The notes beneath the pieces were generated by a model. The model was not told the origin of the DNA. It saw only the letters and a program-made list of their open reading frames with translations, and did not search any database. The position numbers and the translations under genes are program-made. Shown here one piece after another: positions 1-64,000 of a stretch of DNA of 64,000 bases; position 1 is the stretch's first letter, and the number at the start of each line of letters is the position of its first letter. The stretch is taken from the sequence record LC819006.1; one strand, given 5' to 3'.

Positions 1-110
1 ACCATGGGCGGCGGCAGTTTGTACTTGTTCGAAACGTAAACCAGGTCGCAGAGAATTTCATCCTCCGGACGATCGAAGTCGTATGTCAAGATGAACTGGA
101 AGATCGACAT
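1..110 (-). CDS. 5' part of a hypothetical protein running off the left edge (MSIFQFILTYDFDRPEDEILCDLVY...)
   Basis: ATG at 110 preceded by GGAG on the minus strand; frame open to the window edge; not in the ORF track. Confidence 0.55.
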   Translation of the reverse strand, partial: MSIFQFILTYDFDRPEDEILCDLVYVSNKYKLPPPM

Positions 111-223
111 ATGACTCCGTTCTGGGTTAAAAAATCAAAAAAAAATATACTCGGCTCAAACGATTAATACCGCAGACATACTATCCGGGACTTCGGTCCC
201 GGATAGTATTCATGCAGTTTTAC

Positions 224-565
224 TTAGCGGGAATGCGCCATCGTCCGATGCACAGGACGCACTGGCGCGAGGCCGGCATACGAATACAGATGCGTCGGAT
301 CGATTCCTGCCATCTTGGCGTGGTGGAACAGTTCCGCGATCACTTCCGGACTCATCTTCGGAGCGTGGGTATGGCCCTTGAAGAAGAACGAGATGGTGAT
401 CGGATTGCGTGCACCTTCCTTGAGCCAGGTGCCGACGATCGCGCCATGTTCGCCCTTGCCTGCTGCTTCCGGTCCGAACAGAACTTCGTACTTGTTTTGA
501 CGGTCGGTGTTGATGAAACCCAGTGCGCCCAGAATCTTTTTCATTTGGAATATCCTTTCAATCAT
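224..565 (-). CDS. hypothetical protein, 113 aa
   Basis: ORF co-oriented with its neighbours; TTTAAAATG start context also seen at other genes here. Confidence 0.65.
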   Translation of the reverse strand: MIERIFQMKKILGALGFINTDRQNKYEVLFGPEAAGKGEHGAIVGTWLKEGARNPITISFFFKGHTHAPKMSPEVIAELFHHAKMAGIDPTHLYSYAGLAPVRPVHRTMAHSR

Positions 566-602
566 TTTAAAAGTAGGGGACCGTAGTCCCCAGGTATACT
601 AC

Positions 603-977
603 TTACGACGCGACGTTGCCGTCCTTGTCGTAATACTGCGCCCGTGGATGACCCTTGAAAGTCACCCACCAACCAGGTTTATCATCCCTGGCGTACGGAG
701 CCAGATTCTCCTGTTCGATATCCACGAACTTGAGAACCTCTTCCAGATCCCGAGCCTTGAAGATCGGAATCCACTCACTGGTCGTATACAGATACTGCCA
801 GACAGTATCCTTCAGACCAGGCAGAGCCAGCATCTGCTCGATCGTCAGGTCACTGTCCTGGATCGTAGCTGTCTGGCCCTGATACTCAAACTGCAGGAAT
901 GCTGAATCCTGCAAGATGAGATCGTTCTGTACCTGCTCAAGGGTATAGAACGCATTCATACGCGGCTTTTGGCGCAT
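603..977 (-). CDS. hypothetical protein, 124 aa
   Basis: GGAG RBS upstream; compact tandem arrangement. Confidence 0.7.
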   Translation of the reverse strand: MRQKPRMNAFYTLEQVQNDLILQDSAFLQFEYQGQTATIQDSDLTIEQMLALPGLKDTVWQYLYTTSEWIPIFKARDLEEVLKFVDIEQENLAPYARDDKPGWWVTFKGHPRAQYYDKDGNVAS

Positions 978-1042
978 GGTGTTACTCTCCTAAAAAGGTT
1001 TTAAGCAGAGGGCGGAATTGCCCTCCATTTTGGTCCAGCTGT

Positions 1043-1531
1043 TTACATCCCGTACTTCACGAGGAAGTCGTCGAACTTCGTGTAGAACTCACTGCGAGTC
1101 ATAACCTCGCCGTGGAACTCACGATTGGCGATCCGTAGTTCTGATTCGACCCGATACGCTTGCAGCATGACTTCAGCAATCATGCATTCAACACGACGTG
1201 CGAAGTCCCTGGTATATGGAGCATCGAAGCCGAAGTGACTCAGCACCGCCAGGTAAGCATTGACTTCGATCGAGTCATTGAACCTGTCGTATCTGAAATC
1301 GCCATTTTCAGCCTGCCCGATGAAGCGACTCGACATCAGCCACTTGTCGACTGTAACCGTAGCCAGTTCGAACGACTTGCGGTCTTCATTCGATTCCGCG
1401 AACGGATTGAAACGAAGATCGACCATCTCTTTCGTGTAGTGGCTGCGAGGTTCACGCGCATTCATTGTGCGTAGAACTTCACCGTCGTAAACAACGTGGA
1501 CCACGTACTTCTTATCCATTACAAACTCCAT
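1043..1531 (-). CDS. hypothetical protein, 162 aa, probably early
   Basis: ORF lies just downstream of the ATATAT promoter-like motif at 1575-1584. Confidence 0.7.
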   Translation of the reverse strand: MEFVMDKKYVVHVVYDGEVLRTMNAREPRSHYTKEMVDLRFNPFAESNEDRKSFELATVTVDKWLMSSRFIGQAENGDFRYDRFNDSIEVNAYLAVLSHFGFDAPYTRDFARRVECMIAEVMLQAYRVESELRIANREFHGEVMTRSEFYTKFDDFLVKYGM

Positions 1532-1574
1532 TGTAAAAGGAAGTTCAAAGCCTTTGATTGGCTTTATCCTTTTC

Positions 1575-1584
1575 GTTATATATC
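1575..1584 (-). promoter_or_regulatory. putative early (virion RNAP) promoter core GATATATAAC
   Basis: One of seven similar AT-rich motifs upstream of minus-strand operons; resembles the phiKZ early consensus TATATTAC. Confidence 0.55.
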
Positions 1585-1647
1585 TTTGAAAAAATCTACA
1601 AAGGCAAATGACGAGGATAGGGCTTTCGCCCTATCCTCGTCTTTCGT

Positions 1648-3030
1648 TTAGTCCAATCCTGTCAGACCAGCCTGATTGGGATCATCCGCTTTCACGAAGA
1701 TCACCATTGCGACGAATGAACGATAACCATTTGCCATCAGGCCCTTGCCGTTCATCTTGGTTTGGATATGCGCTTTCAACAACACGCCATTGACTTCTTT
1801 CACTTCACCCTGATCGAGGAACATGATCTTCACGTTCAGACCAGGCTTGATGATTTCGGGATTAGCGTTTTCCCATTCGAGCGTGTAGAAATGTCCTTGT
1901 CCACGAGCCAAACGAGAAGTCGCCAGATACGGATTTGCCGTAATCCCTTCAGGCGAGAGTCGAACATTGTTCTTTCCGTTAGGAGCTTGCTCACCAACGA
2001 ATTCACTGTTGTTCTGACTACGCCTAGCCAACGCAGTATTATTGCCGCCTTTGGAGAAGCCTTGGACGATCTGATTGGCATCTGCGAACATGACACCATT
2101 ACCAGCATTGTCCTGAATCTGACTCTTGTCAGATTCGATCTTCTTGTTACCCGTCGACAGGATGGTCGTGATGCCATTTTGCGTAAGGTAAGTCTTCTCA
2201 ACCTGGGGAAAGCGCTTGGCAGGAACTGAGATGATGATCAGCTTTTCCTTTGCCTCATCAAAGCCTGCCGTGTCATACGGCGGATACACGTACCAGATAC
2301 GCTCATGAACAAACTGAGCCATACCGGTCGGAAAGATACCGCCGCACTTGGTTTGAACGTAATCTGCCAGATCCGAGAGCATGACGCCGTGATCGATTAC
2401 GACCTGGCTTTGCTTATCGGTAGCTGCTGACGGATGCATGTTCACGCCCAGGAGCTTATTGTCGTCATCGACTTCCAGCTGACCGCAGTTCATCGTGATC
2501 AGGTGCTTGACGAGATCTGCATTGGTCGTGTTGGTAAAGTTACCACCCACACTCACTTTACTGATGTCATCAAGCAACTTGGGTTTTAGCTGAATATCGA
2601 CTTCAACGAAGTCAAGCAGGTTCTGAACCTCTCGACTCAAATTCTCGTTGTTGTTATCTTCCGACATGAAGGGACGAGCCTTCGGATCGATAGACACATT
2701 AAACGTTTCGACAGTCACCGATCCAGCAGCATCGGATTTGTCGTAACTGGTAGGATTGAGTAATTCTGTTTTCAGAATGAACTCAAGATTACCCTTGGCC
2801 GGATAAACGAAAGCCGTGTAGTCACCCAACATCATGACCACACGAATCATCTTCACCGCACCATAGTTCAGTTCGTAGTCGGCATGTTCGTCGATGTCCG
2901 TAATCTTGATCACGTCATACGTTTGCGTGCCAACCTTGAACTGTCCCGTATAGCTGTAGAAGTTAGGCTGGAAGCTGGATTTCAATACCCGCTGGATATC
3001 AAAGTCCAATGGAGAGCTGTCGATGTTCAT
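1648..3030 (-). CDS. virion tail/baseplate hub-like protein (phiKZ gp101 position)
   Basis: 460 aa, beta-rich; last gene of the conserved phiKZ-like virion block by gene order. Confidence 0.6.
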   Translation of the reverse strand: MNIDSSPLDFDIQRVLKSSFQPNFYSYTGQFKVGTQTYDVIKITDIDEHADYELNYGAVKMIRVVMMLGDYTAFVYPAKGNLEFILKTELLNPTSYDKSDAAGSVTVETFNVSIDPKARPFMSEDNNNENLSREVQNLLDFVEVDIQLKPKLLDDISKVSVGGNFTNTTNADLVKHLITMNCGQLEVDDDNKLLGVNMHPSAATDKQSQVVIDHGVMLSDLADYVQTKCGGIFPTGMAQFVHERIWYVYPPYDTAGFDEAKEKLIIISVPAKRFPQVEKTYLTQNGITTILSTGNKKIESDKSQIQDNAGNGVMFADANQIVQGFSKGGNNTALARRSQNNSEFVGEQAPNGKNNVRLSPEGITANPYLATSRLARGQGHFYTLEWENANPEIIKPGLNVKIMFLDQGEVKEVNGVLLKAHIQTKMNGKGLMANGYRSFVAMVIFVKADDPNQAGLTGLD

Positions 3031-3731
3031 TGAATACGTCCGTGAATACCTGAACGATCCATGTACGACAGGAAGATGTCACGCATGGATGGACGCTCCG
3101 GCAACTTCTTCTCTTCCACATTTTCCGGCTTGGGCTGATCGGTAACCGGTACTGTCGAGTACTTGTTGCGAACGGTGTACTGATCCTGCTTTGCCTTGCC
3201 TCGATCCCTGACGCGTTTGTCGACTGCATCGAACATTGCGTTGAGATTGACGATTTCTCTTTGAAGACCTTCCGGAATGAACGTGCGAGCAAACTCTTCG
3301 CCATACTCGTGACCAGCGTACTGATACACGGCTTCAGCGAATTCGTCGATCTGAACGAGATCTTCAAACGGCACATTGTGGTTGAACACAGTCGACTGGA
3401 TGCGTTTAGCCCAATCGAACGTATAGTCCTGGCAGATCTCGTAGATCGCTTTCGTATCGTCACGCTTAACGATACTGACCATTGTGTGTTCGTGATAGTA
3501 CTCCACCATCTGAGCGATGGGGATGTACACGGGAGCCTGTTGCTTCATGAGCTCCCGGTCTACGTTTTGATTACCCGATGTGTGCAGGCCGTAGCGTTCA
3601 AGGTACGCCGTACCAAAACGAGCAATACGAGGTACCTTGCACAACCAGACCCGCCCCCACAACGGATACCGAGGATCATCGAAAGGGATGCTACTCGGGT
3701 TAGGTGCGGGGCGTTTCTTTTGTTCCGTCAT
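3027..3731 (-). CDS. conserved phiKZ-like protein (gp100 position)
   Basis: 234 aa; 4-bp overlaps with both neighbours (translational coupling). Confidence 0.6.
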   Translation of the reverse strand: MTEQKKRPAPNPSSIPFDDPRYPLWGRVWLCKVPRIARFGTAYLERYGLHTSGNQNVDRELMKQQAPVYIPIAQMVEYYHEHTMVSIVKRDDTKAIYEICQDYTFDWAKRIQSTVFNHNVPFEDLVQIDEFAEAVYQYAGHEYGEEFARTFIPEGLQREIVNLNAMFDAVDKRVRDRGKAKQDQYTVRNKYSTVPVTDQPKPENVEEKKLPERPSMRDIFLSYMDRSGIHGRIQ

Positions 3732-5077
3732 AGCCTTCTGAGGTTGTACTTGATCAGCAACAGGAGAAGCGGAATGTAGTAAAACCGTTCCACATGTCCC
3801 CAGTTGAGAATGTCGTCACACACTTTCAGAATATCGCCAGCGGCGATAATTTTAAAGTCGATGTAATCCAGCAGCAAACTTTCGAGCAACGACAGATTCG
3901 TGTTGTCGCGCGTATAGAAGGCGCTGGAGAGGACGTAGCCGTTGTCCATGTCGATGGGCTTGATGATGGGCATCGGAGCGATGGAGCCATCCGTAGGCGG
4001 CGTGGGAGGCACGTACGCAGGCATTGTCGACTTGATGTTGACTGGAAGCAGAGGTTTCTGGATTTCCTTGGCCATCATGAAGTCAACGTTCGTCTTCGGA
4101 TCGACCGGATACACGACCTGAGCAATGCCCGAGTAGCGCATCGAAGCGAGAAGTGCCGAACGATGGAAATTCACCCGTGACGTCACGCCGGTCTTCGTGT
4201 AGATGAAGTTCATCAACTTCGGATCGCGATTGGAGAGCATCGTCCACAGACTCATGGACGAAATCGCGCCATCGTCCCCGATGTTCAATTCACGAATCGA
4301 CTGGATATGAACATCGTCGAACGAGTTCATGATCGACTTGACGAAATCGACCAGTCCATGATCGTAAGTCGGCACGTCTTGCATCGGAACGACAATCGTC
4401 ATGTACTCGCGACTGAAGTACTGGTTGAAGTACAGCTGGATGTAGTCGTACCAGTAGCCAGCCAGCTTCTTGCTGTTCTGATAGTCGTCCTCAACGAGCA
4501 AGGGATTCTGCAGGTTCAGCAGGAAGTCCTTGACGAAGTAGTACGTGACGATAGTCTTCTGATCCAGGTCGAAGATACGAGCCTGATCATTGATCGCAAT
4601 CAGCTGATATTCGATCTGGTGGGCATGGTCCACGAAGATCTGCATCGCCTGCACTTTCGTGACCTTGAAGATACCTTCACGACCATCAGCAATGCCGGCG
4701 CGGAACATGTCACCTTCCTGAGGCACCAGGAAAGGATAGACGTTCGCCATACCCTGCATCGTCATTTCATTGGTTTGCGGATCTTGAGAAACCTGCGTCA
4801 AGTCCTGAGTCACTTTCAGTTCCATCGACCAGATGCGACGGTACTGTTGGAGAACAGCAGGCAAGGACGTATCCTGGCCTTTGATCTCACTATTCTTGTC
4901 GAGGATCTGTGAGTAGTAATCCACTACCCACGGCGAGCCTTCGATATACGCAAGCAGATCGCTCTGAGGCGTATATTCGGTATCGATGACAGCGGTCTTC
5001 ACACCCGGCTTGAAAGGACGGACAATGTCCTGCCTGGGCTGTGTGGGAGCGTTGTCGAGATCTGTCCAAAGCGGCAT
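3728..5077 (-). CDS. virion structural protein (phiKZ gp99 position)
   Basis: 449 aa; PQEGDMF / GIADGREGIFKV segment of the type seen in phiKZ-like virion proteins; gene order. Confidence 0.6.
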   Translation of the reverse strand: MPLWTDLDNAPTQPRQDIVRPFKPGVKTAVIDTEYTPQSDLLAYIEGSPWVVDYYSQILDKNSEIKGQDTSLPAVLQQYRRIWSMELKVTQDLTQVSQDPQTNEMTMQGMANVYPFLVPQEGDMFRAGIADGREGIFKVTKVQAMQIFVDHAHQIEYQLIAINDQARIFDLDQKTIVTYYFVKDFLLNLQNPLLVEDDYQNSKKLAGYWYDYIQLYFNQYFSREYMTIVVPMQDVPTYDHGLVDFVKSIMNSFDDVHIQSIRELNIGDDGAISSMSLWTMLSNRDPKLMNFIYTKTGVTSRVNFHRSALLASMRYSGIAQVVYPVDPKTNVDFMMAKEIQKPLLPVNIKSTMPAYVPPTPPTDGSIAPMPIIKPIDMDNGYVLSSAFYTRDNTNLSLLESLLLDYIDFKIIAAGDILKVCDDILNWGHVERFYYIPLLLLLIKYNLRRL

Positions 5078-5086
5078 TGCGTCCTC

Positions 5087-6652
5087 TTATTTCTTCGATT
5101 GGAACACGCCATTGACGGTGCTGAACTGCACGGTCTTCATGGCACGATTGATGGTTCGGCCTTTGAGGCATTCAGCGAATGCATCGTAGGTACGCGGCGT
5201 CAAGCCGTTAGCGATGATGTTGTCGCACGGACGATAGTTACCGGCGGTCGTCGGTGCAATGTACTGAACGATCTGATCGAACGCACAGCGGGCATTGCGA
5301 AGACGAGCTTTCGCATCTTCCGTGATGTAGGTCAGGTCAGTGGTCACCGAAATACGCAGATGCCAGACCTTACGCTTATTGAGAGGTTGAGTCGAATAGA
5401 TGTTCAGATTCTCATCCATGCGAATCCAGGTAGGATCTACCAGCAGTCGACCCATGTAAAGGGCCACGTTCACGGCAGACTGACGAGGCTTTGTCACGTA
5501 CTGGGCTTCCGATGCCATGAATTGCTTCATGCAGTCACTGAACTGGAAACCATACGAATCCGCTTCGAGATCCGTCAGGTTCATGAGCAGGTTCGGATCC
5601 ATTCCCGCCGCCACCTGATCGTCAGTCGGCAACAGAACGAGAGTCGTGACCATGCGCATCGTTCTCTCAGGAACATTGCGAGGCATAAACTCATCGAAGG
5701 TCGGGAAGTAACGACCCGGGAAATCCTGATAGACAGGATTCACGTTCTGCATCGACTCGAACGATTTCAGGTGCGCCATCGACCAGCTACGCGATTGCTG
5801 GTGATCTTGCAAACGCTGAAAGCCTGTTTCGTTTCGGAACTTCTTGCTCAGGATCTGATTGTGAATCGAGATCGGATACATGAAGTGAATGTCCTTCGGC
5901 TTCTCGTAACGCAGCACGTAAGGAATTTCCACTTCCCACACATCCGTCTCATCTTTACGCTGACCGAAGTCAGGCTCAGAGCCGATGTCAAAGAAGCCAA
6001 GACAACGCATCTGGGTTTCCTTGAAGACACCCAATGTGTTCTTTCCTGCCTGATCCGTCAATAGACCATAGCGGGGATTGACCCATTTCTGGAAGAACGT
6101 GTCAAAGTCCTCACCATAGCCTGCTACAGCTTCCTGGAGGCGATGGATCTCTCTGAGGATGACCATGTAGGACTCCGGCATCGCAAACGAATACTGAAGC
6201 GTATGGAGCCACGTATCCTCACGATTGGGGATCTTCATGATCATGTAATCGTACCAGCGACGAGCATCCGTCTTGTTCTTGGCACGATAGTGGATCGTGA
6301 ACTTCATTTCCACCGATGCATAAATCGGACGCATCTCGATTTCGAGGTCACGATTCAGAAAGAGCGGAATTTGTTCAGGTTGTTTGGTCACCATTGCAGG
6401 CAGCCAATCATTGACATAGTTCTCCGTGATTTCGATGAAGATCTTGTCAGTCGTCGGCAGGCGAATGGTTTCGTATTTGTTCGAGATGTAGCCATGAGGC
6501 TGAGCGACCGTATCCGCATAACCCGGATAGTTGATATTCATGTCTGCAGGCAGACCGAGTCGATCGATCAGAATTTCCTGGACCGTGGCTACAGCGATGG
6601 CACGACTCACCGACTGATCGGATTCCAGGATAGGTCTTTGAATCTTGGGCAT
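5087..6652 (-). CDS. virion structural protein (phiKZ gp98 position)
   Basis: 521 aa; gene order within the virion block. Confidence 0.6.
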   Translation of the reverse strand: MPKIQRPILESDQSVSRAIAVATVQEILIDRLGLPADMNINYPGYADTVAQPHGYISNKYETIRLPTTDKIFIEITENYVNDWLPAMVTKQPEQIPLFLNRDLEIEMRPIYASVEMKFTIHYRAKNKTDARRWYDYMIMKIPNREDTWLHTLQYSFAMPESYMVILREIHRLQEAVAGYGEDFDTFFQKWVNPRYGLLTDQAGKNTLGVFKETQMRCLGFFDIGSEPDFGQRKDETDVWEVEIPYVLRYEKPKDIHFMYPISIHNQILSKKFRNETGFQRLQDHQQSRSWSMAHLKSFESMQNVNPVYQDFPGRYFPTFDEFMPRNVPERTMRMVTTLVLLPTDDQVAAGMDPNLLMNLTDLEADSYGFQFSDCMKQFMASEAQYVTKPRQSAVNVALYMGRLLVDPTWIRMDENLNIYSTQPLNKRKVWHLRISVTTDLTYITEDAKARLRNARCAFDQIVQYIAPTTAGNYRPCDNIIANGLTPRTYDAFAECLKGRTINRAMKTVQFSTVNGVFQSKK

Positions 6653-6686
6653 AAGTTGTCCAGTGTTGGTTCTATGTCAAAAGATG

Positions 6687-7103
6687 TCACTCGTTTCGCT
6701 GCATGTATTCAGGCAGATCGGGAAACGGCAAGATCTTTCCTTTCAATTCGTGCGAACAGTCGCCCAGGAAATACACTTCTCCCGGTTTAGCTCCGTTGCA
6801 ACCTACCCAGGTATGGCACTGCTGACATTCGAAGTCACGCTCGTCTTCAGGATGCTTCTCATTAAACGTACACCAGCAATCATCCCCAGGTTTGTGGGAA
6901 TCCATGTAATGTCCAGAACGAGTCAGGACGCTCGGACCGAAGACGGGTTTGTTCACGTCTCCATTCCACGTCCAGTTCTGACCCGGAGGACCACCTTGAG
7001 TCGTGATCTGGTGACAAGTCTGACAACCCTGACACCAATAGGTCAAACCACTACGACCGCGATTGTCGGACCAGCTACGAAGTTTTGAAGACAGAAGTCC
7101 CAT
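6687..7103 (-). CDS. DUF6527-like Cys/His metal-binding protein
   Basis: Motifs YWCQGC..CH, WTWNGDVNKPVFGPSVL, CHTWV, FLGDCSHEL; start moved to MGLL, which has a GAG RBS. Confidence 0.65.
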   Translation of the reverse strand: MGLLSSKLRSWSDNRGRSGLTYWCQGCQTCHQITTQGGPPGQNWTWNGDVNKPVFGPSVLTRSGHYMDSHKPGDDCWCTFNEKHPEDERDFECQQCHTWVGCNGAKPGEVYFLGDCSHELKGKILPFPDLPEYMQRNE

Positions 7104-7178
7104 GATGTTCTCAATAAAGATTAACCAAAGGATCAACACTACCAGTAGCCTTTCGGCTACTGGTAGAGGATCTGCTGT

Positions 7179-7457
7179 TTAGTCGTCGTGACCACGAGTA
7201 CGTTCGCGGAAGGAACTGTGTCCCGTCATGCGGGCTTTCAGATCCTTGTTGCTGCTGCTGCCCGTACCGTAAGCATCGTTGATGGTCCTGACTGCACGTA
7301 CGGCCGCATGGCCGACGTTCTTGGCCGAGCCCACCACTGCTTCCTTGACGTCATGCGCGGCGTTCTTCACACCTTGCTTGGCGTTTTCCTTGGTGTCCTG
7401 CCACGAGCTCAAGGAAACCTGGCTCTTACGCGGTTTGTCGATCTGATAGAAGCCCAT
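7179..7457 (-). CDS. small basic hypothetical protein, 92 aa
   Basis: Starts 2 bp after the upstream stop; followed by a hairpin at 7141-7164. Confidence 0.55.
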   Translation of the reverse strand: MGFYQIDKPRKSQVSLSSWQDTKENAKQGVKNAAHDVKEAVVGSAKNVGHAAVRAVRTINDAYGTGSSSNKDLKARMTGHSSFRERTRGHDD

Positions 7458-7459
7458 GA

Positions 7460-8770
7460 TCAGTGTCCGTCCTTCTTCAAGTCAACGTGGTTGCCGCTAC
7501 GGTTGTTGAAAGCCAACACGTATTGGGCAAGATTGATGAACGAGTTCACCACCCCATCCACCAGGCCGTAATACATCAGAGCAGGCTGGTCCATCGTCTT
7601 CTGGAAGAACTTCAGATCGTAAAGCATGATGTCACGGTCGTTCTTCTTCTCTTTGGTGGAGAAGAGGTTTGCGCCGATCTTCTTGATCTTGGCTTCCATG
7701 CCCTTGATGAATGCTTCCTTGTCAACCTGATACTGCTTGACCTTATCTGCGCACGCTTTCAGCTGCGAGTTCAGATACTGGATGTTTTCGATGAGTTTGT
7801 CGGGATTGGCGAAATCGCCTTCGAGCACAGCGTACTTGTTCAAGTTGATGATGCCTTCGACTTTCGTCTTCTGGATCTTCAGGCCGTCGACCCAACGCAA
7901 GTTCTGCTTCATCACGTCATCGCTCTTCGCATCGTACTTCGGAGGCGGGAGCATCTGAACAGTCACGAAAGTGTTGTCGCCGAATTCTTCCGACGCATAC
8001 ACCTTGAGTTCACCATTCTTGCCGCGAGCAGCAGTGAGGACTTTACCCTCACGAGTTTCTTCGAACGGAACCGGCATCGAGTCGTCCGTCGGCTTATCGC
8101 CAAGCATGCTTTCTTTGGCCTTGCGGTTCATCTCGTGCTGGGCACCAAACACCTTCAGCATTTCAGAACCGATCTTGCCGAGGTACGGACCATCCATGAT
8201 GCCGTGAGTGGTCACGATATGCTTGAGGATCTCCGGCTTGGACAAATCGCACTTGGTGTAGAAGCCATTGGAGCCGATCGGATACGGACCATCTTTCTTC
8301 TGCTCGTCGGTCTTTTTCTCGTTAGCAGCTTTGACTTCTTCAGCTTTGTGCTTCAGATCGGCAGTCTTTTCTTCGTGGTCCTTGTTGCGCGTGAAGATGC
8401 GCTTGATCAGGCCCCACACCCACTGGAACGCTTTCTTGATCGCATTGATGATCGACATGAAAACGTTTTTGATTCCTTCACCGAATCCTTCGAGAGCGGC
8501 ATGACTGATGTCGTGCGTCTTGAAGGACTGCAAATCGGGAATCACTTTGTTCGGTTCACCGCCGATGCGACCCAGACGCAGGAAGCATTCAACGGAGTGC
8601 TGGACGAGTTTGTACGCTGTCTCATCGAGTCCCTTATCGCCGTCGGTCATCAGTTCCTGGGTATACGTGAGACTTTCCAGAGTCTGAATAGCCGTTTCGA
8701 CTTTCTCGTTATCGTGAGCATAAGCCTGGAGGTCCAGATCCAAGCTGTCGCTATAGGTGAGTGAGCTCAT
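7460..8770 (-). CDS. internal head protein of the phiKZ gp93-gp97 family, with propeptide
   Basis: Acidic N-terminus, then AALE-G site, then amphipathic helix KNVFMSIINAIKKAFQWVWGLIKRIF. Confidence 0.7.
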   Translation of the reverse strand: MSSLTYSDSLDLDLQAYAHDNEKVETAIQTLESLTYTQELMTDGDKGLDETAYKLVQHSVECFLRLGRIGGEPNKVIPDLQSFKTHDISHAALEGFGEGIKNVFMSIINAIKKAFQWVWGLIKRIFTRNKDHEEKTADLKHKAEEVKAANEKKTDEQKKDGPYPIGSNGFYTKCDLSKPEILKHIVTTHGIMDGPYLGKIGSEMLKVFGAQHEMNRKAKESMLGDKPTDDSMPVPFEETREGKVLTAARGKNGELKVYASEEFGDNTFVTVQMLPPPKYDAKSDDVMKQNLRWVDGLKIQKTKVEGIINLNKYAVLEGDFANPDKLIENIQYLNSQLKACADKVKQYQVDKEAFIKGMEAKIKKIGANLFSTKEKKNDRDIMLYDLKFFQKTMDQPALMYYGLVDGVVNSFINLAQYVLAFNNRSGNHVDLKKDGH

Positions 8771-8875
8771 CGGATTCCTTAATTAGACGTCATAAGAGAA
8801 TACTCAGGAGCCCGAAGGCTCCCGAGTATTCCCAGTGACAACTAACCGAAGTCAGTTACCGGCACGAAACGAGGA

Positions 8876-10192
8876 TTACTCCTTGTTTTCGTACTGGCGT
8901 GCCGACAGTTCAGCGTACTGCAGCGATGCGCTCATGCCGCGGATCGAGTGCGAAGCGAACGAAGCCGCCGGCTCGTCCATCAGCTTGCGGAACAGCGTTG
9001 CCGAAGCCTTCGCCTTCTTCTCGGCGTCGCCCTTCGAATCGCCGCCTTCGCGCGATTGACCGGCCGCGAACTTTTCGAGCTTCGCGATGAACTTCGCCTT
9101 GTTGTTGTTGATGTCGGTGAGGTTGCGCTTGTACTCGCTCACTTCACCGGCGAACTTCTCGATCGCTTCCGCGAAGCCGCGGATTTCGTCCGGCGTCAGG
9201 ACCTTCAGCGTCTTGCCTTCGTCCTTCTTGTCGGACAGCGAGACCGAGCCGGCCTTGACCTTGTTCGCAGCTTCTTGAGCAGCCTTCACGTCGGCGCCGC
9301 CTTGTGCCTTCGGCACTGCGATGTACACGACGGATTCGCCCGGGAAGCGCGAGGTCACGAACACAGCGACGTCGCTTTCAGCCGTCACGCGCTTGGCCGT
9401 ACCGGCGTCAGCTTGCTTCAGGCCGTATTCGGCCGGCGACACGCCTTCCGTACGATCGTTCGCGAGGTCCGTTGCCTTGCCGAAGACGTCCGAGAACGCC
9501 TTTTGCTGGCTGAACAGCTTCTTCGCTTCAGCAGCCAGACCTTGCAGGTCGGCGGTCTTGACCGGCTGGCCGTTCACGCGCACGCTGTTGTACAGCGAGT
9601 CGTTTTCGAGGTTCGGCTCGGTAGCCTGGCCCGACAGCTTCGTGGTCGATTCCTTCAGCTTCTGAGCGCGCGATTGCAGACGCTCGGCCGCGCCGAAGAT
9701 CTTGTTGAAGAAGTTGCGGACCCACTCGATCGACTTCTTGATCGCGTCGACGATCGATTGCCAGATCTTCTTGGCGGAGATTTCGAGCGCTTCGACCGTG
9801 GCCTTGCCCAGTGCCGCGCGGTTCGTGCGCGTACGGAACGATTCCGACGACGGGATGCCGAGTTGCTTGTACGTCACGCCGATGCGTGCGACCTTGAGCA
9901 GCGTTTCGACGGACGTTTCGATGATCTCGGCCGTGTTCTCGTCGATGCCTTCGCCTTCGTTCGCTTCCGCGACTTGTTCGGCGATGGTTTCCAGGCCGTC
10001 GGCTGCAACAGCAGCTGCGTCGATCTGGTCGTTGCCCGTGTTGATCGCTGCTTCGTCGGCGTTGATTTCGCTGACGGCCGATGCCAGGGTGTTGGTTTCG
10101 TCCGGAGCGATTGCGTCAGCGCCGGTCATGGTGTCTGCGGCGTCGAAGTTTTCGTTCGAGTGCAGGATGCCGCTTTGCGGAAGGAAAGACAT
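8876..10192 (-). CDS. abundant internal head protein of the phiKZ gp93-gp97 family, with propeptide
   Basis: Acidic Ala-rich N-terminus, EALE site, helix KKIWQSIVDAIKKSIEWVRNFFNKIFG; strongly biased codon usage. Confidence 0.72.
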   Translation of the reverse strand: MSFLPQSGILHSNENFDAADTMTGADAIAPDETNTLASAVSEINADEAAINTGNDQIDAAAVAADGLETIAEQVAEANEGEGIDENTAEIIETSVETLLKVARIGVTYKQLGIPSSESFRTRTNRAALGKATVEALEISAKKIWQSIVDAIKKSIEWVRNFFNKIFGAAERLQSRAQKLKESTTKLSGQATEPNLENDSLYNSVRVNGQPVKTADLQGLAAEAKKLFSQQKAFSDVFGKATDLANDRTEGVSPAEYGLKQADAGTAKRVTAESDVAVFVTSRFPGESVVYIAVPKAQGGADVKAAQEAANKVKAGSVSLSDKKDEGKTLKVLTPDEIRGFAEAIEKFAGEVSEYKRNLTDINNNKAKFIAKLEKFAAGQSREGGDSKGDAEKKAKASATLFRKLMDEPAASFASHSIRGMSASLQYAELSARQYENKE

Positions 10193-10324
10193 GTTGGATT
10201 ACTCCATTGCAATGAAGGTTACTAAGAGGCCCTTAGTTTAAAACACCTACTCTCGTAGGATCCTGAAAAACGTGCATTCTAAACTATATGCCTAAAATAC
10301 ACGTTTTAGTTTCTCACCAAACAA

Positions 10325-10909
10325 TTAAGAGCCAAAGAACACGCGAAGGGTGAAAAGCATATCGCTCAAACCATCCCGTTGTCCCAGCCATGTACGCAGG
10401 AAGTCCCGGATGAGAACGGGTTCGTTGTTGTAGCGCCCCAAGAGGAACTCGCGTGTTGCGATCCCAATCGTCCAGGCATTGTGCTTACCGATGTCCAGTG
10501 TGTCCACATAGATCATCGGATGATACTTCCGGAACCCCGTGTACACGTAGCAGACCGTCTCGTCAACGAAACGATTTTGCATCGTGTCAAAATATGGGTT
10601 CTGTTTCTGTTTTTCGATCCATTCGTTGATGGTCAAGGTGCCAAACGAGCCGAGGGCAGCTCGATACAGGCGTTCGCGAAAAGCGAAATCCCGCTTGAGC
10701 ATGTCCTCGTGCTTCGTGACCTCTTTCCAGAGTTCCTCGATGTCCGCGTTCGGAGTGAGGTCATTAGCCTCAGACTCCAAAGTGATACGCCGAGTTGCGG
10801 CACCTATAAGATCCACCTGAATGGGTTTGTTCACCTGAGCCTTACGGTACTCGATGGGGGCACCGAGAAAACCGTTCGGATAGAGTTTCAACCCACCGAA
10901 GATCTTCAT
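10325..10909 (-). CDS. virion-block protein (phiKZ gp91/92 position)
   Basis: 194 aa; 1-bp overlap with the upstream gene. Confidence 0.55.
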   Translation of the reverse strand: MKIFGGLKLYPNGFLGAPIEYRKAQVNKPIQVDLIGAATRRITLESEANDLTPNADIEELWKEVTKHEDMLKRDFAFRERLYRAALGSFGTLTINEWIEKQKQNPYFDTMQNRFVDETVCYVYTGFRKYHPMIYVDTLDIGKHNAWTIGIATREFLLGRYNNEPVLIRDFLRTWLGQRDGLSDMLFTLRVFFGS

Positions 10910-11799
10910 TACTGCATCTCCTCTTCGGCCTTGTTGATTTTGTAAATCAAGCCTTCCGACTTATCGCGCAGGAGTTTGATCTCCTTCTCGACTTGCGGGT
11001 TGGACTTGCCGGCTTGCGCTTCTTCCAGCAGCAGGATACGCGACTGGATGCGACGCAGGTCTTCCTGCGCCTCTTTGTAGCGCCATGCCTGGAACTCGAC
11101 GATCCACTTGCCGATATGGAAGAACGGGTTCAGGCTGACCGGGATGAAACCCATCTTGAACGGGTCCATCTTCAGACGACCGAAGAGCGCGTTGTTGTCG
11201 TCGCTGTCCGGATCCACCTTGACGTTCGGGATCTCGTCGAACTTCGACTTGAACTTGTCGTCCGACAGCGCTTCGAGGGTTTCCAGGAAGAACGGGAAAC
11301 GTGCGTCGACCCAGGCAGCTTCGCCCTTGGACATGTTCTCCTTCTGGTAGTCCTCGTACATGCCGATGGCTTCGGTTTCGTAGATCGTGACTGCCTCGAC
11401 GAACTTGCGGAGGAAACGATTCAGGAACGAAGCGTTGTCCACCAGTTGCATCATGACAGCCGAGCGATGATCGATCGTGGCCTGCGACACCGTTTCGGGC
11501 ATCGACTTGCGGATTTCCTGAGCCAGGATATCCAGGTTCTTCTGAACCTTGTGCAGACGATCCTTCAGGTCTTCGATCACGCTCGCGTTGCGTCCCAGAC
11601 GGAATGCTTCGCGATACTTCTCTTCGTAACCGAGGACCATCTCCGACTTGGCCTTGCGGGTTTTGAACGCCGCAGCAGCGGTGTTGTAGATCGGCATGAC
11701 CTTGGTGCTCAGATCTTGCTGAACCACTTCCAGCGAGGCCAGTACTTCATCCTTGCTGGTCACACCTTTGAGCGACTTGACGTATGCGTTGATATTCAT
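10909..11799 (-). CDS. head/inner-body protein (phiKZ gp90 position)
   Basis: 296 aa, helical; gene order. Confidence 0.6.
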   Translation of the reverse strand: MNINAYVKSLKGVTSKDEVLASLEVVQQDLSTKVMPIYNTAAAAFKTRKAKSEMVLGYEEKYREAFRLGRNASVIEDLKDRLHKVQKNLDILAQEIRKSMPETVSQATIDHRSAVMMQLVDNASFLNRFLRKFVEAVTIYETEAIGMYEDYQKENMSKGEAAWVDARFPFFLETLEALSDDKFKSKFDEIPNVKVDPDSDDNNALFGRLKMDPFKMGFIPVSLNPFFHIGKWIVEFQAWRYKEAQEDLRRIQSRILLLEEAQAGKSNPQVEKEIKLLRDKSEGLIYKINKAEEEMQ

Positions 11800-11815
11800 G
11801 TTGGCGGCCTTGCTG

Positions 11816-12916
11816 TTAGAAGCTCGGAGCGTTGCCGAGCTGGTAAGCTTTCAGAATATCGGTGATCGAGGCGCTTTCCTTCTGGTTGGCCGCCTTGCAC
11901 TCGCGGATCGACAGATCCGACACCGACGGGATCCCGGTCGTGTAGAACTGCACACGGTCGTATTCCGTATCCATCACGGCCACGATGAACAGCCCCGTTG
12001 CATCGAACAACTTCTGGCGAGCCTTGAAGTTGCTGAACTTGTCGTTCATCGCCAGTTCGACCTTCTTGATGGTTTCCGTCGTGGTCACCACCAGGTTCGT
12101 CGAGTTTGCCACCGACGGGTTGAGCGAGAGTAGGCCGGAGAGCTTGTTGCCACGACGCTGGTTGGCCAGTGCCGTGTAAACGCCCGACTTGTCTTGCATC
12201 AGGTTCTTCTTGTGTTCCTTCACGAGATCGCGTGCCGTGAGCAGATCGACCAGGTTGATCTGACCGCTGCGGTACTTGATCCAGCGCGAGGACACATCGT
12301 TGTCGACATGACCCGTCGAGAGCAGCTTCGAGAGCAGATCCGGAACCATCGTCGAGGCTTGCAGGCGAATGAGAACCGGGAGCGTGCCCTTGTTGCCGCC
12401 AGCGGAGATCTGGACTTCCAGCAGCTTGCCGACAGACAGGTTGCTCGCTTCCTTGATCACTTCCGTCGAACGCGATGCCAGACCACCCGGTTCCGAGATT
12501 TCATTCTCGCCACCGAGCATCTGCGAAGCTTCGTTCGAAATCGACTTGAACGACGGCAAACGATGCTTGAAGCTTTCGTTGGACATCGTCCAGATCGCGC
12601 CGGCAGTGTCGATGGCGCTGTCTTTCGGATTGCGGTTGGGATTGAGCTTGTCCAGGTGCCGAGCCACTGCGATGTTGTCGATGCTTGCCTGGAGCATGTT
12701 CCAGGACAGCAGATAGTATGCCGAAAAAGCCGAATGCAGTGACTGGGTCACTGTGGGCGTATTTTCGTTGAAGAGCACACTGGAGTCGACGATCATCAGG
12801 GGTTCGACGCGGACATTGCGCGTGTAGTCGACGTACGAATCGGCAGTGCCGGAACGCATTGCGTCGATTACTTTGCCAGCGGTAACGAGGCCGGCTTCTC
12901 CAAGCTTTTCAAGCAT
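11816..12916 (-). CDS. head/inner-body protein (phiKZ gp89 position)
   Basis: Start moved to MLEKL (GAGGA RBS); SNE-S and SNE-A candidate processing sites; gene order. Confidence 0.6.
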   Translation of the reverse strand: MLEKLGEAGLVTAGKVIDAMRSGTADSYVDYTRNVRVEPLMIVDSSVLFNENTPTVTQSLHSAFSAYYLLSWNMLQASIDNIAVARHLDKLNPNRNPKDSAIDTAGAIWTMSNESFKHRLPSFKSISNEASQMLGGENEISEPGGLASRSTEVIKEASNLSVGKLLEVQISAGGNKGTLPVLIRLQASTMVPDLLSKLLSTGHVDNDVSSRWIKYRSGQINLVDLLTARDLVKEHKKNLMQDKSGVYTALANQRRGNKLSGLLSLNPSVANSTNLVVTTTETIKKVELAMNDKFSNFKARQKLFDATGLFIVAVMDTEYDRVQFYTTGIPSVSDLSIRECKAANQKESASITDILKAYQLGNAPSF

Positions 12917-12948
12917 GATTTTATTCCTCGGGATAACAGGACTTTTAA

Positions 12949-14217
12949 ATGGATAACAGATTAGATCTAACGATCGACCAGATCTATTCACTCGGGAAAA
13001 ACGGGTCGGAGACCTTGCAAGCCGGGTTGGATCGAATCTACAATTCGACGCCTCTCGGTCCGTTGCCGAGTAACATGGTCAACACGATTTACGGTATCAA
13101 CCACCGACAGACTCAGTTGGCTTTGCCTTTCAACCGCGACAATTATGGTTTAACATTCTTTACGCGGCCGAGGTTGAACCTGACCACAAACAACATTCGT
13201 TTTGTTCGGCAAATGTATCCGTTGTTGAACACGGAGCCACGGTCTATTCAGCGGATCATCCGTTGCCTGCTGGATCCCTCACTGGCCTATCCAGACACGC
13301 AATACACTCAGATCCAACCTGTCAAGTCGCCCTATGTGGACGACCTGAATATGTTTATTCCACTGCTGTCCAACCTCTGTCTGACTATTTCGGGGTGGCC
13401 TGATTACGTCGTCGATACGCATACGACGCCCGAGGGTCACTACCGGGAATCGCACAGCATGGTCGACAGCAGTATTGAAGTTAAAAACACATACGAATTG
13501 TCGGCTTCCTTTCGGAACATACCGAATAATCCGGTCACATTATTGTTTTATTTCTGGATCTTCTACGCATCGAAGGTCTTTGAAGGTGAAATGATTCCGT
13601 ATGGCTCCTCGCTGTACGAAAATGAGATCGATTACAACACCCGAATCTACCGTCTGGTGCTGGATCCGACCAAGCGTTACGTTCAGCATATCTTGTCGAC
13701 TGGGGCGTCTTTCCCCCTCAATGCGCCGGTTGGTGCACTGGGTAACTTCGACCACGATCAGCCCTTCAATGAATCAGGGGATAACGTCAACATCCGCTTC
13801 CAATGTATCGGAATGGATTACAACGATCCGATCCAGATTCAGGAGTTTAACTCCGCTGTGACAATCATGAATCCTGGCATGGGCGATGGTTACCGTGACC
13901 AGTTCTACATCAAGATTCCTTACCAGATCCTCTCGTTCTTCAATATGCGTGGTTATCCTCGTATCGAGAAGAGCACGATGGAACTGGAATGGTACGTGTC
14001 CTACGCGATGTTCCAGTCGTATGCCGCTCAGTTGAGTGACTTCGCCAATATCCAGGGCATGCGCAACCAGACATTCTTGCAATATATTTCCGCAGGCGAC
14101 ACCTCTAATTATAAGAAAGCCTTGGAAGACCTGGATACCGAGAACCTAAATCAGACGTTTAACGGCGGCATCATTAAAGCTGATGTCAACGCGAACTCTG
14201 GTTCCTCACAGACTTAA
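12949..14217 (+). CDS. virion tail/baseplate protein (phiKZ gp88 position)
   Basis: 422 aa; FFTRPRLNL motif; divergent from the head genes as in phiKZ. Confidence 0.62.
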   Translation: MDNRLDLTIDQIYSLGKNGSETLQAGLDRIYNSTPLGPLPSNMVNTIYGINHRQTQLALPFNRDNYGLTFFTRPRLNLTTNNIRFVRQMYPLLNTEPRSIQRIIRCLLDPSLAYPDTQYTQIQPVKSPYVDDLNMFIPLLSNLCLTISGWPDYVVDTHTTPEGHYRESHSMVDSSIEVKNTYELSASFRNIPNNPVTLLFYFWIFYASKVFEGEMIPYGSSLYENEIDYNTRIYRLVLDPTKRYVQHILSTGASFPLNAPVGALGNFDHDQPFNESGDNVNIRFQCIGMDYNDPIQIQEFNSAVTIMNPGMGDGYRDQFYIKIPYQILSFFNMRGYPRIEKSTMELEWYVSYAMFQSYAAQLSDFANIQGMRNQTFLQYISAGDTSNYKKALEDLDTENLNQTFNGGIIKADVNANSGSSQT

Positions 14218-14231
14218 CTGGAGCCATTTTA

Positions 14232-17150
14232 ATGGGCACTATCCGTGACATCATGAACGACGCGCTGGCGGCGTCCTATGACCCTAGCGGTCAGTTCAGA
14301 GCGTCGATGCGCACGCTCGTAGCAATCATGAATGGGGAGATCGATGACGTCTCTCCAGCCAACCCCGTGGTGATGACCATCGAGAACACGGGTGCGTTGA
14401 TCGCGGCGTTCACTGAGAGCATGCAGACTCAGACTCAGCGGCTCTTGCAGGTGAACGCTCTGACGCCTGAGGACCTCTATCCTCACATGGCGGACGTACA
14501 CTTCACCAACATCTTCAATCTGCCGGCCAAGTCGACATTCACTCTGATTCTGGATAAGAAAGAGATCCTGAACCAGATGAAGCCGATTCCTGGCACGATG
14601 TCGAGCAAGGTGACGATTCCTCGCAACTCGTACTTTACTGTCTCGGATTACGTCTTCGGTATTCACTATCCGATCGACATCATCCAACAGGTGCATGGCG
14701 GCATTCGTGTTCAGTATGACACGAGTATGCCGACTGCTCTGGAAGCGTTGTCGACCAACATCTTGAATACGCGTGAAGTTCAGCGTGACGGGGTGACGTA
14801 TCTGGCAATTGACATCGACGTCTTCCAGTTCGACATTGCGAGTAAGACACCGGTAGTGACCCAAGGCACTACCTTCAGCTTCAACGTGGCGATCACGGAT
14901 CTGTATTACGCGACCCGTGTCTACATGACGAATGCTGACGGCTCGTACTCCGAGATCCCGGTAACGTACAGCGAGAAGATCTATGATCCTCTCAAGCCGT
15001 GTGCTGTGGTGAAACTGAGTGATGGGAACGTCAATGTTTCCATCCCGCAGATCTACATCAACCAGGACATCATCCTGGGCACGCTGCGCATCGATGTCTA
15101 CACCACGAAGGGACCGCTCCAGACCGATTTCTCCAGTTTCGCTATTGGTTCGGTAGGCTACCGCTTCAGAGACCTCGATAAGAACGCTGTAACGACGTAT
15201 ACGGCCCCGATGACGCAGTTGGATACCTGCATCATACTGGCGGAGCAGCCCGTCTCTGGCGGCGCTTTGGCGATGACCTTCGACGAGTTGCGCACAGCCG
15301 TGATTGCCGATGCAATTGGTGATCCGAACCTGCCGATCACGCCTGCCCAGATCCAGAACTTCATCACGCGTCTTGGCTACGACGTCATCAAGAATACCGA
15401 CATCGTGACCGACCGTGTGTTCCTGGGCACGAAGAACATGCCGGACCCGACTGATCCGTCTTTGCTCACTGCTGCGAACGCTTCTATCGAAACGATGAAT
15501 GCGGCGTTCACCGATCTGATCGGTAACTCGGCAGTGATCGACAACACAGCGGATTCGAACTCCATTACCTTGACGCCTAAGGCTATCTACCAGTTGGTCG
15601 ATGGCATGCTCAAGCTGGTGGACGATTCGACTCTTGCTTCGATCAATGCAATGCGCAGCGATCTGAAGGCAACGTACATCACCAATGGTGGTTTCCTCTA
15701 TTCGCCGTATTACTACGTGCTGGATAAGAGCAACAACCAGTTCCGTCTTGCGCCTTACTACCTGGATAATCCTCAGGTCCTGTCGCAGACGTTCGTCGAA
15801 GACAATGAAGGTACGCTCCTGCAAGTCAACACCAACGGGTACACGCTGGTGAAGACGGACTCGGGTTACACGCTTCGTCTGACGGTCAAATCCAATGACG
15901 ACTACAAGGCTTTGCAGGACACGGACGTACAGTGTCTGCTGGGCTTTAAGTCGCCCACGGAAGAAGATCCCTGCTGGCTCACCGGTACGCTCTACGGAAC
16001 GGATCCCACGAGCAAGGAACGGATCTGGGAATTCGATCTCTCGTCCAAGTTCGCTATGGACGTCACCGATCGGATTGACTTCCGTAACTTCAAGATGTAC
16101 GACACGACCGACAAGACGATCTTCGCAAGCCTCACGCAAGACTTCACGGTTATCTACGCGACTCAATCGCAAATGGGCAACCTCTTCGTGCCTGGCCTGA
16201 TCGACGCATTGCTTCCGCGTTATCTGGTCGGCCTGAATAGCAAGGCGATCTGTCAGGAGAAACTGACGCTGCAGTTCGGTCAAGCTTTGTCCAACCTCTG
16301 GGCACGTGCTCGTTCGGTTGCTTCCACGATCGAATACGAAACGTACCCGACCGACGTTATCCTACGCTACACGGACGACGTCTGGAAGGTGGATCCGGCA
16401 ACCAACAGCACGATCTTCATGGTCGACGGCAAGCCGACGCGCATTCTCCTGCATGCGAAGAACGATCCGATTCTGGATGCTAATGGAAACCAACAGGTTC
16501 AGTATCCGGCTGGTTCGATCGTGTATGACTACGCGCAGAATCCGCCCGTGCCGATCGTCAAGAACGTTCGTTATCTGAAACATCGCTTCGAGCTCTTCCT
16601 GATCGAAGGCGTCTATGCGTTCAGTAACGACGACATCGCTGTTGCCTATCGTAACACTGTTGCTCAGACGGTGGCTTCATGGGTGACGACCGACATGGTG
16701 AACGTTCAGAAGGCTTCGATGGATAAGACACGAGTCTACTTCTATCCGAAGACTATCTTCGGCACCATCGAGGTTGTGGTGGCCGATGGTATCATCCAGC
16801 AGATCTCGGCAGGTCAGCGTTTCGACGTTGCTCTGACTGTGACCAAGGAAGTCTATCAGGACGACGTTAAACGTCAGCTGCTGACCAATCAGACCACGAC
16901 GGTGATTGCCGCCTATCTGAAAGGCCAAACGCTTTCCAACAGCGACATCGTGGAACAACTTCGTGCAAGTTATGGCGAAGACGTTCTGGATGCTCAGGTA
17001 TCGCTCTTCGGCGACGCTGCGAACATTCCGGTGATGCAGTTGGTCAATGAAGTTCACTGTTGCGGTATTCGTAAACGACTGGTGTCGCGTGACGACAACA
17101 AGCTGGTCGTGCAGGAAGACATCAACGTGACCTTCACGATGATTCAGTAA
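14232..17150 (+). CDS. large baseplate (wedge-like) virion protein (phiKZ gp87 position)
   Basis: 972 aa; size and position match the conserved phiKZ-like virion gene. Confidence 0.65.
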   Translation: MGTIRDIMNDALAASYDPSGQFRASMRTLVAIMNGEIDDVSPANPVVMTIENTGALIAAFTESMQTQTQRLLQVNALTPEDLYPHMADVHFTNIFNLPAKSTFTLILDKKEILNQMKPIPGTMSSKVTIPRNSYFTVSDYVFGIHYPIDIIQQVHGGIRVQYDTSMPTALEALSTNILNTREVQRDGVTYLAIDIDVFQFDIASKTPVVTQGTTFSFNVAITDLYYATRVYMTNADGSYSEIPVTYSEKIYDPLKPCAVVKLSDGNVNVSIPQIYINQDIILGTLRIDVYTTKGPLQTDFSSFAIGSVGYRFRDLDKNAVTTYTAPMTQLDTCIILAEQPVSGGALAMTFDELRTAVIADAIGDPNLPITPAQIQNFITRLGYDVIKNTDIVTDRVFLGTKNMPDPTDPSLLTAANASIETMNAAFTDLIGNSAVIDNTADSNSITLTPKAIYQLVDGMLKLVDDSTLASINAMRSDLKATYITNGGFLYSPYYYVLDKSNNQFRLAPYYLDNPQVLSQTFVEDNEGTLLQVNTNGYTLVKTDSGYTLRLTVKSNDDYKALQDTDVQCLLGFKSPTEEDPCWLTGTLYGTDPTSKERIWEFDLSSKFAMDVTDRIDFRNFKMYDTTDKTIFASLTQDFTVIYATQSQMGNLFVPGLIDALLPRYLVGLNSKAICQEKLTLQFGQALSNLWARARSVASTIEYETYPTDVILRYTDDVWKVDPATNSTIFMVDGKPTRILLHAKNDPILDANGNQQVQYPAGSIVYDYAQNPPVPIVKNVRYLKHRFELFLIEGVYAFSNDDIAVAYRNTVAQTVASWVTTDMVNVQKASMDKTRVYFYPKTIFGTIEVVVADGIIQQISAGQRFDVALTVTKEVYQDDVKRQLLTNQTTTVIAAYLKGQTLSNSDIVEQLRASYGEDVLDAQVSLFGDAANIPVMQLVNEVHCCGIRKRLVSRDDNKLVVQEDINVTFTMIQ

Positions 17151-17161
17151 CATAGATGAAC

Positions 17162-17195
17162 CATACACACCTGGGCTTACGCCCAGGTGTGTATG
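17162..17195. terminator. perfect 15-bp hairpin at a convergent junction
   Basis: CATACACACCTGGGC-TTAC-GCCCAGGTGTGTATG; loop reads GUAA on the minus strand. Confidence 0.7.
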
Positions 17196-17206
17196 TGCTC
17201 TTTCGT

Positions 17207-18982
17207 TTATTCGTCTTTTTTCTCTTGACCCGTCACGATACGGAGAGCATTTTCAGCTTCCGACGTAGACATGGTAATCGAAGGACGATCGTCGTCTTCA
17301 TCATCCGCGCCGCCGAAGGAAACCTTCAGATGCTTGACGGAGACGAACGGCAGCATGTGTTGGTTGACCGTCGATTCCTGGGCTTCCTTGCTCAGATCCG
17401 ACAGATCATCCACGAGCTCTTCCAACGAAGGCGGAACCATCTCACCCACCTTGTTGTAAAGCGCTACGAGTCCAGCTGCGTTCTTCTTCAGCGTGCTCAC
17501 GACGTCTGCTGCGTTCTTGGTGACTTCCGTGTAAACACGGGAGATCTCCGCATACACCCGCATCAAGCCGGCGTAGTTCTCCGTCAGGATACGCTGCAAA
17601 CGAATGATCGCTTCTGCCTCTGCTTTACGCTGGGGACGGGAAGGATCACGTGCTGCCGTTTTCTGAAGACCACGAGCAGCTTCTTCGAGGTGTTGCAGGA
17701 CGGGCTGCGACTTCTTCAGCAGTTCGATGAAGACGATCATGCCGCGCCAGTTGACTTCCTTCAAGCGTCGCACACCGATCTGGTAACCAGACAACAGTTC
17801 TTCCAGATCGTTGAAGTTCGGTTCTTTCGAACCAGCATCGTGAATGCTGTTGCGAAGCGTACCTGCCCATTCACCAGCCGACATGAATGTATGGGAACCG
17901 ATCTTGAAAGCAGCCAGACGTTCATCCGAAATGGCTGCCAGCGAGAGAAGACCCGTGCGTTCCTTATTCCAGCCGGAACCGCCTTCTTCGGAAAAAGCAG
18001 ATGCAGCTTCCTTGCCAGCAGCAAATGCCGCTTCAAGCGCATCAAGTTCCGACGCCATGATCTTGCTGTAGTCGTTGAAGCCTTCGAACGACGCGGTGAT
18101 GAGAGCCATCGCATCGCTGCGTTCTTGAGCGAAAACAACACGAGCGTAACGACTCGGCTTTCTCATGTACTCCAGAACTTCCTTGCCGCCTTCAACGCCC
18201 ATCAGCGCTTCGCCCAGATCGATCTTCAGGAAGTGCTCGCGCTTTGCCTTCGGATCGATCTTGGTGTTGTCCAGCAGGTCGGGGATTTCAGCGATGATCT
18301 GGTCTTGAACAGACACAGGCAGCGAGGACTTGCGGATTTCCTCGTGACTGATCGCATTGGGCATGCGAATGCTCAGTTCCTTACCACGCGTAGCACGGAC
18401 CTTGCTGACGGTGCGATCGAGGACCTTCTCCTGCTTGTCCACTTTCTTCTCGGATTCACGGACACCCTGCTCCGCTTTATCCAAAGTACCGCCACCACTG
18501 CCGCCGCTCGATCCGTTTCCACCGCCAAACAGCCAGTTGATGAACTTGTAGATGATAGCGACGAGGAAAGCAGCTGCTGCTGCGATCACTACCCACATCT
18601 GGGTCGAGAGGGCTTCGAGACTCGGCTCGTAGCCAACGCCCGAAACATCTTCGGTGAAGTAGTTGGGCTTGACGTGGGATTCGAGCGACGGAACGAGTTC
18701 CAGAAGCTCGTAAGCCATCCCACGACTCATGCCCTTGTTCTTCTTCATGCGGCGTTCCAGGTCAATCAGGCGATTGACGTAGGATTCGGTCGAGATGATC
18801 AGATCGATGTCATCCTTCATCTCCGGGAACTGGTTGGCCAATTCCGGTTGTTTGAAGAAGTCCGTATCCGGCATCTCGAAGCCGCTGTTGGGACCACCCT
18901 CAGCTGCGGACTGCATAGCCTGAGCGCGGATCTCCTCGTTGTCGTTGAACTTGTCCCACGTGAAAAGCGAATCACCACGCAT
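17207..18982 (-). CDS. head protein with propeptide (phiKZ gp86 position)
   Basis: Acidic N-terminus, PSLE-A site, hydrophobic helix MWVVIAAAAAFLVAIIYKFINWLFG, then a Gly linker. Confidence 0.62.
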   Translation of the reverse strand: MRGDSLFTWDKFNDNEEIRAQAMQSAAEGGPNSGFEMPDTDFFKQPELANQFPEMKDDIDLIISTESYVNRLIDLERRMKKNKGMSRGMAYELLELVPSLESHVKPNYFTEDVSGVGYEPSLEALSTQMWVVIAAAAAFLVAIIYKFINWLFGGGNGSSGGSGGGTLDKAEQGVRESEKKVDKQEKVLDRTVSKVRATRGKELSIRMPNAISHEEIRKSSLPVSVQDQIIAEIPDLLDNTKIDPKAKREHFLKIDLGEALMGVEGGKEVLEYMRKPSRYARVVFAQERSDAMALITASFEGFNDYSKIMASELDALEAAFAAGKEAASAFSEEGGSGWNKERTGLLSLAAISDERLAAFKIGSHTFMSAGEWAGTLRNSIHDAGSKEPNFNDLEELLSGYQIGVRRLKEVNWRGMIVFIELLKKSQPVLQHLEEAARGLQKTAARDPSRPQRKAEAEAIIRLQRILTENYAGLMRVYAEISRVYTEVTKNAADVVSTLKKNAAGLVALYNKVGEMVPPSLEELVDDLSDLSKEAQESTVNQHMLPFVSVKHLKVSFGGADDEDDDRPSITMSTSEAENALRIVTGQEKKDE

Positions 18983-18993
18983 GGCGCGTCACC

Positions 18994-19470
18994 TCACGAG
19001 AGCGAGATCTTGTTGCACTCGCGCAACTTGCAGATGAGCAGGTTGGCCAGTTGGAGAACCGACGATGCCTGCATGCCGACTTCCTTGATGGCGTTCCACA
19101 CTTCGACCGGCATGATCGGAGCGATACCCAACGCGGTAGCCAGGAATTCGAATTCCGGGTTCACGTTGTAGTCGCATGCCTCGCCGTTCAGGATACGGCT
19201 GCGCAGCAGGAACATCATCTTCGCGGCTTCGCAAGCTGCTTGCACGTCGATGAGCATTTCTTCGTTCAGGAACGAGACCGTGCGCGCGACGTTTGCCGTG
19301 TGTGCATCTGCGAACACCGTCATCGGGTTCAGTTCGTTGCCGATCTTCGGAACGAGGTGGTTGCCGATTGCCATGCCGATAATGACCGGCAGGATCAGGC
19401 GACGCTTGGCGGAATCGGGCAGCATGAGGCTGACCTTGCCAGCGAATTCTTGGACTTCGAAATTCTGCAT
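18994..19470 (-). CDS. virion-block protein (phiKZ gp85 position)
   Basis: 158 aa; tight spacing with neighbours. Confidence 0.55.
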   Translation of the reverse strand: MQNFEVQEFAGKVSLMLPDSAKRRLILPVIIGMAIGNHLVPKIGNELNPMTVFADAHTANVARTVSFLNEEMLIDVQAACEAAKMMFLLRSRILNGEACDYNVNPEFEFLATALGIAPIMPVEVWNAIKEVGMQASSVLQLANLLICKLRECNKISLS

Positions 19471-19485
19471 GATGGTGACCTGTGG

Positions 19486-20796
19486 TTAAGCGTTACGGAA
19501 CTTGTTTGCGTAATAGAACAGCTTGTTGGACGCCATGTCTTCGAGCTGTTGCTGGAATTCGATCTGTTTGCGTTTGTTGACGCCCGACGGAATCAGGTAG
19601 TCATAAACCAGGCCCACGAGCTGGGTATGGTCCTTGAAGTGATCGTTGGTCTTGTCGATGATCTCGATGTCTTCGCGAATGCGAGCCGAGTCTTCCTTCG
19701 TCAGGCCAGGTTCCTTCAGTTCGTTGATCAGGTCGTTGCGGATACGGATGAAACGACGACCTGCCTTGTCGTACCAGTCGTGATGGGCATCTGCCAGCAG
19801 GAGACCTGCGAGCAGCACGAACGTCGTGTATGCGCCGTACACTTGGCCGATTGCGATTTCGAAGATACCGAGCGCAAGCACACAGACCTTCACGAATTCC
19901 ATGAAGAAGTAGCCGACCCAGCCGCGACGATAGATCGTGCCTTTGTACATCTTGTCGAGCGCCGTCACGAGATCACGGCCAGCGCCATGACGCGTTGCGA
20001 ACTGATCCGACAGAGCTTCGAAGCTGTTGATGTCGTAGCCTTCCACACCCGACTGGCTGCGGTTCTTGCGTGCCAGGTTCGAGATGATGACCGTGTAGAT
20101 CGTCGTGTTGTTCTTGTTGCCGAGATCCTGAGCATCCAGATTCGTGATCGCCAGCATATCGCCAGCTTCCTTGATGATCAGCTCACGTCGGCCGTGATCA
20201 GTCGTACCGTCCAGCTCGCGCACCATCGTGATGAGGATCTGGTTGGTCGTACGGAAACGGATCAAGTGTTCGAAGAACGACCACACATGACCGACTTCAT
20301 GCAAGATGATCGCCGAGAGTTCCGGGCTGGAATATTCGCGACCGTCGAAGAGTTTGTAGAGCAGGCCCTTGTTGCCGTAGATCATCGCAGCATTCAGGTA
20401 CATCTTGATCGGCGGCAGTTCTGCCAGGTAGCCGTCCACCCAGCCTGCGTTCGTATCGATGAACGCACGCACTTCCTTGTTCTGGCTCTTGCGGATGTCG
20501 GCGAGCGAGCGCTTGGAGAGCGTCGTGTCCTTCCAGCCGTAGCCTTCGAGCAGCGGGCTGTTCTTGTCCAGATGCGGGGGTTCCGTCATCATGGGCATGT
20601 CGCTCACGCTGATTTCGAAGTTGATGTTCGTGTTGTCCTTGATGCACTTGGCAACTGCGATCTCGAACTCGGTGCGAGTGTTACCGTCGCTCTTGGTACG
20701 GTACTTATCGATGATCGCCGTCATCTCGCGGTGGAAGCGATCGTTCTGGAACGAAATGCTCTCCGGCGAGTAGATGGGATTGATGGTGGTAAACAT
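19486..20796 (-). CDS. virion-block membrane protein with an M48-like zincin motif (phiKZ gp84 position)
   Basis: ILHEVGH (HExxH); downstream FEALSDQFATRHGAGRDLVTALDK; two hydrophobic helices. Confidence 0.65.
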   Translation of the reverse strand: MFTTINPIYSPESISFQNDRFHREMTAIIDKYRTKSDGNTRTEFEIAVAKCIKDNTNINFEISVSDMPMMTEPPHLDKNSPLLEGYGWKDTTLSKRSLADIRKSQNKEVRAFIDTNAGWVDGYLAELPPIKMYLNAAMIYGNKGLLYKLFDGREYSSPELSAIILHEVGHVWSFFEHLIRFRTTNQILITMVRELDGTTDHGRRELIIKEAGDMLAITNLDAQDLGNKNNTTIYTVIISNLARKNRSQSGVEGYDINSFEALSDQFATRHGAGRDLVTALDKMYKGTIYRRGWVGYFFMEFVKVCVLALGIFEIAIGQVYGAYTTFVLLAGLLLADAHHDWYDKAGRRFIRIRNDLINELKEPGLTKEDSARIREDIEIIDKTNDHFKDHTQLVGLVYDYLIPSGVNKRKQIEFQQQLEDMASNKLFYYANKFRNA

Positions 20797-20893
20797 GTTT
20801 TGGCCGACCTTTTGTCAACGGTAATTAAAAATCAGACGACACAATGTTGTGCCTGAAATTGTCCTACGCCTCATAAAAAAGGTGCGAAATAGA

Positions 20894-22990
20894 ATGGATA
20901 ATATTCTGTTGCTCAACAAGAGGAACAAAACAGCAGTTTACCCGAGTGATCTGCTGGTCATTGACATTGACAGAACCTGTCCGATTCTCGGAAATCCGTT
21001 TCCGATGAAGGACAAAGACGACGATGAAGAACGCTCTTTTGTGATCGATTCATACCGTCGGTATTTTGAAAAAGAGTATGCCAATAATGGGATACTCACC
21101 AAACGAATTCATGAACTTGCAGACCTGGTTCGCTCTGGTAAGCGGATCGGTCTTCGCTGCTGGTGTCACCCTAAACCGTGTCACGGCAACATCATCATCT
21201 CCAAGATCAAAAAACTACTGGAAGGAAACATGTCTGAATCGCCTCAACAACCCAGTAAAGAGTTTCTGAACTATCCCTTCGCAAAGGAAGACATCGATTA
21301 CGTCGAATGTCGTTTCGCTATCCACATTCCGAAGGATCGAAACAACGAGAAGGGCATCGACCTTCATGCAGTTAAGGAAATCATTCACTTCAAGGATGGC
21401 ACGACCAAGCCATGGGTGAAGTACATTCCGAACTACCAATGCAAATTCTGGACGACGAAGCCTCATGTTCGTAACGGCAAGTTTGCACACAAGCAGAAGA
21501 AAGAATGGGAGTCGCTCGATAACCTGATTGAAGGTCAGGCTACGGCTTCCGGCATGGGCTTTGCAGTAGCTCGTGCGCTGGATCAGATGCGTCTGGCTGA
21601 TCGTTATTTCGATCTGAAGGATTCGCCCTACGTCTACGGTCTGGATATTCCGTCGACGGTGCAGCTCAAGCACGACTACACCGTGCGTATGCAGGGTAAG
21701 GCAGATACGCCGTTTACCATCGCTTATTCTGATACTGAAACGAACATGCTCGGTATCGAAGAAGGTGCTTCGAAACACATCATCATGCAGTCGCTCTTCC
21801 ATCAGGATGGACGTCTCTTTACGGTGATTCTCGAAGACTTCGTGAAAACGCTGCCTAATCCGCAGAAAGATCTTCGCGCCCTCTATGACGAACACATGCC
21901 TGAGCAAGGCAAGGAACTCGTCAAGGATTGGGAAATCGCAATCGTTAAAGAACCGATCGACATCGTCAAGGCGATTCTGCAACGTTGCCATACGTGGCAG
22001 CCTGACTTCCTGTCGTTCTGGAACATGATCTTCGACTTGGACAAAATGATCCAGTGCGTTGAAGACGCCGGTTATCGTCCCGAAGACATCTTCTGCGATC
22101 CTCGTCTGCCGCGTGAGTTGCGTTATGCTTTCCTGAAGCGCGCTAACCCGAGTAAGACGTCGGCATCGGGTCGTCTGATGACCAAGAAGCCTGCTGATCA
22201 GTGGCATAGCTGGCTGTGCCCTGCCTCGTTTTACATCATCGACCAGATGGCTACCTACCGCTTCGTTCGTAAATCGAAGCAGCTGGAAAAGTCTTACGGT
22301 CTGGATGACATTCTGGGCAAGGAACTCGAAGGTCTGGGTAAGCTTAAGCACAAACCTGCTGAAGGTTTGACTAAAGCCGAATTCCACATCTTCATGCAAC
22401 AGAAATATCCTGGCGAGTATGTGATCTATCACATCTGGGATGCGGTCTGTATGCACCTGCTGACATTGAAGACGAAGGACTTGTCATTCTCGTTGCCAGG
22501 TACGACGGAGTTCTCGGACTTCATGAGCTTTGAATCGGAACCGAAGCGCTATATCCACAAGTTCCATTTCTACGCATTGGAAAACCATCGATGCGTGACT
22601 GGCGTATCCAGTAAAGCTCTGGTGCAAGAATACGACGACATGACCATCTCCACCAAGGGTCACATCGTTACTCTTGAACCACACTTGACTGTGGATTCGG
22701 GGATGAAGATCTTCAATGATTATCCCGAGCTACAGACAAACTTCTACGGCCATAATGCTGACCTGGACGTTAAGTCCAGTTATCCATACGGCCAGTGGGT
22801 TTTCAACATGTCGCGTACTACGACTGTTCGAGAACTCGTTGAGATCGAAGGTGTGCGCGATCATGTTCGCCGCATCCAGGGTCTTAACATCTCTGGTGGA
22901 CGCAGTAATGCAGTTGAATTCTGTACTGAGATCTTCGGTCTTCCGAGCCTCGCTGAACTCGACAAGATTTACGATCAAGCACATGCATAA
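20894..22990 (+). CDS. N-terminal half of a split family-B DNA polymerase (exonuclease plus motif A; phiKZ gp82-like), with an in-frame N-terminal DUF4326-like domain
   Basis: ExoI YSDTET, ExoII FWNMIFDLDKM, ExoIII YHIWD, motif A DLDVKSSYP. N-terminal GNPF...LRCWCHPKPCHG. Second start at 21230 with an AAGGA RBS. Confidence 0.8.
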   Translation: MDNILLLNKRNKTAVYPSDLLVIDIDRTCPILGNPFPMKDKDDDEERSFVIDSYRRYFEKEYANNGILTKRIHELADLVRSGKRIGLRCWCHPKPCHGNIIISKIKKLLEGNMSESPQQPSKEFLNYPFAKEDIDYVECRFAIHIPKDRNNEKGIDLHAVKEIIHFKDGTTKPWVKYIPNYQCKFWTTKPHVRNGKFAHKQKKEWESLDNLIEGQATASGMGFAVARALDQMRLADRYFDLKDSPYVYGLDIPSTVQLKHDYTVRMQGKADTPFTIAYSDTETNMLGIEEGASKHIIMQSLFHQDGRLFTVILEDFVKTLPNPQKDLRALYDEHMPEQGKELVKDWEIAIVKEPIDIVKAILQRCHTWQPDFLSFWNMIFDLDKMIQCVEDAGYRPEDIFCDPRLPRELRYAFLKRANPSKTSASGRLMTKKPADQWHSWLCPASFYIIDQMATYRFVRKSKQLEKSYGLDDILGKELEGLGKLKHKPAEGLTKAEFHIFMQQKYPGEYVIYHIWDAVCMHLLTLKTKDLSFSLPGTTEFSDFMSFESEPKRYIHKFHFYALENHRCVTGVSSKALVQEYDDMTISTKGHIVTLEPHLTVDSGMKIFNDYPELQTNFYGHNADLDVKSSYPYGQWVFNMSRTTTVRELVEIEGVRDHVRRIQGLNISGGRSNAVEFCTEIFGLPSLAELDKIYDQAHA

Positions 22991-23000
22991 AGCATAGGCA

Positions 23001-23030
23001 CCTACTCCTACCCGCAAGGGTAGGAGTAGG
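23001..23030. terminator. 13-bp hairpin at a convergent junction, identical to 32849-32878
   Basis: CCTACTCCTACCC-GCAA-GGGTAGGAGTAGG. Confidence 0.7.
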
Positions 23031-23041
23031 ACTATGTCTGC

Positions 23042-23635
23042 TTACCATAGAGAATACCCGACCGGCGTATATTTGGGCGACGCCTGCCAATCAACAACCG
23101 TGAAACCGTTTGAGCCATACGGACTGGTAGCCATCGGATAAAACGTCGAGTTACCAGGACTGTATGAAGTCAGGTTAACGGCACCTTCGTTCGTACCATT
23201 GCGATAGTACGTCATGAGCTTGTTATCGAGATCTACAGCAACACCAACGTAATCGCCTTGAGTAAAGCCTGTTACACCATAACTGACGCGAGCGTTGTTG
23301 CCATAGATCAGTACGCTATAGCCTCCTGAACAATACCAGAAAATTTCTCCGGAAGCACTCGTCCAGGGAGTTACTGAAACTGGCGTTGCAGCCGTAGCGA
23401 GACCAATAAGCGGACTGTAACTAACACTACCTTCGAACTGAAACGCGAGGATTTCGAAGTAGTATTTACCTGAGCTTCTCGCCACGGTCGCCCTTACACC
23501 TTGACCATACGGTGAGATAGTAGCTCTAAGCGAGTTATTTGAAAGGGTGACCTGAGATCCTTTATTGTTCGTGTCCCAGATTGTAGTAGTTCCAGTTACT
23601 ACTTTTTTCTTTAAAAGCAAGTTGGCGGCTAGCAT
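23042..23635 (-). CDS. SPRY/B30.2-domain protein
   Basis: SGKYYFEI, GLAT, GDYVGVAVDLDN, YYRNG, FYPM: the SPRY motif series. Confidence 0.8.
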   Translation of the reverse strand: MLAANLLLKKKVVTGTTTIWDTNNKGSQVTLSNNSLRATISPYGQGVRATVARSSGKYYFEILAFQFEGSVSYSPLIGLATAATPVSVTPWTSASGEIFWYCSGGYSVLIYGNNARVSYGVTGFTQGDYVGVAVDLDNKLMTYYRNGTNEGAVNLTSYSPGNSTFYPMATSPYGSNGFTVVDWQASPKYTPVGYSLW

Positions 23636-23638
23636 ATC

Positions 23639-24229
23639 TCACCAAAGTCCATAGCCAGAAGGACAGTATAGCGGGCTCGGCTGCCAGTCGACCACTGTGG
23701 CGGCAGTTGCTGAGTTAGGACTCGCACAAACCGGATAGAAAACCGTGCCCGCCGAATAGTTGTTGGCTCCCCAGCCAATCAAAGGCTGAGCAACGCCGTT
23801 CAAGATCCAGTAAATGGTCTTGGCAGTCATGTCAAGAGCAACGCCCACGATGTCGCCTTGTTTAGGCGTCGTACCGTAATTGAAACGCTGATTGCTACCA
23901 TAGATGAACTGGGCTGAACCCGATCCACCGTAATACCAGAACATTTCATAGCTGCCGGTATTCCACGGTGACTGGAAAGGCGTGGTCGTTGTGCCGAGTC
24001 CAATCATCGGCATATAGATACCGGACTCGAATTGGGTCAGCTTGACCTCGTAGTACCATTTACCCGAGGTCTGGGAAAGAGTAGCGAAACAGGCTCCGCC
24101 GGATTGTCCGCAGTTCGCCCGAAGATTGCTGTTCGTTACAGTAACAGAAGAAGCTTTAAGGGTCGGACTCCACGTCGTCGGCGTGGACGCCAGAGCCTTC
24201 TTCTTAAGAAGCATTGCTGAATCAAACAT
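23639..24229 (-). CDS. SPRY/B30.2-domain protein, tandem paralog of 23042-23635
   Basis: SGKWYYEV, GDIVGVALDM, LNG, FYPV; start moved to MFDSAMLLKKK. Confidence 0.8.
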   Translation of the reverse strand: MFDSAMLLKKKALASTPTTWSPTLKASSVTVTNSNLRANCGQSGGACFATLSQTSGKWYYEVKLTQFESGIYMPMIGLGTTTTPFQSPWNTGSYEMFWYYGGSGSAQFIYGSNQRFNYGTTPKQGDIVGVALDMTAKTIYWILNGVAQPLIGWGANNYSAGTVFYPVCASPNSATAATVVDWQPSPLYCPSGYGLW

Positions 24230-24297
24230 AAGAAGCCCGGTATGATTTGTCAAAAGTCATAGAATCGTACCTAGGCTTGCGCCTAGGTACGAGTTCG

Positions 24298-24993
24298 TTA
24301 ACCGATGTACTGGATGATATTGTCGACCGACTTCTGCACTTCACTGATCGAGCGGGTTGCATCGACAGTGAAAAGAGGCCCGGCTTCCTGCATGATTCGC
24401 TGGCTGAACTGCGCACGGAAGTTCTGGATGAGGTTCTCGAAGAATTCGTCCGGCTTCGTTTCGAATGCATCCTTCACATCACCGGACGCACTTACACGTT
24501 CATCGACACGAGCGCGAGAAGTCGCCAGATCGATGTCCAGAAAGATCGTGGCGTAGCCTTTGATCTGGCTATAGAGCCATGCCCGCGTTTGAAGCGGATA
24601 TGAAGCCAGAATGTTGGGCAGATTCAGATGGTAGTCGAACATCTGATCACAGAGCTTCTTAGGGATTCCCTGAGTGAAGTGCTGGTATACCCATGTCGTG
24701 TCGTTCCAACGGTCACTGATGACCACCTGGCCAGCCAGAAGGGCAGGTATGATGTTCTCGACCAGTACCCGGCGCCGCAAATACAGAATACACGACAAAA
24801 CTGCCGGCATCGGGATTTTCTGATGAATCCATGCGTCCCGCATGAACGATGCTTCTTCGTCTTTCGGATATGCCGCGACAACGACATTCGGAATGCCTTT
24901 AGCCGTCAGGTATTCGCCGATGTATTTCGAGATACTGCTCTTACCGCTACCGTCGATGCCTTCAACGGTCCAGAAACGATTGTCACTTGCCAC
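24298..24993 (-). CDS. tmk: thymidylate (dTMP) kinase
   Basis: P-loop TVEGIDGSGKSS; ISDRW...YQ; IFLDID...R...R lid region. Confidence 0.88.
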   Translation of the reverse strand: MASDNRFWTVEGIDGSGKSSISKYIGEYLTAKGIPNVVVAAYPKDEEASFMRDAWIHQKIPMPAVLSCILYLRRRVLVENIIPALLAGQVVISDRWNDTTWVYQHFTQGIPKKLCDQMFDYHLNLPNILASYPLQTRAWLYSQIKGYATIFLDIDLATSRARVDERVSASGDVKDAFETKPDEFFENLIQNFRAQFSQRIMQEAGPLFTVDATRSISEVQKSVDNIIQYIG

Positions 24994-25098
24994 GTTGGTC
25001 TCCCAGGTTTAACCAGGCTATCTGGCCTAAAAATAAAAAATAAAGCAAAAAAAAAATCCCCGGTGTTACCCGGGGAGAAATACACGCGCCGCCGAGGG

Positions 25099-25869
25099 CT
25101 ACATGCGGCGCATGTAGAGACTCAGAGGCACGTAGGACGGATTCACGAAACGATACATTGCTGCAGCGCTCTGTTCCTTCTCGCGACAGTTATTCGCGAA
25201 ACGAACGAAGTGCTCCAACTCACCCTTGGTTTTGGCAGTGCCGACATACACACTGTTCTGCTCCTTAAGCGAACTGTAGTAGACTTCGACACCGCCTTCC
25301 TTCGAGCGAGCATAGGCTTGTACGCCATCGGGGATGATGACGTCATGCACAGTCTTGATATAGTTCCGGTTGTACTTCACCGGATACCACAACGACTTAT
25401 TGACCTCGTCGGTGAACTGACGCAGATTCTCGAAGTAGTAGTTCGCAGCTTCCAGGACCATGTTCTTGTAATCCGGATTGTGGAACTCCTGCGCAATGCT
25501 GCTACCGCTGAACACGCGAATAATAACCTTACGAGGGCCCCGCATTGCTGCGACCATCTTCGAAGGAAGAATGAAAACGCCATGGCCGGGAATGACCTTG
25601 ACGCCTTCTTCTTTTTTATCAAACAACTGACGTAGCTTGCCGCGCTGGGCGAAAGCTTTCGACTGACCGAGCGCGACGTTGTATTCGCGGAATGTCTCAG
25701 CCGATACTTCTTCGTCCACGATGGGCGTGAACACGTGATTCTGGCGAATGCTATTCACCCGCCATGCCTTATCACCATAGCTGGCGTTGATGATGGACAG
25801 GTCCGAATCAATCGGGAATTCGCGATTCAGAATACGCACTACGTTTTTGCCGACGGAGATCTGTTGCAT
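25099..25869 (-). CDS. hypothetical protein, 256 aa
   Basis: AAGGA RBS; followed by a U-tract terminator near 25046-25076. Confidence 0.7.
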   Translation of the reverse strand: MQQISVGKNVVRILNREFPIDSDLSIINASYGDKAWRVNSIRQNHVFTPIVDEEVSAETFREYNVALGQSKAFAQRGKLRQLFDKKEEGVKVIPGHGVFILPSKMVAAMRGPRKVIIRVFSGSSIAQEFHNPDYKNMVLEAANYYFENLRQFTDEVNKSLWYPVKYNRNYIKTVHDVIIPDGVQAYARSKEGGVEVYYSSLKEQNSVYVGTAKTKGELEHFVRFANNCREKEQSAAAMYRFVNPSYVPLSLYMRRM

Positions 25870-25903
25870 GTCGATTTTATCCTTACGTTTTGAAAGTTGA
25901 AGC

Positions 25904-26641
25904 TTAAGCTGCGTTGATGCTTACATCTTCAGAGTTTGCTGCTTCCAGGCTTTCGCCCGATGCTGCTTTTTGGCGAGCCTTGATGATGCAGATCGCCATG
26001 TCCACGGCCACCAGGAAGTGGGCGTGAGAGGTTTGGTACGGATTCTTCGGAACAGAAACCGTACTGGCCAGCCGTCGCGGATCGCCTGCTTCTTCATAGC
26101 TTTCCAGCGGAGCAGTCGTCTGATACGCGTCGATCATTTCCTTGGTAGCGGCGATGACCGAATCGACCCAGACATACTTCTTCTTCCATGCTGCCTTGTA
26201 ATAGCGCTTGGCGTCTTCAACCGAATAGCCGGCATTGGCGAGAGTCGCCAGACAGCCTTGTTCGAAGATTGCCCGCGTACGGACAGACAGCGGAATCGCG
26301 ACGATTGTGCGACCGACTTCTTTTTCATCTTGCTTGCGGATGTTGACGCGCAGGTCCCATTCACCGAGTCGGTGGGGAACGCGGCTCCAACCATGGAAGA
26401 ACTGTACCAGGTCCTTCTGGCGTCCTTCAGACACGATCCGTTCGATTTCTGCTACAGCCGCTTCGTCGGCGGCAGATGCGAGAGGTGCAGGGGCTACTCG
26501 ATGTGCCGGACGATGGGCCGCATGATTGTTTCCTCCACGACTGAAGGTCGAGGTGTGCGGCCGGTGACGTTGGCCTTCTGTGGATTGGGGCGTCTTATTC
26601 TTGTTGCCGCCGAATCGATGTGCCATGTTGAGATAAGTCAT
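25904..26641 (-). CDS. hypothetical early protein with an Arg/His-rich disordered N-terminus
   Basis: Start moved to MTYLN (GGAG RBS); downstream of the promoter-like motif at 26739-26748. Confidence 0.7.
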   Translation of the reverse strand: MTYLNMAHRFGGNKNKTPQSTEGQRHRPHTSTFSRGGNNHAAHRPAHRVAPAPLASAADEAAVAEIERIVSEGRQKDLVQFFHGWSRVPHRLGEWDLRVNIRKQDEKEVGRTIVAIPLSVRTRAIFEQGCLATLANAGYSVEDAKRYYKAAWKKKYVWVDSVIAATKEMIDAYQTTAPLESYEEAGDPRRLASTVSVPKNPYQTSHAHFLVAVDMAICIIKARQKAASGESLEAANSEDVSINAA

Positions 26642-26738
26642 AATGACTCCCAAGACATAATTTTGGTAAGCGAGGAATTCGCTTGTTTTAACCAACAGAA
26701 CAGAACCCAGCAAAAGTTTTAGCCGGAAATTCATTTTG

Positions 26739-26748
26739 ATTATATATT
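26739..26748 (-). promoter_or_regulatory. putative early promoter core AATATATAAT
   Basis: Member of the repeated ATATAT motif family in AT-rich intergenic DNA. Confidence 0.5.
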
Positions 26749-26835
26749 GTTGATTTTTTCTGCATTATATCTGATCGCCAAACAAATAAAAACAGACATA
26801 GACCAATACCAGAAGCCTTGCGGCCTCTGGTATCG

Positions 26836-27390
26836 TCATTTCTTTTGCTGCTGATTACTAGGCGTTTGAGCGAGCAACTTCTCCAACTTCTGAATAGCGC
26901 CGTTTCCGGCGCCAAGCAGCTTGGCGCTATGCTTCTTCGCCGAGTTAATCACCTTCAGGAAATCGCGTCGAGGATAACGAATTAACTCATCGAACGAAAA
27001 CCCGAAGATTTCGTGCACCTTGTTTTCGGCAAACTGGTCGAGACGGAAGTCAAACGGGTCCACACGAGCCAGATCCTCAAGCGGCGAGCAGAATAACAGG
27101 GGCCATGGAACGTTCTTGAAGTCGTCCGGTCCGTCGTGATTGTAGATGCCGAATGCGGTTTCGTACTTCATCCGCATGAACAACTCCGCGTCCACCACAT
27201 TGGGCAGTTTGGCGTTGGTCATGGCTTCCAGAATCACGTTGACCGGAGACCTGCCCCTGTCTTCTATTCTCGCCAACTCGGGTTCTAGTCCGATGTGTCC
27301 TCCAGACTCCTCGATGAGAGTCCAAGCAACTTCTGCTCGACCAGCTGAAAAAAAACCGAAACCGCATCGAGTGCGATCAGGCGCGGCCAC
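26836..27390 (-). CDS. conserved phiKZ-like protein; true start probably downstream of 27390
   Basis: C-terminal part looks globular (YETAFGI...PWPLL...FGFSFDEL); the listed start overlaps the previous gene by about 100 bp. Confidence 0.55.
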   Translation of the reverse strand: MAAPDRTRCGFGFFSAGRAEVAWTLIEESGGHIGLEPELARIEDRGRSPVNVILEAMTNAKLPNVVDAELFMRMKYETAFGIYNHDGPDDFKNVPWPLLFCSPLEDLARVDPFDFRLDQFAENKVHEIFGFSFDELIRYPRRDFLKVINSAKKHSAKLLGAGNGAIQKLEKLLAQTPSNQQQKK

Positions 27391-28811
27391 TTGTCGCCGG
27401 ACAGGGTGTCCTCGTACTCGTTGACCGAAGTCGTCGCAATGATTGCGACTTGCGTGTTGTTGATGTAGTCGCTGATCGCCTTGAAGAACTTCCGGGAGAT
27501 CTCGTCGGAGGCCGAGAGAGACACGAGCACCTTGTCCACGTTTTCACGCGTGGTATAGAGCTCGCCATCTTCTTCGATAGCCTTGACGTAGTGCGAGTAC
27601 TGGCGCAGACGAGAAGCCTTAGCCAATTGGCTGATGTACTGCATGCGCTTCTGGTCGGTCGCTTCCGCACCAAGAGCTTCGTGAACCGCGGCGTTGATCT
27701 CGTTGATCCACTTCTCGCCGGAGTCGAAGTACTCGCGCAGATTCGGCGTATACAGATGCAGCTTCACGCCCTCGCCGATTTCGACCACCGTATTCTGGTT
27801 GAAGACGAACTGGTCCTTGTAGTCCTTGATCGTCTTGAGCGTCATCGGCGATTCGATACGCTTGACCATGTGCGCCAGTTGCTCTTCCTTGAACATTTTG
27901 GCGTTCATGAAGAGACACTTGCGCAGGTCGATGATCTGATGCAGTTCTTCCTTCGGCAGCTTCGTATCTTCCGTGAAGACAGCCCGCGACATCGGGAAGC
28001 CGTTCGGATAGATCGAGGATGCGACCGACAGGGCAATCAGCGGCAGATCGTTCACGGTGATGTGATCGACCAGGTTTTCCTTGGGCAGATCGTTGACCGT
28101 CGTTTCGATCAGCGAGCCAACCCATGCTTCGAAAACAGCCTTGGCCGTGAAGACCGAGTTGTTCGCGAACATGAGACCATGCGTGGCCCGGCCGAGCTTG
28201 ATCGGTTCAGCGATGATGGTACGCCACAGGCCGATGATGTCGTATTCTTCCAGCGGCTTCACAGTCGCATAGAAGCCCGAACCAACGAGCGGAACCTGTA
28301 CCGGCGAACCCAGACCAAGACGCGCACGAACCGACAGGTTCAAACGCTCCGAACTCATCTTCGCGCCACGTCCCTTATTCGTGAACTTGGGACGACCGAC
28401 GTTGACGTTCTGGCCTGCGTAGTTCAGAGCGTTGCGCCATTCGGCATTCGGGTCAGCGAGCGCATCTTCGAACACGCCATGAGCCGGAACCGAACGGAAG
28501 CCGTTGAGAAGCGTCTGATACCAGTTCACCGCATCTTCGTTGACGTCGACTTCGCCCATCTTGGTCGCTGTCATGTCGTCGTTGATACGGCTTGCCGAAT
28601 CAGGCAGAAGAGGAACCAGGATATCCTGGAACTTCTTCAGTTCTTCTTCGCTGGGAGCAGGCGACATCAGGTCGGTCTTGCTTTCCCAGTTCTTTGCTTG
28701 CTTGGGCACCTCGACGGTCTGCGGGTCGATACTGACCTGCGTTTCGTCGGGCATGTGAAGCTCGGGCTCGTCACCCGAGCCGCCCTGGTTGTCTTCAGGA
28801 GCGATTGCCAT
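27285..28811 (-). CDS. conserved phiKZ-like core protein (gp77 position)
   Basis: 508 aa; gene order next to the vRNAP subunit block. Confidence 0.6.
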   Translation of the reverse strand: MAIAPEDNQGGSGDEPELHMPDETQVSIDPQTVEVPKQAKNWESKTDLMSPAPSEEELKKFQDILVPLLPDSASRINDDMTATKMGEVDVNEDAVNWYQTLLNGFRSVPAHGVFEDALADPNAEWRNALNYAGQNVNVGRPKFTNKGRGAKMSSERLNLSVRARLGLGSPVQVPLVGSGFYATVKPLEEYDIIGLWRTIIAEPIKLGRATHGLMFANNSVFTAKAVFEAWVGSLIETTVNDLPKENLVDHITVNDLPLIALSVASSIYPNGFPMSRAVFTEDTKLPKEELHQIIDLRKCLFMNAKMFKEEQLAHMVKRIESPMTLKTIKDYKDQFVFNQNTVVEIGEGVKLHLYTPNLREYFDSGEKWINEINAAVHEALGAEATDQKRMQYISQLAKASRLRQYSHYVKAIEEDGELYTTRENVDKVLVSLSASDEISRKFFKAISDYINNTQVAIIATTSVNEYEDTLSGDKWPRLIALDAVSVFFQLVEQKLLGLSSRSLEDTSD

Positions 28812-28823
28812 GTAGCTGGTTCC

Positions 28824-29597
28824 TTAGATGCGGATCAGGTCGATGCCGGGCTGCGGCTGACCAGTGACTTCTTCGGTTTCGACAACGCCGAGTTCATCGA
28901 TCGGCGTAACGACACGGCTCTGGCCGCGACCTTCAGCCGGCTGGTTGATGATTTCCGACGGCTTGAGTGCATCTTCGCCATCGGCGCTGATGCCTTCCAT
29001 GCCTTCGGCCGGAGCTTCGACTTCCTTCGCTGCTTGCGGAACGTCGCCTTCGTCGAGGATGGCGACTTCCTGGCCGGCAGCACGCGCAGCTTCGATCTGT
29101 TCGACCGTCAGTGCGTCTTGCGCTTCGAGCAGTTCCTTGAGCGCCTTGTTGTAAATCACGTTCAGCGCGCCGATGATCGGCTGGAACTTGTTGAAGAGGT
29201 CGATGTCGAATGCCTGATAGGCTTCGAAAATACGATACGCTTTCGAGAGCTCTTCGTAGCTCAGGCACAGCTTACGGATGTGGCCGTGGCTGTCCCAGAG
29301 AGCCTGGAATTCCTTGGCCATTTCGGCGACGAGCGGCTGGATCTTCGCGATTTCGGCGTCGAACGCTTCCTTCTCGCCGTTCTTGGCGACCTTCATCAGC
29401 ACGACCGGGTGGTTGTACTGTGCGAACAGTTCAGCCAGCTTGTTGATGTTCTTCTGGCTGCGTTGGTGAACTTCTTTCAGCTGATACCAGCAGCGGGAGG
29501 TCTTCTCGCGATCGAACGATTTCTTGCCGCTCGTCATGCCGGCTGCTGCGCGGCGTTCTGCGTCTTTCTGACGACGGCTTGCGGATTTTTGCGTCAT
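28824..29597 (-). CDS. coiled-coil protein with an acidic tail (gp78 position)
   Basis: 257 aa; GGGG RBS-like sequence; biased codon usage. Confidence 0.65.
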   Translation of the reverse strand: MTQKSASRRQKDAERRAAAGMTSGKKSFDREKTSRCWYQLKEVHQRSQKNINKLAELFAQYNHPVVLMKVAKNGEKEAFDAEIAKIQPLVAEMAKEFQALWDSHGHIRKLCLSYEELSKAYRIFEAYQAFDIDLFNKFQPIIGALNVIYNKALKELLEAQDALTVEQIEAARAAGQEVAILDEGDVPQAAKEVEAPAEGMEGISADGEDALKPSEIINQPAEGRGQSRVVTPIDELGVVETEEVTGQPQPGIDLIRI

Positions 29598-29711
29598 TTG
29601 TCATATCCCCAGTAGGAATTTTAGATGGTTCACCAGACGATAACTTCAGGTAAATAAAAAAGTATTTATTTACTCTGTTGTGTAGATCCTCTGATGAATA
29701 AGGAGAACACT

Positions 29712-30608
29712 ATGCTCGATCAGAGCTTGGACAACTTTTTGGAACAGGCATTGCCACCGGAGAAGTACCGCCTCTACGTGGACATTATCTCCTATTTGGA
29801 GAGCATAGAATACGACACCATCGAGAGTGAGCTACTCAATCTCATCTACATGTCGATTGGCGACGAGAACGAAAAGGTTCCGAAGCCTGAGTCGACCTGC
29901 GTGGATGAAATCTACGGTCACCTTCGCGAGTGTATGATCTCCCAACTTTCGCAAAGCGGTATCGTCGCGAATGAAGAGGTCAAGCTAAAGGATGTGTACG
30001 ATTTGGCCATCGGCCTTTTCCACATCTCCACTCACGAAGACATCGCAGGCATTGTTGCATGCTGCAGTCTCGATGAAGCCCCGATCCACCAACTGGCTGA
30101 AGTACTCCAGCTGGTGACGACGGTGAGCGCCGATCACTGGATGACAGTCATCGACGAAATTCAACCCGAAGTCATCGACAAGATTGTCGAGATGAGTAAA
30201 GAGACGATCAACTCCGAGTATCAAGTAATGGAGGAGACGGCTGAATATTTACAGAAGATCCGGATCTATTCCGAGTACTGCGTCAAGAAGGGAATGATTG
30301 ACCTCAAAGTCTTCAATCTCGTCTCGAATGTCGTGCTCGGACAGAACTACCAGACGTATCTGGATTCTGGTGTGATCCATGAACTCTTCGAAGGCGATCA
30401 GATGGAACGATTGGCGCTTGAGATGTACGGCATGGCGCTGATGTCCAATGATGCTTCGAAGGATCCGGTCGGAGCTATCCGAACTGTCATCGAGTCATAT
30501 ATCGAGGACACGCGTCGTATTGTCGACTTGAACTCGAAAGTGCAGCTGGTCAATGCCGAGTTCGTCAAGTTCTATCAAACCACCAGCCAGGGCCTGAACA
30601 ATGGATAA
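29712..30608 (+). CDS. conserved phiKZ-like protein (gp79 position)
   Basis: AAGGAG RBS before MLDQS; overlaps the start of the vRNAP subunit gene. Confidence 0.62.
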   Translation: MLDQSLDNFLEQALPPEKYRLYVDIISYLESIEYDTIESELLNLIYMSIGDENEKVPKPESTCVDEIYGHLRECMISQLSQSGIVANEEVKLKDVYDLAIGLFHISTHEDIAGIVACCSLDEAPIHQLAEVLQLVTTVSADHWMTVIDEIQPEVIDKIVEMSKETINSEYQVMEETAEYLQKIRIYSEYCVKKGMIDLKVFNLVSNVVLGQNYQTYLDSGVIHELFEGDQMERLALEMYGMALMSNDASKDPVGAIRTVIESYIEDTRRIVDLNSKVQLVNAEFVKFYQTTSQGLNNG

Positions 30609-31899
30609 ACGTGACTTTTTCATGCTCTGCATGAAAGAACACAAGTATCGGGATAAGCGCTGGGTGCTACGTGCTTTCGCTTTGGTGCGGGAGAACAAGA
30701 CACCCGAGACGTCTAAACCTCTCGACATCATTCAAACGCCTGCCGGACACTTCTACAAGCATCCGGAAACCGGCGAACTCGAACAGATTCGTGGTGCGGT
30801 CAAACCTGGAAAGCCGATGTATGGCGTCAAGGAAAAGCTCACCGTGAAGAAAGGAGAGTTGCCGGGTATTCTCAAAGATGAGGAAACTGACTACGGTCGT
30901 ATTCTCTACTTCTGCATCGTCTTCCTCCATTCGTTTGACGGGCATGTGCCCTTTAAAAACCAGCAAATGGACATGGGGAAATTCGAAGATGAACTCGCAG
31001 CGAAACTCCAGGATGATGTTGAACCTGGACAAGAGGAGAACCCGGCTCTATTCTATCCTCGTCAGCTCGTACGTTATTACGAAGCCATGGCGTACACCCG
31101 CGGCCTGGCAATGCTGTGCGTACCCGCTGCTTCTCCGGCCTCAATGACCATCGATCCTAAGGTCTTGAAGCGTCGTGACGAACTGTTCAACGATCCGAAC
31201 ATTGACCTGAACAATCAGGCAGTGGCGGCTTCGGTGGAAAAGGAACTGGTGGACATGGACCGCGATTCGTTCAAGGACGATTCGGCCTCCGGCTTCCTTA
31301 TCAACAAAAAAGACTTCGCGGTTATCCGCAAGAAGCGTTTCATTTCATTCGGCTCGGGGGCTGGCCTCACGCCTGACTCCAAGACTGCGTACGTTAAACG
31401 TAGCTTGAACGAAGGTGTGGATGTAAAACAGTTCAAGGACTACAACGATGAAATGCGTACTGGCTCGTATAAACGCGGCGTTGAAACGATGTTCGGTGGC
31501 GAACTGGACAAGTGGCTCGTTCGTGAGTCTTCGAACATCAGGGTTCTTCCGGATGACTGCGGTAGCACTGTCGGTATTCCGACCCTCATCAACGAACTCA
31601 ATCAAAACCAGTGGATCGGCTTTAACATCGTCGAAGGACGAGGCGTCAATAAGCTGAGTTCCGACAACATCGGCACTTATATGGGCAAGGTCGTTCTGCG
31701 ACGGTCTCCGGCTGCATGCTGGGCACCGAAGCCTGACTATTGCACGGTGTGCCTGGGCGAAAAGCTCTCGATGAACCCGGACGCAATTTCCATCGCGTTC
31801 TCGCAATACGGCCACGACTTCATGGGCGAATCCATGTCCGCAATGCACGGCAAATCCTTGTCGATTGCTCGGATGGATCTCGTGGCAGAAGCTTCTTAA
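30601..31899 (+). CDS. virion RNA polymerase beta'-like subunit, C-terminal part (phiKZ gp80-like)
   Basis: DDCGS and LRRSPAACW...YCTVCLG zinc site of RpoC C-terminal regions; FMGESMSAMHG. Confidence 0.8.
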   Translation: MDKRDFFMLCMKEHKYRDKRWVLRAFALVRENKTPETSKPLDIIQTPAGHFYKHPETGELEQIRGAVKPGKPMYGVKEKLTVKKGELPGILKDEETDYGRILYFCIVFLHSFDGHVPFKNQQMDMGKFEDELAAKLQDDVEPGQEENPALFYPRQLVRYYEAMAYTRGLAMLCVPAASPASMTIDPKVLKRRDELFNDPNIDLNNQAVAASVEKELVDMDRDSFKDDSASGFLINKKDFAVIRKKRFISFGSGAGLTPDSKTAYVKRSLNEGVDVKQFKDYNDEMRTGSYKRGVETMFGGELDKWLVRESSNIRVLPDDCGSTVGIPTLINELNQNQWIGFNIVEGRGVNKLSSDNIGTYMGKVVLRRSPAACWAPKPDYCTVCLGEKLSMNPDAISIAFSQYGHDFMGESMSAMHGKSLSIARMDLVAEAS

Positions 31900-31925
31900 C
31901 ACTTTTCTTTCTGGAGAACATTCTC

Positions 31926-32825
31926 ATGGCAACGGAACAACAAGGCGGTACGCAAGACAACACTGGCGTCGATCAGGAAGCTCTGAAGGCAGCAGCTGCC
32001 GATCAAGCCGCTCAACAACAAGAGCAGCAAGACGCCGCTGCTGATGCAGCAAAGGACGCGCCTCCGGCAGACGACGCTGCTGCAAAGCAAGCTGCTGCTG
32101 ACGCTCAGGCTGCTGCTGACGCTCAGGCTGCCGCTGATGCTCAAGCTGCACAAGCCACTGCAGATGCAGCTGCCGCCGCCAAGGCTCAGCCCGTGACCGC
32201 ACAAGTCCGCAAGACGATCCCCGCTCCGGCTGCTCAGCAAACGGGCGCGAAGGATGCTTCGACGACCACGGCAACGACGCCTGCTGCCGCTGTCGTCACG
32301 AAGCAAGTCGCTGCTGCAACGGTCACCGACACGACTACCAAGGCTCCGGCCAGCGATCGTGATCTGCCCGAAGTCATCGCTGCGATGAAGGTCGCGAAAG
32401 CGCAGACGCAATCGGCTCTGTACCAAGTCATCCAGTACGCAATCGACATGCATCCGGGCAAGCGCGTGGAACTGCCGGCGATCGAACAGGCTCAGATCAA
32501 CCTGCGCTCGAACCTGTTCACGATCCTGTCGGCTGAAGACGTGAACTTCAAGGTCGTGTACCAGGCACTGCTCGCAATCGTCAAGGCACATCGTCAGAAC
32601 TGCTTCGCGATCACGGCACGCAACCGCGGCCTGAACACGGTCAGTCTGGCAGCACTCGACAACAAGGGCATGCGTTTCCTGACGAAGATCGTCGATCTGC
32701 TGGTGCTGACTGCCGGCATGAACGACGTCGAAAACGTCAAGAAGCAGTTCGACTTCTCGAAGCTGGCTGAATGGTGCCCGAACGTGCGCATTCAGCAAAA
32801 CCTGACGTCGTATTACTCGGCGTAA
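31926..32825 (+). CDS. probable virion protein with an Ala/Gln/Asp-rich N-terminal linker
   Basis: GGAG RBS before MATEQ; low-complexity N-terminal half, globular C-terminal half. Confidence 0.65.
   Translation: MATEQQGGTQDNTGVDQEALKAAAADQAAQQQEQQDAAADAAKDAPPADDAAAKQAAADAQAAADAQAAADAQAAQATADAAAAAKAQPVTAQVRKTIPAPAAQQTGAKDASTTTATTPAAAVVTKQVAAATVTDTTTKAPASDRDLPEVIAAMKVAKAQTQSALYQVIQYAIDMHPGKRVELPAIEQAQINLRSNLFTILSAEDVNFKVVYQALLAIVKAHRQNCFAITARNRGLNTVSLAALDNKGMRFLTKIVDLLVLTAGMNDVENVKKQFDFSKLAEWCPNVRIQQNLTSYYSA
32091..32144 (+). repeat. three tandem 18-bp coding repeats (AAADAQ x3)
   Basis: GCTGCTGCTGACGCTCAG twice exactly, then a third copy with synonymous changes. Confidence 0.85.
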
Positions 32826-32848
32826 TTCGCAGCAATGCGGACATAGCT

Positions 32849-32878
32849 CCTACTCCTACCCGCAAGGGTAGGAGTAGG
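32849..32878. terminator. 13-bp hairpin at a convergent junction, identical to 23001-23030
   Basis: CCTACTCCTACCC-GCAA-GGGTAGGAGTAGG. Confidence 0.7.
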
Positions 32879-32890
32879 GCTTTATGCCGT

Positions 32891-33751
32891 TTAGGCGTAA
32901 TTCATCTTGCGCGCTTTACGATTCTGCTTCTTGATGCGGGCAGAACGCTGGCGACGATTCTTCTGATGCTCCTGGTTATCCAGGCGTGCTTGTGTTGCGT
33001 AGTTCTCACGCTCCACATGCTTCACAGCACCAGCGAAGTATTGGTCGATGCCACGCTCGAAGAACTCATGGCGAACGCTATCCCAGCTAGTCAGGTCTTC
33101 GTCTTCCCGACACATGTCGAACGGAACAGCGCAGGACATGACGACGCTTTGCGAGATGGGACGACCAAAGAATTCCAGGATAGCAATGGCCATACATTCG
33201 CAACGATCAGCATAGTGCAGATGCTGTCGATGACGATACAGAACGCCATTCAGATTCTTGATGCGGAAGTGATGTTCCACGAACTGCATCAGATCCATGC
33301 CGATGGCCTGCAAGCCTTTGCGACCAGAGTGCTCGATGATTGCCTGCATACCGTGCATCATGATGACTGCGTAGTAGTTGGGCATGTACTGGCCGATGTA
33401 GTGCGGCTTCGTGCAAGCGCCTTCGTAAGCGATCATTTCATCTTCGATCTGATCGAGTACACCCTTGGTAAAGCGAACCAGAGAGAAGTTGTGGATCTTG
33501 CTTTGTTCGACGAACTTCTTCAGGTTGTCCTTGAACGCATCGTACTTCAACTGCTGTGCGCTACGTTCTCGGCTACTCGCTAGAGCAGCTGCGTGAAGCA
33601 AGCGTTTGAGTTCACGCTTGTCTTTACGCGACATTTTCTTTTCTTTCTTTGATCTCTTCTCGGCGATCACCCACTTGAACGCGATGACAACGATCAAGAT
33701 AAGCAGACCCACCAACCCCACAGCGACGGCATTCGGATTATACATTTTCAA
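32891..33751 (-). CDS. membrane-anchored hypothetical protein
   Basis: N-terminal hydrophobic helix AVAVGLVGLLILIVVIAF followed by a strongly basic segment. Confidence 0.7.
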   Translation of the reverse strand: MKMYNPNAVAVGLVGLLILIVVIAFKWVIAEKRSKKEKKMSRKDKRELKRLLHAAALASSRERSAQQLKYDAFKDNLKKFVEQSKIHNFSLVRFTKGVLDQIEDEMIAYEGACTKPHYIGQYMPNYYAVIMMHGMQAIIEHSGRKGLQAIGMDLMQFVEHHFRIKNLNGVLYRHRQHLHYADRCECMAIAILEFFGRPISQSVVMSCAVPFDMCREDEDLTSWDSVRHEFFERGIDQYFAGAVKHVERENYATQARLDNQEHQKNRRQRSARIKKQNRKARKMNYA

Positions 33752-33768
33752 ACTCTTCTTGGTTTATG

Positions 33769-34173
33769 TCATTCAGGAATGTAGGAAAGAACTACGTACG
33801 AAATACCAGGTTCGAGACCGATCTTGTCACCCAGAATCGGAATCAAGCTAATGCCGGCCAAAGTCGACAGATAAAGCGCAGTCAGCCCAGCCTTGTCGTC
33901 TTCGAAAGTGCATTCACAAGTGAAAGCGCCATCGTCTTCGACAATTTTGCCAGCCACGATACACTGGCTAAAATCCGTTTTGGAGGGATTCTTCTCCCGG
34001 ATGTACTGCTGGAGGGCATAGGCCAAGCGAGCCGATCTAGGACCCTCGTTGAAGGCCGCAAAGTGCTTCCTCCACTCATCTACGGTGGTCTCGTACTCCG
34101 GCGGCAGAAAAATGTCCACGACCTGGGAAGTACGAGACCGGATAGTCTTTTGAACTAACCGGTCAAGACTCAT
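33769..34173 (-). CDS. hypothetical protein, 134 aa
   Basis: GAGGAG RBS; starts 1 bp after the ACP-like stop codon. Confidence 0.7.
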   Translation of the reverse strand: MSLDRLVQKTIRSRTSQVVDIFLPPEYETTVDEWRKHFAAFNEGPRSARLAYALQQYIREKNPSKTDFSQCIVAGKIVEDDGAFTCECTFEDDKAGLTALYLSTLAGISLIPILGDKIGLEPGISYVVLSYIPE

Positions 34174-34174
34174 A

Positions 34175-34450
34175 TTACTCCTCGTTCAGATGCTTAATTA
34201 CCTTGTCAAAGACGTCCTGCCAGGTAGCGAACGGGCCATCGAGAAATCCGATCTCCAGTTCATCTTCCAGTTCAGACATGATGTCCATGTGATCCAGCGA
34301 ATCCAGATCCCCGCTCTGGAAAGGCAACGCCAGGAACTCACGGAACTCCGTACTGTTCTCGACCGCGGTCTTGCGAACCGTTTTCGTGTCGTACGACGAT
34401 ACAACTTGGACGAGCACTCGACGTGCCTTCTGTGCTTTGGCCTCAGCCAT
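34175..34450 (-). CDS. acyl carrier protein-like protein
   Basis: GDLDSLDHMDIMSELEDELEI and ATWQDVFD align by eye with ACP helices II and IV (DSL phosphopantetheine motif, Ser51); 91 aa, acidic C-terminal half. Confidence 0.7.
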   Translation of the reverse strand: MAEAKAQKARRVLVQVVSSYDTKTVRKTAVENSTEFREFLALPFQSGDLDSLDHMDIMSELEDELEIGFLDGPFATWQDVFDKVIKHLNEE

Positions 34451-34547
34451 TTTAAAAACCCCTGCTTGTTATTACTGTTACTGGTTTCGGTCGAAAACCA
34501 AATAATCAGTCTCGCTTCATAAAGCCTCAAAAAAATAAGTAGACAGC

Positions 34548-34586
34548 AAAAAGGGCGGGACAGAGTGGCCGAAGCCACTCCATCCC
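34548..34586 (-). terminator. intrinsic terminator with a cUUCGg loop and U-tract
   Basis: Minus strand reads GGGAUGGAGUGGC-UUCG-GCCACUCUGUCCC GCCC UUUUU. Confidence 0.8.
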
Positions 34587-34589
34587 ATG

Positions 34590-35075
34590 CCTAAGATGAA
34601 ACTGAACTTACATCCCTAGGTCGTCGCATCACCACAAGGAAATGACGAGTGACGACTAAGGGCTATAAGCTTTGCAGCGTTTCCCAACGGATGCGCTACC
34701 TATAACTGGTCCCGAAAAGACCCCTTACAATCGATGCGGGCTTAATACACACGAAGGCCAAACGACGTCCCCGCAAGCGCGAACGCGCGCGCCAGCGATT
34801 TACGTCAGGCATCACTAAGTCCTTAAAGGGAAACTCATATCGGCGGCACTAAGAGGCGGCCATGAGTCGTGATCTTCGCGCAGCTTAGAGCAGTAGTATC
34901 GAGACTCTGCCTTCACCACATACGACGTGTGTATTTCGCGGGCCTTTCACCCGAGTCAGGATATATCGCGCAATCGCACCATCCCGACCTCTGCCTCGAA
35001 CAGATCTTCAGAAGCCATGTTGTTAAAGAACGAGACGGCTAACCAGTCCCTCACGAGATTAGGTTAGCCGCCAGA
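34590..35075 (-). ncRNA. candidate large structured non-coding RNA, family unknown
   Basis: About 480 nt with no ORF-track entry; many stems, GNRA-type loops and G-U pairs on the minus strand; a perfect 10-bp long-range pairing (34744-34753 with 34926-34935); ends at the terminator. Confidence 0.6.
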
Positions 35076-35081
35076 TCACGC

Positions 35082-36398
35082 TTACGGTTGAAGCGTGTCG
35101 GTTTGATCAGCAGCTGCTGCGCCGTCCGCATCAGCCTTCACGTCGGTAGCCGCCGGCGTTTGGACTTCTGCTTGAACAGCAGCATCTGCGACTTCAGCGG
35201 TCGGGGCAACGTCGGCGGGAGCAGCGACTTGTTCAGCCGTTGCGTCCACTGCCGGCGTTTCCGCGGCCGGAACTTCTGCCTGCGCTTGTGCAGCGTCGGT
35301 TTCCACCGGCGCAGCCGTTTGCGCTGCGTCAGCAGCTTGTTCCACCGGAGCAGCATCGACCGGAGCGCCTGCGAGTGCAGCTGCCGTTGCCGGATCTGCA
35401 TTCACTTCAGGCGTTTGGGCCAGAGCTTCGGGCGAGTGATCGACTTCTTGCGAAGCGTCACCAGCCGGAGCGGCTGCTTGTTCCACAGCGGGAGCTTCAG
35501 CTTGAGCAGCATCAGCTGCCGGTGCATCTGCCTGCACTGCGGGGACTTCCGGTGTTGCTTGCTCGCCAGCGGTGGGGTCGACTTCCGGGGCAGCTTCTTG
35601 AGCCACGCCTTCGTCGGCTACGCCAGCCGGTTGAGCTTGTTCAGCAGCAGCGTCTTCCGGCCCAAGCTGCAGCTGGTACGGAACTTCGGCTTGTGCATCT
35701 GCTGCGGGAGCGTCGACTTGCGGAGCTGCGTCAGCCGGGGCTTGAGCTTGCGCTTCGCCTGCGGCCGGGTCCACTTCTGCTGCTGCGGGTGCATCTGCGG
35801 GCTGTTCCACTGCCGGTGCAGCTTGTTCAGCCGTACCTGCATCCGTGCCCGCTGCCGGATCTTGTTCGACGGCCGGAGCATCGCCCGTCGGTTGTGCATC
35901 ACCAGCCGATGCGTCAGCTGCGGGAGCAGCATCTGCGCCAGCGTTGTCTGCCGGTTGGTCAGCTTGTGCAGGAGCGTCGCCGGTCGGCTGGGCTTCTGCG
36001 GTACCTGCGTCGTCAGCAGGCGCTGCGTCTACCGGTGCTGCATCTGCGGGGGCCGCGTCAGCAGGTGCCGGATCTTGAGCTTGATCACCAGCGGCAGGAG
36101 CCGCGTCTTGCGATTGGTCGCCAGCTGCGATCTGGTTGTCCAGGTCAGCTGCTGCTGCGCCAGCGGCTGCGGCGGCTGCCGTACCGTTGTCACCCAGACC
36201 GAGTGCTTCGTTTGCGGTGTCGCCGAGACCTGCGTCGTCAGCGGGTTGAACCACGACCGGGGTCGTTGCGTGCTTTTCGCCGTGCTTGTGGAACAGAGCG
36301 ACGACGTGTGCAACTGCTTCTTCCGGCAGGGCTGCCAAGGCTTCGAGAGCCAGGAGCTCCACCTTGAGTTCTTCGATGGCTTTACGGATGATACCCAC
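35082..36398 (-). CDS. acidic low-complexity protein (Ala/Asp/Pro/Gln/Glu) with a short helical N-terminus
   Basis: GTG start with AAGGA RBS; about 390 aa almost free of basic and aromatic residues; PAADA / PAVEQ-type repeats. Confidence 0.75.
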   Translation of the reverse strand: MGIIRKAIEELKVELLALEALAALPEEAVAHVVALFHKHGEKHATTPVVVQPADDAGLGDTANEALGLGDNGTAAAAAAGAAAADLDNQIAAGDQSQDAAPAAGDQAQDPAPADAAPADAAPVDAAPADDAGTAEAQPTGDAPAQADQPADNAGADAAPAADASAGDAQPTGDAPAVEQDPAAGTDAGTAEQAAPAVEQPADAPAAAEVDPAAGEAQAQAPADAAPQVDAPAADAQAEVPYQLQLGPEDAAAEQAQPAGVADEGVAQEAAPEVDPTAGEQATPEVPAVQADAPAADAAQAEAPAVEQAAAPAGDASQEVDHSPEALAQTPEVNADPATAAALAGAPVDAAPVEQAADAAQTAAPVETDAAQAQAEVPAAETPAVDATAEQVAAPADVAPTAEVADAAVQAEVQTPAATDVKADADGAAAADQTDTLQP

Positions 36399-36483
36399 GA
36401 TTTTTCCTTAAAAAGGGGCGTTTTAAAAGTACTGCTGGACCAGCAAAAACGTTGTTACTGGCTCATACAATTTCGGGCAATTT

Positions 36484-36843
36484 TCACGTAGCCGGATAGG
36501 CCAAAGTGATAGCGATTCCGATCGCGAAAAGCAGCTTGCAAGCAATGTGAAGAGCCTGATCGCCCATCGCGCTAATGTGTTTATTGACGCGCAGCCAATC
36601 TATGGCCCAATGCCAAACCATTTCCACAATCGCTACTTTCAGTGCGACTGAGGGAAGGAACAACCAGGCTACGCTACCTGCAGCTGCACCCTGAATCAGG
36701 GCATGCATTGTCAGGCCATACCACCACGGGAAGCCAGGCACCAACTTGTTCTTGATGTCGGACAGGAATTGTCCTTGACCAGGAAAGTCGAAGAATGCGT
36801 GAACTGCCAGCAGGAGGCCGAAGACTGCAAGGAACGTTGTCAT
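36484..36843 (-). CDS. DUF3307-like small membrane protein
   Basis: HAFFDFPGQ, HALI, HWAIDW, DQALH motifs set in hydrophobic helices. Confidence 0.75.
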   Translation of the reverse strand: MTTFLAVFGLLLAVHAFFDFPGQGQFLSDIKNKLVPGFPWWYGLTMHALIQGAAAGSVAWLFLPSVALKVAIVEMVWHWAIDWLRVNKHISAMGDQALHIACKLLFAIGIAITLAYPAT

Positions 36844-36959
36844 TATGGTTGTCCTTGAATGGGGTGGCCCGAGATCTTTATCGTTGGATTAGAACGCTTT
36901 GTTGAGCCGCACACCGTAGGAGGTTGGAGTATGCGCTCGAACTCGATCTCAAAGCCGAA

Positions 36960-37092
36960 AAAAAAATAGCAGGAAGGCATCTTCCTGCAAAAGGGGGAGT
37001 TACCCCGAACGTACCGACTCCCTTCACCACAAAGGAGTTTGCTGCCGCATGAGCGTGCTGCTAATCGAGTCGGTCGTTCTGGGCAAATCATA
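36960..37092 (-). ncRNA. candidate small structured RNA with its own terminator
   Basis: About 19-bp interrupted stem (37000-37020 with 37067-37086); TATG just 5' of it; GCAGGAAG/CUUCCUGC hairpin plus U-tract just 3'. Confidence 0.45.
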
Positions 37093-37110
37093 GCTAAAGC
37101 ATTTATTTTT

Positions 37111-37620
37111 TTATAGTTCGACGAAGTCCACCTTCGGACCGTATCGTAATCCGCCTGACCATTCGCTGCTATCACGCAGCTTACCATGAATGGTTGAACG
37201 GATAATGCTTTCGCGTTGGGATTTGCTGTAGTAGAGACGCGGGATGTACATGTCGCATTCTACAGCGATATTGTCGACGGACACCAGCACTTTGACGGGC
37301 AGCATGTGATCATGACGGCCCATGTTATCCCGATCGTTCAGCGCTTCAGCAATTTTCAAAAAGGTATTGCGCTGATTCGTGAGATAGTCATAAGCCGGAT
37401 CGAACGGACCGCAGTCTTGTGCCAGTTGTTCGCCTTCATTGACGAGTCTGATGCACTCGTCGTAGGAAATGGGGCCGATGGTTTTTAACCACAACGGAAG
37501 CATCATCTCGGCTCGACGCTTCAGTCTATCACTGCCAGGACCACGATCCTCCATCAGGTCCTTCAAATTGGCTTCGCGTTTCTTCGCGATTTGGTCTTCT
37601 AGTTCTTGACGGGAAAGCAT
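37111..37620 (-). CDS. hypothetical protein, 169 aa
   Basis: Tightly coupled to the upstream ORF. Confidence 0.68.
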   Translation of the reverse strand: MLSRQELEDQIAKKREANLKDLMEDRGPGSDRLKRRAEMMLPLWLKTIGPISYDECIRLVNEGEQLAQDCGPFDPAYDYLTNQRNTFLKIAEALNDRDNMGRHDHMLPVKVLVSVDNIAVECDMYIPRLYYSKSQRESIIRSTIHGKLRDSSEWSGGLRYGPKVDFVEL

Positions 37621-37622
37621 TT

Positions 37623-38312
37623 TCAGCCCTTGTAGAGTTGGAACAGCTCAACAATCAGTTCCCGCTCTTCGATATCGCCCATCTCGTAGTCCGTGTAAAT
37701 CGAAGTCGCATCCATGTAAAGATCATGGATGTTTCGACTCACATGCATACGCTTGCCCTTCATGGTAAGCGCACAGACATCCGGGACTTCTTCACCCTGC
37801 ATCGCCATCAAGAGACGGCCGTTAACAGGATGTTCGTAAATCGAAAGCGGTTCCAGGTGAGTCAGCATATCGATGCCAACCACGATCTGCATGTCGGCAT
37901 GTGAAGCCCGAGCACGCTGTACTGCCATGACACTCATGCCCAGCTGCTTGAACAGCGCGAGCTTGTCGTACTGACGTAGATAGTCGAAGACACCTTTCAT
38001 CAGCACGCCTGCTGCGGGGTTATTCGCAACAAACGCCAGGGCTTCGAAGCTATCCGTCGACGGATGGATAAACAGATGCTGAAGCGGCACGCCGTAGAAG
38101 TGAGACTTCCAGTTGCTCTGGTTATCCTTGACAAACGGATGACCGAACGGGCCGACGTGAATGAATTCCTGAATCAGGAAGTCGACGAGTTGACTGAGCT
38201 CTTCGTCTTGAGGAGCATCTGGAGAACGCATGAACCAGAAGTCGGTGGAGCGGAAATTGATTTCCCCTTCCATGTCATCGTAGCGTTCTTTGTGTTCAGA
38301 ACCTAACAGCAT
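37623..38312 (-). CDS. hypothetical protein, 229 aa
   Basis: GGAGGG RBS. Confidence 0.7.
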   Translation of the reverse strand: MLLGSEHKERYDDMEGEINFRSTDFWFMRSPDAPQDEELSQLVDFLIQEFIHVGPFGHPFVKDNQSNWKSHFYGVPLQHLFIHPSTDSFEALAFVANNPAAGVLMKGVFDYLRQYDKLALFKQLGMSVMAVQRARASHADMQIVVGIDMLTHLEPLSIYEHPVNGRLLMAMQGEEVPDVCALTMKGKRMHVSRNIHDLYMDATSIYTDYEMGDIEERELIVELFQLYKG

Positions 38313-38392
38313 AGGCCCTCCAATTAAATAGCCAACTGATTAGTGCTGGCATTAGAAAAAAAGATCCCGTCGTACTGACCGGGATCGAATCC

Positions 38393-39049
38393 TTACTGAC
38401 CGCCCATCATCTCGTGGATGATCTTGAGCGTATGCAGTCCGCTGTTCTTGGCGAGCACGAAGCTCGACTGCGGCCGGCCCGGCGGGATAACGACTTCATT
38501 CGTTACCTTGTCATAAGGGAAGCCGAACATCTGCGACATCGTGACCAGGTCATACGTGTTACCTTGACGCCAGTCAGGCTCCATGTGGTTGGCGAGCTTG
38601 CTACCTTCGATACCCGAGACCAGATCGACAGCATAGCCGATCTTGTTCTCGCTCTTGGTCTTCTCGAAGTACACCACGTTCAGGCCCGGATAGGCGACTG
38701 CCAGGAACAACAAGCGGTCGTTGTGTGCATCGTACAGGTTGATCGTCGAGCACGGGGGGACCGGAGTGCCGTCGATCTGGACGAACATCGCACTGACGAG
38801 GCGTCCATAATACTCCTCCAAATTCTCCGTCTTCTCGGTGAAGATGAGTTCATTGGTGGTCAGCGTCGATTCCGGGAAATGCGACGAACCCGTGAAATCC
38901 GCGCAGGAGCAACCTGCCTGAAAGACACCGCGCAGATCTTCGGTTTGCTCACCGTATTCCGAGATCAGGAAATCCGCGCTCTTTTTAACCACTTCCGACG
39001 TAACTTCGATGACACGGAAGATATTCACTTGCGAAAGCTTAACCGACAT
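38393..39049 (-). CDS. hypothetical early protein, paralog of the C-terminal domain of 39114-39947
   Basis: Start moved to MSVKL (AGGGG RBS); shared motifs described in the findings. Confidence 0.7.
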   Translation of the reverse strand: MSVKLSQVNIFRVIEVTSEVVKKSADFLISEYGEQTEDLRGVFQAGCSCADFTGSSHFPESTLTTNELIFTEKTENLEEYYGRLVSAMFVQIDGTPVPPCSTINLYDAHNDRLLFLAVAYPGLNVVYFEKTKSENKIGYAVDLVSGIEGSKLANHMEPDWRQGNTYDLVTMSQMFGFPYDKVTNEVVIPPGRPQSSFVLAKNSGLHTLKIIHEMMGGQ

Positions 39050-39113
39050 TTTAATCCCCTCTGTTATAAAAAGAAAAAGGCCCCGAAGGGCCTCCTGTAT
39101 TGCGTGCTGCTGA

Positions 39114-39947
39114 TTACTTCGCGATGACTTCGGCTTGCGTAGGAGCCAGCGGGATCTTGAAAGATTCCTTTTCAGCATCCCAGGGAAGGCCGAAGAAGTC
39201 TGCCATCTTCTTCCAGTCGCCCTTCACCTTTTCCCAGAAGGAACCGGCACCGCCGTCTTCCTTATTGTAGGAAAGCGAGAAGCGATCGTCGTCACGATGC
39301 TCGACGTGCGTGATGACTTGGTTCACGCCAGGCGACAGAACCTTGACCCACAGGTGGGCCTGGAAGTTCTTTTCGTGAACCGTGATCGTCTTGCCCGGCT
39401 GGATGAATTCACCAGCTTCATCGACGAACACCATCTTCTTCAGGATGCTCGGGATATCCTGGCGATCCATGAAGCCGCCCGACAGTGCGACGAACTTCAC
39501 ATAGTCCGTCATCACCAGAGCGATCCCGAATGCATCGCGCATGCGTATCACATCTTCGCCCTGAGCCTTGGCCAGATCACTCAGCCACACAGCAGCTTGA
39601 CCTTCCGGCAGCTGACCGACGGTCATCGTCTTGAGGACGCGGCCGTTGTTTTCCGAAACGGGCTCTTGCGGAACGGCGAGTTCTTGCTTATTCATCTTGT
39701 TCTCCAGAAGTTCATTACGGGTCGGTTGCAACAACATCCATGCGTCGTTGTCCGAGACGTTCTTGGTAAGTTCAATCTTACCCTGATTCATGAGACCCGT
39801 CAACGTTTCGAGGATCTCTTCTTCAGTCGCTACAACTGCCTGGCGCGCCACCTTATGCTTGATGGCTGCCAGCGTGCAGCTGATTTCCTGAGCCGGGTTC
39901 AGCAGAGCGTTCAGGATAGCGACTTGCAGGTTGATTGCGTTGTTCAT
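39114..39947 (-). CDS. hypothetical early protein: putative winged-helix N-terminal module plus a paralogous C-terminal domain, with an internal start at 39695
   Basis: GGAG RBS at both 39947 and 39695, same frame. Confidence 0.68.
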   Translation of the reverse strand: MNNAINLQVAILNALLNPAQEISCTLAAIKHKVARQAVVATEEEILETLTGLMNQGKIELTKNVSDNDAWMLLQPTRNELLENKMNKQELAVPQEPVSENNGRVLKTMTVGQLPEGQAAVWLSDLAKAQGEDVIRMRDAFGIALVMTDYVKFVALSGGFMDRQDIPSILKKMVFVDEAGEFIQPGKTITVHEKNFQAHLWVKVLSPGVNQVITHVEHRDDDRFSLSYNKEDGGAGSFWEKVKGDWKKMADFFGLPWDAEKESFKIPLAPTQAEVIAK

Positions 39948-40018
39948 GTTTTTTCTCCAGAGAAAAGAATTGTAGCGGAGTCGATCATTCGACTCCATTG
40001 GGGTTGTACTTCTACTGC

Positions 40019-40240
40019 TTAAACTGCTGCTTGGAAGGTCAGCGTGTTGATCTTGCCAGCCTTGAACAGAGCGCGTTCGATGCGCATCATGCGGCTGTCG
40101 ATCTTCTTGCTGATTGCTTCGAAGCGACCGAGGTTATTCGTCTTGCGTGCTGCTTCCTTAGCTGCCTTAGCTGCTTCGAGCTTAGCGGCCAGCTTGTTAA
40201 CGCGTGCATTGAAAGCGATTGCCTTGAGGATCTTGTTCAT
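40019..40240 (-). CDS. small, very basic Ala/Lys-rich helical early protein, 73 aa
   Basis: GGAGAACAAC-ATG; first gene after the promoter motif at 40315-40324. Confidence 0.72.
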   Translation of the reverse strand: MNKILKAIAFNARVNKLAAKLEAAKAAKEAARKTNNLGRFEAISKKIDSRMMRIERALFKAGKINTLTFQAAV

Positions 40241-40314
40241 GTTGTTCTCCTTGGGTACTAAATTTTGGCCATACGGGAAAGGGTATTCAGGCTTCATTGC
40301 TGAATGTCACCCGA

Positions 40315-40324
40315 GTTATATATA
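40315..40324 (-). promoter_or_regulatory. putative early promoter core TATATATAAC
   Basis: Preceded by TTTTCA, similar to the copies at 1575 and 61981. Confidence 0.55.
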
Positions 40325-40403
40325 GTTGAAAATCTTTGGAATGCGATTTTTTACAGCAAAAAAAGATAGCACTCTCCAGGGGCCGAAGCCCCTGGAGAGT
40401 ATG

Positions 40404-42014
40404 CTATAAACCTAATGTTGCGGTATGGTGCATTGTCGTGGAGATCAACGCCCTGTCTTTCAGCAAGTCTTTCTTGGACTTGTGATAGCTCATGTGTTTC
40501 GCAATGTTCATGCACACGAAGTACACAAACGTGGGAACACGATCCGAACCATAAAGCTTCTTAAGATCACGTAAGCGACCCAAAGCTTGCAGGTTAGACT
40601 GAATCGAATCGATAGCAACCGTCATGATCACTGTCGTCAGATTCGGGATGTCGATAGCCGTGCCAGCCTTTTGCAAGGTAGCAAAGATGACGTCAGCGCC
40701 AAGCGCATCAATCAACGAATCCCCCTGGTTGTATTTCGCCAACTTCAGTTCAGGCATCAACTGCTTGTAGTACATCATCGCATCTTCACACATCTTTCGA
40801 GTTGCAAAGTAGATGAGGCACTTCTCGCCATCCTTTCTTTCGAAGAAATACGTCTTACGCATCACATCGTAAATCATCAAATAATACTGCTTGTACAACT
40901 TACTTGACCGATGCAAAGACTTCTCGAACTCCACATGGGAATACGACGTTCTTCCCCTTGCCGTTGTTTTAAGACGACGCGGTTCGTGAATATCGAACAT
41001 CCATGCAACAGTCCGAGCGTACTTCCTGTACTCAGGCACCCGCATCCGGTTCTTATCCGGATACGCCATCTGGTACATGTCCATCAGAAACTGGTTACGA
41101 TTCACCAGAGTAGCGGACAACGAAACGGACTGCTCGATATGTGTGTACAGATCGAACAGGAAGTTAGCATGAAAGTCCTGGTGCGTTTCGTCAATGATCC
41201 GGAAACCAAAGCCGCACGCCTGCATGAACTCCCACGGGAAGATACGGAAGCCAGGAACGTATTCGCCAGGTGGCAACTTCTCCTGATCCGAAATCCAGTT
41301 ACGCATGGTGGCGTTTGAAATGAAGACGAATGTTGGCTCCAACCAACCGTCCATCAGTCCATTGATCAGCCAGATGAGTTTTTCTGATCCGCCTTTATTG
41401 TTCTCGCCGCCAATCAGCAGGATCTGCGTAGGTGCGATGTCACATTGCTTCATGACATCATCACGCCACTTATCGAGATAGCCGGGTTTCATGAACCCAA
41501 CAGTCCGATAGCCCCAGTGAGCGGCTGCGAAAATCGACATGGCTGACTTACCGCCGCCAGTCTGCATTCCCACCAGTTTTGAAACGATCTCGGGATTTTT
41601 CAACTGCTCCACGATGTCAACTTGATCGGGGAACGGCTTAAAGAAATCCTTGATCTTGATCTCTACTTTTGCCGACTCGTAAGTCGGTTCAGTTGTATAA
41701 GTTACGTCCTCAGGTCTGGCGCCTGCTCGCTCCAGAATGTTTTTGAAGTCGGGCAAGCTGTTGATGTGAAAACGGTACTCCAGATCGGGATGATTCCAAT
41801 CGTATTCGAGCGGAGGTTCGTTTATACTTGTTCTTGTCGGCGGGGAAGAGTAGGAATCTTTGAAGTCGAGAAACTTCTCGCCTCCTGCTTCATCCCAGTC
41901 CCAATGCTCGAACCAGGATGCAAATTTTCCCACGATCTTTCGCGCCGCCGGTGACTCTTCGCCAAACTTCACTGTGTAGTGATGGCTAAAGATCCGGACG
42001 TTTAGCTTACTCAT
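40404..42014 (-). CDS. superfamily 2 (DExH) helicase (phiKZ gp75-like)
   Basis: Walker A GMQTGGGKS, DETH, SAT, QALGRLR; start could instead be the TTG at 42044. Confidence 0.88.
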   Translation of the reverse strand: MSKLNVRIFSHHYTVKFGEESPAARKIVGKFASWFEHWDWDEAGGEKFLDFKDSYSSPPTRTSINEPPLEYDWNHPDLEYRFHINSLPDFKNILERAGARPEDVTYTTEPTYESAKVEIKIKDFFKPFPDQVDIVEQLKNPEIVSKLVGMQTGGGKSAMSIFAAAHWGYRTVGFMKPGYLDKWRDDVMKQCDIAPTQILLIGGENNKGGSEKLIWLINGLMDGWLEPTFVFISNATMRNWISDQEKLPPGEYVPGFRIFPWEFMQACGFGFRIIDETHQDFHANFLFDLYTHIEQSVSLSATLVNRNQFLMDMYQMAYPDKNRMRVPEYRKYARTVAWMFDIHEPRRLKTTARGRTSYSHVEFEKSLHRSSKLYKQYYLMIYDVMRKTYFFERKDGEKCLIYFATRKMCEDAMMYYKQLMPELKLAKYNQGDSLIDALGADVIFATLQKAGTAIDIPNLTTVIMTVAIDSIQSNLQALGRLRDLKKLYGSDRVPTFVYFVCMNIAKHMSYHKSKKDLLKDRALISTTMHHTATLGL

Positions 42015-42121
42015 CGTGCAAAAAACCCCATAGGCATAGCTCAAAGGATTGGGCTACTGTATGTTTTATCGAGGTTCGATTAGAAAAATTAATGGAGAGA
42101 CCGAAGTCTCTCCATTACACT

Positions 42122-42934
42122 TTACTGCGTCAGATCGGCAACAGAACGTTGTCCGGAAACTGCGTAACCGTTCGCATAGAACAGCTTAACGAAAGCATGC
42201 AGCTTTTCATCCTGCCGCATTGCTTCACGCAAAGACAACCAGCCTTCATTCTGATACACGCGCTGGATCCTCAGCTGGAAAGGCTGGGACTTGATGTACA
42301 GCATCGTCTCGCCCGAAGGATCGTTGTGTTGCACGACGTCGTTCGGAGTACCGCCTACCACCCATGACACACGAATCGTGTTCATGTCAGGATAGTAGTT
42401 CAGCGTTCGAGGCGTGTTATAGATCGGTGCGTTGGGCGTTAGATCGTCATCGTGGAATCGGGTATAAACACCCAAGCGCTCGTACTGATAGTCGTTCTCG
42501 CGTAGCACTTCGTGGATATCGCATCCGCCGAAATGCTTATAAGCTCCTTCAATCAGCATGAGTACATCGTCGGCAAATGCCGTAGCCGGATCGTACTTCT
42601 TTTCCTCTCCACGCATCGTGCGATAAAGAGGACGAAGGTACATATGCGCGAGGTAGACCTTACGCAATCCCTGGATGACTTTCAATAACGTACCCCATCC
42701 AGCATCCACCATGTGGATAGGAATGGAAACCCTGCGACCCTGTGCTACTTGAATGGGAACATCGATGTAGGGCGCATCACTGCCGATACGATAGCCATCG
42801 AGGTCTTTCTTGTAGGACAGATAGAACTGCACTCTTTCTTGGGACGCATGGGTCAGGAAGACTCCGGTTTGTCCGTTTTTCGTTTCGAACGTATCGAAGA
42901 TCTTGCACGACAGAACTGCATTTTCCATTTTCAT
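42122..42934 (-). CDS. hypothetical protein
   Basis: Start moved to MKMEN (GGAG RBS). Confidence 0.68.
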   Translation of the reverse strand: MKMENAVLSCKIFDTFETKNGQTGVFLTHASQERVQFYLSYKKDLDGYRIGSDAPYIDVPIQVAQGRRVSIPIHMVDAGWGTLLKVIQGLRKVYLAHMYLRPLYRTMRGEEKKYDPATAFADDVLMLIEGAYKHFGGCDIHEVLRENDYQYERLGVYTRFHDDDLTPNAPIYNTPRTLNYYPDMNTIRVSWVVGGTPNDVVQHNDPSGETMLYIKSQPFQLRIQRVYQNEGWLSLREAMRQDEKLHAFVKLFYANGYAVSGQRSVADLTQ

Positions 42935-43020
42935 TTTAAAACACTCCACTACGGATTTACGCCCCCAAACTGGGGGCAAAGGGAACAGCCGCTTTAACCC
43001 GCGGCTAAGGGCTACTACAC

Positions 43021-45027
43021 TTACACTCTTGGAAGCAATTCTGGATGGAGTATGGCGTCCATCGGATGATCAGGACGATTCTTGTTGATGAACGACTCAA
43101 CCGAACTGAAGATGATCGTATGTTTTTCGAACGCCATCGTCGCTGCGAGTGAACGCATTGCCATGGCTCTCGACATAACACCGATACCACGCTTACTCCA
43201 CGGCTTGCTGAGTGCGTAGTTACCTTCCTTCGCAGAACGTACCGAAATCCCGTAAACCGCCACAGAGACCTGAGCCATGTTGATGGTCAGCTCACTATTG
43301 AGCAGTTCGTAGGTATCCAGCAGGAATTGATCCACGTCAGTAAACTGATCGCGAATCTCTTCACGTTTCACTTCCGACTCGATGTGGGATTTGAACCCCA
43401 ACGAGAAGTCGATCAGCGAATCGTTCTTCATCGGCACGAACGCAAAGGGCTTGCGATAATCCCAGTTGCTCATGTCGATGACGAAGTTGTTCTTATCGTC
43501 AATCTCCCAATACTGCTCTTTCACATACTTCAGCATGTCATGACTGAACGACGCCATGCGTTTGCCGGTACCGAGGATGAACGGGCGACGATCCACATAC
43601 TCGACCTTGCCCTTGTGTTCGATCTCCAGAGACATTGAGCCGATTTCCGTAATACGACCGATAGAAACACGATCGATGTCGGTGAGATACATCACGTCGG
43701 TCAACGATTTTCCTTCGTCGTGACTGATGATCATCTTGTAATTCATGCCCTTCATGTTCTCTGTGAAGTAATACGAAATACCATCGCGACCAACTTCGAG
43801 GTACTGTGCATCTTCTTCATCGATTCTCAGCTTCTGCACCACGCTGTTAGCCAGGTAATGCTTCTTCGACAACTGACGCTGAATAATGAACGCGTACAGG
43901 TCGGTGGTCATCAACTGACCGAGATTGGTACGTTTCGGAATCGTCAGGCTGATTGCACCCAGACAGCATTCGCATACGCCGTTCGGATCCGGATGCGCAC
44001 AATGGTTAATGTTGCGTGCATGAATGATTTTCCCGATCAGATGCTCATCGGTACTTTTCAGTTCGTACAGTGTTTCCGTCGGATCTTCAGGCAGCGTATA
44101 ATACACGCCTTCGTTCAATTCCAGATCGCTTGCGGTCAGATCGTTTTGCTCGCGAATCTTGAACGGAATGAAGCTCTTCGTACCACAGTCGCCAGGATGC
44201 ACGTTCATCAGGATTTCATTCAAGATTTCCTGACGCCGTGACTGATACACTGCATCTTCCAACTCAGCTTTGGTAGCTTCGATGGCCTGCGATGCCTTAC
44301 GCGACTCGACCATGTTGTCATACAACGTACGATGGCCGTCGGTATAATTCGACATCAGCGGATACTTGAAGATCTCACCGCCCAGATCCTCAATGTAACC
44401 AGTCGGCGCAATTGCCTGAACCAACTGGTTCGTCTTGATGACGCCCGCTCGCGCCATGCGGACCGCACGGTTGTTCATGATTTCGGGAATCGTCGATTTC
44501 GCAATCAACTTCGTGATTCCCTGAGTCGTTCCCAACACCGACTCTTCCGTGGGTCGCATCTTTTCCAACAGATCGGCGATCTCGGGCACCTTGAACAACT
44601 TGATGACATCCTTGATGGACACGGTCGAAACCGACGTACCCATCTTGACTGCCAGCAGATTGTACATGACATTCCCATACTCGTAAAACTCTTTGGTGAG
44701 TTCTTCGAGCAGGTCATAGTCACCGAATCGTCCAGTCTTCTTGTACGCTTCGTAGATGTCCCAGTGGATGATGTTCAACAAGTCCATGTGCATGTTCTTG
44801 TGGAACGTCTTCTTCGCCATCGAGTTGGAGATGTGATGACGCTTTTTCAACGGGATCGGACGCTTGCGAATCCAATCCCACATCGGCATCGTGAAGTTGG
44901 TTTCACGATCGTTGGTGAGCAACTGGCCGTCCTCGAACTCCAGATAAAACTCACCGGTCAGTACGTCGCTGAGTTCCCAATGAGAATACTTCAGCAAATC
45001 CTCGGCTGGAAAGATAATGTCTGACAC
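43021..45027 (-). CDS. non-virion RNA polymerase beta'-like subunit, C-terminal part (phiKZ gp74-like)
   Basis: GDCGT, and the HCAHPDPNGVCECCLG zinc site; adjacent to the beta subunit gene. Confidence 0.82.
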   Translation of the reverse strand: MSDIIFPAEDLLKYSHWELSDVLTGEFYLEFEDGQLLTNDRETNFTMPMWDWIRKRPIPLKKRHHISNSMAKKTFHKNMHMDLLNIIHWDIYEAYKKTGRFGDYDLLEELTKEFYEYGNVMYNLLAVKMGTSVSTVSIKDVIKLFKVPEIADLLEKMRPTEESVLGTTQGITKLIAKSTIPEIMNNRAVRMARAGVIKTNQLVQAIAPTGYIEDLGGEIFKYPLMSNYTDGHRTLYDNMVESRKASQAIEATKAELEDAVYQSRRQEILNEILMNVHPGDCGTKSFIPFKIREQNDLTASDLELNEGVYYTLPEDPTETLYELKSTDEHLIGKIIHARNINHCAHPDPNGVCECCLGAISLTIPKRTNLGQLMTTDLYAFIIQRQLSKKHYLANSVVQKLRIDEEDAQYLEVGRDGISYYFTENMKGMNYKMIISHDEGKSLTDVMYLTDIDRVSIGRITEIGSMSLEIEHKGKVEYVDRRPFILGTGKRMASFSHDMLKYVKEQYWEIDDKNNFVIDMSNWDYRKPFAFVPMKNDSLIDFSLGFKSHIESEVKREEIRDQFTDVDQFLLDTYELLNSELTINMAQVSVAVYGISVRSAKEGNYALSKPWSKRGIGVMSRAMAMRSLAATMAFEKHTIIFSSVESFINKNRPDHPMDAILHPELLPRV

Positions 45028-45040
45028 GAATTAACCTTCC

Positions 45041-47320
45041 TTATTTAAAAAGTTTTCTAATGAAACCGCTGGCCCTGCGAGCCATGTTCGCTGCCGAGCG
45101 TGCCATACGTTGGAACGTGCTGGTCGCTTCGAACAGATACTCGCGCTTCTTGTCGATATAGGCATCGCGGTGTTCGATGTCCGGATCCTTGTACTTCTGG
45201 AATACGAACTTGTAGCCATTCATGTCCAGAATGTGCTTGAAGAGTTTGAGGGCCCGATTGTTGCCAAGCGGTACGTTGTTGCGATCCACACCACGTTCGA
45301 TATTGGTCGGCGTTTTCGAATCGAGAATCGAGTACACATACTCGCGGTGAGTAGCGAGAGAGTTGTTTCGATCCAGCAGATCGGCTGCCACCTGCCCACC
45401 ACAATACGACATGATGATCCGCAGTTCTGCTTCGGAGATTGCTTTGACTGCCTGCGTCTTGGCCGGATTGGAATACTTATCCGAACTCGTGACTTGCCCG
45501 AGGACACCCAGATGCTGAACCTTGGCCGTATTGGTTGCGATCCAGTCGTCGGAAATCTTTTCGAGCAGCATGAAGTACTTGTGGCCCATCTCGATGTCTT
45601 CTTCGGTCCATACCCACTCGCCCGAATAATCGCGATACTCCACAGGTCCAACACGAGGCGGGAACTCCGCTTCACATGCTTCAACTGCCTGACGCCATGC
45701 GGTCATGTTGTGCGTCGGACTGAGAATGTGGATGCATGGGAACTTCATCAGCCATGACAAATGCAGTGCACGCTTTTCAACATCGTCGAATTGCGCACTC
45801 GTGTAATGCTCGTGCATTGTCGGGCTGAGAATCTCATACAGCCTCATCAGGTCGCCCCAAACCTGGTCATACGCCTGCTGACGCTTAGGCATATCTTCCA
45901 GGACTTGCTTTTGGGTCGGCTGATCATCCGGTCCAAGCTCGATCGTGTCACGAACCGTCACCAGGAACTCACGAGTCACCTGATTGAAATACGGCTCATA
46001 CAGGCCGCCGAAGTTTTGCCGGTTAAACGGCGACTCCGGAGACATGACCACTTCAGCGCGAACACCATACTGGTTACGCGGCATTTCGTTGTCAGGCAGA
46101 ACGTGACACACAACGCCCTTGTCGCCTGCACAACCAGTTGCCTTGTTACCGATGTTCGGCAGAATGTTGTACTTGATCTTGAACTCGACACGCCAATCAT
46201 CGATCGGTGCTTTGTGATACAGCTTTTGCACCACGTCGCCGATGTCGTAATCCGTCATCGCACATGCTTCGAGAACGAGGCGATGGAATTCGTCCGTCAG
46301 ATGCATTTCGCCACGACGCTGACGATACTGCTCGTTGTAGACGTTCAGGATTTCTCGATAGAAGCGATCGGTCAGATCCTTGTAATACTCAACCTGATCA
46401 TTCATGCCGTTAGGCAACGAACGATTGTCATGATAGACCATGATGTCGATGATTTCGCCATCGCCTGCGCGAGTATACAGCTTGTCATCGTAAGTCATGT
46501 CCAGCATACGGGTATCATGAATACCCATGCTGCACACCGCGAGTCGTTCATCGAACTCACGAGTGGCCATCAGCAGGCCGTCAGGACGAATGCGCTCACC
46601 TACGTCCTTGAAGATTTTATAACGCTTGCGCGGGTCTTCACTCCGCGGGTCGCCGAACATATTCAGGCCATAACGGTTTTGGCCCCAGCTAGCAGTACGA
46701 GTCTCAATCATGTTGAAACTCATCTTCTTCAGTGCGGACTCCGAAATCAGAATACCGTCTTCAGATACTGCTGGGTGACTCATGTTGGCGAACATGAGAT
46801 TCAGACCATAGCCGTAACCACCACCAGCTTTAATCGATGGCGATGTGAGGAATTCGGTCCCTTCCTCGAAACTTGCTCCTTTTGCAATGCGAGCCCAGTC
46901 GCTCGTTTTCTTATACTGGAAACCGAAGTACTGGTGTTCCAGCGAATAGTCTCGCAGATCCAGACAGCCGATCGGTCGGCCAGGATTTTTCAAATCGACA
47001 TAGATCGCGATCCTTTGAGGATTCGTGATCGTGCTGCCGATAGTACGAGAGCGCGGAAACCGATCGATGACCGCAAGAATCTCGATATCACTCGGTGCTT
47101 TAACTGAAAAACAATACTCCCCGAATCGTGCTTCAGTCCCTGTTTGCCAATAGCGCTCCTCCGAGCCAGAGATGACAAGTGCTTGCGGCAAGTGCCCAGC
47201 GAACATCACCTTCCGAGGACCACTGTTTACATCGACCCATGGATCCATGGAATTGTTTGAGAGAAACTCCGCGTGGAGCTCGCTTGGATGACGGGCTAAT
47301 ATTGTCATTGATCCATCCAT
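45041..47320 (-). CDS. non-virion RNA polymerase beta-like subunit, C-terminal part (phiKZ gp71-73-like)
   Basis: SGPRKVMFAGHLPQAL, SEDGILISES, GNKATGCAGDKGVV...EMP, RQNFGGLYE, SEAELR: RpoB motifs; uninterrupted. Confidence 0.88.
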   Translation of the reverse strand: MDGSMTILARHPSELHAEFLSNNSMDPWVDVNSGPRKVMFAGHLPQALVISGSEERYWQTGTEARFGEYCFSVKAPSDIEILAVIDRFPRSRTIGSTITNPQRIAIYVDLKNPGRPIGCLDLRDYSLEHQYFGFQYKKTSDWARIAKGASFEEGTEFLTSPSIKAGGGYGYGLNLMFANMSHPAVSEDGILISESALKKMSFNMIETRTASWGQNRYGLNMFGDPRSEDPRKRYKIFKDVGERIRPDGLLMATREFDERLAVCSMGIHDTRMLDMTYDDKLYTRAGDGEIIDIMVYHDNRSLPNGMNDQVEYYKDLTDRFYREILNVYNEQYRQRRGEMHLTDEFHRLVLEACAMTDYDIGDVVQKLYHKAPIDDWRVEFKIKYNILPNIGNKATGCAGDKGVVCHVLPDNEMPRNQYGVRAEVVMSPESPFNRQNFGGLYEPYFNQVTREFLVTVRDTIELGPDDQPTQKQVLEDMPKRQQAYDQVWGDLMRLYEILSPTMHEHYTSAQFDDVEKRALHLSWLMKFPCIHILSPTHNMTAWRQAVEACEAEFPPRVGPVEYRDYSGEWVWTEEDIEMGHKYFMLLEKISDDWIATNTAKVQHLGVLGQVTSSDKYSNPAKTQAVKAISEAELRIIMSYCGGQVAADLLDRNNSLATHREYVYSILDSKTPTNIERGVDRNNVPLGNNRALKLFKHILDMNGYKFVFQKYKDPDIEHRDAYIDKKREYLFEATSTFQRMARSAANMARRASGFIRKLFK

Positions 47321-47369
47321 TCTGTTTTGAAAGTTGAACTGTCGGGAACTTCTAGACAGTATCCAAGAT

Positions 47370-47379
47370 ATGATATATT
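47370..47379 (-). promoter_or_regulatory. putative early promoter core AATATATCAT
   Basis: About 50 bp upstream of the nvRNAP beta gene; identical to the copy at 52538. Confidence 0.55.
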
Positions 47380-47415
47380 TCTCTAATATTTTATATAGGC
47401 CGTTAAAGGATTCCT

Positions 47416-47757
47416 ATGCCTGCCATTCTGGATAACATCGATAACCAAGGTCCGGCGATTTACTATTCCGAAACCTTCAGACAGATGATCGAGGATCACC
47501 TGACTGTTCTCAAAACGATGTCGACCACCCAAGTCCGCACCATCACCGATGATGACTGGGCGACGTTGTACAAATATGAAGGAGACTTCTACGGTCTTCT
47601 TGGCGCATTGCAGGTTGACCGCAAGTATCATTGGACCGTGATGCGCATGAATGGTTTCCGTAGCCGATTTGAAGCTACGGACGACATCGCTCAATTGATG
47701 CTGCCTGACTGGACGTACGTGGACAAGCTCGCACAGCTGAGCAAAGAGAAGAAATAA
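47416..47757 (+). CDS. small conserved phiKZ-like protein, possibly a LysM/gp53-like baseplate fold
   Basis: YEGDFYGLL...HWTVMRMNG pattern; lone plus-strand gene followed by a GCGA-loop hairpin. Confidence 0.55.
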   Translation: MPAILDNIDNQGPAIYYSETFRQMIEDHLTVLKTMSTTQVRTITDDDWATLYKYEGDFYGLLGALQVDRKYHWTVMRMNGFRSRFEATDDIAQLMLPDWTYVDKLAQLSKEKK

Positions 47758-47812
47758 ACAAAAGAAAATACTACTGGATCCCGCGAGGGATCCAGTAGTA
47801 CCTTATGCCGTC

Positions 47813-48300
47813 TTAACGACGGTAGTAGCGGTCACGCCGATCGTAACGATCATCCCGATCATCGTAATCGCGATCGCGACGAGCGCGGTCACGGATGTCG
47901 CGGATACCACGACGACGATCATTGCGATCGTAATCACGGTCATCATAGTCACGATCACGGCGGCGACCATAACGCTCGCTGCTACGTTCTTCATCGCGCA
48001 GTGCATCACGCAATGCCGGATTATCTTCGAAGATATCTCCGGTACGTTCGCGGCGACGATCGTCATAGTCACGATCATCACGGCGATCGCGATCACGCCG
48101 GCGGTCATCACGATCGTAATCACGATCGCGCGAACGACGGTCATCGTAATCACGCTCACGGCGACGTTCACGCAGTTCGCGTTCTTCTTCTTCGCGACGC
48201 TCGCGTTCGAGTCGTTCTTCACGTTCACGCAACTCACGCTCACGCCGTTCGAGTTCACGACGTTCACGATCTGCTGCGCTGCGGGCTTCACGTTCGCTCG
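47813..48300 (-). repeat. low-complexity coding repeat (DRDYDD / RDRR units)
   Basis: Recurrent ATCGTAATC / ATCACG on the plus strand; no constant repeat-spacer periodicity. Confidence 0.8.
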
Positions 48301-49444
48301 TAACTGCCCGATCAGTACCGGAAGCCTCGCGGGTTCTGTCGGGCAGTGCTTTTCCCAGCGTTTCACCGGTCGACACGGGAGCCGGAGCACCCAGAACCAT
48401 ACGACCACGCGGAGCCGAGGAAGATACAGAAGTCGAAGTCGCGCCGAGAACAGGACGTTCACGACGGACTTCATCGGCACGACCCATATCGCGTTCTTCA
48501 CGACGAGGTTCGCGGCGAACTTCTTCTTCCTTCTCACGATCCATCTCTTCCCCAGCTTCGTTGGAGTTGAGAGCAGGAATCGTGCGAGCGAGCTTTTCGA
48601 CCATGTCCTTGCTGTCGAAGATTTCCTTCCAGGTCCCGAGGTCTTCTGGGAACGTCAGGATTTCCGGCAGATCGACGATGCCCATGTAAGGCTGCGCCGT
48701 TTCCACCAGAGCGTCGACGACATTCAGAACCGAACGCACGAGCGACTCGATGAACGGAGCCGAACGCGAGTTGATGCCGACATTGAAGAATTCCGGATCT
48801 GCGAGCAGAGTCGGGAACACGAACTCGTAGAGCTTGATCAGCATCTCGCGGTTCTTGTTCGTCAACTTCACACCGTTGATCGGTTCCTTCTCCGGCTTCT
48901 TCAGGCTTTCGTAGATCGGAAACGTGACGATACCTGCACGGCCATACGTCACGCCCTTCACCACACCGCCGCGCTTGATGAAGATGTTGATGAACATGTC
49001 CGCATTGTTGCGGGACTTCGTCGACTTCTGGATCGATTCGAAATCCTTCACAAGCGATGCATCACACTTCGACAGCGCGTTCAGAACTTGCGACTGTTCG
49101 GTCGTCAGGTTCTTCTGGTTGTCCTGATCGTACGCGATCGCAATGAGCTCCTTCATCAGGTAAGCGATCGACGCATTCAGACGTTGAACGAACTGGTCAC
49201 GCAACGTGGCCACCATGTCACTGATGCCCAGGTTGAATGCTTCACGCAGCGGATGGAAGCCCACGCGAGTTTTCCAGTTTTGATTCTTCATCTGCTCCCG
49301 GGTAGGCAGAACAACCCGCTTGCCATCGATGGTGGCAGGCATCAGTTGATCGCCGAGCTTCACCGACACGTTCCCTTCTTCGTCGGCAACCATCCACCCC
49401 AGGTCCAGCAGAATCTTGTAATAATCGATGATCTTATCACGCAT
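47813..49444 (-). CDS. conserved protein (phiKZ gp70 position) with a long Arg/Asp-rich C-terminal tail
   Basis: Globular N-terminal ~370 aa; the last ~170 aa are mixed-charge R/D/E repeats. Confidence 0.7.
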   Translation of the reverse strand: MRDKIIDYYKILLDLGWMVADEEGNVSVKLGDQLMPATIDGKRVVLPTREQMKNQNWKTRVGFHPLREAFNLGISDMVATLRDQFVQRLNASIAYLMKELIAIAYDQDNQKNLTTEQSQVLNALSKCDASLVKDFESIQKSTKSRNNADMFINIFIKRGGVVKGVTYGRAGIVTFPIYESLKKPEKEPINGVKLTNKNREMLIKLYEFVFPTLLADPEFFNVGINSRSAPFIESLVRSVLNVVDALVETAQPYMGIVDLPEILTFPEDLGTWKEIFDSKDMVEKLARTIPALNSNEAGEEMDREKEEEVRREPRREERDMGRADEVRRERPVLGATSTSVSSSAPRGRMVLGAPAPVSTGETLGKALPDRTREASGTDRAVTSEREARSAADRERRELERRERELREREERLERERREEEERELRERRRERDYDDRRSRDRDYDRDDRRRDRDRRDDRDYDDRRRERTGDIFEDNPALRDALRDEERSSERYGRRRDRDYDDRDYDRNDRRRGIRDIRDRARRDRDYDDRDDRYDRRDRYYRR

Positions 49445-49457
49445 TTTTTAATTTACC

Positions 49458-50915
49458 TTAATAGCTGTAACCACGACCCGAACCACCAGCGCCCATTCCA
49501 GTTGTCGAAAGGATTTCATCGAACAGGCTATTGTAGTCACGAGCCACGTCGCGGACGTCTTGCCGACTGTTGGTCAGAATCGGAGACGTGAGAGAATTGC
49601 AGAAGCAAGGGAACACATAACGGCCATGGTTCTCGCCATCATAGAACAGCTTGAAGTCGATTTCCCCGAACACACGGCACTTCACTTGCAAACCGATCGA
49701 TACGCGATCTTCAGCGGTAATCGGGAACATCAGCTCGTCGAGCAGGCGATCTTCGAACTGGTCCACGAACCAGCTGAGGTCCACATCACGCACGAACGAC
49801 TTCGCAGTCGTCGGAATGAATTCAAACGGAGCCTCGTGAGACGCCGTCTGATTGTGAACCTGGAAGTCCAGTCGATGCAGACCGGTTTCCATCATCAGAG
49901 CCGGAACTGCAACCTGAATCAAGGCTGCGATCTTGTCCCATTCTTCGCCGCCGTTCAGATCGTTCGAATCGACGTGATACTCGGTCATTGCCTTCGATTC
50001 GTTGTCGAACAGCTTCGTTTCCGTACGACGCTCTGCTTCCGGATCGATATACAGCAGATCGCGGAACGTGAAGTTGTCGGTGGTGGTCGACAGATTGCGA
50101 GCATTCGAAATTGCACGCAGGAACACGTCGTCCGTGGCATATGCTTCTTGCACATAACCTTGAGCCGTCGCATTCACGTCGAGTACGGATCCACCAAACT
50201 CCGTGTTGTCGATTGCCTTGCGGCGCGATTCGAGAACCTTCGACATGTAACGCGAACCGATACGATTCGAGGTCGACGACTTCACCGAGTTCTTCGACAG
50301 CGTCACACGCAGATCGGTGAGGTCTTCCACGAGCTCACCAGTTTGTTCCGCGTCGAGCGACGAATAGATATCTTCCGGCCGCATCGTGTACAGCTTGTCG
50401 CTACGACGACGCAGGCCCGCATTCTCACGATCGGACAGAACATCCGCTGCGCGAGCCGGCATGAACGTACGCTGATAGCCGCCGCGGCCATCCGGGATCA
50501 TACGTTCTTCGAGCATGAACGTATTGTTGACATAGAACTCCATGTCATGATCCACGTTACGCGTGGTGAAGCCGACCGAGTTGGTATAACCCATCACGAC
50601 CTGCTTCAGTTTGTCGCCGGTACCGATCTGGATTTCCAGCGTCAGGATAAAACGACCACGCCGAGCATCCCAGCCATTCGGGACATCGATGACGCCACGA
50701 GTGTGGAACGACGGAACCATGAACTGGTTTGCGATCTGTGCCAGCATCGACGGCGTGAAGCGCCTGGACTTTTGGTAACGCTCTTCGACACTGTCGAGGA
50801 GTGTACCGCTGAAATGGGTTTCATACGGACGGAGGAACTGATCCTGAAACGTAGCCGACTCAGCGATGATCAGCTCTTCAACGAAAATCTTGATGTCTTG
50901 ACGACCTTGGCGCAT
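49458..50915 (-). CDS. probable phage-nucleus import factor PicA/Imp1 (phiKZ gp69 position)
   Basis: 485 aa directly after the gp68-position gene in the conserved Chimalliviridae block; assignment by gene order only. Confidence 0.55.
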   Translation of the reverse strand: MRQGRQDIKIFVEELIIAESATFQDQFLRPYETHFSGTLLDSVEERYQKSRRFTPSMLAQIANQFMVPSFHTRGVIDVPNGWDARRGRFILTLEIQIGTGDKLKQVVMGYTNSVGFTTRNVDHDMEFYVNNTFMLEERMIPDGRGGYQRTFMPARAADVLSDRENAGLRRRSDKLYTMRPEDIYSSLDAEQTGELVEDLTDLRVTLSKNSVKSSTSNRIGSRYMSKVLESRRKAIDNTEFGGSVLDVNATAQGYVQEAYATDDVFLRAISNARNLSTTTDNFTFRDLLYIDPEAERRTETKLFDNESKAMTEYHVDSNDLNGGEEWDKIAALIQVAVPALMMETGLHRLDFQVHNQTASHEAPFEFIPTTAKSFVRDVDLSWFVDQFEDRLLDELMFPITAEDRVSIGLQVKCRVFGEIDFKLFYDGENHGRYVFPCFCNSLTSPILTNSRQDVRDVARDYNSLFDEILSTTGMGAGGSGRGYSY

Positions 50916-50932
50916 TTCTTTAGCCCTCTATT

Positions 50933-52504
50933 TTAAAAAGTGTACAACGAAATGAACTGTTCATTCCGCCCTTGCACGTAAATGGCATAGTCTGCCAATC
51001 TGTTCCGAATGTCGTACCCCACTCGGAATGTTTTGTTTACCGCGCTGCCACGTTGGGCTGCGATTTGCTCCTCAGGCAGATTCAGGAACCACGTATGGTC
51101 AGACAGAGCCTGAGCCAATTCCATGATTTCATTCACTGCATCGTTGTTGGGCTTCACCGCCTTTTTCGTCGGATGACGACGGTAGTACGGATAAAGCTCA
51201 TTGAGTTTGTCGATTTTGTCCTTCGTGATGTGGGCACGGGACTCCTGGCTATACGAACCATATCCTTCTGCATTCATGCTGCGTGCAGTCGGGATACCGG
51301 CCAGATCCTTGAAATCGGTATTCCACAGAACGAACTGCGCAACACCAGCAAGCCGCAAGATGCTCGACTTGTTGATATCCCACAGCGCCCGCGGACTGAC
51401 GATCGGATTGACCACCCACTGAATCATGCGGATCTGGCATTCTTCGAGTACGTTGGTCGACATCGTTTCAGCCGAGTCCATTGCCCTTTCGAGTTCAGCG
51501 AGTTGCTCTTCGGACAATTCGTTTTGAAGCAGCAATCGCGCAGCGATCTCCCGATAATACTCGGTCCACTTCTCGATCGCCGTGAACTCACCCGGAGGCA
51601 CCAGGGGTTTGTTCTTATACTTCTCCGCACGAGACGAGGAGTCTTCACTCGAATCATCTTCGTTCGGATTGATCTTTTCAAGGATCGCGTTCTGATGGCT
51701 GTCGTTTTGCGAGAGCCGATTGCGAAGCGTCTTGTGGATGATCTGCACCAGATGCGTATCCGACGGATGTCGCGTGAAGCTTGCGATCACCAGGAAGCGC
51801 ACGAGAATGTTCGCTACCAGGTTCGTCTGAAACACATCGGAACCAATGCCGTCGATCGACGAACGAATGTTAATGTCGTCCTGCTTGACGTTCTTCGCCA
51901 CATAGTGGTTCAGACGCTGCATTGCCGGAGACTCTTCGATCGAAGTCTTCGAGATCGTGAAATACGTATTCAGATCCCTGAAGGTCGGCCCAGATTCCTT
52001 CTTGGTAATTTCTGCGAACTCGCCCCAGATCGGTGCGATTGAGCGCAACTTGATCACCATGAACACGAGTTCCCAATAGTCAGCGACCAGATAAGTCTGC
52101 TCGCGGCTGCCAGGTTTCTCGTGAGTGAACTTGTACTCCACATCCAGATCTTCAGGAATCCAGATGCCGCCATGATACCGAGTCCAACGCTCGAAATCTT
52201 CCGTGTCATGGATGTTGATGATCTCATTGACGATCGGACGAAGCTGAAGGATCAGTGGATTGACGTTGAACGTCTCGTTGAAGATGTTCTTTGCCTGGCG
52301 ATACAGATCGAAGATTTTGTCCTGAAGTTCGATGTCGATCCGAGCCCAGTACTTATTGATTTGCTGAAACGGTTCGTACGTTCCTTTCTTAAAAGCTTGT
52401 CCATAAACCCCACCATTGAACTCCAGGGTTTCCCCGCGGTGTTCGATGAGAATCATCCCGCTACCAGCGACGCCTGCGTGTTGGAATTTCGCTTGCATCG
52501 ACAC
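50933..52504 (-). CDS. probable non-virion RNAP promoter-specificity subunit (phiKZ gp68 position)
   Basis: 523 aa, helical; gene order. Confidence 0.6.
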   Translation of the reverse strand: MSMQAKFQHAGVAGSGMILIEHRGETLEFNGGVYGQAFKKGTYEPFQQINKYWARIDIELQDKIFDLYRQAKNIFNETFNVNPLILQLRPIVNEIINIHDTEDFERWTRYHGGIWIPEDLDVEYKFTHEKPGSREQTYLVADYWELVFMVIKLRSIAPIWGEFAEITKKESGPTFRDLNTYFTISKTSIEESPAMQRLNHYVAKNVKQDDINIRSSIDGIGSDVFQTNLVANILVRFLVIASFTRHPSDTHLVQIIHKTLRNRLSQNDSHQNAILEKINPNEDDSSEDSSSRAEKYKNKPLVPPGEFTAIEKWTEYYREIAARLLLQNELSEEQLAELERAMDSAETMSTNVLEECQIRMIQWVVNPIVSPRALWDINKSSILRLAGVAQFVLWNTDFKDLAGIPTARSMNAEGYGSYSQESRAHITKDKIDKLNELYPYYRRHPTKKAVKPNNDAVNEIMELAQALSDHTWFLNLPEEQIAAQRGSAVNKTFRVGYDIRNRLADYAIYVQGRNEQFISLYTF

Positions 52505-52537
52505 TCCTTTTTAAAATTTCTGTGCTAATACCTAGAA

Positions 52538-52547
52538 ATGATATATT
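52538..52547 (-). promoter_or_regulatory. putative early promoter core AATATATCAT
   Basis: About 35 bp upstream of the gp68-position gene. Confidence 0.55.
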
Positions 52548-52623
52548 TGTTCGTTTTGTTTAAATGAGGGTTTTCACATGGGTGGCCGAAGCCACCCATG
52601 TGTTATGTTTACGAGGTTACTGC

Positions 52624-53391
52624 TTAAAACGAGATGTCGTCGAAATCGGAACCGCCTCCGCCGAAGCCGCCACCCGATGATTCGCCATCGCTGTCGTTAC
52701 TGCCACCACCCCAGCCACCACCACCGCCGCCATTGCCACCACGGTTGTAATTGCCGCCGCCACCGTTACCGCCACCGCGGTTATAACCACCACCACCGCC
52801 ATTGCCGCCCGGCGTCTTCGGTTCCGGATGCTTGTAGGTTGCCACCGACACATGCACGACGATACGCGACACGAGGTTGTAGAACGCACGTGCTGCGAAC
52901 ACCGAGACTTCTGCTTCCGACATCGGCTGATCGGCGCGAGCCAGATGGTGCCAGTACGTCGGTGCGAACGGGAAGTAGATCTGCGGGCGACCTTGCTTCA
53001 GCAGGTCTTCGACCATGATGTACACGACGCCGCCCGGATTCTTGCCGACTTCCACGCGAGCGATGTTCGACTTCTTCTTGTCGGCGCCGACTGGTGCCTG
53101 GCAGAACGTGCTGTACTTGACCGGTTCTTTCGATTCGGTCGCCGACTTCAGCTGTTCGAGCATGATCTGCAGATCGACGATGCCGAACTTTGCCTGGATG
53201 CGGCCGAAGTTGTTGTCCTTGTCGTTGGGGTCACGGGTGTAAACCGTGATGCCGGGGTTGTCGTTGTTGGCGTAGAAGTGCAGTTCCGAGAAACCCTTTA
53301 CGCCCTTGACGGGACAAGGGGTCGAAAGCACGATGCGCTTCGAATCCAACAGATTCTTGTCGCGCGCCTTGGGTTTGAAGTCACCAGCCAT
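52624..53391 (-). CDS. protein with SSB-like architecture (Gly-rich linker, acidic tail DFDDISF); phiKZ gp67 position
   Basis: Beta-rich N-terminal domain, GGNGGGGGYNR repeats, terminal acidic-aromatic peptide. Confidence 0.62.
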   Translation of the reverse strand: MAGDFKPKARDKNLLDSKRIVLSTPCPVKGVKGFSELHFYANNDNPGITVYTRDPNDKDNNFGRIQAKFGIVDLQIMLEQLKSATESKEPVKYSTFCQAPVGADKKKSNIARVEVGKNPGGVVYIMVEDLLKQGRPQIYFPFAPTYWHHLARADQPMSEAEVSVFAARAFYNLVSRIVVHVSVATYKHPEPKTPGGNGGGGGYNRGGGNGGGGNYNRGGNGGGGGGWGGGSNDSDGESSGGGFGGGGSDFDDISF

Positions 53392-53453
53392 GGTTGCCTC
53401 TTCTGAGAAAGTTGTTAGTCGTACTCCAGATCATGAGTAGACCTGGTAAAAGA

Positions 53454-54290
53454 TTACATCATGTCCTTCACGGTGTCACGGAAGAACGGGTTTTTCAGCT
53501 GATCCAGATTCATCCGGATACGGGCGTCAGTCGTCAACGCACTCCAGCCATATTTCGTTGCAAGCTCGACGATGTCTTTACGAAGCTTCGAATCCATCGG
53601 CGAGAAGAATTCCTTTTCACCAAAGATACGTGCAAAGTACTGGGTGAAAGGAATCATCGAGAGTTCTTTACCGTTGTTGAGTTTGGTGTACCACAACGAA
53701 CGGTTCTTGATTGCTCCCGTATGCGATTCGATCAGGTCCAGTTCCTCGAAGGACTTATAGGACAACAGATCCCACGCAATGTGTGTTTGGATCAGAAAGT
53801 TTCCATCCTTCTTATCCGGAGCAATGTCAGTATCGAATCCTTTTACGTAATCCTTACCGACATCGTCCAGGAATTGCTGAATGGATGTTTCCATGCGCTT
53901 GCGTTCTTCCACCTGCTTCGGCGTGATATCCGATTTGAAGATGGAATGGTGACGATAGCGAGTGTAGATGGCTTTATAATTGCAGAGGTACAAGGTCGGA
54001 TCGATCTTGGTATCTGCAAGGACGCGTTTCACTGCTTCCCATTCGTCATGCATGAGTTCTGCAATGACGCCCGGCTTGAGCAGAATATTGATGTCAGCCG
54101 AGAAAGAGCCGACAATGTTTCGATAAAGCGTACGGGCGTTAAGCCAGTAGTGGTTGTACTTCAGGTGAGGCGACTCATCCCACTTACGCTCGGGATGGAT
54201 GTTCATCAGGCTTTCGAGGGCCAGAGAAGTCGGTACATTCACCGGAAACTGACCACGTGCCATCTTCTCAGTGAATGTGAAGACGTTCAT
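53454..54290 (-). CDS. conserved phiKZ-like protein, possibly a PIN/5'-nuclease-like fold (gp66 position)
   Basis: RGQFPVNVPTSLALE N-terminus; NARTLYRN, THIAWDLL, LIESHTG segments. Confidence 0.55.
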   Translation of the reverse strand: MNVFTFTEKMARGQFPVNVPTSLALESLMNIHPERKWDESPHLKYNHYWLNARTLYRNIVGSFSADINILLKPGVIAELMHDEWEAVKRVLADTKIDPTLYLCNYKAIYTRYRHHSIFKSDITPKQVEERKRMETSIQQFLDDVGKDYVKGFDTDIAPDKKDGNFLIQTHIAWDLLSYKSFEELDLIESHTGAIKNRSLWYTKLNNGKELSMIPFTQYFARIFGEKEFFSPMDSKLRKDIVELATKYGWSALTTDARIRMNLDQLKNPFFRDTVKDMM

Positions 54291-54808
54291 TGTGTTCTCA
54301 CAAAACTAGCCAACCATTGATGGAGCGTTTCGAGACCTTCACGAGTGATCGTGCCAGCATCGAAAGTAGGAATACGACGAATGATCTGTCCGCCCAGCAG
54401 TCGGTGACCGAAATACTTAATCGACGGATCACCGAACGGATGCTTGTCGCTGACTCCACGAGGAATCGAATTCTTCGGCCAGAAACGCGGAGCACCTTGC
54501 GGCGGCCGAGGATACTTCTTAATCAGATCACCGAGAACACCTATCTGGATGTGATCGACGATCTTTTTCTGCCATTCTGTAAAGAAGGTCGACGGCAACG
54601 ACTTCCCGACATTACTCGGTCTTTCCATCTGAACCAATTGCCATTGTCCAGTCTCGGGATTGACTTCAGTCCCAAACCGCACTTTAGCCGGATCGATGTA
54701 CTCGCCGTTCGTGGTCCATTCGACTTCGGGTTCAGGTTTGCTTTTGGGCAACGGCGCATGGCCGTTGCGTTTGAACTGATTGATATACGAAAAATTCGGA
54801 CCGCTCAT
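54287..54808 (-). CDS. Pro-rich hypothetical protein, 173 aa
   Basis: GAGGA RBS; 4-bp overlap with the downstream gene. Confidence 0.6.
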   Translation of the reverse strand: MSGPNFSYINQFKRNGHAPLPKSKPEPEVEWTTNGEYIDPAKVRFGTEVNPETGQWQLVQMERPSNVGKSLPSTFFTEWQKKIVDHIQIGVLGDLIKKYPRPPQGAPRFWPKNSIPRGVSDKHPFGDPSIKYFGHRLLGGQIIRRIPTFDAGTITREGLETLHQWLASFVRTQ

Positions 54809-54814
54809 GATTCC

Positions 54815-56011
54815 TCACATAACGGAAGCCATCAGTTCGTCAAAGTACTCACGCTCATCATCATTGTTAAGCGTAATTCCCAGACGTTCCATGATGATTG
54901 TTTTAATGTTCGACGAGTCGATAGTGAAAGGCACGTAATCAGCCTCGTCAGTAGTTTCTAACACAGTCGTCGTATCGACTTCTTCTTCATCGAGGAATTT
55001 TTTCGAGAAATGCAGGAAGGGATACATCGACTGGTATGTGTCTATCGCAGCCAGAACTGGATGTCCACGACGAGCAGCAATCCTAACATGATTGTGAGGA
55101 CGAAGAGAATCGCAGGTGTGTAAGACCTGAAGGTGCGCCTTGTCGAGATCCTCGTCAACCTCAACTGTCTTGAAATCCATCGCATGTTCATTCACCTGAA
55201 ACGTAGCAGTATACGAACCATCTCGGTTCACTGCTGCATGGACGAAGCCTTTAGGCGTTTCCATTCCATGCCGCTGACGGTCTGGAGAGCCCTGAACGAT
55301 GATGCGACCCTCTCTACGGAACTCATGATCGTGTCCAATAAAGATCAGGTAGCGAACGATGTTTAGGTAAGCTTCCGAGCTATGGAACCGTGAGTGTCTA
55401 CCCACAGGAACCTGAAATTCGAAAAAGCCATGCATGATTCCGAAGTCCACTTTCTCAAGTGCTCGTGCTTCCATCATGTCCATGACTTGTCGGTACGTAA
55501 CTTCGTCCGACGTATTCTTTTCATCGGGAATACAGAGAAGATGAATGTCATACTTCTCAATGTACTCGATCGATACTTCCTTCACATAACGCAGTTCGCA
55601 CTTGTCTTCAGGTTCAGCCGCATCATTGATGGCGACGAACAAGTGAGATTGCAGTCGGTCATGTGAGGGGGTGCCTTCCAGCACTACGACCGTGGTATCC
55701 GTCCTCGCACAACGAGCGAGCAAGCGACGGATCCACGATACGATAGATGGAACATCCCGATGGTTAACCGGGAGACCTCGATCGAAGACATCACCGACGA
55801 TAAAGAGAATGTTGATTCCCTTCAAGAAGTCATACGTCAACATTGAATCGAGGCCCTTGACCATGAACTCGGCCGGATTAGACGGGCACCCCAGATGAAT
55901 ATCCGAGATGCTCGCAACCTTAATCTGTGTCCAGTTCGTAGTCGCCGACGTCTGCAGTGTTTGCACTGCTGCTTCCACCGAGGTCGACAGCTTTGTCTTT
56001 GTTGGGGTCAT
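54815..56011 (-). CDS. sbcD: SbcD/Mre11-family metallophosphoesterase nuclease
   Basis: ISDIHLG, VGDVFD, EGTPSHD, MHGFF, GHDH motifs. Confidence 0.85.
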   Translation of the reverse strand: MTPTKTKLSTSVEAAVQTLQTSATTNWTQIKVASISDIHLGCPSNPAEFMVKGLDSMLTYDFLKGINILFIVGDVFDRGLPVNHRDVPSIVSWIRRLLARCARTDTTVVVLEGTPSHDRLQSHLFVAINDAAEPEDKCELRYVKEVSIEYIEKYDIHLLCIPDEKNTSDEVTYRQVMDMMEARALEKVDFGIMHGFFEFQVPVGRHSRFHSSEAYLNIVRYLIFIGHDHEFRREGRIIVQGSPDRQRHGMETPKGFVHAAVNRDGSYTATFQVNEHAMDFKTVEVDEDLDKAHLQVLHTCDSLRPHNHVRIAARRGHPVLAAIDTYQSMYPFLHFSKKFLDEEEVDTTTVLETTDEADYVPFTIDSSNIKTIIMERLGITLNNDDEREYFDELMASVM

Positions 56012-56636
56012 TTTCGAGGAGATTCCCGAGATTCAGGATCTTGTCGTGCTTGCCGTAGCGTTCGAAGATCGCATTCCAGATACGCATGTTCGCGTAGACT
56101 TGTTCAGTCGGCTTGTCCTTGATGTGCAGACCCGAAAGTTTCTTATTCAGGAACTGCTGCGAAGCTGCCGCATCGAATTCCTTCAGACGCGAATAATGCC
56201 GCTCGATCAGCGTCATCGATTCGCCGCCCGGCTTCGACTGTTCGAGGATCGACGTATCGAAGAGTGGCGGAACCGTGAAGAGGATCTTGCCGTTTTCATC
56301 GACGATGTCGACCGAAACCTTTTCACCACCAGCAACCTTTTCGAGCCAGGTGCGGTAGTTCACTTCCGCGGTCGGCTGGACTTCGCCAGCGAAGAGCGGC
56401 AGGAAGTGTTCGACGAAGAGCGTTTCCGGGAACTGCGAGTTCTGCTCGATTTGCGTGAGCGAGTTCGAAATGCCGCGGATGTCGATACCGATGCCCATCC
56501 GGCGTTGTTGCTGGAAGTTCGCAAAGACCTTCATCGCTTCTTGCTGGCGCGGATGAGGCTGAGCAACATCGGTTTGAGGTTCCGGCACACGGGAAGTCGT
56601 GCCATCCAGTTTGTTGTCGAGTTCGCGTTGGTTCAT
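55920..56636 (-). CDS. conserved phiKZ-like protein
   Basis: 238 aa; coupled to the upstream gene; overlaps the sbcD ORF 5' end. Confidence 0.6.
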   Translation of the reverse strand: MNQRELDNKLDGTTSRVPEPQTDVAQPHPRQQEAMKVFANFQQQRRMGIGIDIRGISNSLTQIEQNSQFPETLFVEHFLPLFAGEVQPTAEVNYRTWLEKVAGGEKVSVDIVDENGKILFTVPPLFDTSILEQSKPGGESMTLIERHYSRLKEFDAAASQQFLNKKLSGLHIKDKPTEQVYANMRIWNAIFERYGKHDKILNLGNLLENDPNKDKAVDLGGSSSANTADVGDYELDTD

Positions 56637-57049
56637 GTCGGGCTTCCTGTTGCATCGACGTTATAGATGCGCTGGACTTGAGTGCCCAGCAGGTCAATAG
56701 CTCGTGACAGATCGTGGCGAATACCCTGATCGTCGACGAAGCTACATCCTATCGTAATCGTCAATGAAGTATTATCGTTCGGATCAGTTTGAGCAACATT
56801 GCAATCCATCTGCACGTTGGTAAACTGGGTGGAGAAATACGTGTTCAGATACGCATTCAGATTGGACGTAAGCTCGCCATCCGAAGTCGAATCTGCTATC
56901 AGTGACTGATACGACGTCACGTTCAGCTTGTCTTTATAGAACTGCGTCTGGCTCTTCTGTGTCGTAAAGAAGTGTGCCAGCATGTAGTCTGCTTTTTCGA
57001 GCGGGTTCGACACGAAACCACTCGGGGAATAAGTCGGAAGCAAAGCCAT
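56633..57049 (-). CDS. conserved phiKZ-like small protein, possibly a gp25-like fold
   Basis: LPTYSPSGFV...KADYMLAHFF...SQTQFY pattern; gene order. Confidence 0.55.
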   Translation of the reverse strand: MALLPTYSPSGFVSNPLEKADYMLAHFFTTQKSQTQFYKDKLNVTSYQSLIADSTSDGELTSNLNAYLNTYFSTQFTNVQMDCNVAQTDPNDNTSLTITIGCSFVDDQGIRHDLSRAIDLLGTQVQRIYNVDATGSPT

Positions 57050-57112
57050 TTTCAGATCCCGAAAACAAAAAAAAAATATGGTCAGGGATTTCCCCTGACC
57101 ATACTCCGAACA

Positions 57113-57772
57113 TTACATGTTCTCGTTCAACACCGAAGTCGGATCTTTCTTCTTCGCCGCATAATGCGCTTCAAGCACATCCCACGTCGAGATGATGTCG
57201 CCCTGTTCGATTACGTCGAGATCCCGTTCATCAACGGAATCGTTCATATCCGAATAGAGGACAAATGCGTCCTCGCCTTCACCGAGGCGATTGAAGTCAT
57301 TCTTGATGCCGTGACGATCTTCCGTCCAGATGACACCATCAATGACACGCATGAAGTCCGGATCATCGAACCCACGTCGTTCGGGATAGCGATTGCGATA
57401 ACTGTCCGAATACCCATCGATTGCCTGCTGTTCATGCAGGATTCTCGACATGATATTAGCCATGAGATAGCGTTGCATCACAGGCTTTGCGTTCTGGATG
57501 GATTCGATCGTCGACAACGGACGGATCACATCTTTACGCATCGGGTCAGCAGTCTGACGAACACGTGCTCGAATACGACGCAGTGCTCGCTCGCCATTAT
57601 ACCGATCAAACGCTTCACGCGAATCCTCAAAGAACCCATTGAAGAGTTCACTGATTCTCGGCGCATAGCGTTCGACACGATCTCTCAGATAACTGAGAGT
57701 TCCCTGATGGGGTTCTCCAAACAATTCGGCGTCGATATCCTCTTCACTGATATAACCGCCTCTGATTCCCAT
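57113..57772 (-). CDS. conserved Chimalliviridae protein (phiKZ gp59/Imp3 position)
   Basis: Directly after the nvRNAP beta' gene (1-bp overlap); assignment by gene order. Confidence 0.55.
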   Translation of the reverse strand: MGIRGGYISEEDIDAELFGEPHQGTLSYLRDRVERYAPRISELFNGFFEDSREAFDRYNGERALRRIRARVRQTADPMRKDVIRPLSTIESIQNAKPVMQRYLMANIMSRILHEQQAIDGYSDSYRNRYPERRGFDDPDFMRVIDGVIWTEDRHGIKNDFNRLGEGEDAFVLYSDMNDSVDERDLDVIEQGDIISTWDVLEAHYAAKKKDPTSVLNENM

Positions 57773-59493
57773 TAGTGCAGTGTCCTCGTATTAAACATTT
57801 TGTGCATCCGCGCCAGCTTAGCTGGGTCGGGTCTGCGAGCTTGTTCGCTGTAGTTGTACAGGTGATTCACCACCGACGACACGATCGGTTTGGGCAACGG
57901 CATGTTGTCGCCGATCTTGCGCGGGCCGGACAGTTTCCACGCACCGAAGTGCGGCGCCAGATAACGGAGTTCATCCGTCGTCCAGTTGTCCATGGTCAGG
58001 AAGCCGAACATCTGATCGCCATCGAAGTCAGCATTCGGGCCAGCCACCGAGATGATCGGATAGCTGATCGACATGATCTTCGGATTGGTCTTGATCTTGG
58101 TCACGAACATCCGCTGGATCGAAGTACGATACATGGACGGATTGCGACCGAAGATAACCGGAATACCGCGGCGAACTTTGATCTCGCGAAGCTCGATCTC
58201 TCCATTCTCCAGATACTTCGGTTTCATCTGACCATCGACAATTGAAGCTTCGATTGTCGGCGACAGTTCGTACGGCGACTCATCCAGAAGCTCGTCGAAG
58301 AGTTCTTCGAGCAGCGGATGATGGACGTGTGTATGCGCATTCAGGAAGTACGATGCGTCGTTGTGGCCAAAACCACGACGGAACAACTTACCCATCAAGT
58401 GCAGACGGAACGTCGTTACTGCCAGAGCCCACGGCAGGTGAATCTCGTCATGGTGATGCGGCTCCGTGAGCGAATTGATAACCGCACGGAAGCTGAACCA
58501 ACAGCGAGTTGCGTAAACGTGTTTCCGTACCAGGCCAGGTTTGCCGGCGATGAAGTTCTTTTCGTAATCACGCCCGAACTCGGACAATGCTTCCGAAAAC
58601 TTGGACGCACGGTTTTCCTTTTGGGCAACCGTATAGTCCTTGATATCGCTGTCGATACCGGAGATGTTCCGGACGGCATCGATAATCGTCTTCAACGTCG
58701 TATCCATGTAAGTACCGAACTTGGTGTTTTCAATCACCAGGATGGTCTTGTTGTGCACAGGTACGTGTTGCGAGAAGATGCGATCGCGATACATTGCGAT
58801 AAAGATCTGCATCTCCCTGAGTTTCTCCTTCTTGTCTCTCGTGGAACTGAATTGTGGAAATTCACAAAGCTGACCGATGATCCAGTCAAAGTTGTGATAG
58901 AAGAAGTTCAGCCCGCGCTCGATGCGGCGGTTTTCCAGTTCGTCCATCCACCGACCATGATGCTGGCGATTCGGACGATAGTCCGTATTCGTCAGATACT
59001 TGATGATGTTGAATTTCTGGTTGCTGTTGTTCGAGAGACTGAAGAAGTCCGACAGCAGACGCCAAGCCTGAGGATTGATCAGTGCATCGACGCCTTTAGG
59101 CGCTTCAACCCAGATGATGGGCTCAAGCGGTTTATCCAACACAGCCTGAACCGGCTGCTTACATTTTCGACAGACGGTCCCCTTACCGTTTCTGTCTACG
59201 TGATGCTGACCGAACGTATGCCCACACGAACATTTCGGAATCGTGTCAAGCAGATCGGTATCGTTGTACGTCACGAAGAAGTTTTCGTCGAAGGCCGACT
59301 TCTCCGTTTCCAGCGTGTCCAGTACCTTATTGACGATGATGGGGTCTGATGTTATCTGCGAGAATAACTCGTCATAGTTTTGCATTTCCAAATGTGTGCC
59401 CATCCAACCTCCTTCAAAGCACGATTGTAAAAGATTTCTACTGCAGTATCCAATAGATGATATATCGGTATACTTTTTTACATATAGAGACAT
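57772..59493 (-). CDS. non-virion RNA polymerase catalytic beta'-like subunit (phiKZ gp55-like)
   Basis: CSCG...CRKC zinc finger, GRNPS, GPNADFDGDQM; no intron. Confidence 0.93.
   Translation of the reverse strand: MSLYVKKYTDISSIGYCSRNLLQSCFEGGWMGTHLEMQNYDELFSQITSDPIIVNKVLDTLETEKSAFDENFFVTYNDTDLLDTIPKCSCGHTFGQHHVDRNGKGTVCRKCKQPVQAVLDKPLEPIIWVEAPKGVDALINPQAWRLLSDFFSLSNNSNQKFNIIKYLTNTDYRPNRQHHGRWMDELENRRIERGLNFFYHNFDWIIGQLCEFPQFSSTRDKKEKLREMQIFIAMYRDRIFSQHVPVHNKTILVIENTKFGTYMDTTLKTIIDAVRNISGIDSDIKDYTVAQKENRASKFSEALSEFGRDYEKNFIAGKPGLVRKHVYATRCWFSFRAVINSLTEPHHHDEIHLPWALAVTTFRLHLMGKLFRRGFGHNDASYFLNAHTHVHHPLLEELFDELLDESPYELSPTIEASIVDGQMKPKYLENGEIELREIKVRRGIPVIFGRNPSMYRTSIQRMFVTKIKTNPKIMSISYPIISVAGPNADFDGDQMFGFLTMDNWTTDELRYLAPHFGAWKLSGPRKIGDNMPLPKPIVSSVVNHLYNYSEQARRPDPAKLARMHKMFNTRTLH
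59457..59466 (-). promoter_or_regulatory. promoter-like core GATATATCAT inside the listed 5' end of the nvRNAP ORF
   Basis: Member of the motif family; if real, translation probably starts at the downstream Met of MGTHLEMQ or MQNYD. Confidence 0.45.
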
Positions 59494-59564
59494 CTATATA
59501 AAAAAACATACGGATAGATCAAAAGAAAAATCCGCAAGACTCGCTGGATTTTCCTCGACTGTCC

Positions 59565-59837
59565 TTAGTGGACAGTTGCCAATTGAAGTGGTTCCGATTG
59601 GTTGACGGTACGGTAGAGTGCTGCTTGTGTTGCATTGAGGTCATTCAGTTTCCGACGTCCGTAATCGTTTTCGATCATGAACATCGCTGTTGCAATTTCC
59701 ACAACCGGTATTTCAGGAAAAGCTTGCATGACTGCGAGAGTTGCTTCTCGAATCGTTTTACCTGCATCACGCTCTTTGTAATAAGCTTCGCGAATGTTAC
59801 CGAAACTCAGGAGAGCGGAACTTCTTATTGTGTTCAT
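59565..59837 (-). CDS. hypothetical protein, 90 aa, between chimallin and nvRNAP
   Basis: Start moved to MNTIR; separated from chimallin by a 14-bp UUCG hairpin at 59868-59899. Confidence 0.55.
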   Translation of the reverse strand: MNTIRSSALLSFGNIREAYYKERDAGKTIREATLAVMQAFPEIPVVEIATAMFMIENDYGRRKLNDLNATQAALYRTVNQSEPLQLATVH

Positions 59838-59930
59838 CTCAGTTCTCAAGTTGACGGCAAAAAAGAAAATAGAGAGAGTCCCGAAGGACTCTCTCTATTC
59901 AGTGGGTTACTACTGGCTTACGCCGGCAGC

Positions 59931-61877
59931 TTACCAGCGGTTGTCGTTGCGATCGGCGCGATCGTAGTAACGATCGTCGTAACGGTCACGCGACTGACGC
60001 TGATTGCGATACAGACCACCGCTACCCGGACGGGCCAGGATCGTATCGATGTTGCCATACGTGGTGCGATAGCGATCGCTGCCATCGCGGCTGCTCGACG
60101 TCGGGTTGAGCGACAGCTTGCAGCGGCTGATTGCTTCGATCAGCGCTTCGTCGAAACGGGTATCCCAGTTGTAACGCTGGAAGAAGCCCGTGATGACGGC
60201 GGTCGGCACGAAGTCACGGATGATTTCGTAGCGTTCCGATTGCGACAGCGTGTTGTCGTCATTCGAAGCTGCGGCCATGCCCCACTTCTGGATCAGGAGC
60301 AGGTCGTCTTCCTTTTCCGGACGCAGCATGTTCAGCAGCGCCAGATAGTCGAAGTCGCGCAGGTCGAGGCGCATGCCGCGATCGCCTTCCGTGTAGTAAC
60401 CGCCATGGATCCGCTCGACGTGGCTGTCGAGGATCGGTTCCGTACGGTCGTACAGGTCTTCGAAGTGACCGTCGGTCAGCACGCAGCACGCGTCGTAGAT
60501 GCGATCCATTGCCTTCTGGCTGCCTTGCGCAGCTGCCATCAGGTCGACATGTTGCCAGGTCGAGGAGCCGCATTCCGGCACGTCGATCGAGTGGATCACG
60601 CCGGGACGCACGGTCGTACGCAGCAGAGCCTGACGCTTCGCAGCGGTGAAGCTCGCGTTCTTCGTTTCCCAGCGCTCGCCGAAGCCGCGTTCCAGATCCT
60701 GGAGGTTGGGTTCGATGGCCAGCGCGCCGATGTTGCGCATGTCGTCTTCACCGACCGAGAGGTTCGGTTCGAAGGCACGCATGATCTCGGCCGATTCACC
60801 AACCGCATGAGCCGTCGCGTGAGCGAGCATCATGGTCGTCGGCGAGAAGTCGACGGTGTCGGTGAACGTGTTGATGAAGCGCAGTGCGTACAGCTGGCAT
60901 TCTTCGCTGCGACGATCGCCACGACGAGCGTACAGATCGTTGCGGCTCGACGCGCCGTCGGCCGGAGCGTAGACGAAGTCGAAGTAGCCGCCGACACGCG
61001 AGATGCGAGTGCCGGTAACCAGTTGGTCGATCGGGTCGCGGCTGTTACGGCCACGGTTTTCGCGCGAGACGAGATCGATGATCATGTCAGCACGGACCGG
61101 CAGATGGCCACGATCGTAGATGTGGTTCTGGCGGTGCTGGATGTGCACGCTGTTGAAGCTGTCGTCGTCGGACTTCAGGCACAGCTGAGGCGCGTCCGGA
61201 TCGTTGCGATCGATGGCCGTCTTGATGGCAGCGAACGAGTTCTTCACGCAATCGGCGATTGCCTGCGGATCGTCCTTGGCGGTCGGGAAACCACCGTAGA
61301 TGACTTCGGCATCTGCCGTGTACAGGTTTTCGTTCGGATACGCGTTGCCCAGAACTTCCTTCACGACGTCGCGAACCTTCGAGTCGTAGCCGTCGCCCGG
61401 CACTTGCACGACCGTCACGCGATTGCCGCGATAGCTTTCTTCACGCGGACGCAGCTCTTCGGCCGAACCGGCGAGCAGGAACGTGTGATAGCCGACGCCC
61501 AGCTTTTCCTTGCCACGCTTCTTGCCTGCGATGACGATGCAGGAGAACGGAATGCCGGCGACCGATGCGTCGATCGGGAACACCTGGCAGTCCAGCATGT
61601 TGTTGTCGGTCTTGGCCGGCATGGCTTCCACGAAGTCACGACGGAACACTTCGAGCGCTTCCGCCGTGCCCGTCATTGCGATCGGGGTCGGGTTCATGCG
61701 GCCGATGTTGCTCAGCGATGCCGTACGGATACTGCCGCTGGAGCGGCTTTCGTCACGGCGCGACGAGCGTTCTTCTTGTGCACGATCTTCTTGTTCGCGG
61801 CGGCTGCCACCTTGCTCTTGCGCACGGCGCATTGCGTCACGGACTTGCGATTGCTGATCTTTGCCTTCGATGCTCAT
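59931..61877 (-). CDS. chmA: chimallin, the major phage nuclear shell protein
   Basis: Collinear motifs match my recollection of 201phi2-1 gp105: AEALEVF, PVRADMII, DMRNIGAL, ETKNASF, LRDFDYLALLN, RFDEAL. Sits immediately upstream of the nvRNAP beta' gene; very biased codon usage; start MSIEG with an AGGA RBS. Confidence 0.9.
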   Translation of the reverse strand: MSIEGKDQQSQVRDAMRRAQEQGGSRREQEDRAQEERSSRRDESRSSGSIRTASLSNIGRMNPTPIAMTGTAEALEVFRRDFVEAMPAKTDNNMLDCQVFPIDASVAGIPFSCIVIAGKKRGKEKLGVGYHTFLLAGSAEELRPREESYRGNRVTVVQVPGDGYDSKVRDVVKEVLGNAYPNENLYTADAEVIYGGFPTAKDDPQAIADCVKNSFAAIKTAIDRNDPDAPQLCLKSDDDSFNSVHIQHRQNHIYDRGHLPVRADMIIDLVSRENRGRNSRDPIDQLVTGTRISRVGGYFDFVYAPADGASSRNDLYARRGDRRSEECQLYALRFINTFTDTVDFSPTTMMLAHATAHAVGESAEIMRAFEPNLSVGEDDMRNIGALAIEPNLQDLERGFGERWETKNASFTAAKRQALLRTTVRPGVIHSIDVPECGSSTWQHVDLMAAAQGSQKAMDRIYDACCVLTDGHFEDLYDRTEPILDSHVERIHGGYYTEGDRGMRLDLRDFDYLALLNMLRPEKEDDLLLIQKWGMAAASNDDNTLSQSERYEIIRDFVPTAVITGFFQRYNWDTRFDEALIEAISRCKLSLNPTSSSRDGSDRYRTTYGNIDTILARPGSGGLYRNQRQSRDRYDDRYYDRADRNDNRW

Positions 61878-61980
61878 TTTAGTGCTTTCCTGTTTTGGAA
61901 GAAATGAAAAGTAGATACGCGTACCAGAATTAGTCACGTACGATAAAGAATTGATCGCATTACTAACGCAGATCAACTTT

Positions 61981-61990
61981 GTAATATATC
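61981..61990 (-). promoter_or_regulatory. early promoter of chimallin, GATATATTAC
   Basis: Contains the exact phiKZ early consensus TATATTAC, with TTTCA upstream. Confidence 0.7.
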
Positions 61991-62178
61991 AATGAAATTT
62001 ATTTAAATCGCACGATATACCACAGCACGCGAACATAGGTGCTACAACATGCAGACGTTGTCATCTGCACAGTATAGGGGTAAAACAATAACTTTTTATT
62101 TCCCTGTACTTTGTCCCTGTCGCATGTTCATGCTATGACTCTGATTGCTAGAAAATTACCTAATACGGATGTGTTCGC

Positions 62179-63258
62179 ATGCTCAGCATCTTCAACGACC
62201 TTCAACCCAGGATGAAAGGTATCATCAGCTTTCCTGAATGGACATTCATTCGGGACGGTCTGATGATGAACCTGGACCACACCAACAAGTATTACCGCAG
62301 TGGTGCTTATGCGGTAGGTTCCGATCATGAACTGGTCAAGTTGTTGTTCGGTTTGACAACCAGTACGGATGAAGAACTGGCCACTTATTACAAACGCGTC
62401 GATGCAAAAGCATTGACGGTTGCTCAGCAATTGGGATTCACGACTTCTATCAGTAAGGGACGCATGTTCAACAATGTGTTCTTCTCCGGTAAAAGTCGAG
62501 AAGTCATCATCGTTCATAACGAAGACTTCGATCCCCAGCAAGTTACGGAGAACTGGCGTGATGCTCGTCCGATTCAAATCCTGCGTCATGGCTTTGACTT
62601 CATCGATTGTTTTCCTATGCAAGGGCAGTTGGAAAGCTCTGGAGTCAGCTGCTTCGCCATCAATCTGTCCATGCTCGGCGTGCAGTATCGAGCGTATCGG
62701 CAATGGCAAAAAAGCTACGTAACAGAAGAGACGGGTCGTAATTCGGTCTATCACTTCCTGTTCGCGTATCCACTGAACAACATGATTTATGACGCAATGG
62801 ATCATGCGGTGTTTAACCGTCTGGTACGTCTGAATCAGAATCTGCCTACGAGCGACAATCAGTATCGTCATCCGTTTCATGTGACGAACTTCGTGGGTCG
62901 TGTGGATCGAATCCTGGGGAAAGTTCTCGATACGCTTCGAAACAATCCTCTTGACTTTTACAACATCTGCGCCACGATCCCTCTGATCAATCAGGGCAGT
63001 TTGCTGGATCTCCTGAAGCTTCCGGACATCTACGAATCGCGGCAAATCAACTGGGCTATTTACATGGCGCGGATCGATATGCTGTTGTTCCTCCTGAGTT
63101 TTGATAACAACCTGAAGATGATGAACCAGAGCGAACTGAGCAAGATCAAGTACGCACTGAAACTGTACCTGAAAGACGGTACGATTCAGTCTGCTGTACC
63201 GCACGATCTGTTCGGCAAGCAAAAGATCGTCATCGAACGACTGGTTGAAAAGATGTGA
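62179..63258 (+). CDS. conserved phiKZ-like protein (gp52 position)
   Basis: 359 aa, divergent from chimallin as in phiKZ. Confidence 0.62.
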   Translation: MLSIFNDLQPRMKGIISFPEWTFIRDGLMMNLDHTNKYYRSGAYAVGSDHELVKLLFGLTTSTDEELATYYKRVDAKALTVAQQLGFTTSISKGRMFNNVFFSGKSREVIIVHNEDFDPQQVTENWRDARPIQILRHGFDFIDCFPMQGQLESSGVSCFAINLSMLGVQYRAYRQWQKSYVTEETGRNSVYHFLFAYPLNNMIYDAMDHAVFNRLVRLNQNLPTSDNQYRHPFHVTNFVGRVDRILGKVLDTLRNNPLDFYNICATIPLINQGSLLDLLKLPDIYESRQINWAIYMARIDMLLFLLSFDNNLKMMNQSELSKIKYALKLYLKDGTIQSAVPHDLFGKQKIVIERLVEKM

Positions 63259-63259
63259 A

Positions 63260-63295
63260 CATATACCACTCTGGCGTAAGCCAGAGTGGTATATG
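63260..63295. terminator. perfect 16-bp hairpin at a convergent junction
   Basis: CATATACCACTCTGGC-GTAA-GCCAGAGTGGTATATG. Confidence 0.72.
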
Positions 63296-63298
63296 GGC

Positions 63299-64000
63299 TT
63301 ATGGGTCTGGTGTGAAATTCGACGTGTATTTCGCGTAACTGTACATCTTGAAGTTATCAAGGTTTCCAATCCACGGGAACTCGGTCGTCGCGCCATTGGC
63401 TGTTTCAGAAATACAACCGATGGTCAGTATCTTCGTATTCAGTGAAAAAGCGGAAGCATTGAAAGTTGTACTTCCGTTCGCAACACCATTCTGATAGATG
63501 GTGAAGACATTACCCTGCTTAACGAACGCAGCATGGTATTTGGTATTCAGGTTGAAACTGTTCGTGGCACCAACGATGGTCAAATGGTTATCGTTTTGTC
63601 CGACGCTATAAAACAGCCCAAGCTTCTGGGAACGTCCAGTTGCATAAAGGGCATAGCCGTTATCGTTGTGATTTCCAAACGTGAAGAAGACAGCTTGACC
63701 AAAGTTGCCTTGCTTCAGATTGTAAAAATAGAATTCGAATGTGAAATCACTGACGAACGGATTAAAATTCCAAGGCGTCGTATCTGTTCGAAGATACGTT
63801 GTCGCCGGAGTAACGTTCGTCGATGCAAACAATGCATTCTGGGATCCAGACAATGCAGGCGTGCTCGCGAGTGTTACTCCTGTGTTTGTGATCGGCCACG
63901 CGTTCGGGCTCTTGTCTGTGAAGTCGCCTTCAAAATCAAGATTCAAGAGCGCTGGCGGTGTAGCTATTTTCTTTTTATAAAGGAGATTGGCACCTAGCAT
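63299..64000 (-). CDS. LamG / concanavalin A-like lectin domain protein
   Basis: LLNLDFEG..DKS, DFTFEFYFY, YHAAFVK.GNVFTIYQNG, GNLDNFKMY: the LamG-type pattern. The ATG falls exactly at the window edge. Confidence 0.82.
   Translation of the reverse strand: MLGANLLYKKKIATPPALLNLDFEGDFTDKSPNAWPITNTGVTLASTPALSGSQNALFASTNVTPATTYLRTDTTPWNFNPFVSDFTFEFYFYNLKQGNFGQAVFFTFGNHNDNGYALYATGRSQKLGLFYSVGQNDNHLTIVGATNSFNLNTKYHAAFVKQGNVFTIYQNGVANGSTTFNASAFSLNTKILTIGCISETANGATTEFPWIGNLDNFKMYSYAKYTSNFTPDP

Follow-up and report, generated by a model that had tools for sequence, protein, structure and literature searches.

The gp210 gene of the RSL2-like jumbo phages encodes a small protein that, judged by its predicted fold and by remote homology, is a diverged and genuine member of the acyl carrier protein (ACP) superfamily. 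Because the cofactor serine is freely replaced in sister phages, gp210 probably docks onto proteins and is probably not a fatty-acid carrier. We lean towards the reading that it is a cofactor-independent ACP-fold docking protein or decoy, with a client of the host ACP as its preferred partner. The gene was analyzed within a window of 64,000 nucleotides (the whole stretch of LC819006.1 examined here), and the features referred to below are the following.

34175..34450 (minus strand): gp210, the ACP-like gene, assigned from the ORF list, a 100% match to gp210 of FLC8 and FLC4-11C, phrog_31629 and the predicted ACP fold
34256..34300 (minus strand): predicted helix II of gp210 (residues 51-65), counterpart of the ACP recognition helix, from DSSP, column counts and the alignment with PDB ACPs
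34459..34463 (minus strand): AGGGG, a Shine-Dalgarno-like sequence 8 nt 5' of the gp210 ATG; the GGGG/GGAG block is conserved in relatives
34556..34587 (minus strand): terminator-like hairpin with a 14-pair stem and a T-run after it, from a consensus scan
34178..34183 (minus strand): GAGGAG, putative ribosome-binding site of gp209 within the last two gp210 codons, from the junction sequences
33769..34173 (minus strand): gp209, 134 aa with an invariant PPEY motif, from synteny in all loci, alignment and model
32891..33751 (minus strand): gp208, 286 aa, third gene of the conserved trio, from its ORF, phrog_36615 (function unknown) and conserved position

Gene identity, fold and remote homology

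The gp210 ORF, which the first-pass annotation had reported without a strand, lies on the minus strand and runs from ATG to TAA, encoding 91 aa plus the stop. It is 100% identical to FLC8_gp210, annotated as 'hypothetical protein', and to its copy in FLC4-11C. Over bases 33000-36000 the window is 100% identical to Burkholderia phage FLC8 (LC667450) and to Ralstonia phage FLC4-11C, whereas the matches to FLC6, RSL2, RsoM3USA, RSF1 and SURPRISE13 are at 82-97%. All of these are RSL2-like (Chiangmaivirus) jumbo phages of ~225 kb, and the annotation of SURPRISE13 includes a putative nuclear-shell protein, a tubulin-like protein and split multisubunit RNA polymerases, which points to the phiKZ-type nucleus-forming lineage. 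We recovered at least 23 gp210 homologs with 34-100% identity, nearly all of 91 aa (one has 93, and one cluster representative 80). The family is small, comprising 17 plus 7 further clusters in word-based and exhaustive searches, and is confined to RSL2-like phages, with IMG/VR contributing only RSL2, RSF1 and one further genome. It has a PHROG of its own (phrog_31629, E 2e-59). The start context GGGGTTTTTAAAATG is kept in relatives, where both the ribosome-binding region and the start codon are conserved, and by its dN/dS of 0.04-0.30 against close relatives the gene is under purifying selection. At the level of sequence comparison, the ORF is thereby confirmed as a real gene and not a chance reading frame.

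An ACP assignment had been made from a short motif, and this motif was found in gp210 as D50-S51-L52-D53, followed by an acidic amphipathic helix and then by W77. The assignment is borne out as far as fold and distant sequence relationship are concerned. Structure prediction, which the first-pass annotation had proposed as a check, gave an AlphaFold (AF2) model with the full ACP four-helix fold (pLDDT 87, pTM 0.79) and helices at residues 2-20, 27-41, 51-65 and 77-90. The model fits the description of the carrier-protein fold, a right-turn bundle of four helices in which a long loop joins helices I and II and the helix III region is short. The helix at 51-65, delimited by DSSP, is the counterpart of ACP helix II, which in the model would thus start exactly at Ser51. 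When the model was compared with 48,161 PDB chains by VIA-align, the best 50 matches were all ACP or PCP domains (Z 9.6-6.9, rmsd 2.1-3.2 A, 68-83 residues aligned, span 1-91). Foldseek searches of PDB, BFVD and AFDB also placed ACPs on top, with 8gsa as the best match (probability 0.96, E 0.27), and the E-values were weak, as for a small helical fold; taken alone, the Foldseek result for this model is not convincing. The ESM Atlas neighbours of gp210 are PP-binding clusters.

Profile comparisons led to the same superfamily. With the gp210 family profile as query against PDB sequences, 60 of the 60 matches listed were ACPs (E 0.003-0.3), and the alignments place the D-S-L-D of the family on the D-S-L-D of the ACPs, with helix II and the I-P-D segments also aligned. 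When 1.84 billion representative proteins were searched exhaustively with the profile, the only genuine matches outside the gp210 family were two true PF00550 proteins, at E about 1e-4. One of them, P0028, matches the Pfam model at E 6e-11, and hhalign pairs it with the gp210 family at a probability of 97% and E 8e-11. Two further matches from the representative search, both to large proteins, were discarded as spurious, P0025 being an insect-allergen repeat protein and P0027 being unrelated.

The P0028 protein has 81 aa, contains DSLD and the same I-P-D ... T-W-K segment, and is, among bona fide PP-binding proteins, the closest relative of the gp210 family. It is encoded at positions 2080-2325 of L017, a metagenome contig of 4 kb on which the genes are small and the neighbours include NUDIX and acetyltransferase genes. 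As this contig looks phage-like, the gp210 family may derive from a phage-borne true ACP.

In the curated collections, ACP matches to gp210 were only sub-threshold throughout the Pfam, NCBIfam and PHROG scans. A missing PP-binding HMM hit had been named in the first-pass annotation as counting against its assignment, and no PF00550 match was obtained with either the protein or the six-frame translated genome, even at E<=10. The NCBIfam ACP models (TIGR00517 and PRK00982) gave 13-16 bits, below their cut-offs of 66-71, and the 'acyl carrier protein' family phrog_5934 matched marginally (E 0.009).

Residue 51 and the acidic face of helix II

Ser51, which occupies the position of the phosphopantetheine serine at the N-terminus of helix II, is encoded by TCG at 34298-34300, the first codon of that helix. 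The first-pass annotation described this serine as kept, which is correct for FLC8 gp210 and does not extend to the family. The 23-member alignment is ungapped around the motif; 13 of its sequences carry Ser at residue 51, four carry Ala, two carry Thr, and Phe, Pro, Gln and Leu occur in one each. The same annotation had stated beforehand that lack of conservation of Ser51 in homologs would tell against it, and with 13 of 23 sequences carrying Ser, and Ala in RSF1, the residue is not conserved. A maximum-likelihood tree of the family requires 8-9 changes at this residue, no fewer than with shuffled labels, and the well-supported clade that includes FLC8 gp210 (5 rows, support 98/91) is mixed, with Ser, Thr and Ala all represented. 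In the cultured phage RSF1, codon 51 is GCG (Ala), which differs by one base from the TCG of FLC8 and stands between identical flanking codons; RSF1 thereby represents, by its sequence, a natural version of the S51A substitution that had been suggested as an experiment. Codon 51 is TCG or TCA in FLC8, RSL2 and SURPRISE13, and closely related sequences with Ala51 are also present on two contigs, one of 220 kb from ENA and one of 87 kb from Logan. No alternative serine was found in the loop of the most diverged Ser-less homologs. Since the serine is replaced across the family, the conserved function of gp210 cannot require phosphopantetheine at residue 51.

The remainder of helix II is far more constant. 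D50, E60 and E62 are present in 23 of 23 sequences, D53 and I57 in 22, and D56 in 21, the remaining two having Glu. D50, D53, D56, E60 and E62 form an acidic ridge on the helix that in ACPs is the recognition helix. Based on the alignment and the model, no other exposed feature of gp210 is conserved as strictly as the acidic face of helix II, a conservation that could be partly structural or simply inherited. A relaxed cofactor site together with a retained client-recognition surface, one mark of an ACP mimic or decoy, is seen in the family. Lack of Ser51 conservation and lack of a PP-binding HMM match together favour, in general terms, the 'decoy or mimic' option of the first-pass annotation, and speak against its alternative of an 'acyl donor for phage proteins'. 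The most conserved segment of gp210 as a whole is helix I (residues 1-21).

Many small acidic phage proteins are DNA mimics, and the gp210 family is acidic throughout (pI 4.1-4.8, net charge -4 to -12), with a charge of -12 in the C-terminal half of the FLC8 protein. These values would suit a generic acidic mimic, for instance a DNA mimic or an anti-defence protein, built on an ACP-derived scaffold. We regard this as very improbable, as the charges are arranged as in ACP helix II and do not resemble the phosphate array of DNA, the N-terminal helix carries a positive charge of about +5, and the model has no structural match to known DNA mimics, the best VIA-align matches all being carrier proteins.

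A second alternative is that gp210 is a true carrier. Host AcpS would then attach phosphopantetheine to Ser51, and holo-gp210 would carry acyl groups. It could do so as the product of an auxiliary metabolic gene that boosts or redirects the host's synthesis of lipids, lipid A or signals, or it could donate acyl groups to a phage protein. The D-S-L at the N-terminus of helix II in FLC8 gp210, as in real ACPs, is consistent with this, as are the retention of Ser in 13 of the 23 homologs, the name 'acyl carrier protein' given to two gp210 homologs by JGI, and the existence of phage ACPs as an annotated PHROG family, the weakly matching phrog_5934. Whole-genome searches were run on the FLC8 record, which is identical to the window at the gp210 locus. 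In the whole 225-kb genome, no PF01648, PF00109 or PF00501 domain was detected, and neither were a PPTase, a ketosynthase, an adenylate-forming enzyme, a second PP-binding domain or a paralog of gp210. Nor do the annotated products of SURPRISE13 list a PPTase or other carrier-pathway enzyme; the host has such enzymes of its own. The earlier observation that the window holds no fatty-acid or PPTase gene can therefore be extended to the whole genome. This gene content argues against a true carrier, as do the roughly 8-9 independent replacements of Ser, among them those in cultured RSF1 and in the closest clade, and the scores, with no match to PF00550 and 16 bits for an NCBIfam ACP model with a cut-off of 66. 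Since Ser is kept in 13 of 23 members including FLC8 gp210, a carrier role is possible in some lineages; for the family we consider it an improbable, minor rival.

Operon context and neighbouring genes

The strong terminator-like hairpin at 34556..34587 closes the upstream gp211 unit, and gp210 therefore probably starts a new transcript. The spacer between the hairpin and the gp210 Shine-Dalgarno sequence (34464-34555) contains a T-run and TATG, and the relatives conserve the T-run and CTTACTATGG. A TATG motif is the late-promoter element of phiKZ (PMC7598289), which CTTACTATGG resembles; with four bases, this likeness is only a hint. At the other end of the gene, the ribosome-binding site of gp209 falls within the last codons of gp210, which explains part of the conserved C-terminal N-E-E. 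In 7 of 8 loci, the final codons of the ACP-like gene contain a Shine-Dalgarno-like purine run for the second gene, and the distance between the two genes is -4 to +8 nt, with the exception of 45 nt in the most diverged locus. Based on these junction sequences, gp209 is probably co-translated with gp210. Contigs of related phages from root metatranscriptomes cover 34277-34491 and the gp210/gp209 junction. They are short, few and of low depth, a thin record that is compatible with co-transcription, is not proof of it and may reflect DNA carry-over.

Upstream of gp210 there is an intergenic stretch of ~480 nt (34590-35075), which ends at the hairpin (34587-34556, minus strand). The metatranscriptome depth in the region is highest at 34920-35139, and three runs contain a variant replacing 34805-34919.

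At all recovered loci, a gene of 118-139 aa comes after the ACP-like gene, and one of 244-321 aa after that. All of the genomes are collinear, so the synteny of gp210, gp209 and gp208 is weak evidence for a functional link. The gp209 model (pLDDT 88) is without a clear fold match. It shows a weak, recurring likeness to prohead-protease and assemblin folds (T4 gp21 with VIA Z 6.3, herpesvirus proteases, and HK97-type proteases in AFDB). The alignment of the gp209 family contains no invariant Ser or His, and gp209 may hence be a catalytically dead protein with a protease fold. Its assignment as a prohead protease or assemblin was rejected, as the fold match is not confident and catalytic residues are lacking. 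The layout of gp208 comprises an N-terminal membrane helix, a Lys/Arg-rich linker, a His/Cys-rich globular domain and a very basic C-terminal tail. Searches of Pfam, PHROG and the Atlas gave no informative match for gp208, and a weak match to an Rz-like spanin family was recorded (phrog_2466, E 0.005).

The main rival to docking on a host protein draws on this neighbourhood. The ACP fold of gp210 could serve as a structural adaptor for gp209 and/or gp208, or within some other phage assembly, and would then not engage any client of the host ACP. The order gp210-gp209-gp208 is invariant, and gp210 and gp209 appear translationally coupled, even at 34-37% identity. Such a phage-internal role would also account for helix I being the most conserved segment, which ordinary recognition by ACP clients does not explain. 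The collinear genomes mean that the synteny is not independent evidence, however, and the most conserved surface residues of gp210 are those used by ACP clients. Prediction of a gp210-gp209 complex returned 'no answer' with a score of 0.00; it lends the adaptor no support and counts neither for nor against binding. We regard this explanation as doubtful, and as the strongest competitor of the host-directed one.

Several other genes in the surroundings are worth recording. gp211 (35082-36398, minus strand) encodes 438 aa that are almost wholly Ala, Asp, Pro, Gln and Glu, and gave no match in Pfam or PHROG. Its length varies greatly between relatives, the SURPRISE13 protein having 251 aa, and this suggests an acidic protein of low complexity that expands and contracts rapidly. 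A convergent gene of 432 aa (30601-31899, plus strand) matches phrog_2962 'RNA polymerase beta subunit' at E 1e-149 and is 'hypothetical' in the FLC8 and SURPRISE13 records. By this match, it probably encodes an unannotated subunit of a split phage RNA polymerase, namely a beta fragment. Outside the window, the region 23057-35935 of L004 (SURPRISE13 gp70-gp85; FLC6 gp70-82) encodes a cupin, four radical-SAM proteins, two DHFR-like proteins and two 2OG-Fe(II) oxygenases. The SURPRISE13 gp70-gp85 cluster may represent a nucleotide- or DNA-modification pathway or a small-molecule pathway.

Proposed mode of action and relation to known ACPs

We infer that gp210 acts by docking and that it targets a host client. 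The protein would have kept the four-helix fold and the acidic helix II while losing its dependence on the phosphopantetheine arm. Its conserved acidic face (D50, D53, D56, E60 and E62), together with the highly conserved basic helix I, would bind the ACP-type basic docking patch of a partner, preferably a host enzyme or regulator that is a client of ACP, and gp210 would act there as a cofactor-less competitor or adaptor. It would be made from one operon together with gp209 and the membrane-anchored gp208. Ser51 of the FLC8 protein could still be modified by host AcpS, which would be incidental to the conserved function of the family. Apo-ACP is reportedly growth-inhibitory in E. coli, a finding associated with Keating and Cronan, and a decoy effect of gp210 is thus plausible in principle. 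A more specific version, which we put forward only tentatively and consider rather unlikely in this detail, is that gp210 fills the ACP-docking site of an enzyme or regulator of its Burkholderia or Ralstonia host, such as one of phospholipid or lipid A synthesis or a SpoT-type sensor, thereby rewiring membrane synthesis or signalling, and that this is one case of a recurrent, undescribed phage strategy based on the ACP fold. To our knowledge, Burkholderia and Ralstonia use SMC rather than MukBEF, which makes MukB an unlikely target.

Compared with AcpP and mitochondrial ACPs (PF00550, TIGR00517), gp210 shares the four-helix fold over its full length (Z up to 9.6), the D-S-L-D at the start of helix II, the acidic helix II, an I-P-D-like turn, and small size and acidity. 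It differs in scoring below every curated cut-off, in the lack of conservation of the cofactor serine in its family, in a longer, basic helix I and in an insertion of ~8 residues before the motif. Unlike the situation for AcpP, no partner enzymes are encoded by FLC8. Mitochondrial ACP, which is a structural subunit of complex I and of LYR-protein complexes and is among the best sequence and structure matches of gp210, sets a precedent for use of the ACP fold as a protein-binding module. Binding of mitochondrial ACP to its partners needs the acyl-phosphopantetheine arm inserted into the partner, whereas in the gp210 family the arm appears dispensable.

Small stand-alone ACP-fold genes with an unexplained role are also found in other large phages, as in the annotated phage ACPs of phrog_5934. 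From these gp210 differs by its marginal match and by forming its own phrog_31629, present in RSL2-like phages only. ACP modules are carried by flavobacterial jumbophages (PMC13573597), and in the Eneladusvirus jumbo phages of Erwinia an ACP gene lies near a gene for a spanin-like membrane protein (PMC7760394). The arrangement in FLC8 is similar, with gp210 two genes from the membrane-anchored gp208 and its weak Rz-like match. A direct ortholog, gp207 of SURPRISE13 (GenBank PP856017), is 77-79% identical, has the same synteny and is annotated as 'acyl carrier protein-like superfamily protein'. Given this entry and the two names assigned by JGI, the ACP-like nature of the gp210 family is already public. 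Our literature searches found no paper on the family or on serine-independent phage ACP look-alikes, and the papers on phages SURPRISE13 and FLC6 do not mention the family. Phage ACPs as such are known and unexplained; the polymorphism of Ser, Ala and Thr among close relatives is what is added here.

For annotators, the label 'acyl carrier protein' on members of the gp210 family should not imply lipid metabolism. Bacteria depend on ACP as an essential hub protein, with dozens of enzymes recognizing its docking surface. If the preferred reading of a docking protein or decoy is true, cofactor-independent gp210 would offer a natural means of probing or inhibiting ACP clients in two pathogens of crops, B. 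glumae and the R. solanacearum complex, and would represent a mechanism of host takeover that is so far undescribed, as far as our literature searches reached. If gp210 binds phage proteins instead, a metabolic fold would have been recruited as a structural adaptor in nucleus-forming phages.

Follow-up and report, generated by a model that had tools for sequence, protein, structure and literature searches.

A candidate hammerhead-type ribozyme with an unusual architecture within a structured intergenic RNA of Chiangmaivirus jumbo phages

What a jumbo phage encodes in a highly structured stretch of its genome that holds no gene is the question raised by this locus. The stretch of DNA analyzed here (64 kb; the window) was 100% identical to Burkholderia phage FLC8 and to Ralstonia phage FLC4-11C, phiKZ-related jumbo phages of the genus Chiangmaivirus, to which RSL2 and RSF1 also belong. 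The structured, gene-free stretch spans positions 34540-35084 of the window on the minus strand, between a gene for an ACP-like protein (34175-34450, minus strand, 91 aa) and that for gp211 (35082-36398, minus strand), an A/P/E-rich protein for which the family search with flanking proteins gave no match. Farther out, gp212 is a DUF3307 membrane protein, gp208-210 are clade-specific PHROGs, and the neighbors are otherwise clade-specific hypothetical proteins; with no reverse transcriptase, nuclease, Cas-like protein, or other obvious RNA partner nearby, the flanking proteins gave no clue to the role of an RNA. In tblastn searches, matches to the ACP-like protein and to gp211 were confined to the same genus. 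The region is evolutionarily fluid: a small ORF has been deleted from the neighborhood in FLC8 and FLC6, and the length of gp211 is variable. ARAGORN identified neither a tmRNA nor a tRNA, and the window copy has no tRNA nearby.

The original prediction of a large, multidomain noncoding RNA at 34590-35075 was borne out in substance, with the RNA running from about 35033 to 34548 on the minus strand (~485 nt) and thus slightly beyond the predicted limit at its 3' end. Between the ACP-like gene and gp211 there was, as had been noted, no ORF of at least 60 aa, the longest being 57 aa on the opposite strand. The gap was conserved in 11 of 11 related records at 76-100% identity, and it is not coding, because the indels among relatives (1, 2, 5, 16, and 17 nt) are not multiples of three; no reading frame conserved across the relatives was found. 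A 20-codon micro-ORF that had been proposed near the 5' end (35018-34956) is no gene: its ATG is AGG in RsoM3USA, and it overlaps the ribozyme core described below. The minus strand folded at -219.8 kcal/mol (z = -5.1), better than every shuffled control, and the plus strand also folded better than its shuffles (z = -3.6). RNAalifold applied to seven phages predicted 156 pairs, compensatory changes were present in 25 of these, and, as first noticed from the letters alone, several G-U pairs are valid on the minus strand only. The gap thus encodes a genuine multidomain structured RNA on the minus strand, conserved and covarying across the genus.

Known RNA families did not account for it. At gathering thresholds, Rfam 15 gave no hit in the 64 kb (group I and II introns, tmRNA, RNase P RNA, GOLLD, ROOL, and riboswitches included), and at E ≤ 10 the region 34300-35300 gave three noise hits only (MIR1512, sR60, and Yfr8; E 2.3-2.6). 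Two other readings were rejected: that of CUGAUGA...CGAAA as a K-turn or box C/D motif, in which the helices are wrongly placed around the G-A pairs, and that of a permuted tRNA, in which the hairpin resembling a T arm does not lie next to the acceptor-like stem.

Distant relatives of the element pointed to its identity. By relaxed blastn, the CGGGUGAAAGGCCCGCGAAA segment matched, at 26 of 30 positions, an unannotated gap of 1.5 kb within the tRNA cluster of the Pseudomonas jumbo phage PaBG, and the next scan, of IMG/VR and a metagenome collection for GGGTGAAAGGCCCNCGAAA, returned several large phage contigs (103-310 kb). Compact copies carry CUGAnGA and a 4-bp hairpin (loop UUCAAGU) just upstream of a 19-mer and, 3' of it, a short hairpin, U-H, and 5 nt complementary to the 5 nt preceding CUGAnGA. 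As read from these sequences, the layout is that of the hammerhead consensus: stem I, C3-A9, stem II, G12-A14, stem III with the A15.1-U16.1 pair, and H17. The perfect 10-bp long-range helix noticed at the outset in the window (AAUACACACG/CGUGUGUAUU; nt 150-159/332-341) is present and corresponds to stem III plus A14 and U17. The features of the window RNA, named according to this reading, are collected in Table 1.

TABLE 1 Features of the minus-strand RNA, in 5'-to-3' order, with stems and core positions named by the proposed hammerhead reading (nt 1 of the RNA is window position 35084)
Feature	Window position	RNA nt	Strand	Remarks
H1 hairpin	35034..35072	13-51	-	Directly after the gp211 stop; 11-bp outer stem, inner stem, GUGA loop
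Leader CGUUCUUUAACAAnAnGG	35017..35033	52-68	-	14/17 columns invariant (82%)
Stem I, 5' strand, GGCUU	35012..35016	69-73	-	Pairs with AAGCC at 34739-34743
Core block C3-A9, CUGAAGA	35005..35011	74-80	-	CUGA-GA invariant in all lineages
Hairpin A (taken as stem II), UCUG-UUCGAGG-CAGA	34990..35004	81-95	-	4 bp, 7-nt loop
Variable linker with hairpin (expansion site 1)	34954..34989	96-131	-	36 nt; 21% of columns invariant
Hairpin B, C-GGGU-GAAAG-GCCC-G	34939..34953	132-146	-	Invariant; between stem II and G12
C147, then G12 A13 A14 (G148 A149 A150)	34935..34938	147-150	-	Invariant in 9 lineages
Stem III, 5' strand, AUACACACG	34926..34934	151-159	-	A151 = A15.1; 9 Watson-Crick pairs with 34745-34753
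Stem III loop insertion (expansion site 2)	34754..34925	160-331	-	172 nt; hairpins H6, H7, and H8
Stem III, 3' strand, CGUGUGUAU	34745..34753	332-340	-	U340 = U16.1; pairs with 34926-34934
Predicted cleavage site	34744/34743		-	U341 (position 17), scissile bond, A342 (position 1.1); assigned from standard hammerhead numbering
Stem I, 3' strand, AAGCC	34739..34743	342-346	-	Covarying pairs with GGCUU
3' domain, Chiangmaivirus specific	34604..34738	347-481	-	Conserved junction, H9 (GGGGUCUUUUCGGGAC), GGGA-tetraloop hairpin, H11
Single-stranded GUUUCAUCUUAGGC	34589..34602	483-496	-	Between H11 and terminator; 13/15 columns invariant
Intrinsic terminator	34546..34587		-	14-bp stem 34556-34587, UUCG loop, then CCCUUUUUGC; tail also given as CCCUUUUU

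The core was evaluated in a hand-built alignment of nine lineages (three Chiangmaivirus variants, PaBG, and the metagenomic phages L014, L015, L017, L030, and L034). Invariant in all nine were C3 U4 G5 A6, G8 A9, G12 A13 A14, and the A15.1-U16.1 pair, and N7 (A, U, or C) was, as in hammerheads, the sole variable position of the CUGANGA core. Position 17, which was joined directly to stem I after the A15.1-U16.1 pair as expected of a hammerhead, was U in Chiangmaivirus and L017, C in L014, L015, L030, L034, and a further relative (L036), A in PaBG, and never G. Of these, U is a slower cleavage-site nucleotide than C. The four core helices were 97.5% paired, a percentage inflated by the location of the distant 3' strands of expanded members through a requirement for pairing, and compensatory changes were seen in 13 of 18 pairs; in this hand-built alignment, covariation involved 5/5 pairs of stem I, 3/4 of hairpin A, and 3/4 of stem III. 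None of 500 shuffles reached these values, slid controls were 26-42% paired, and an 8-row version of the alignment agreed. The combination of 8-10 contiguous stem III pairs and 4-5 stem I pairs at an exact 1-nt spacing is far above the chance yield of such a pairing-led search. A compensatory change was found even inside the genus, stem I being GGCGU/ACGCC in RSF1 versus GGCUU/AAGCC, and stem III of the relatives showed changes from U-A to C-G and from C-G to U-G. Among the Chiangmaivirus genomes, core segments had 82-87% invariant columns, as compared with 21% for the linker and H1 and 38% for the stem III insertion, making the core segments the most conserved parts of the RNA.

Pattern and model searches converged on the same place. 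A lenient hammerhead descriptor (5-bp stems, G-U allowed) had a single hit on the two strands of the 64-kb window, at the core, versus a mean of 0.075 hits in shuffled sequence. A covariance model (R1) built from only the four compact members outside Chiangmaivirus, with loops and linkers trimmed, had its best window hit at 34909-35016 on the minus strand (28.3 bits, E = 7e-7), a score much of which comes from the shared 19-mer, as decoy loci with the 19-mer only scored 13-21 bits. R1 also recovered all Chiangmaivirus loci, L017, and L036; it cannot span the 172-nt insertion and misaligns the distant 3' strands. Constraining the fold to the hammerhead gave -216.9 versus -222.0 for the minimum free energy fold, a cost of 5 kcal/mol with all other helices kept. 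A lower-ranking R1 hit at 38788-38884 was rejected as a hammerhead, being antisense inside an ORF and lacking GAAA, and neither descriptor nor covariance model revealed a second hammerhead in the window. Judged by sequence, the most conserved segments of the gap make up a complete hammerhead catalytic core in the three-stem arrangement of type I: the core nucleotides are in place, and three helices meet at the core with covariation. In two respects the element differs from what defines the class, as stem II is not directly flanked by A9 and G12 and no curated Rfam covariance model matches. On balance, we consider it fairly probable that the element is a catalytically active, self-cleaving ribozyme of the hammerhead type with a role in RNA processing. 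The suggestion that the RNA might represent a new class matching no known family was not upheld, given its hammerhead core; it is best regarded as a structural variant of a known ribozyme class lodged inside a larger RNA, with an architecture that is apparently undescribed.

That architecture is unusual above all between hairpin A and G12, where hairpin B (15 nt) is preceded by a linker of 3-262 nt and followed by an invariant C. Hairpin B, one of the hairpins picked out by eye in the original prediction (CGGGU-GAAAG-GCCCG), belongs to the near-exact 19-mer common to PaBG and the metagenomic phage contigs, and its closing pair covaries between C-G and U-A, with a change from G-C to A-U in RSF1. 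Canonical hammerheads, in contrast, have A9 and G12 immediately on either side of stem II and a 10.1-11.1 pair that is usually G-C, whereas position 10.1 here is U, C, A, or G, and the loop of hairpin A (UUCRAGN) is T-loop-like and nearly invariant. We found no description in the literature of a hairpin at the stem II/G12 junction of hammerheads, nor a paper with the motif or one on hammerheads in jumbo phages. The linker was shortest in L014, L015, and L030 (3-5 nt), longer in PaBG (13 nt) and in Chiangmaivirus, L017, and L036 (36-45 nt), and longest in L034 (262 nt). The loop of stem III likewise ranged from 4-9 nt in compact members to ~130 (L036), ~150 (L034), 172 (FLC8), and ~200 nt (L017) in expanded ones. 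Within the stem III segment, 13 compensatory pairs were seen in the RNAalifold alignment, of which H6-H8 account for 12 and stem III proper for 1; the three-hairpin insertion of FLC8 is homologous to that of its distant relative L017. The pairing of ACUCAU with AUGAGU (34833-34838/34862-34867) had been spotted at the outset and is present, and H7 is Y-shaped with a conserved loop, GCCUCUUAGU.

Discontinuous hammerheads with long insertions are known, for example, from the 3' untranslated regions of mammalian Clec2 genes. With these and with hammerheads whose blocks function in noncircular permutations (SGC, CSG, and GCS) and so reveal a flexible core connectivity (PMC10085705), the element shares a core that would work with unconventional connections or over long separations. 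Unlike in the permuted forms, its block order is the ordinary one of type I (Rfam Hammerhead_1; C-G-S order, PMC10085705), with an open stem I followed by CUGANGA, the stem II hairpin, GAAA, stem III, and H17, and with the A15.1-U16.1 pair and all catalytic nucleotides kept; the novelty lies in the added hairpin and in domain-sized insertions (130-206 nt for stem III and 36-262 nt for the linker). Bacterial and phage hammerheads process polycistronic RNAs, and the intergenic or intercistronic position of the present element in a phage is like theirs (PMC3088659). The HDV-like theta ribozymes (PMC10879173) are likewise small, self-cleave, and accompany tRNA genes in large phages, a setting shared by the PaBG and L014 copies in or upstream of tRNA clusters; theta ribozymes, however, are of another ribozyme class, and the window copy is not near a tRNA. 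GOLLD and ROOL RNAs resemble the element in being phage borne, multidomain, and ~0.5 kb in size, with tRNA genes near some relatives, but they have no hammerhead core, and their models matched at neither gathering thresholds nor E ≤ 10. The hammerhead models of Rfam matched neither the window region (E ≤ 10) nor PaBG (E ≤ 1) nor the compact L014 (E ≤ 10); they miss the window element because of its 36-nt, 15-nt, and 172-nt insertions. Compact copies are missed by these models as well. Similarities of L014 to pemK and to group II D1-D4 were far below threshold, rested on its GGGUGAAAG segment, and were rejected.

Carriers of the element comprised the genus Chiangmaivirus (11 records) and, outside it, PaBG and six metagenomic phage lineages. 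Compact members, ~70-80 nt in length and without peripheral domains, were those of PaBG (at about 121557-121647 of KF147891), L014 (identical in sequence to L018, L019, and L022, on contigs of up to 266 kb), L015 (310 kb), and L030 (short contig); expanded members were those of L017 (219 kb), L036 (172 kb), and L034 (short contig). In phylogenetic terms, PaBG is remote from the phiKZ-like phages (PMC7412058). The cores of PaBG and L014 lie inside or ~1 kb upstream of tRNA clusters. In L017, the gene order is tRNA-Gly, DUF3307, ribozyme, ACP-like gene (54% identity), and gp209-like gene (43% identity); its ribozyme begins ~10 nt past the DUF3307 stop codon and directly precedes the ACP-like gene, and the 3' domain and terminator are absent. 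A flexible two-part pattern had no match in 185,579 prokaryotic genomes and, with short linkers, returned nothing new from IMG/VR; with 35- to 65-nt linkers, it led to L036. The pattern GGCCTTCGTGTGTNTTA found RSL2, RSF1, and one chance hit (L009) in IMG/VR and nothing else, and most metagenome hits to the 19-mer were by chance, 13 of 16 being without the hammerhead arrangement.

How might such a ribozyme act in its phage? The RNA most likely forms a 3' extension of the gp211 mRNA, because the L017 ribozyme starts so close behind the stop codon of its upstream gene and because the window showed no repeated promoter motif. The core could assemble only after the 3' strand of stem III, U17, and the 3' strand of stem I, some 260 nt downstream, had been transcribed, whereupon three distant segments would join: GGCUU-CUGAAGA with hairpin A; hairpin B with C-GAAA and the 5' strand of stem III; and the 3' strand of stem III with U and AAGCC. 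By established hammerhead chemistry, the 2'-OH of U341 would attack its own 3' phosphate, with G12 (G148) as the general base and G8 (G79) as the general acid, and the cut would fall between window positions 34744 and 34743. The predicted upstream product is a gp211 mRNA with a 338-nt structured tail and a 2',3'-cyclic phosphate end; the predicted downstream product is a discrete RNA of ~195 nt with a 5'-OH, comprising H9, the GGGA hairpin, H11, the invariant UUCAUCUUAGGC, and the terminator. The layout of the latter resembles that of a terminator-capped sRNA. Cleavage would thereby uncouple the fates of the upstream and downstream RNAs. In L017, the cut would set the 5' end of the mRNA for the ACP-like protein, and in PaBG and L014, it would sever the transcript just upstream of the tRNA cluster.

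As one joint proposal, which we put forward tentatively and hold to be plausible rather than probable, these elements may constitute a new hammerhead subclass in which the T-loop of stem II and the GAAAG hairpin form a novel tertiary clamp, yielding a frame that tolerates or exploits two insertion sites and giving rise to ornate ribozymes of 0.3-0.5 kb that occur in jumbo phages only; assembly of the core might be gated by the conserved stem III domain (by allostery or timing), and cleavage in Chiangmaivirus would free the ~195-nt terminator-capped sRNA with its seed-like segment. The single-stranded GUUUCAUCUUAGGC is a possible seed or binding site of this released 3' RNA; a search of the window for targets complementary to UUCAUCUUAGGC gave none. 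The 3' domain also shows covariation: the GGGA hairpin occurs as CGUU/AACG, CGUC/GACG, and UGUC/GACA, and the long interrupted stem originally seen at 34614-34662 is present as hairpin H11 (34604-34672), likewise with covariation and with its tip deleted in RSL2.

Several of these observations could also be explained without cleavage. An intact noncatalytic RNA of ~500 nt that merely retains a hammerhead-like scaffold, with peripheral and 3' domains functional in, for example, the binding of a phage or host protein or higher-order assembly, would fit the covariation of the large peripheral domains, the presence of a hairpin B and a T-loop-like loop that have no known catalytic role, and the failure of every Rfam hammerhead model; furthermore, the insertion between stem II and G12 might not permit an active core. 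It offers no reason, however, for 11 invariant catalytic nucleotides, variation at N7 only, and the exclusion of G at position 17 in a core whose helices covary, nor does it explain compact members devoid of peripheral domains, and we regard it as unlikely. This explanation comes close to the view taken in the original prediction. Less probable still is a cis-regulatory leader, akin to a riboswitch or attenuator, in which the terminator at 34556-34587 would control readthrough into the small ORF and the operon of the ACP-like gene, with or without ribozyme activity. The location upstream of co-oriented genes, the strong and conserved terminator at the end of the RNA, the L017 ribozyme directly preceding an ACP-like gene, and structured domains that could sense a ligand or protein are all compatible with it. 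Against it are the absence of riboswitch or T-box matches in Rfam, the absence from the alifold alignments of a conserved antiterminator alternative to the 14-bp stem, the occurrence of compact relatives in other contexts such as tRNA clusters, and the lack of both 3' domain and terminator in L017.

That no functional RNA exists here, and that the gap is instead a decayed gene, a DNA-level element (an origin, packaging, or binding site), or chance structure, is very improbable. The evolutionarily fluid neighborhood, with its deleted small ORF in FLC8/FLC6 and variable gp211, and the better-than-shuffled plus-strand fold would be in keeping with such a reading. Yet the indels respect no reading frame and no ORF is conserved, there are dozens of compensatory changes and minus-only G-U pairs, and the core is kept across unrelated jumbo phages; this explanation is effectively refuted by the covariation. 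The self-cleaving ribozyme is the preferred reading. If the element cleaves, it would represent a structurally distinct hammerhead, with an additional conserved hairpin where the junction had been regarded as uninterrupted and with a T-loop on stem II. It would reveal that hammerheads can frame multidomain RNAs of ~0.5 kb, and it would account for the escape of such elements from Rfam-based annotation. It would likewise provide a defined, mutable RNA-processing site for the study of transcript fate in Chiangmaivirus and PaBG-like jumbo phages, together with a candidate sRNA of the phage, ~195 nt long and predicted to begin with a 5'-OH. In terms of annotation, a "hypothetical gap" in 11 deposited genomes and the 1.5-kb gap of PaBG would become a named feature.

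Some features flank the ribozyme or compete with it. The stem with a GUGA loop originally described as 9 bp (35036-35044/35062-35070) is present and is actually 11 bp; this hairpin, H1, has several compensatory pairs, is replaced by a different hairpin in SURPRISE13, and is absent from L017, and it is probably a 3' stabilizer or weak terminator of gp211 that lies outside the ribozyme. The leader that follows (nt 52-68) might extend stem I distally as its 5' strand, by pairing with nt 355-362. As a repeated promoter motif, TTCTTTAACAA in the leader was rejected, being without enrichment in the window. An alternative hairpin of nt 70-76 with nt 92-98 in the RNAalifold prediction competes with stem I and hairpin A. 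The originally predicted CGUU-GGGA-AACG hairpin is present, and the longer GUUAUAG/UUAUAGC stem beneath it, although possible, competes with the better-supported H9 and H11. The predicted cUUCGg terminator was confirmed and has three compensatory pairs. The four copies of CUUAG were found exactly where first reported (34849, 34815, 34656, and 34591), and those at 34849 and 34591 are the two kept in relatives.

Two further metagenomic phage contigs encoded expanded members of the predicted hammerhead-type ribozyme. In L034, the linker (the variable segment between hairpins A and B) spanned 262 nt, and a 10-bp stem III enclosed 152 nt. The linker of L036 was 45 nt, its hairpin B read CAGGU-GAAAG-GCCUG, and its stem III was imperfect (3 bp, two U-U mismatches, and 4 bp), enclosing ~130 nt; the protein flanking this member showed no relationship to the acyl carrier protein (ACP)-like protein of the window.

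Features of the expanded candidate ribozyme members, the PaBG gap, and the small-ORF locus
Feature	Record and coordinates	Strand	Details
Expanded candidate ribozyme, L034	~140-624	(-)	1.9-kb soil metagenome contig
Expanded candidate ribozyme, L036	8584-8833	(-)	172-kb IMG/VR contig
Unannotated gap, PaBG tRNA cluster	L013 1198-2692 = KF147891 120800-122294		1.5 kb
Compact candidate ribozyme in PaBG gap	L013 1963-2039		
Unannotated ORF in PaBG gap	L013 1510-1746		78 aa, good ribosome-binding site
Unannotated ORF in PaBG gap	L013 2504-2686		60 aa, good ribosome-binding site
phrog_35443 small ORF	L002 1607-1867		
phrog_35443 small ORF	L003 1609-1779		
phrog_35443 small ORF	L004 1607-1804		
phrog_35443 small ORF	L005 1606-1800		

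The covariance model also matched the window weakly at 38788-38884 (+) (14.4 bits, E = 0.029). A 5-bp stem I and CUGACGA were present there, but the GAAA block was absent. The match lay antisense within a 261-aa ORF, and we judged this candidate second ribozyme to be a chance match.

RNAalifold preferred a 7-bp alternative hairpin, GCUUCUG/CAGAGGU (RNA nt 70 to 76 with 92 to 98; window 34987-35015, minus strand), that cannot form together with hammerhead stem I and hairpin A. A double change in phage RSF1 (U72G and G96U) preserves this alternative pairing, which could represent a cotranscriptional folding trap or a switch.

The PaBG gap, in the tRNA cluster of this Pseudomonas jumbo phage, also contained a second T-loop-like hairpin, and the adjoining tRNA-Ala was 94 nt long.

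On one side of the candidate ribozyme, gp211 (window 35082-36398, minus strand) encodes a low-complexity, A/P/E-rich protein that matched nothing in Pfam or PHROG and whose length in relatives was 251 to 450 aa. It was missing at the corresponding syntenic locus in L017, a 219-kb contig from a distant relative, where the candidate ribozyme came directly after the DUF3307 gene. On the other side, the ACP-like gene carried an invariant hairpin in its 5' UTR, UGGUUUUCGACCGAAACCA (window ~34476-34494, minus strand), kept in all six aligned phages; this hairpin may be a regulatory or stabilizing element. In FLC4-4C, RSL2, RsoM3USA, and RSF1, a small ORF of 57 to 86 aa (phrog_35443) separated the terminator from the ACP-like gene. 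This ORF was gone from FLC8 and FLC6, leaving a remnant (ATG AAG CGA GAC TGA; window 34506-34520, minus strand) after an in-frame deletion of ~183 bp; SURPRISE13 retained the homologous sequence without a gene annotation.
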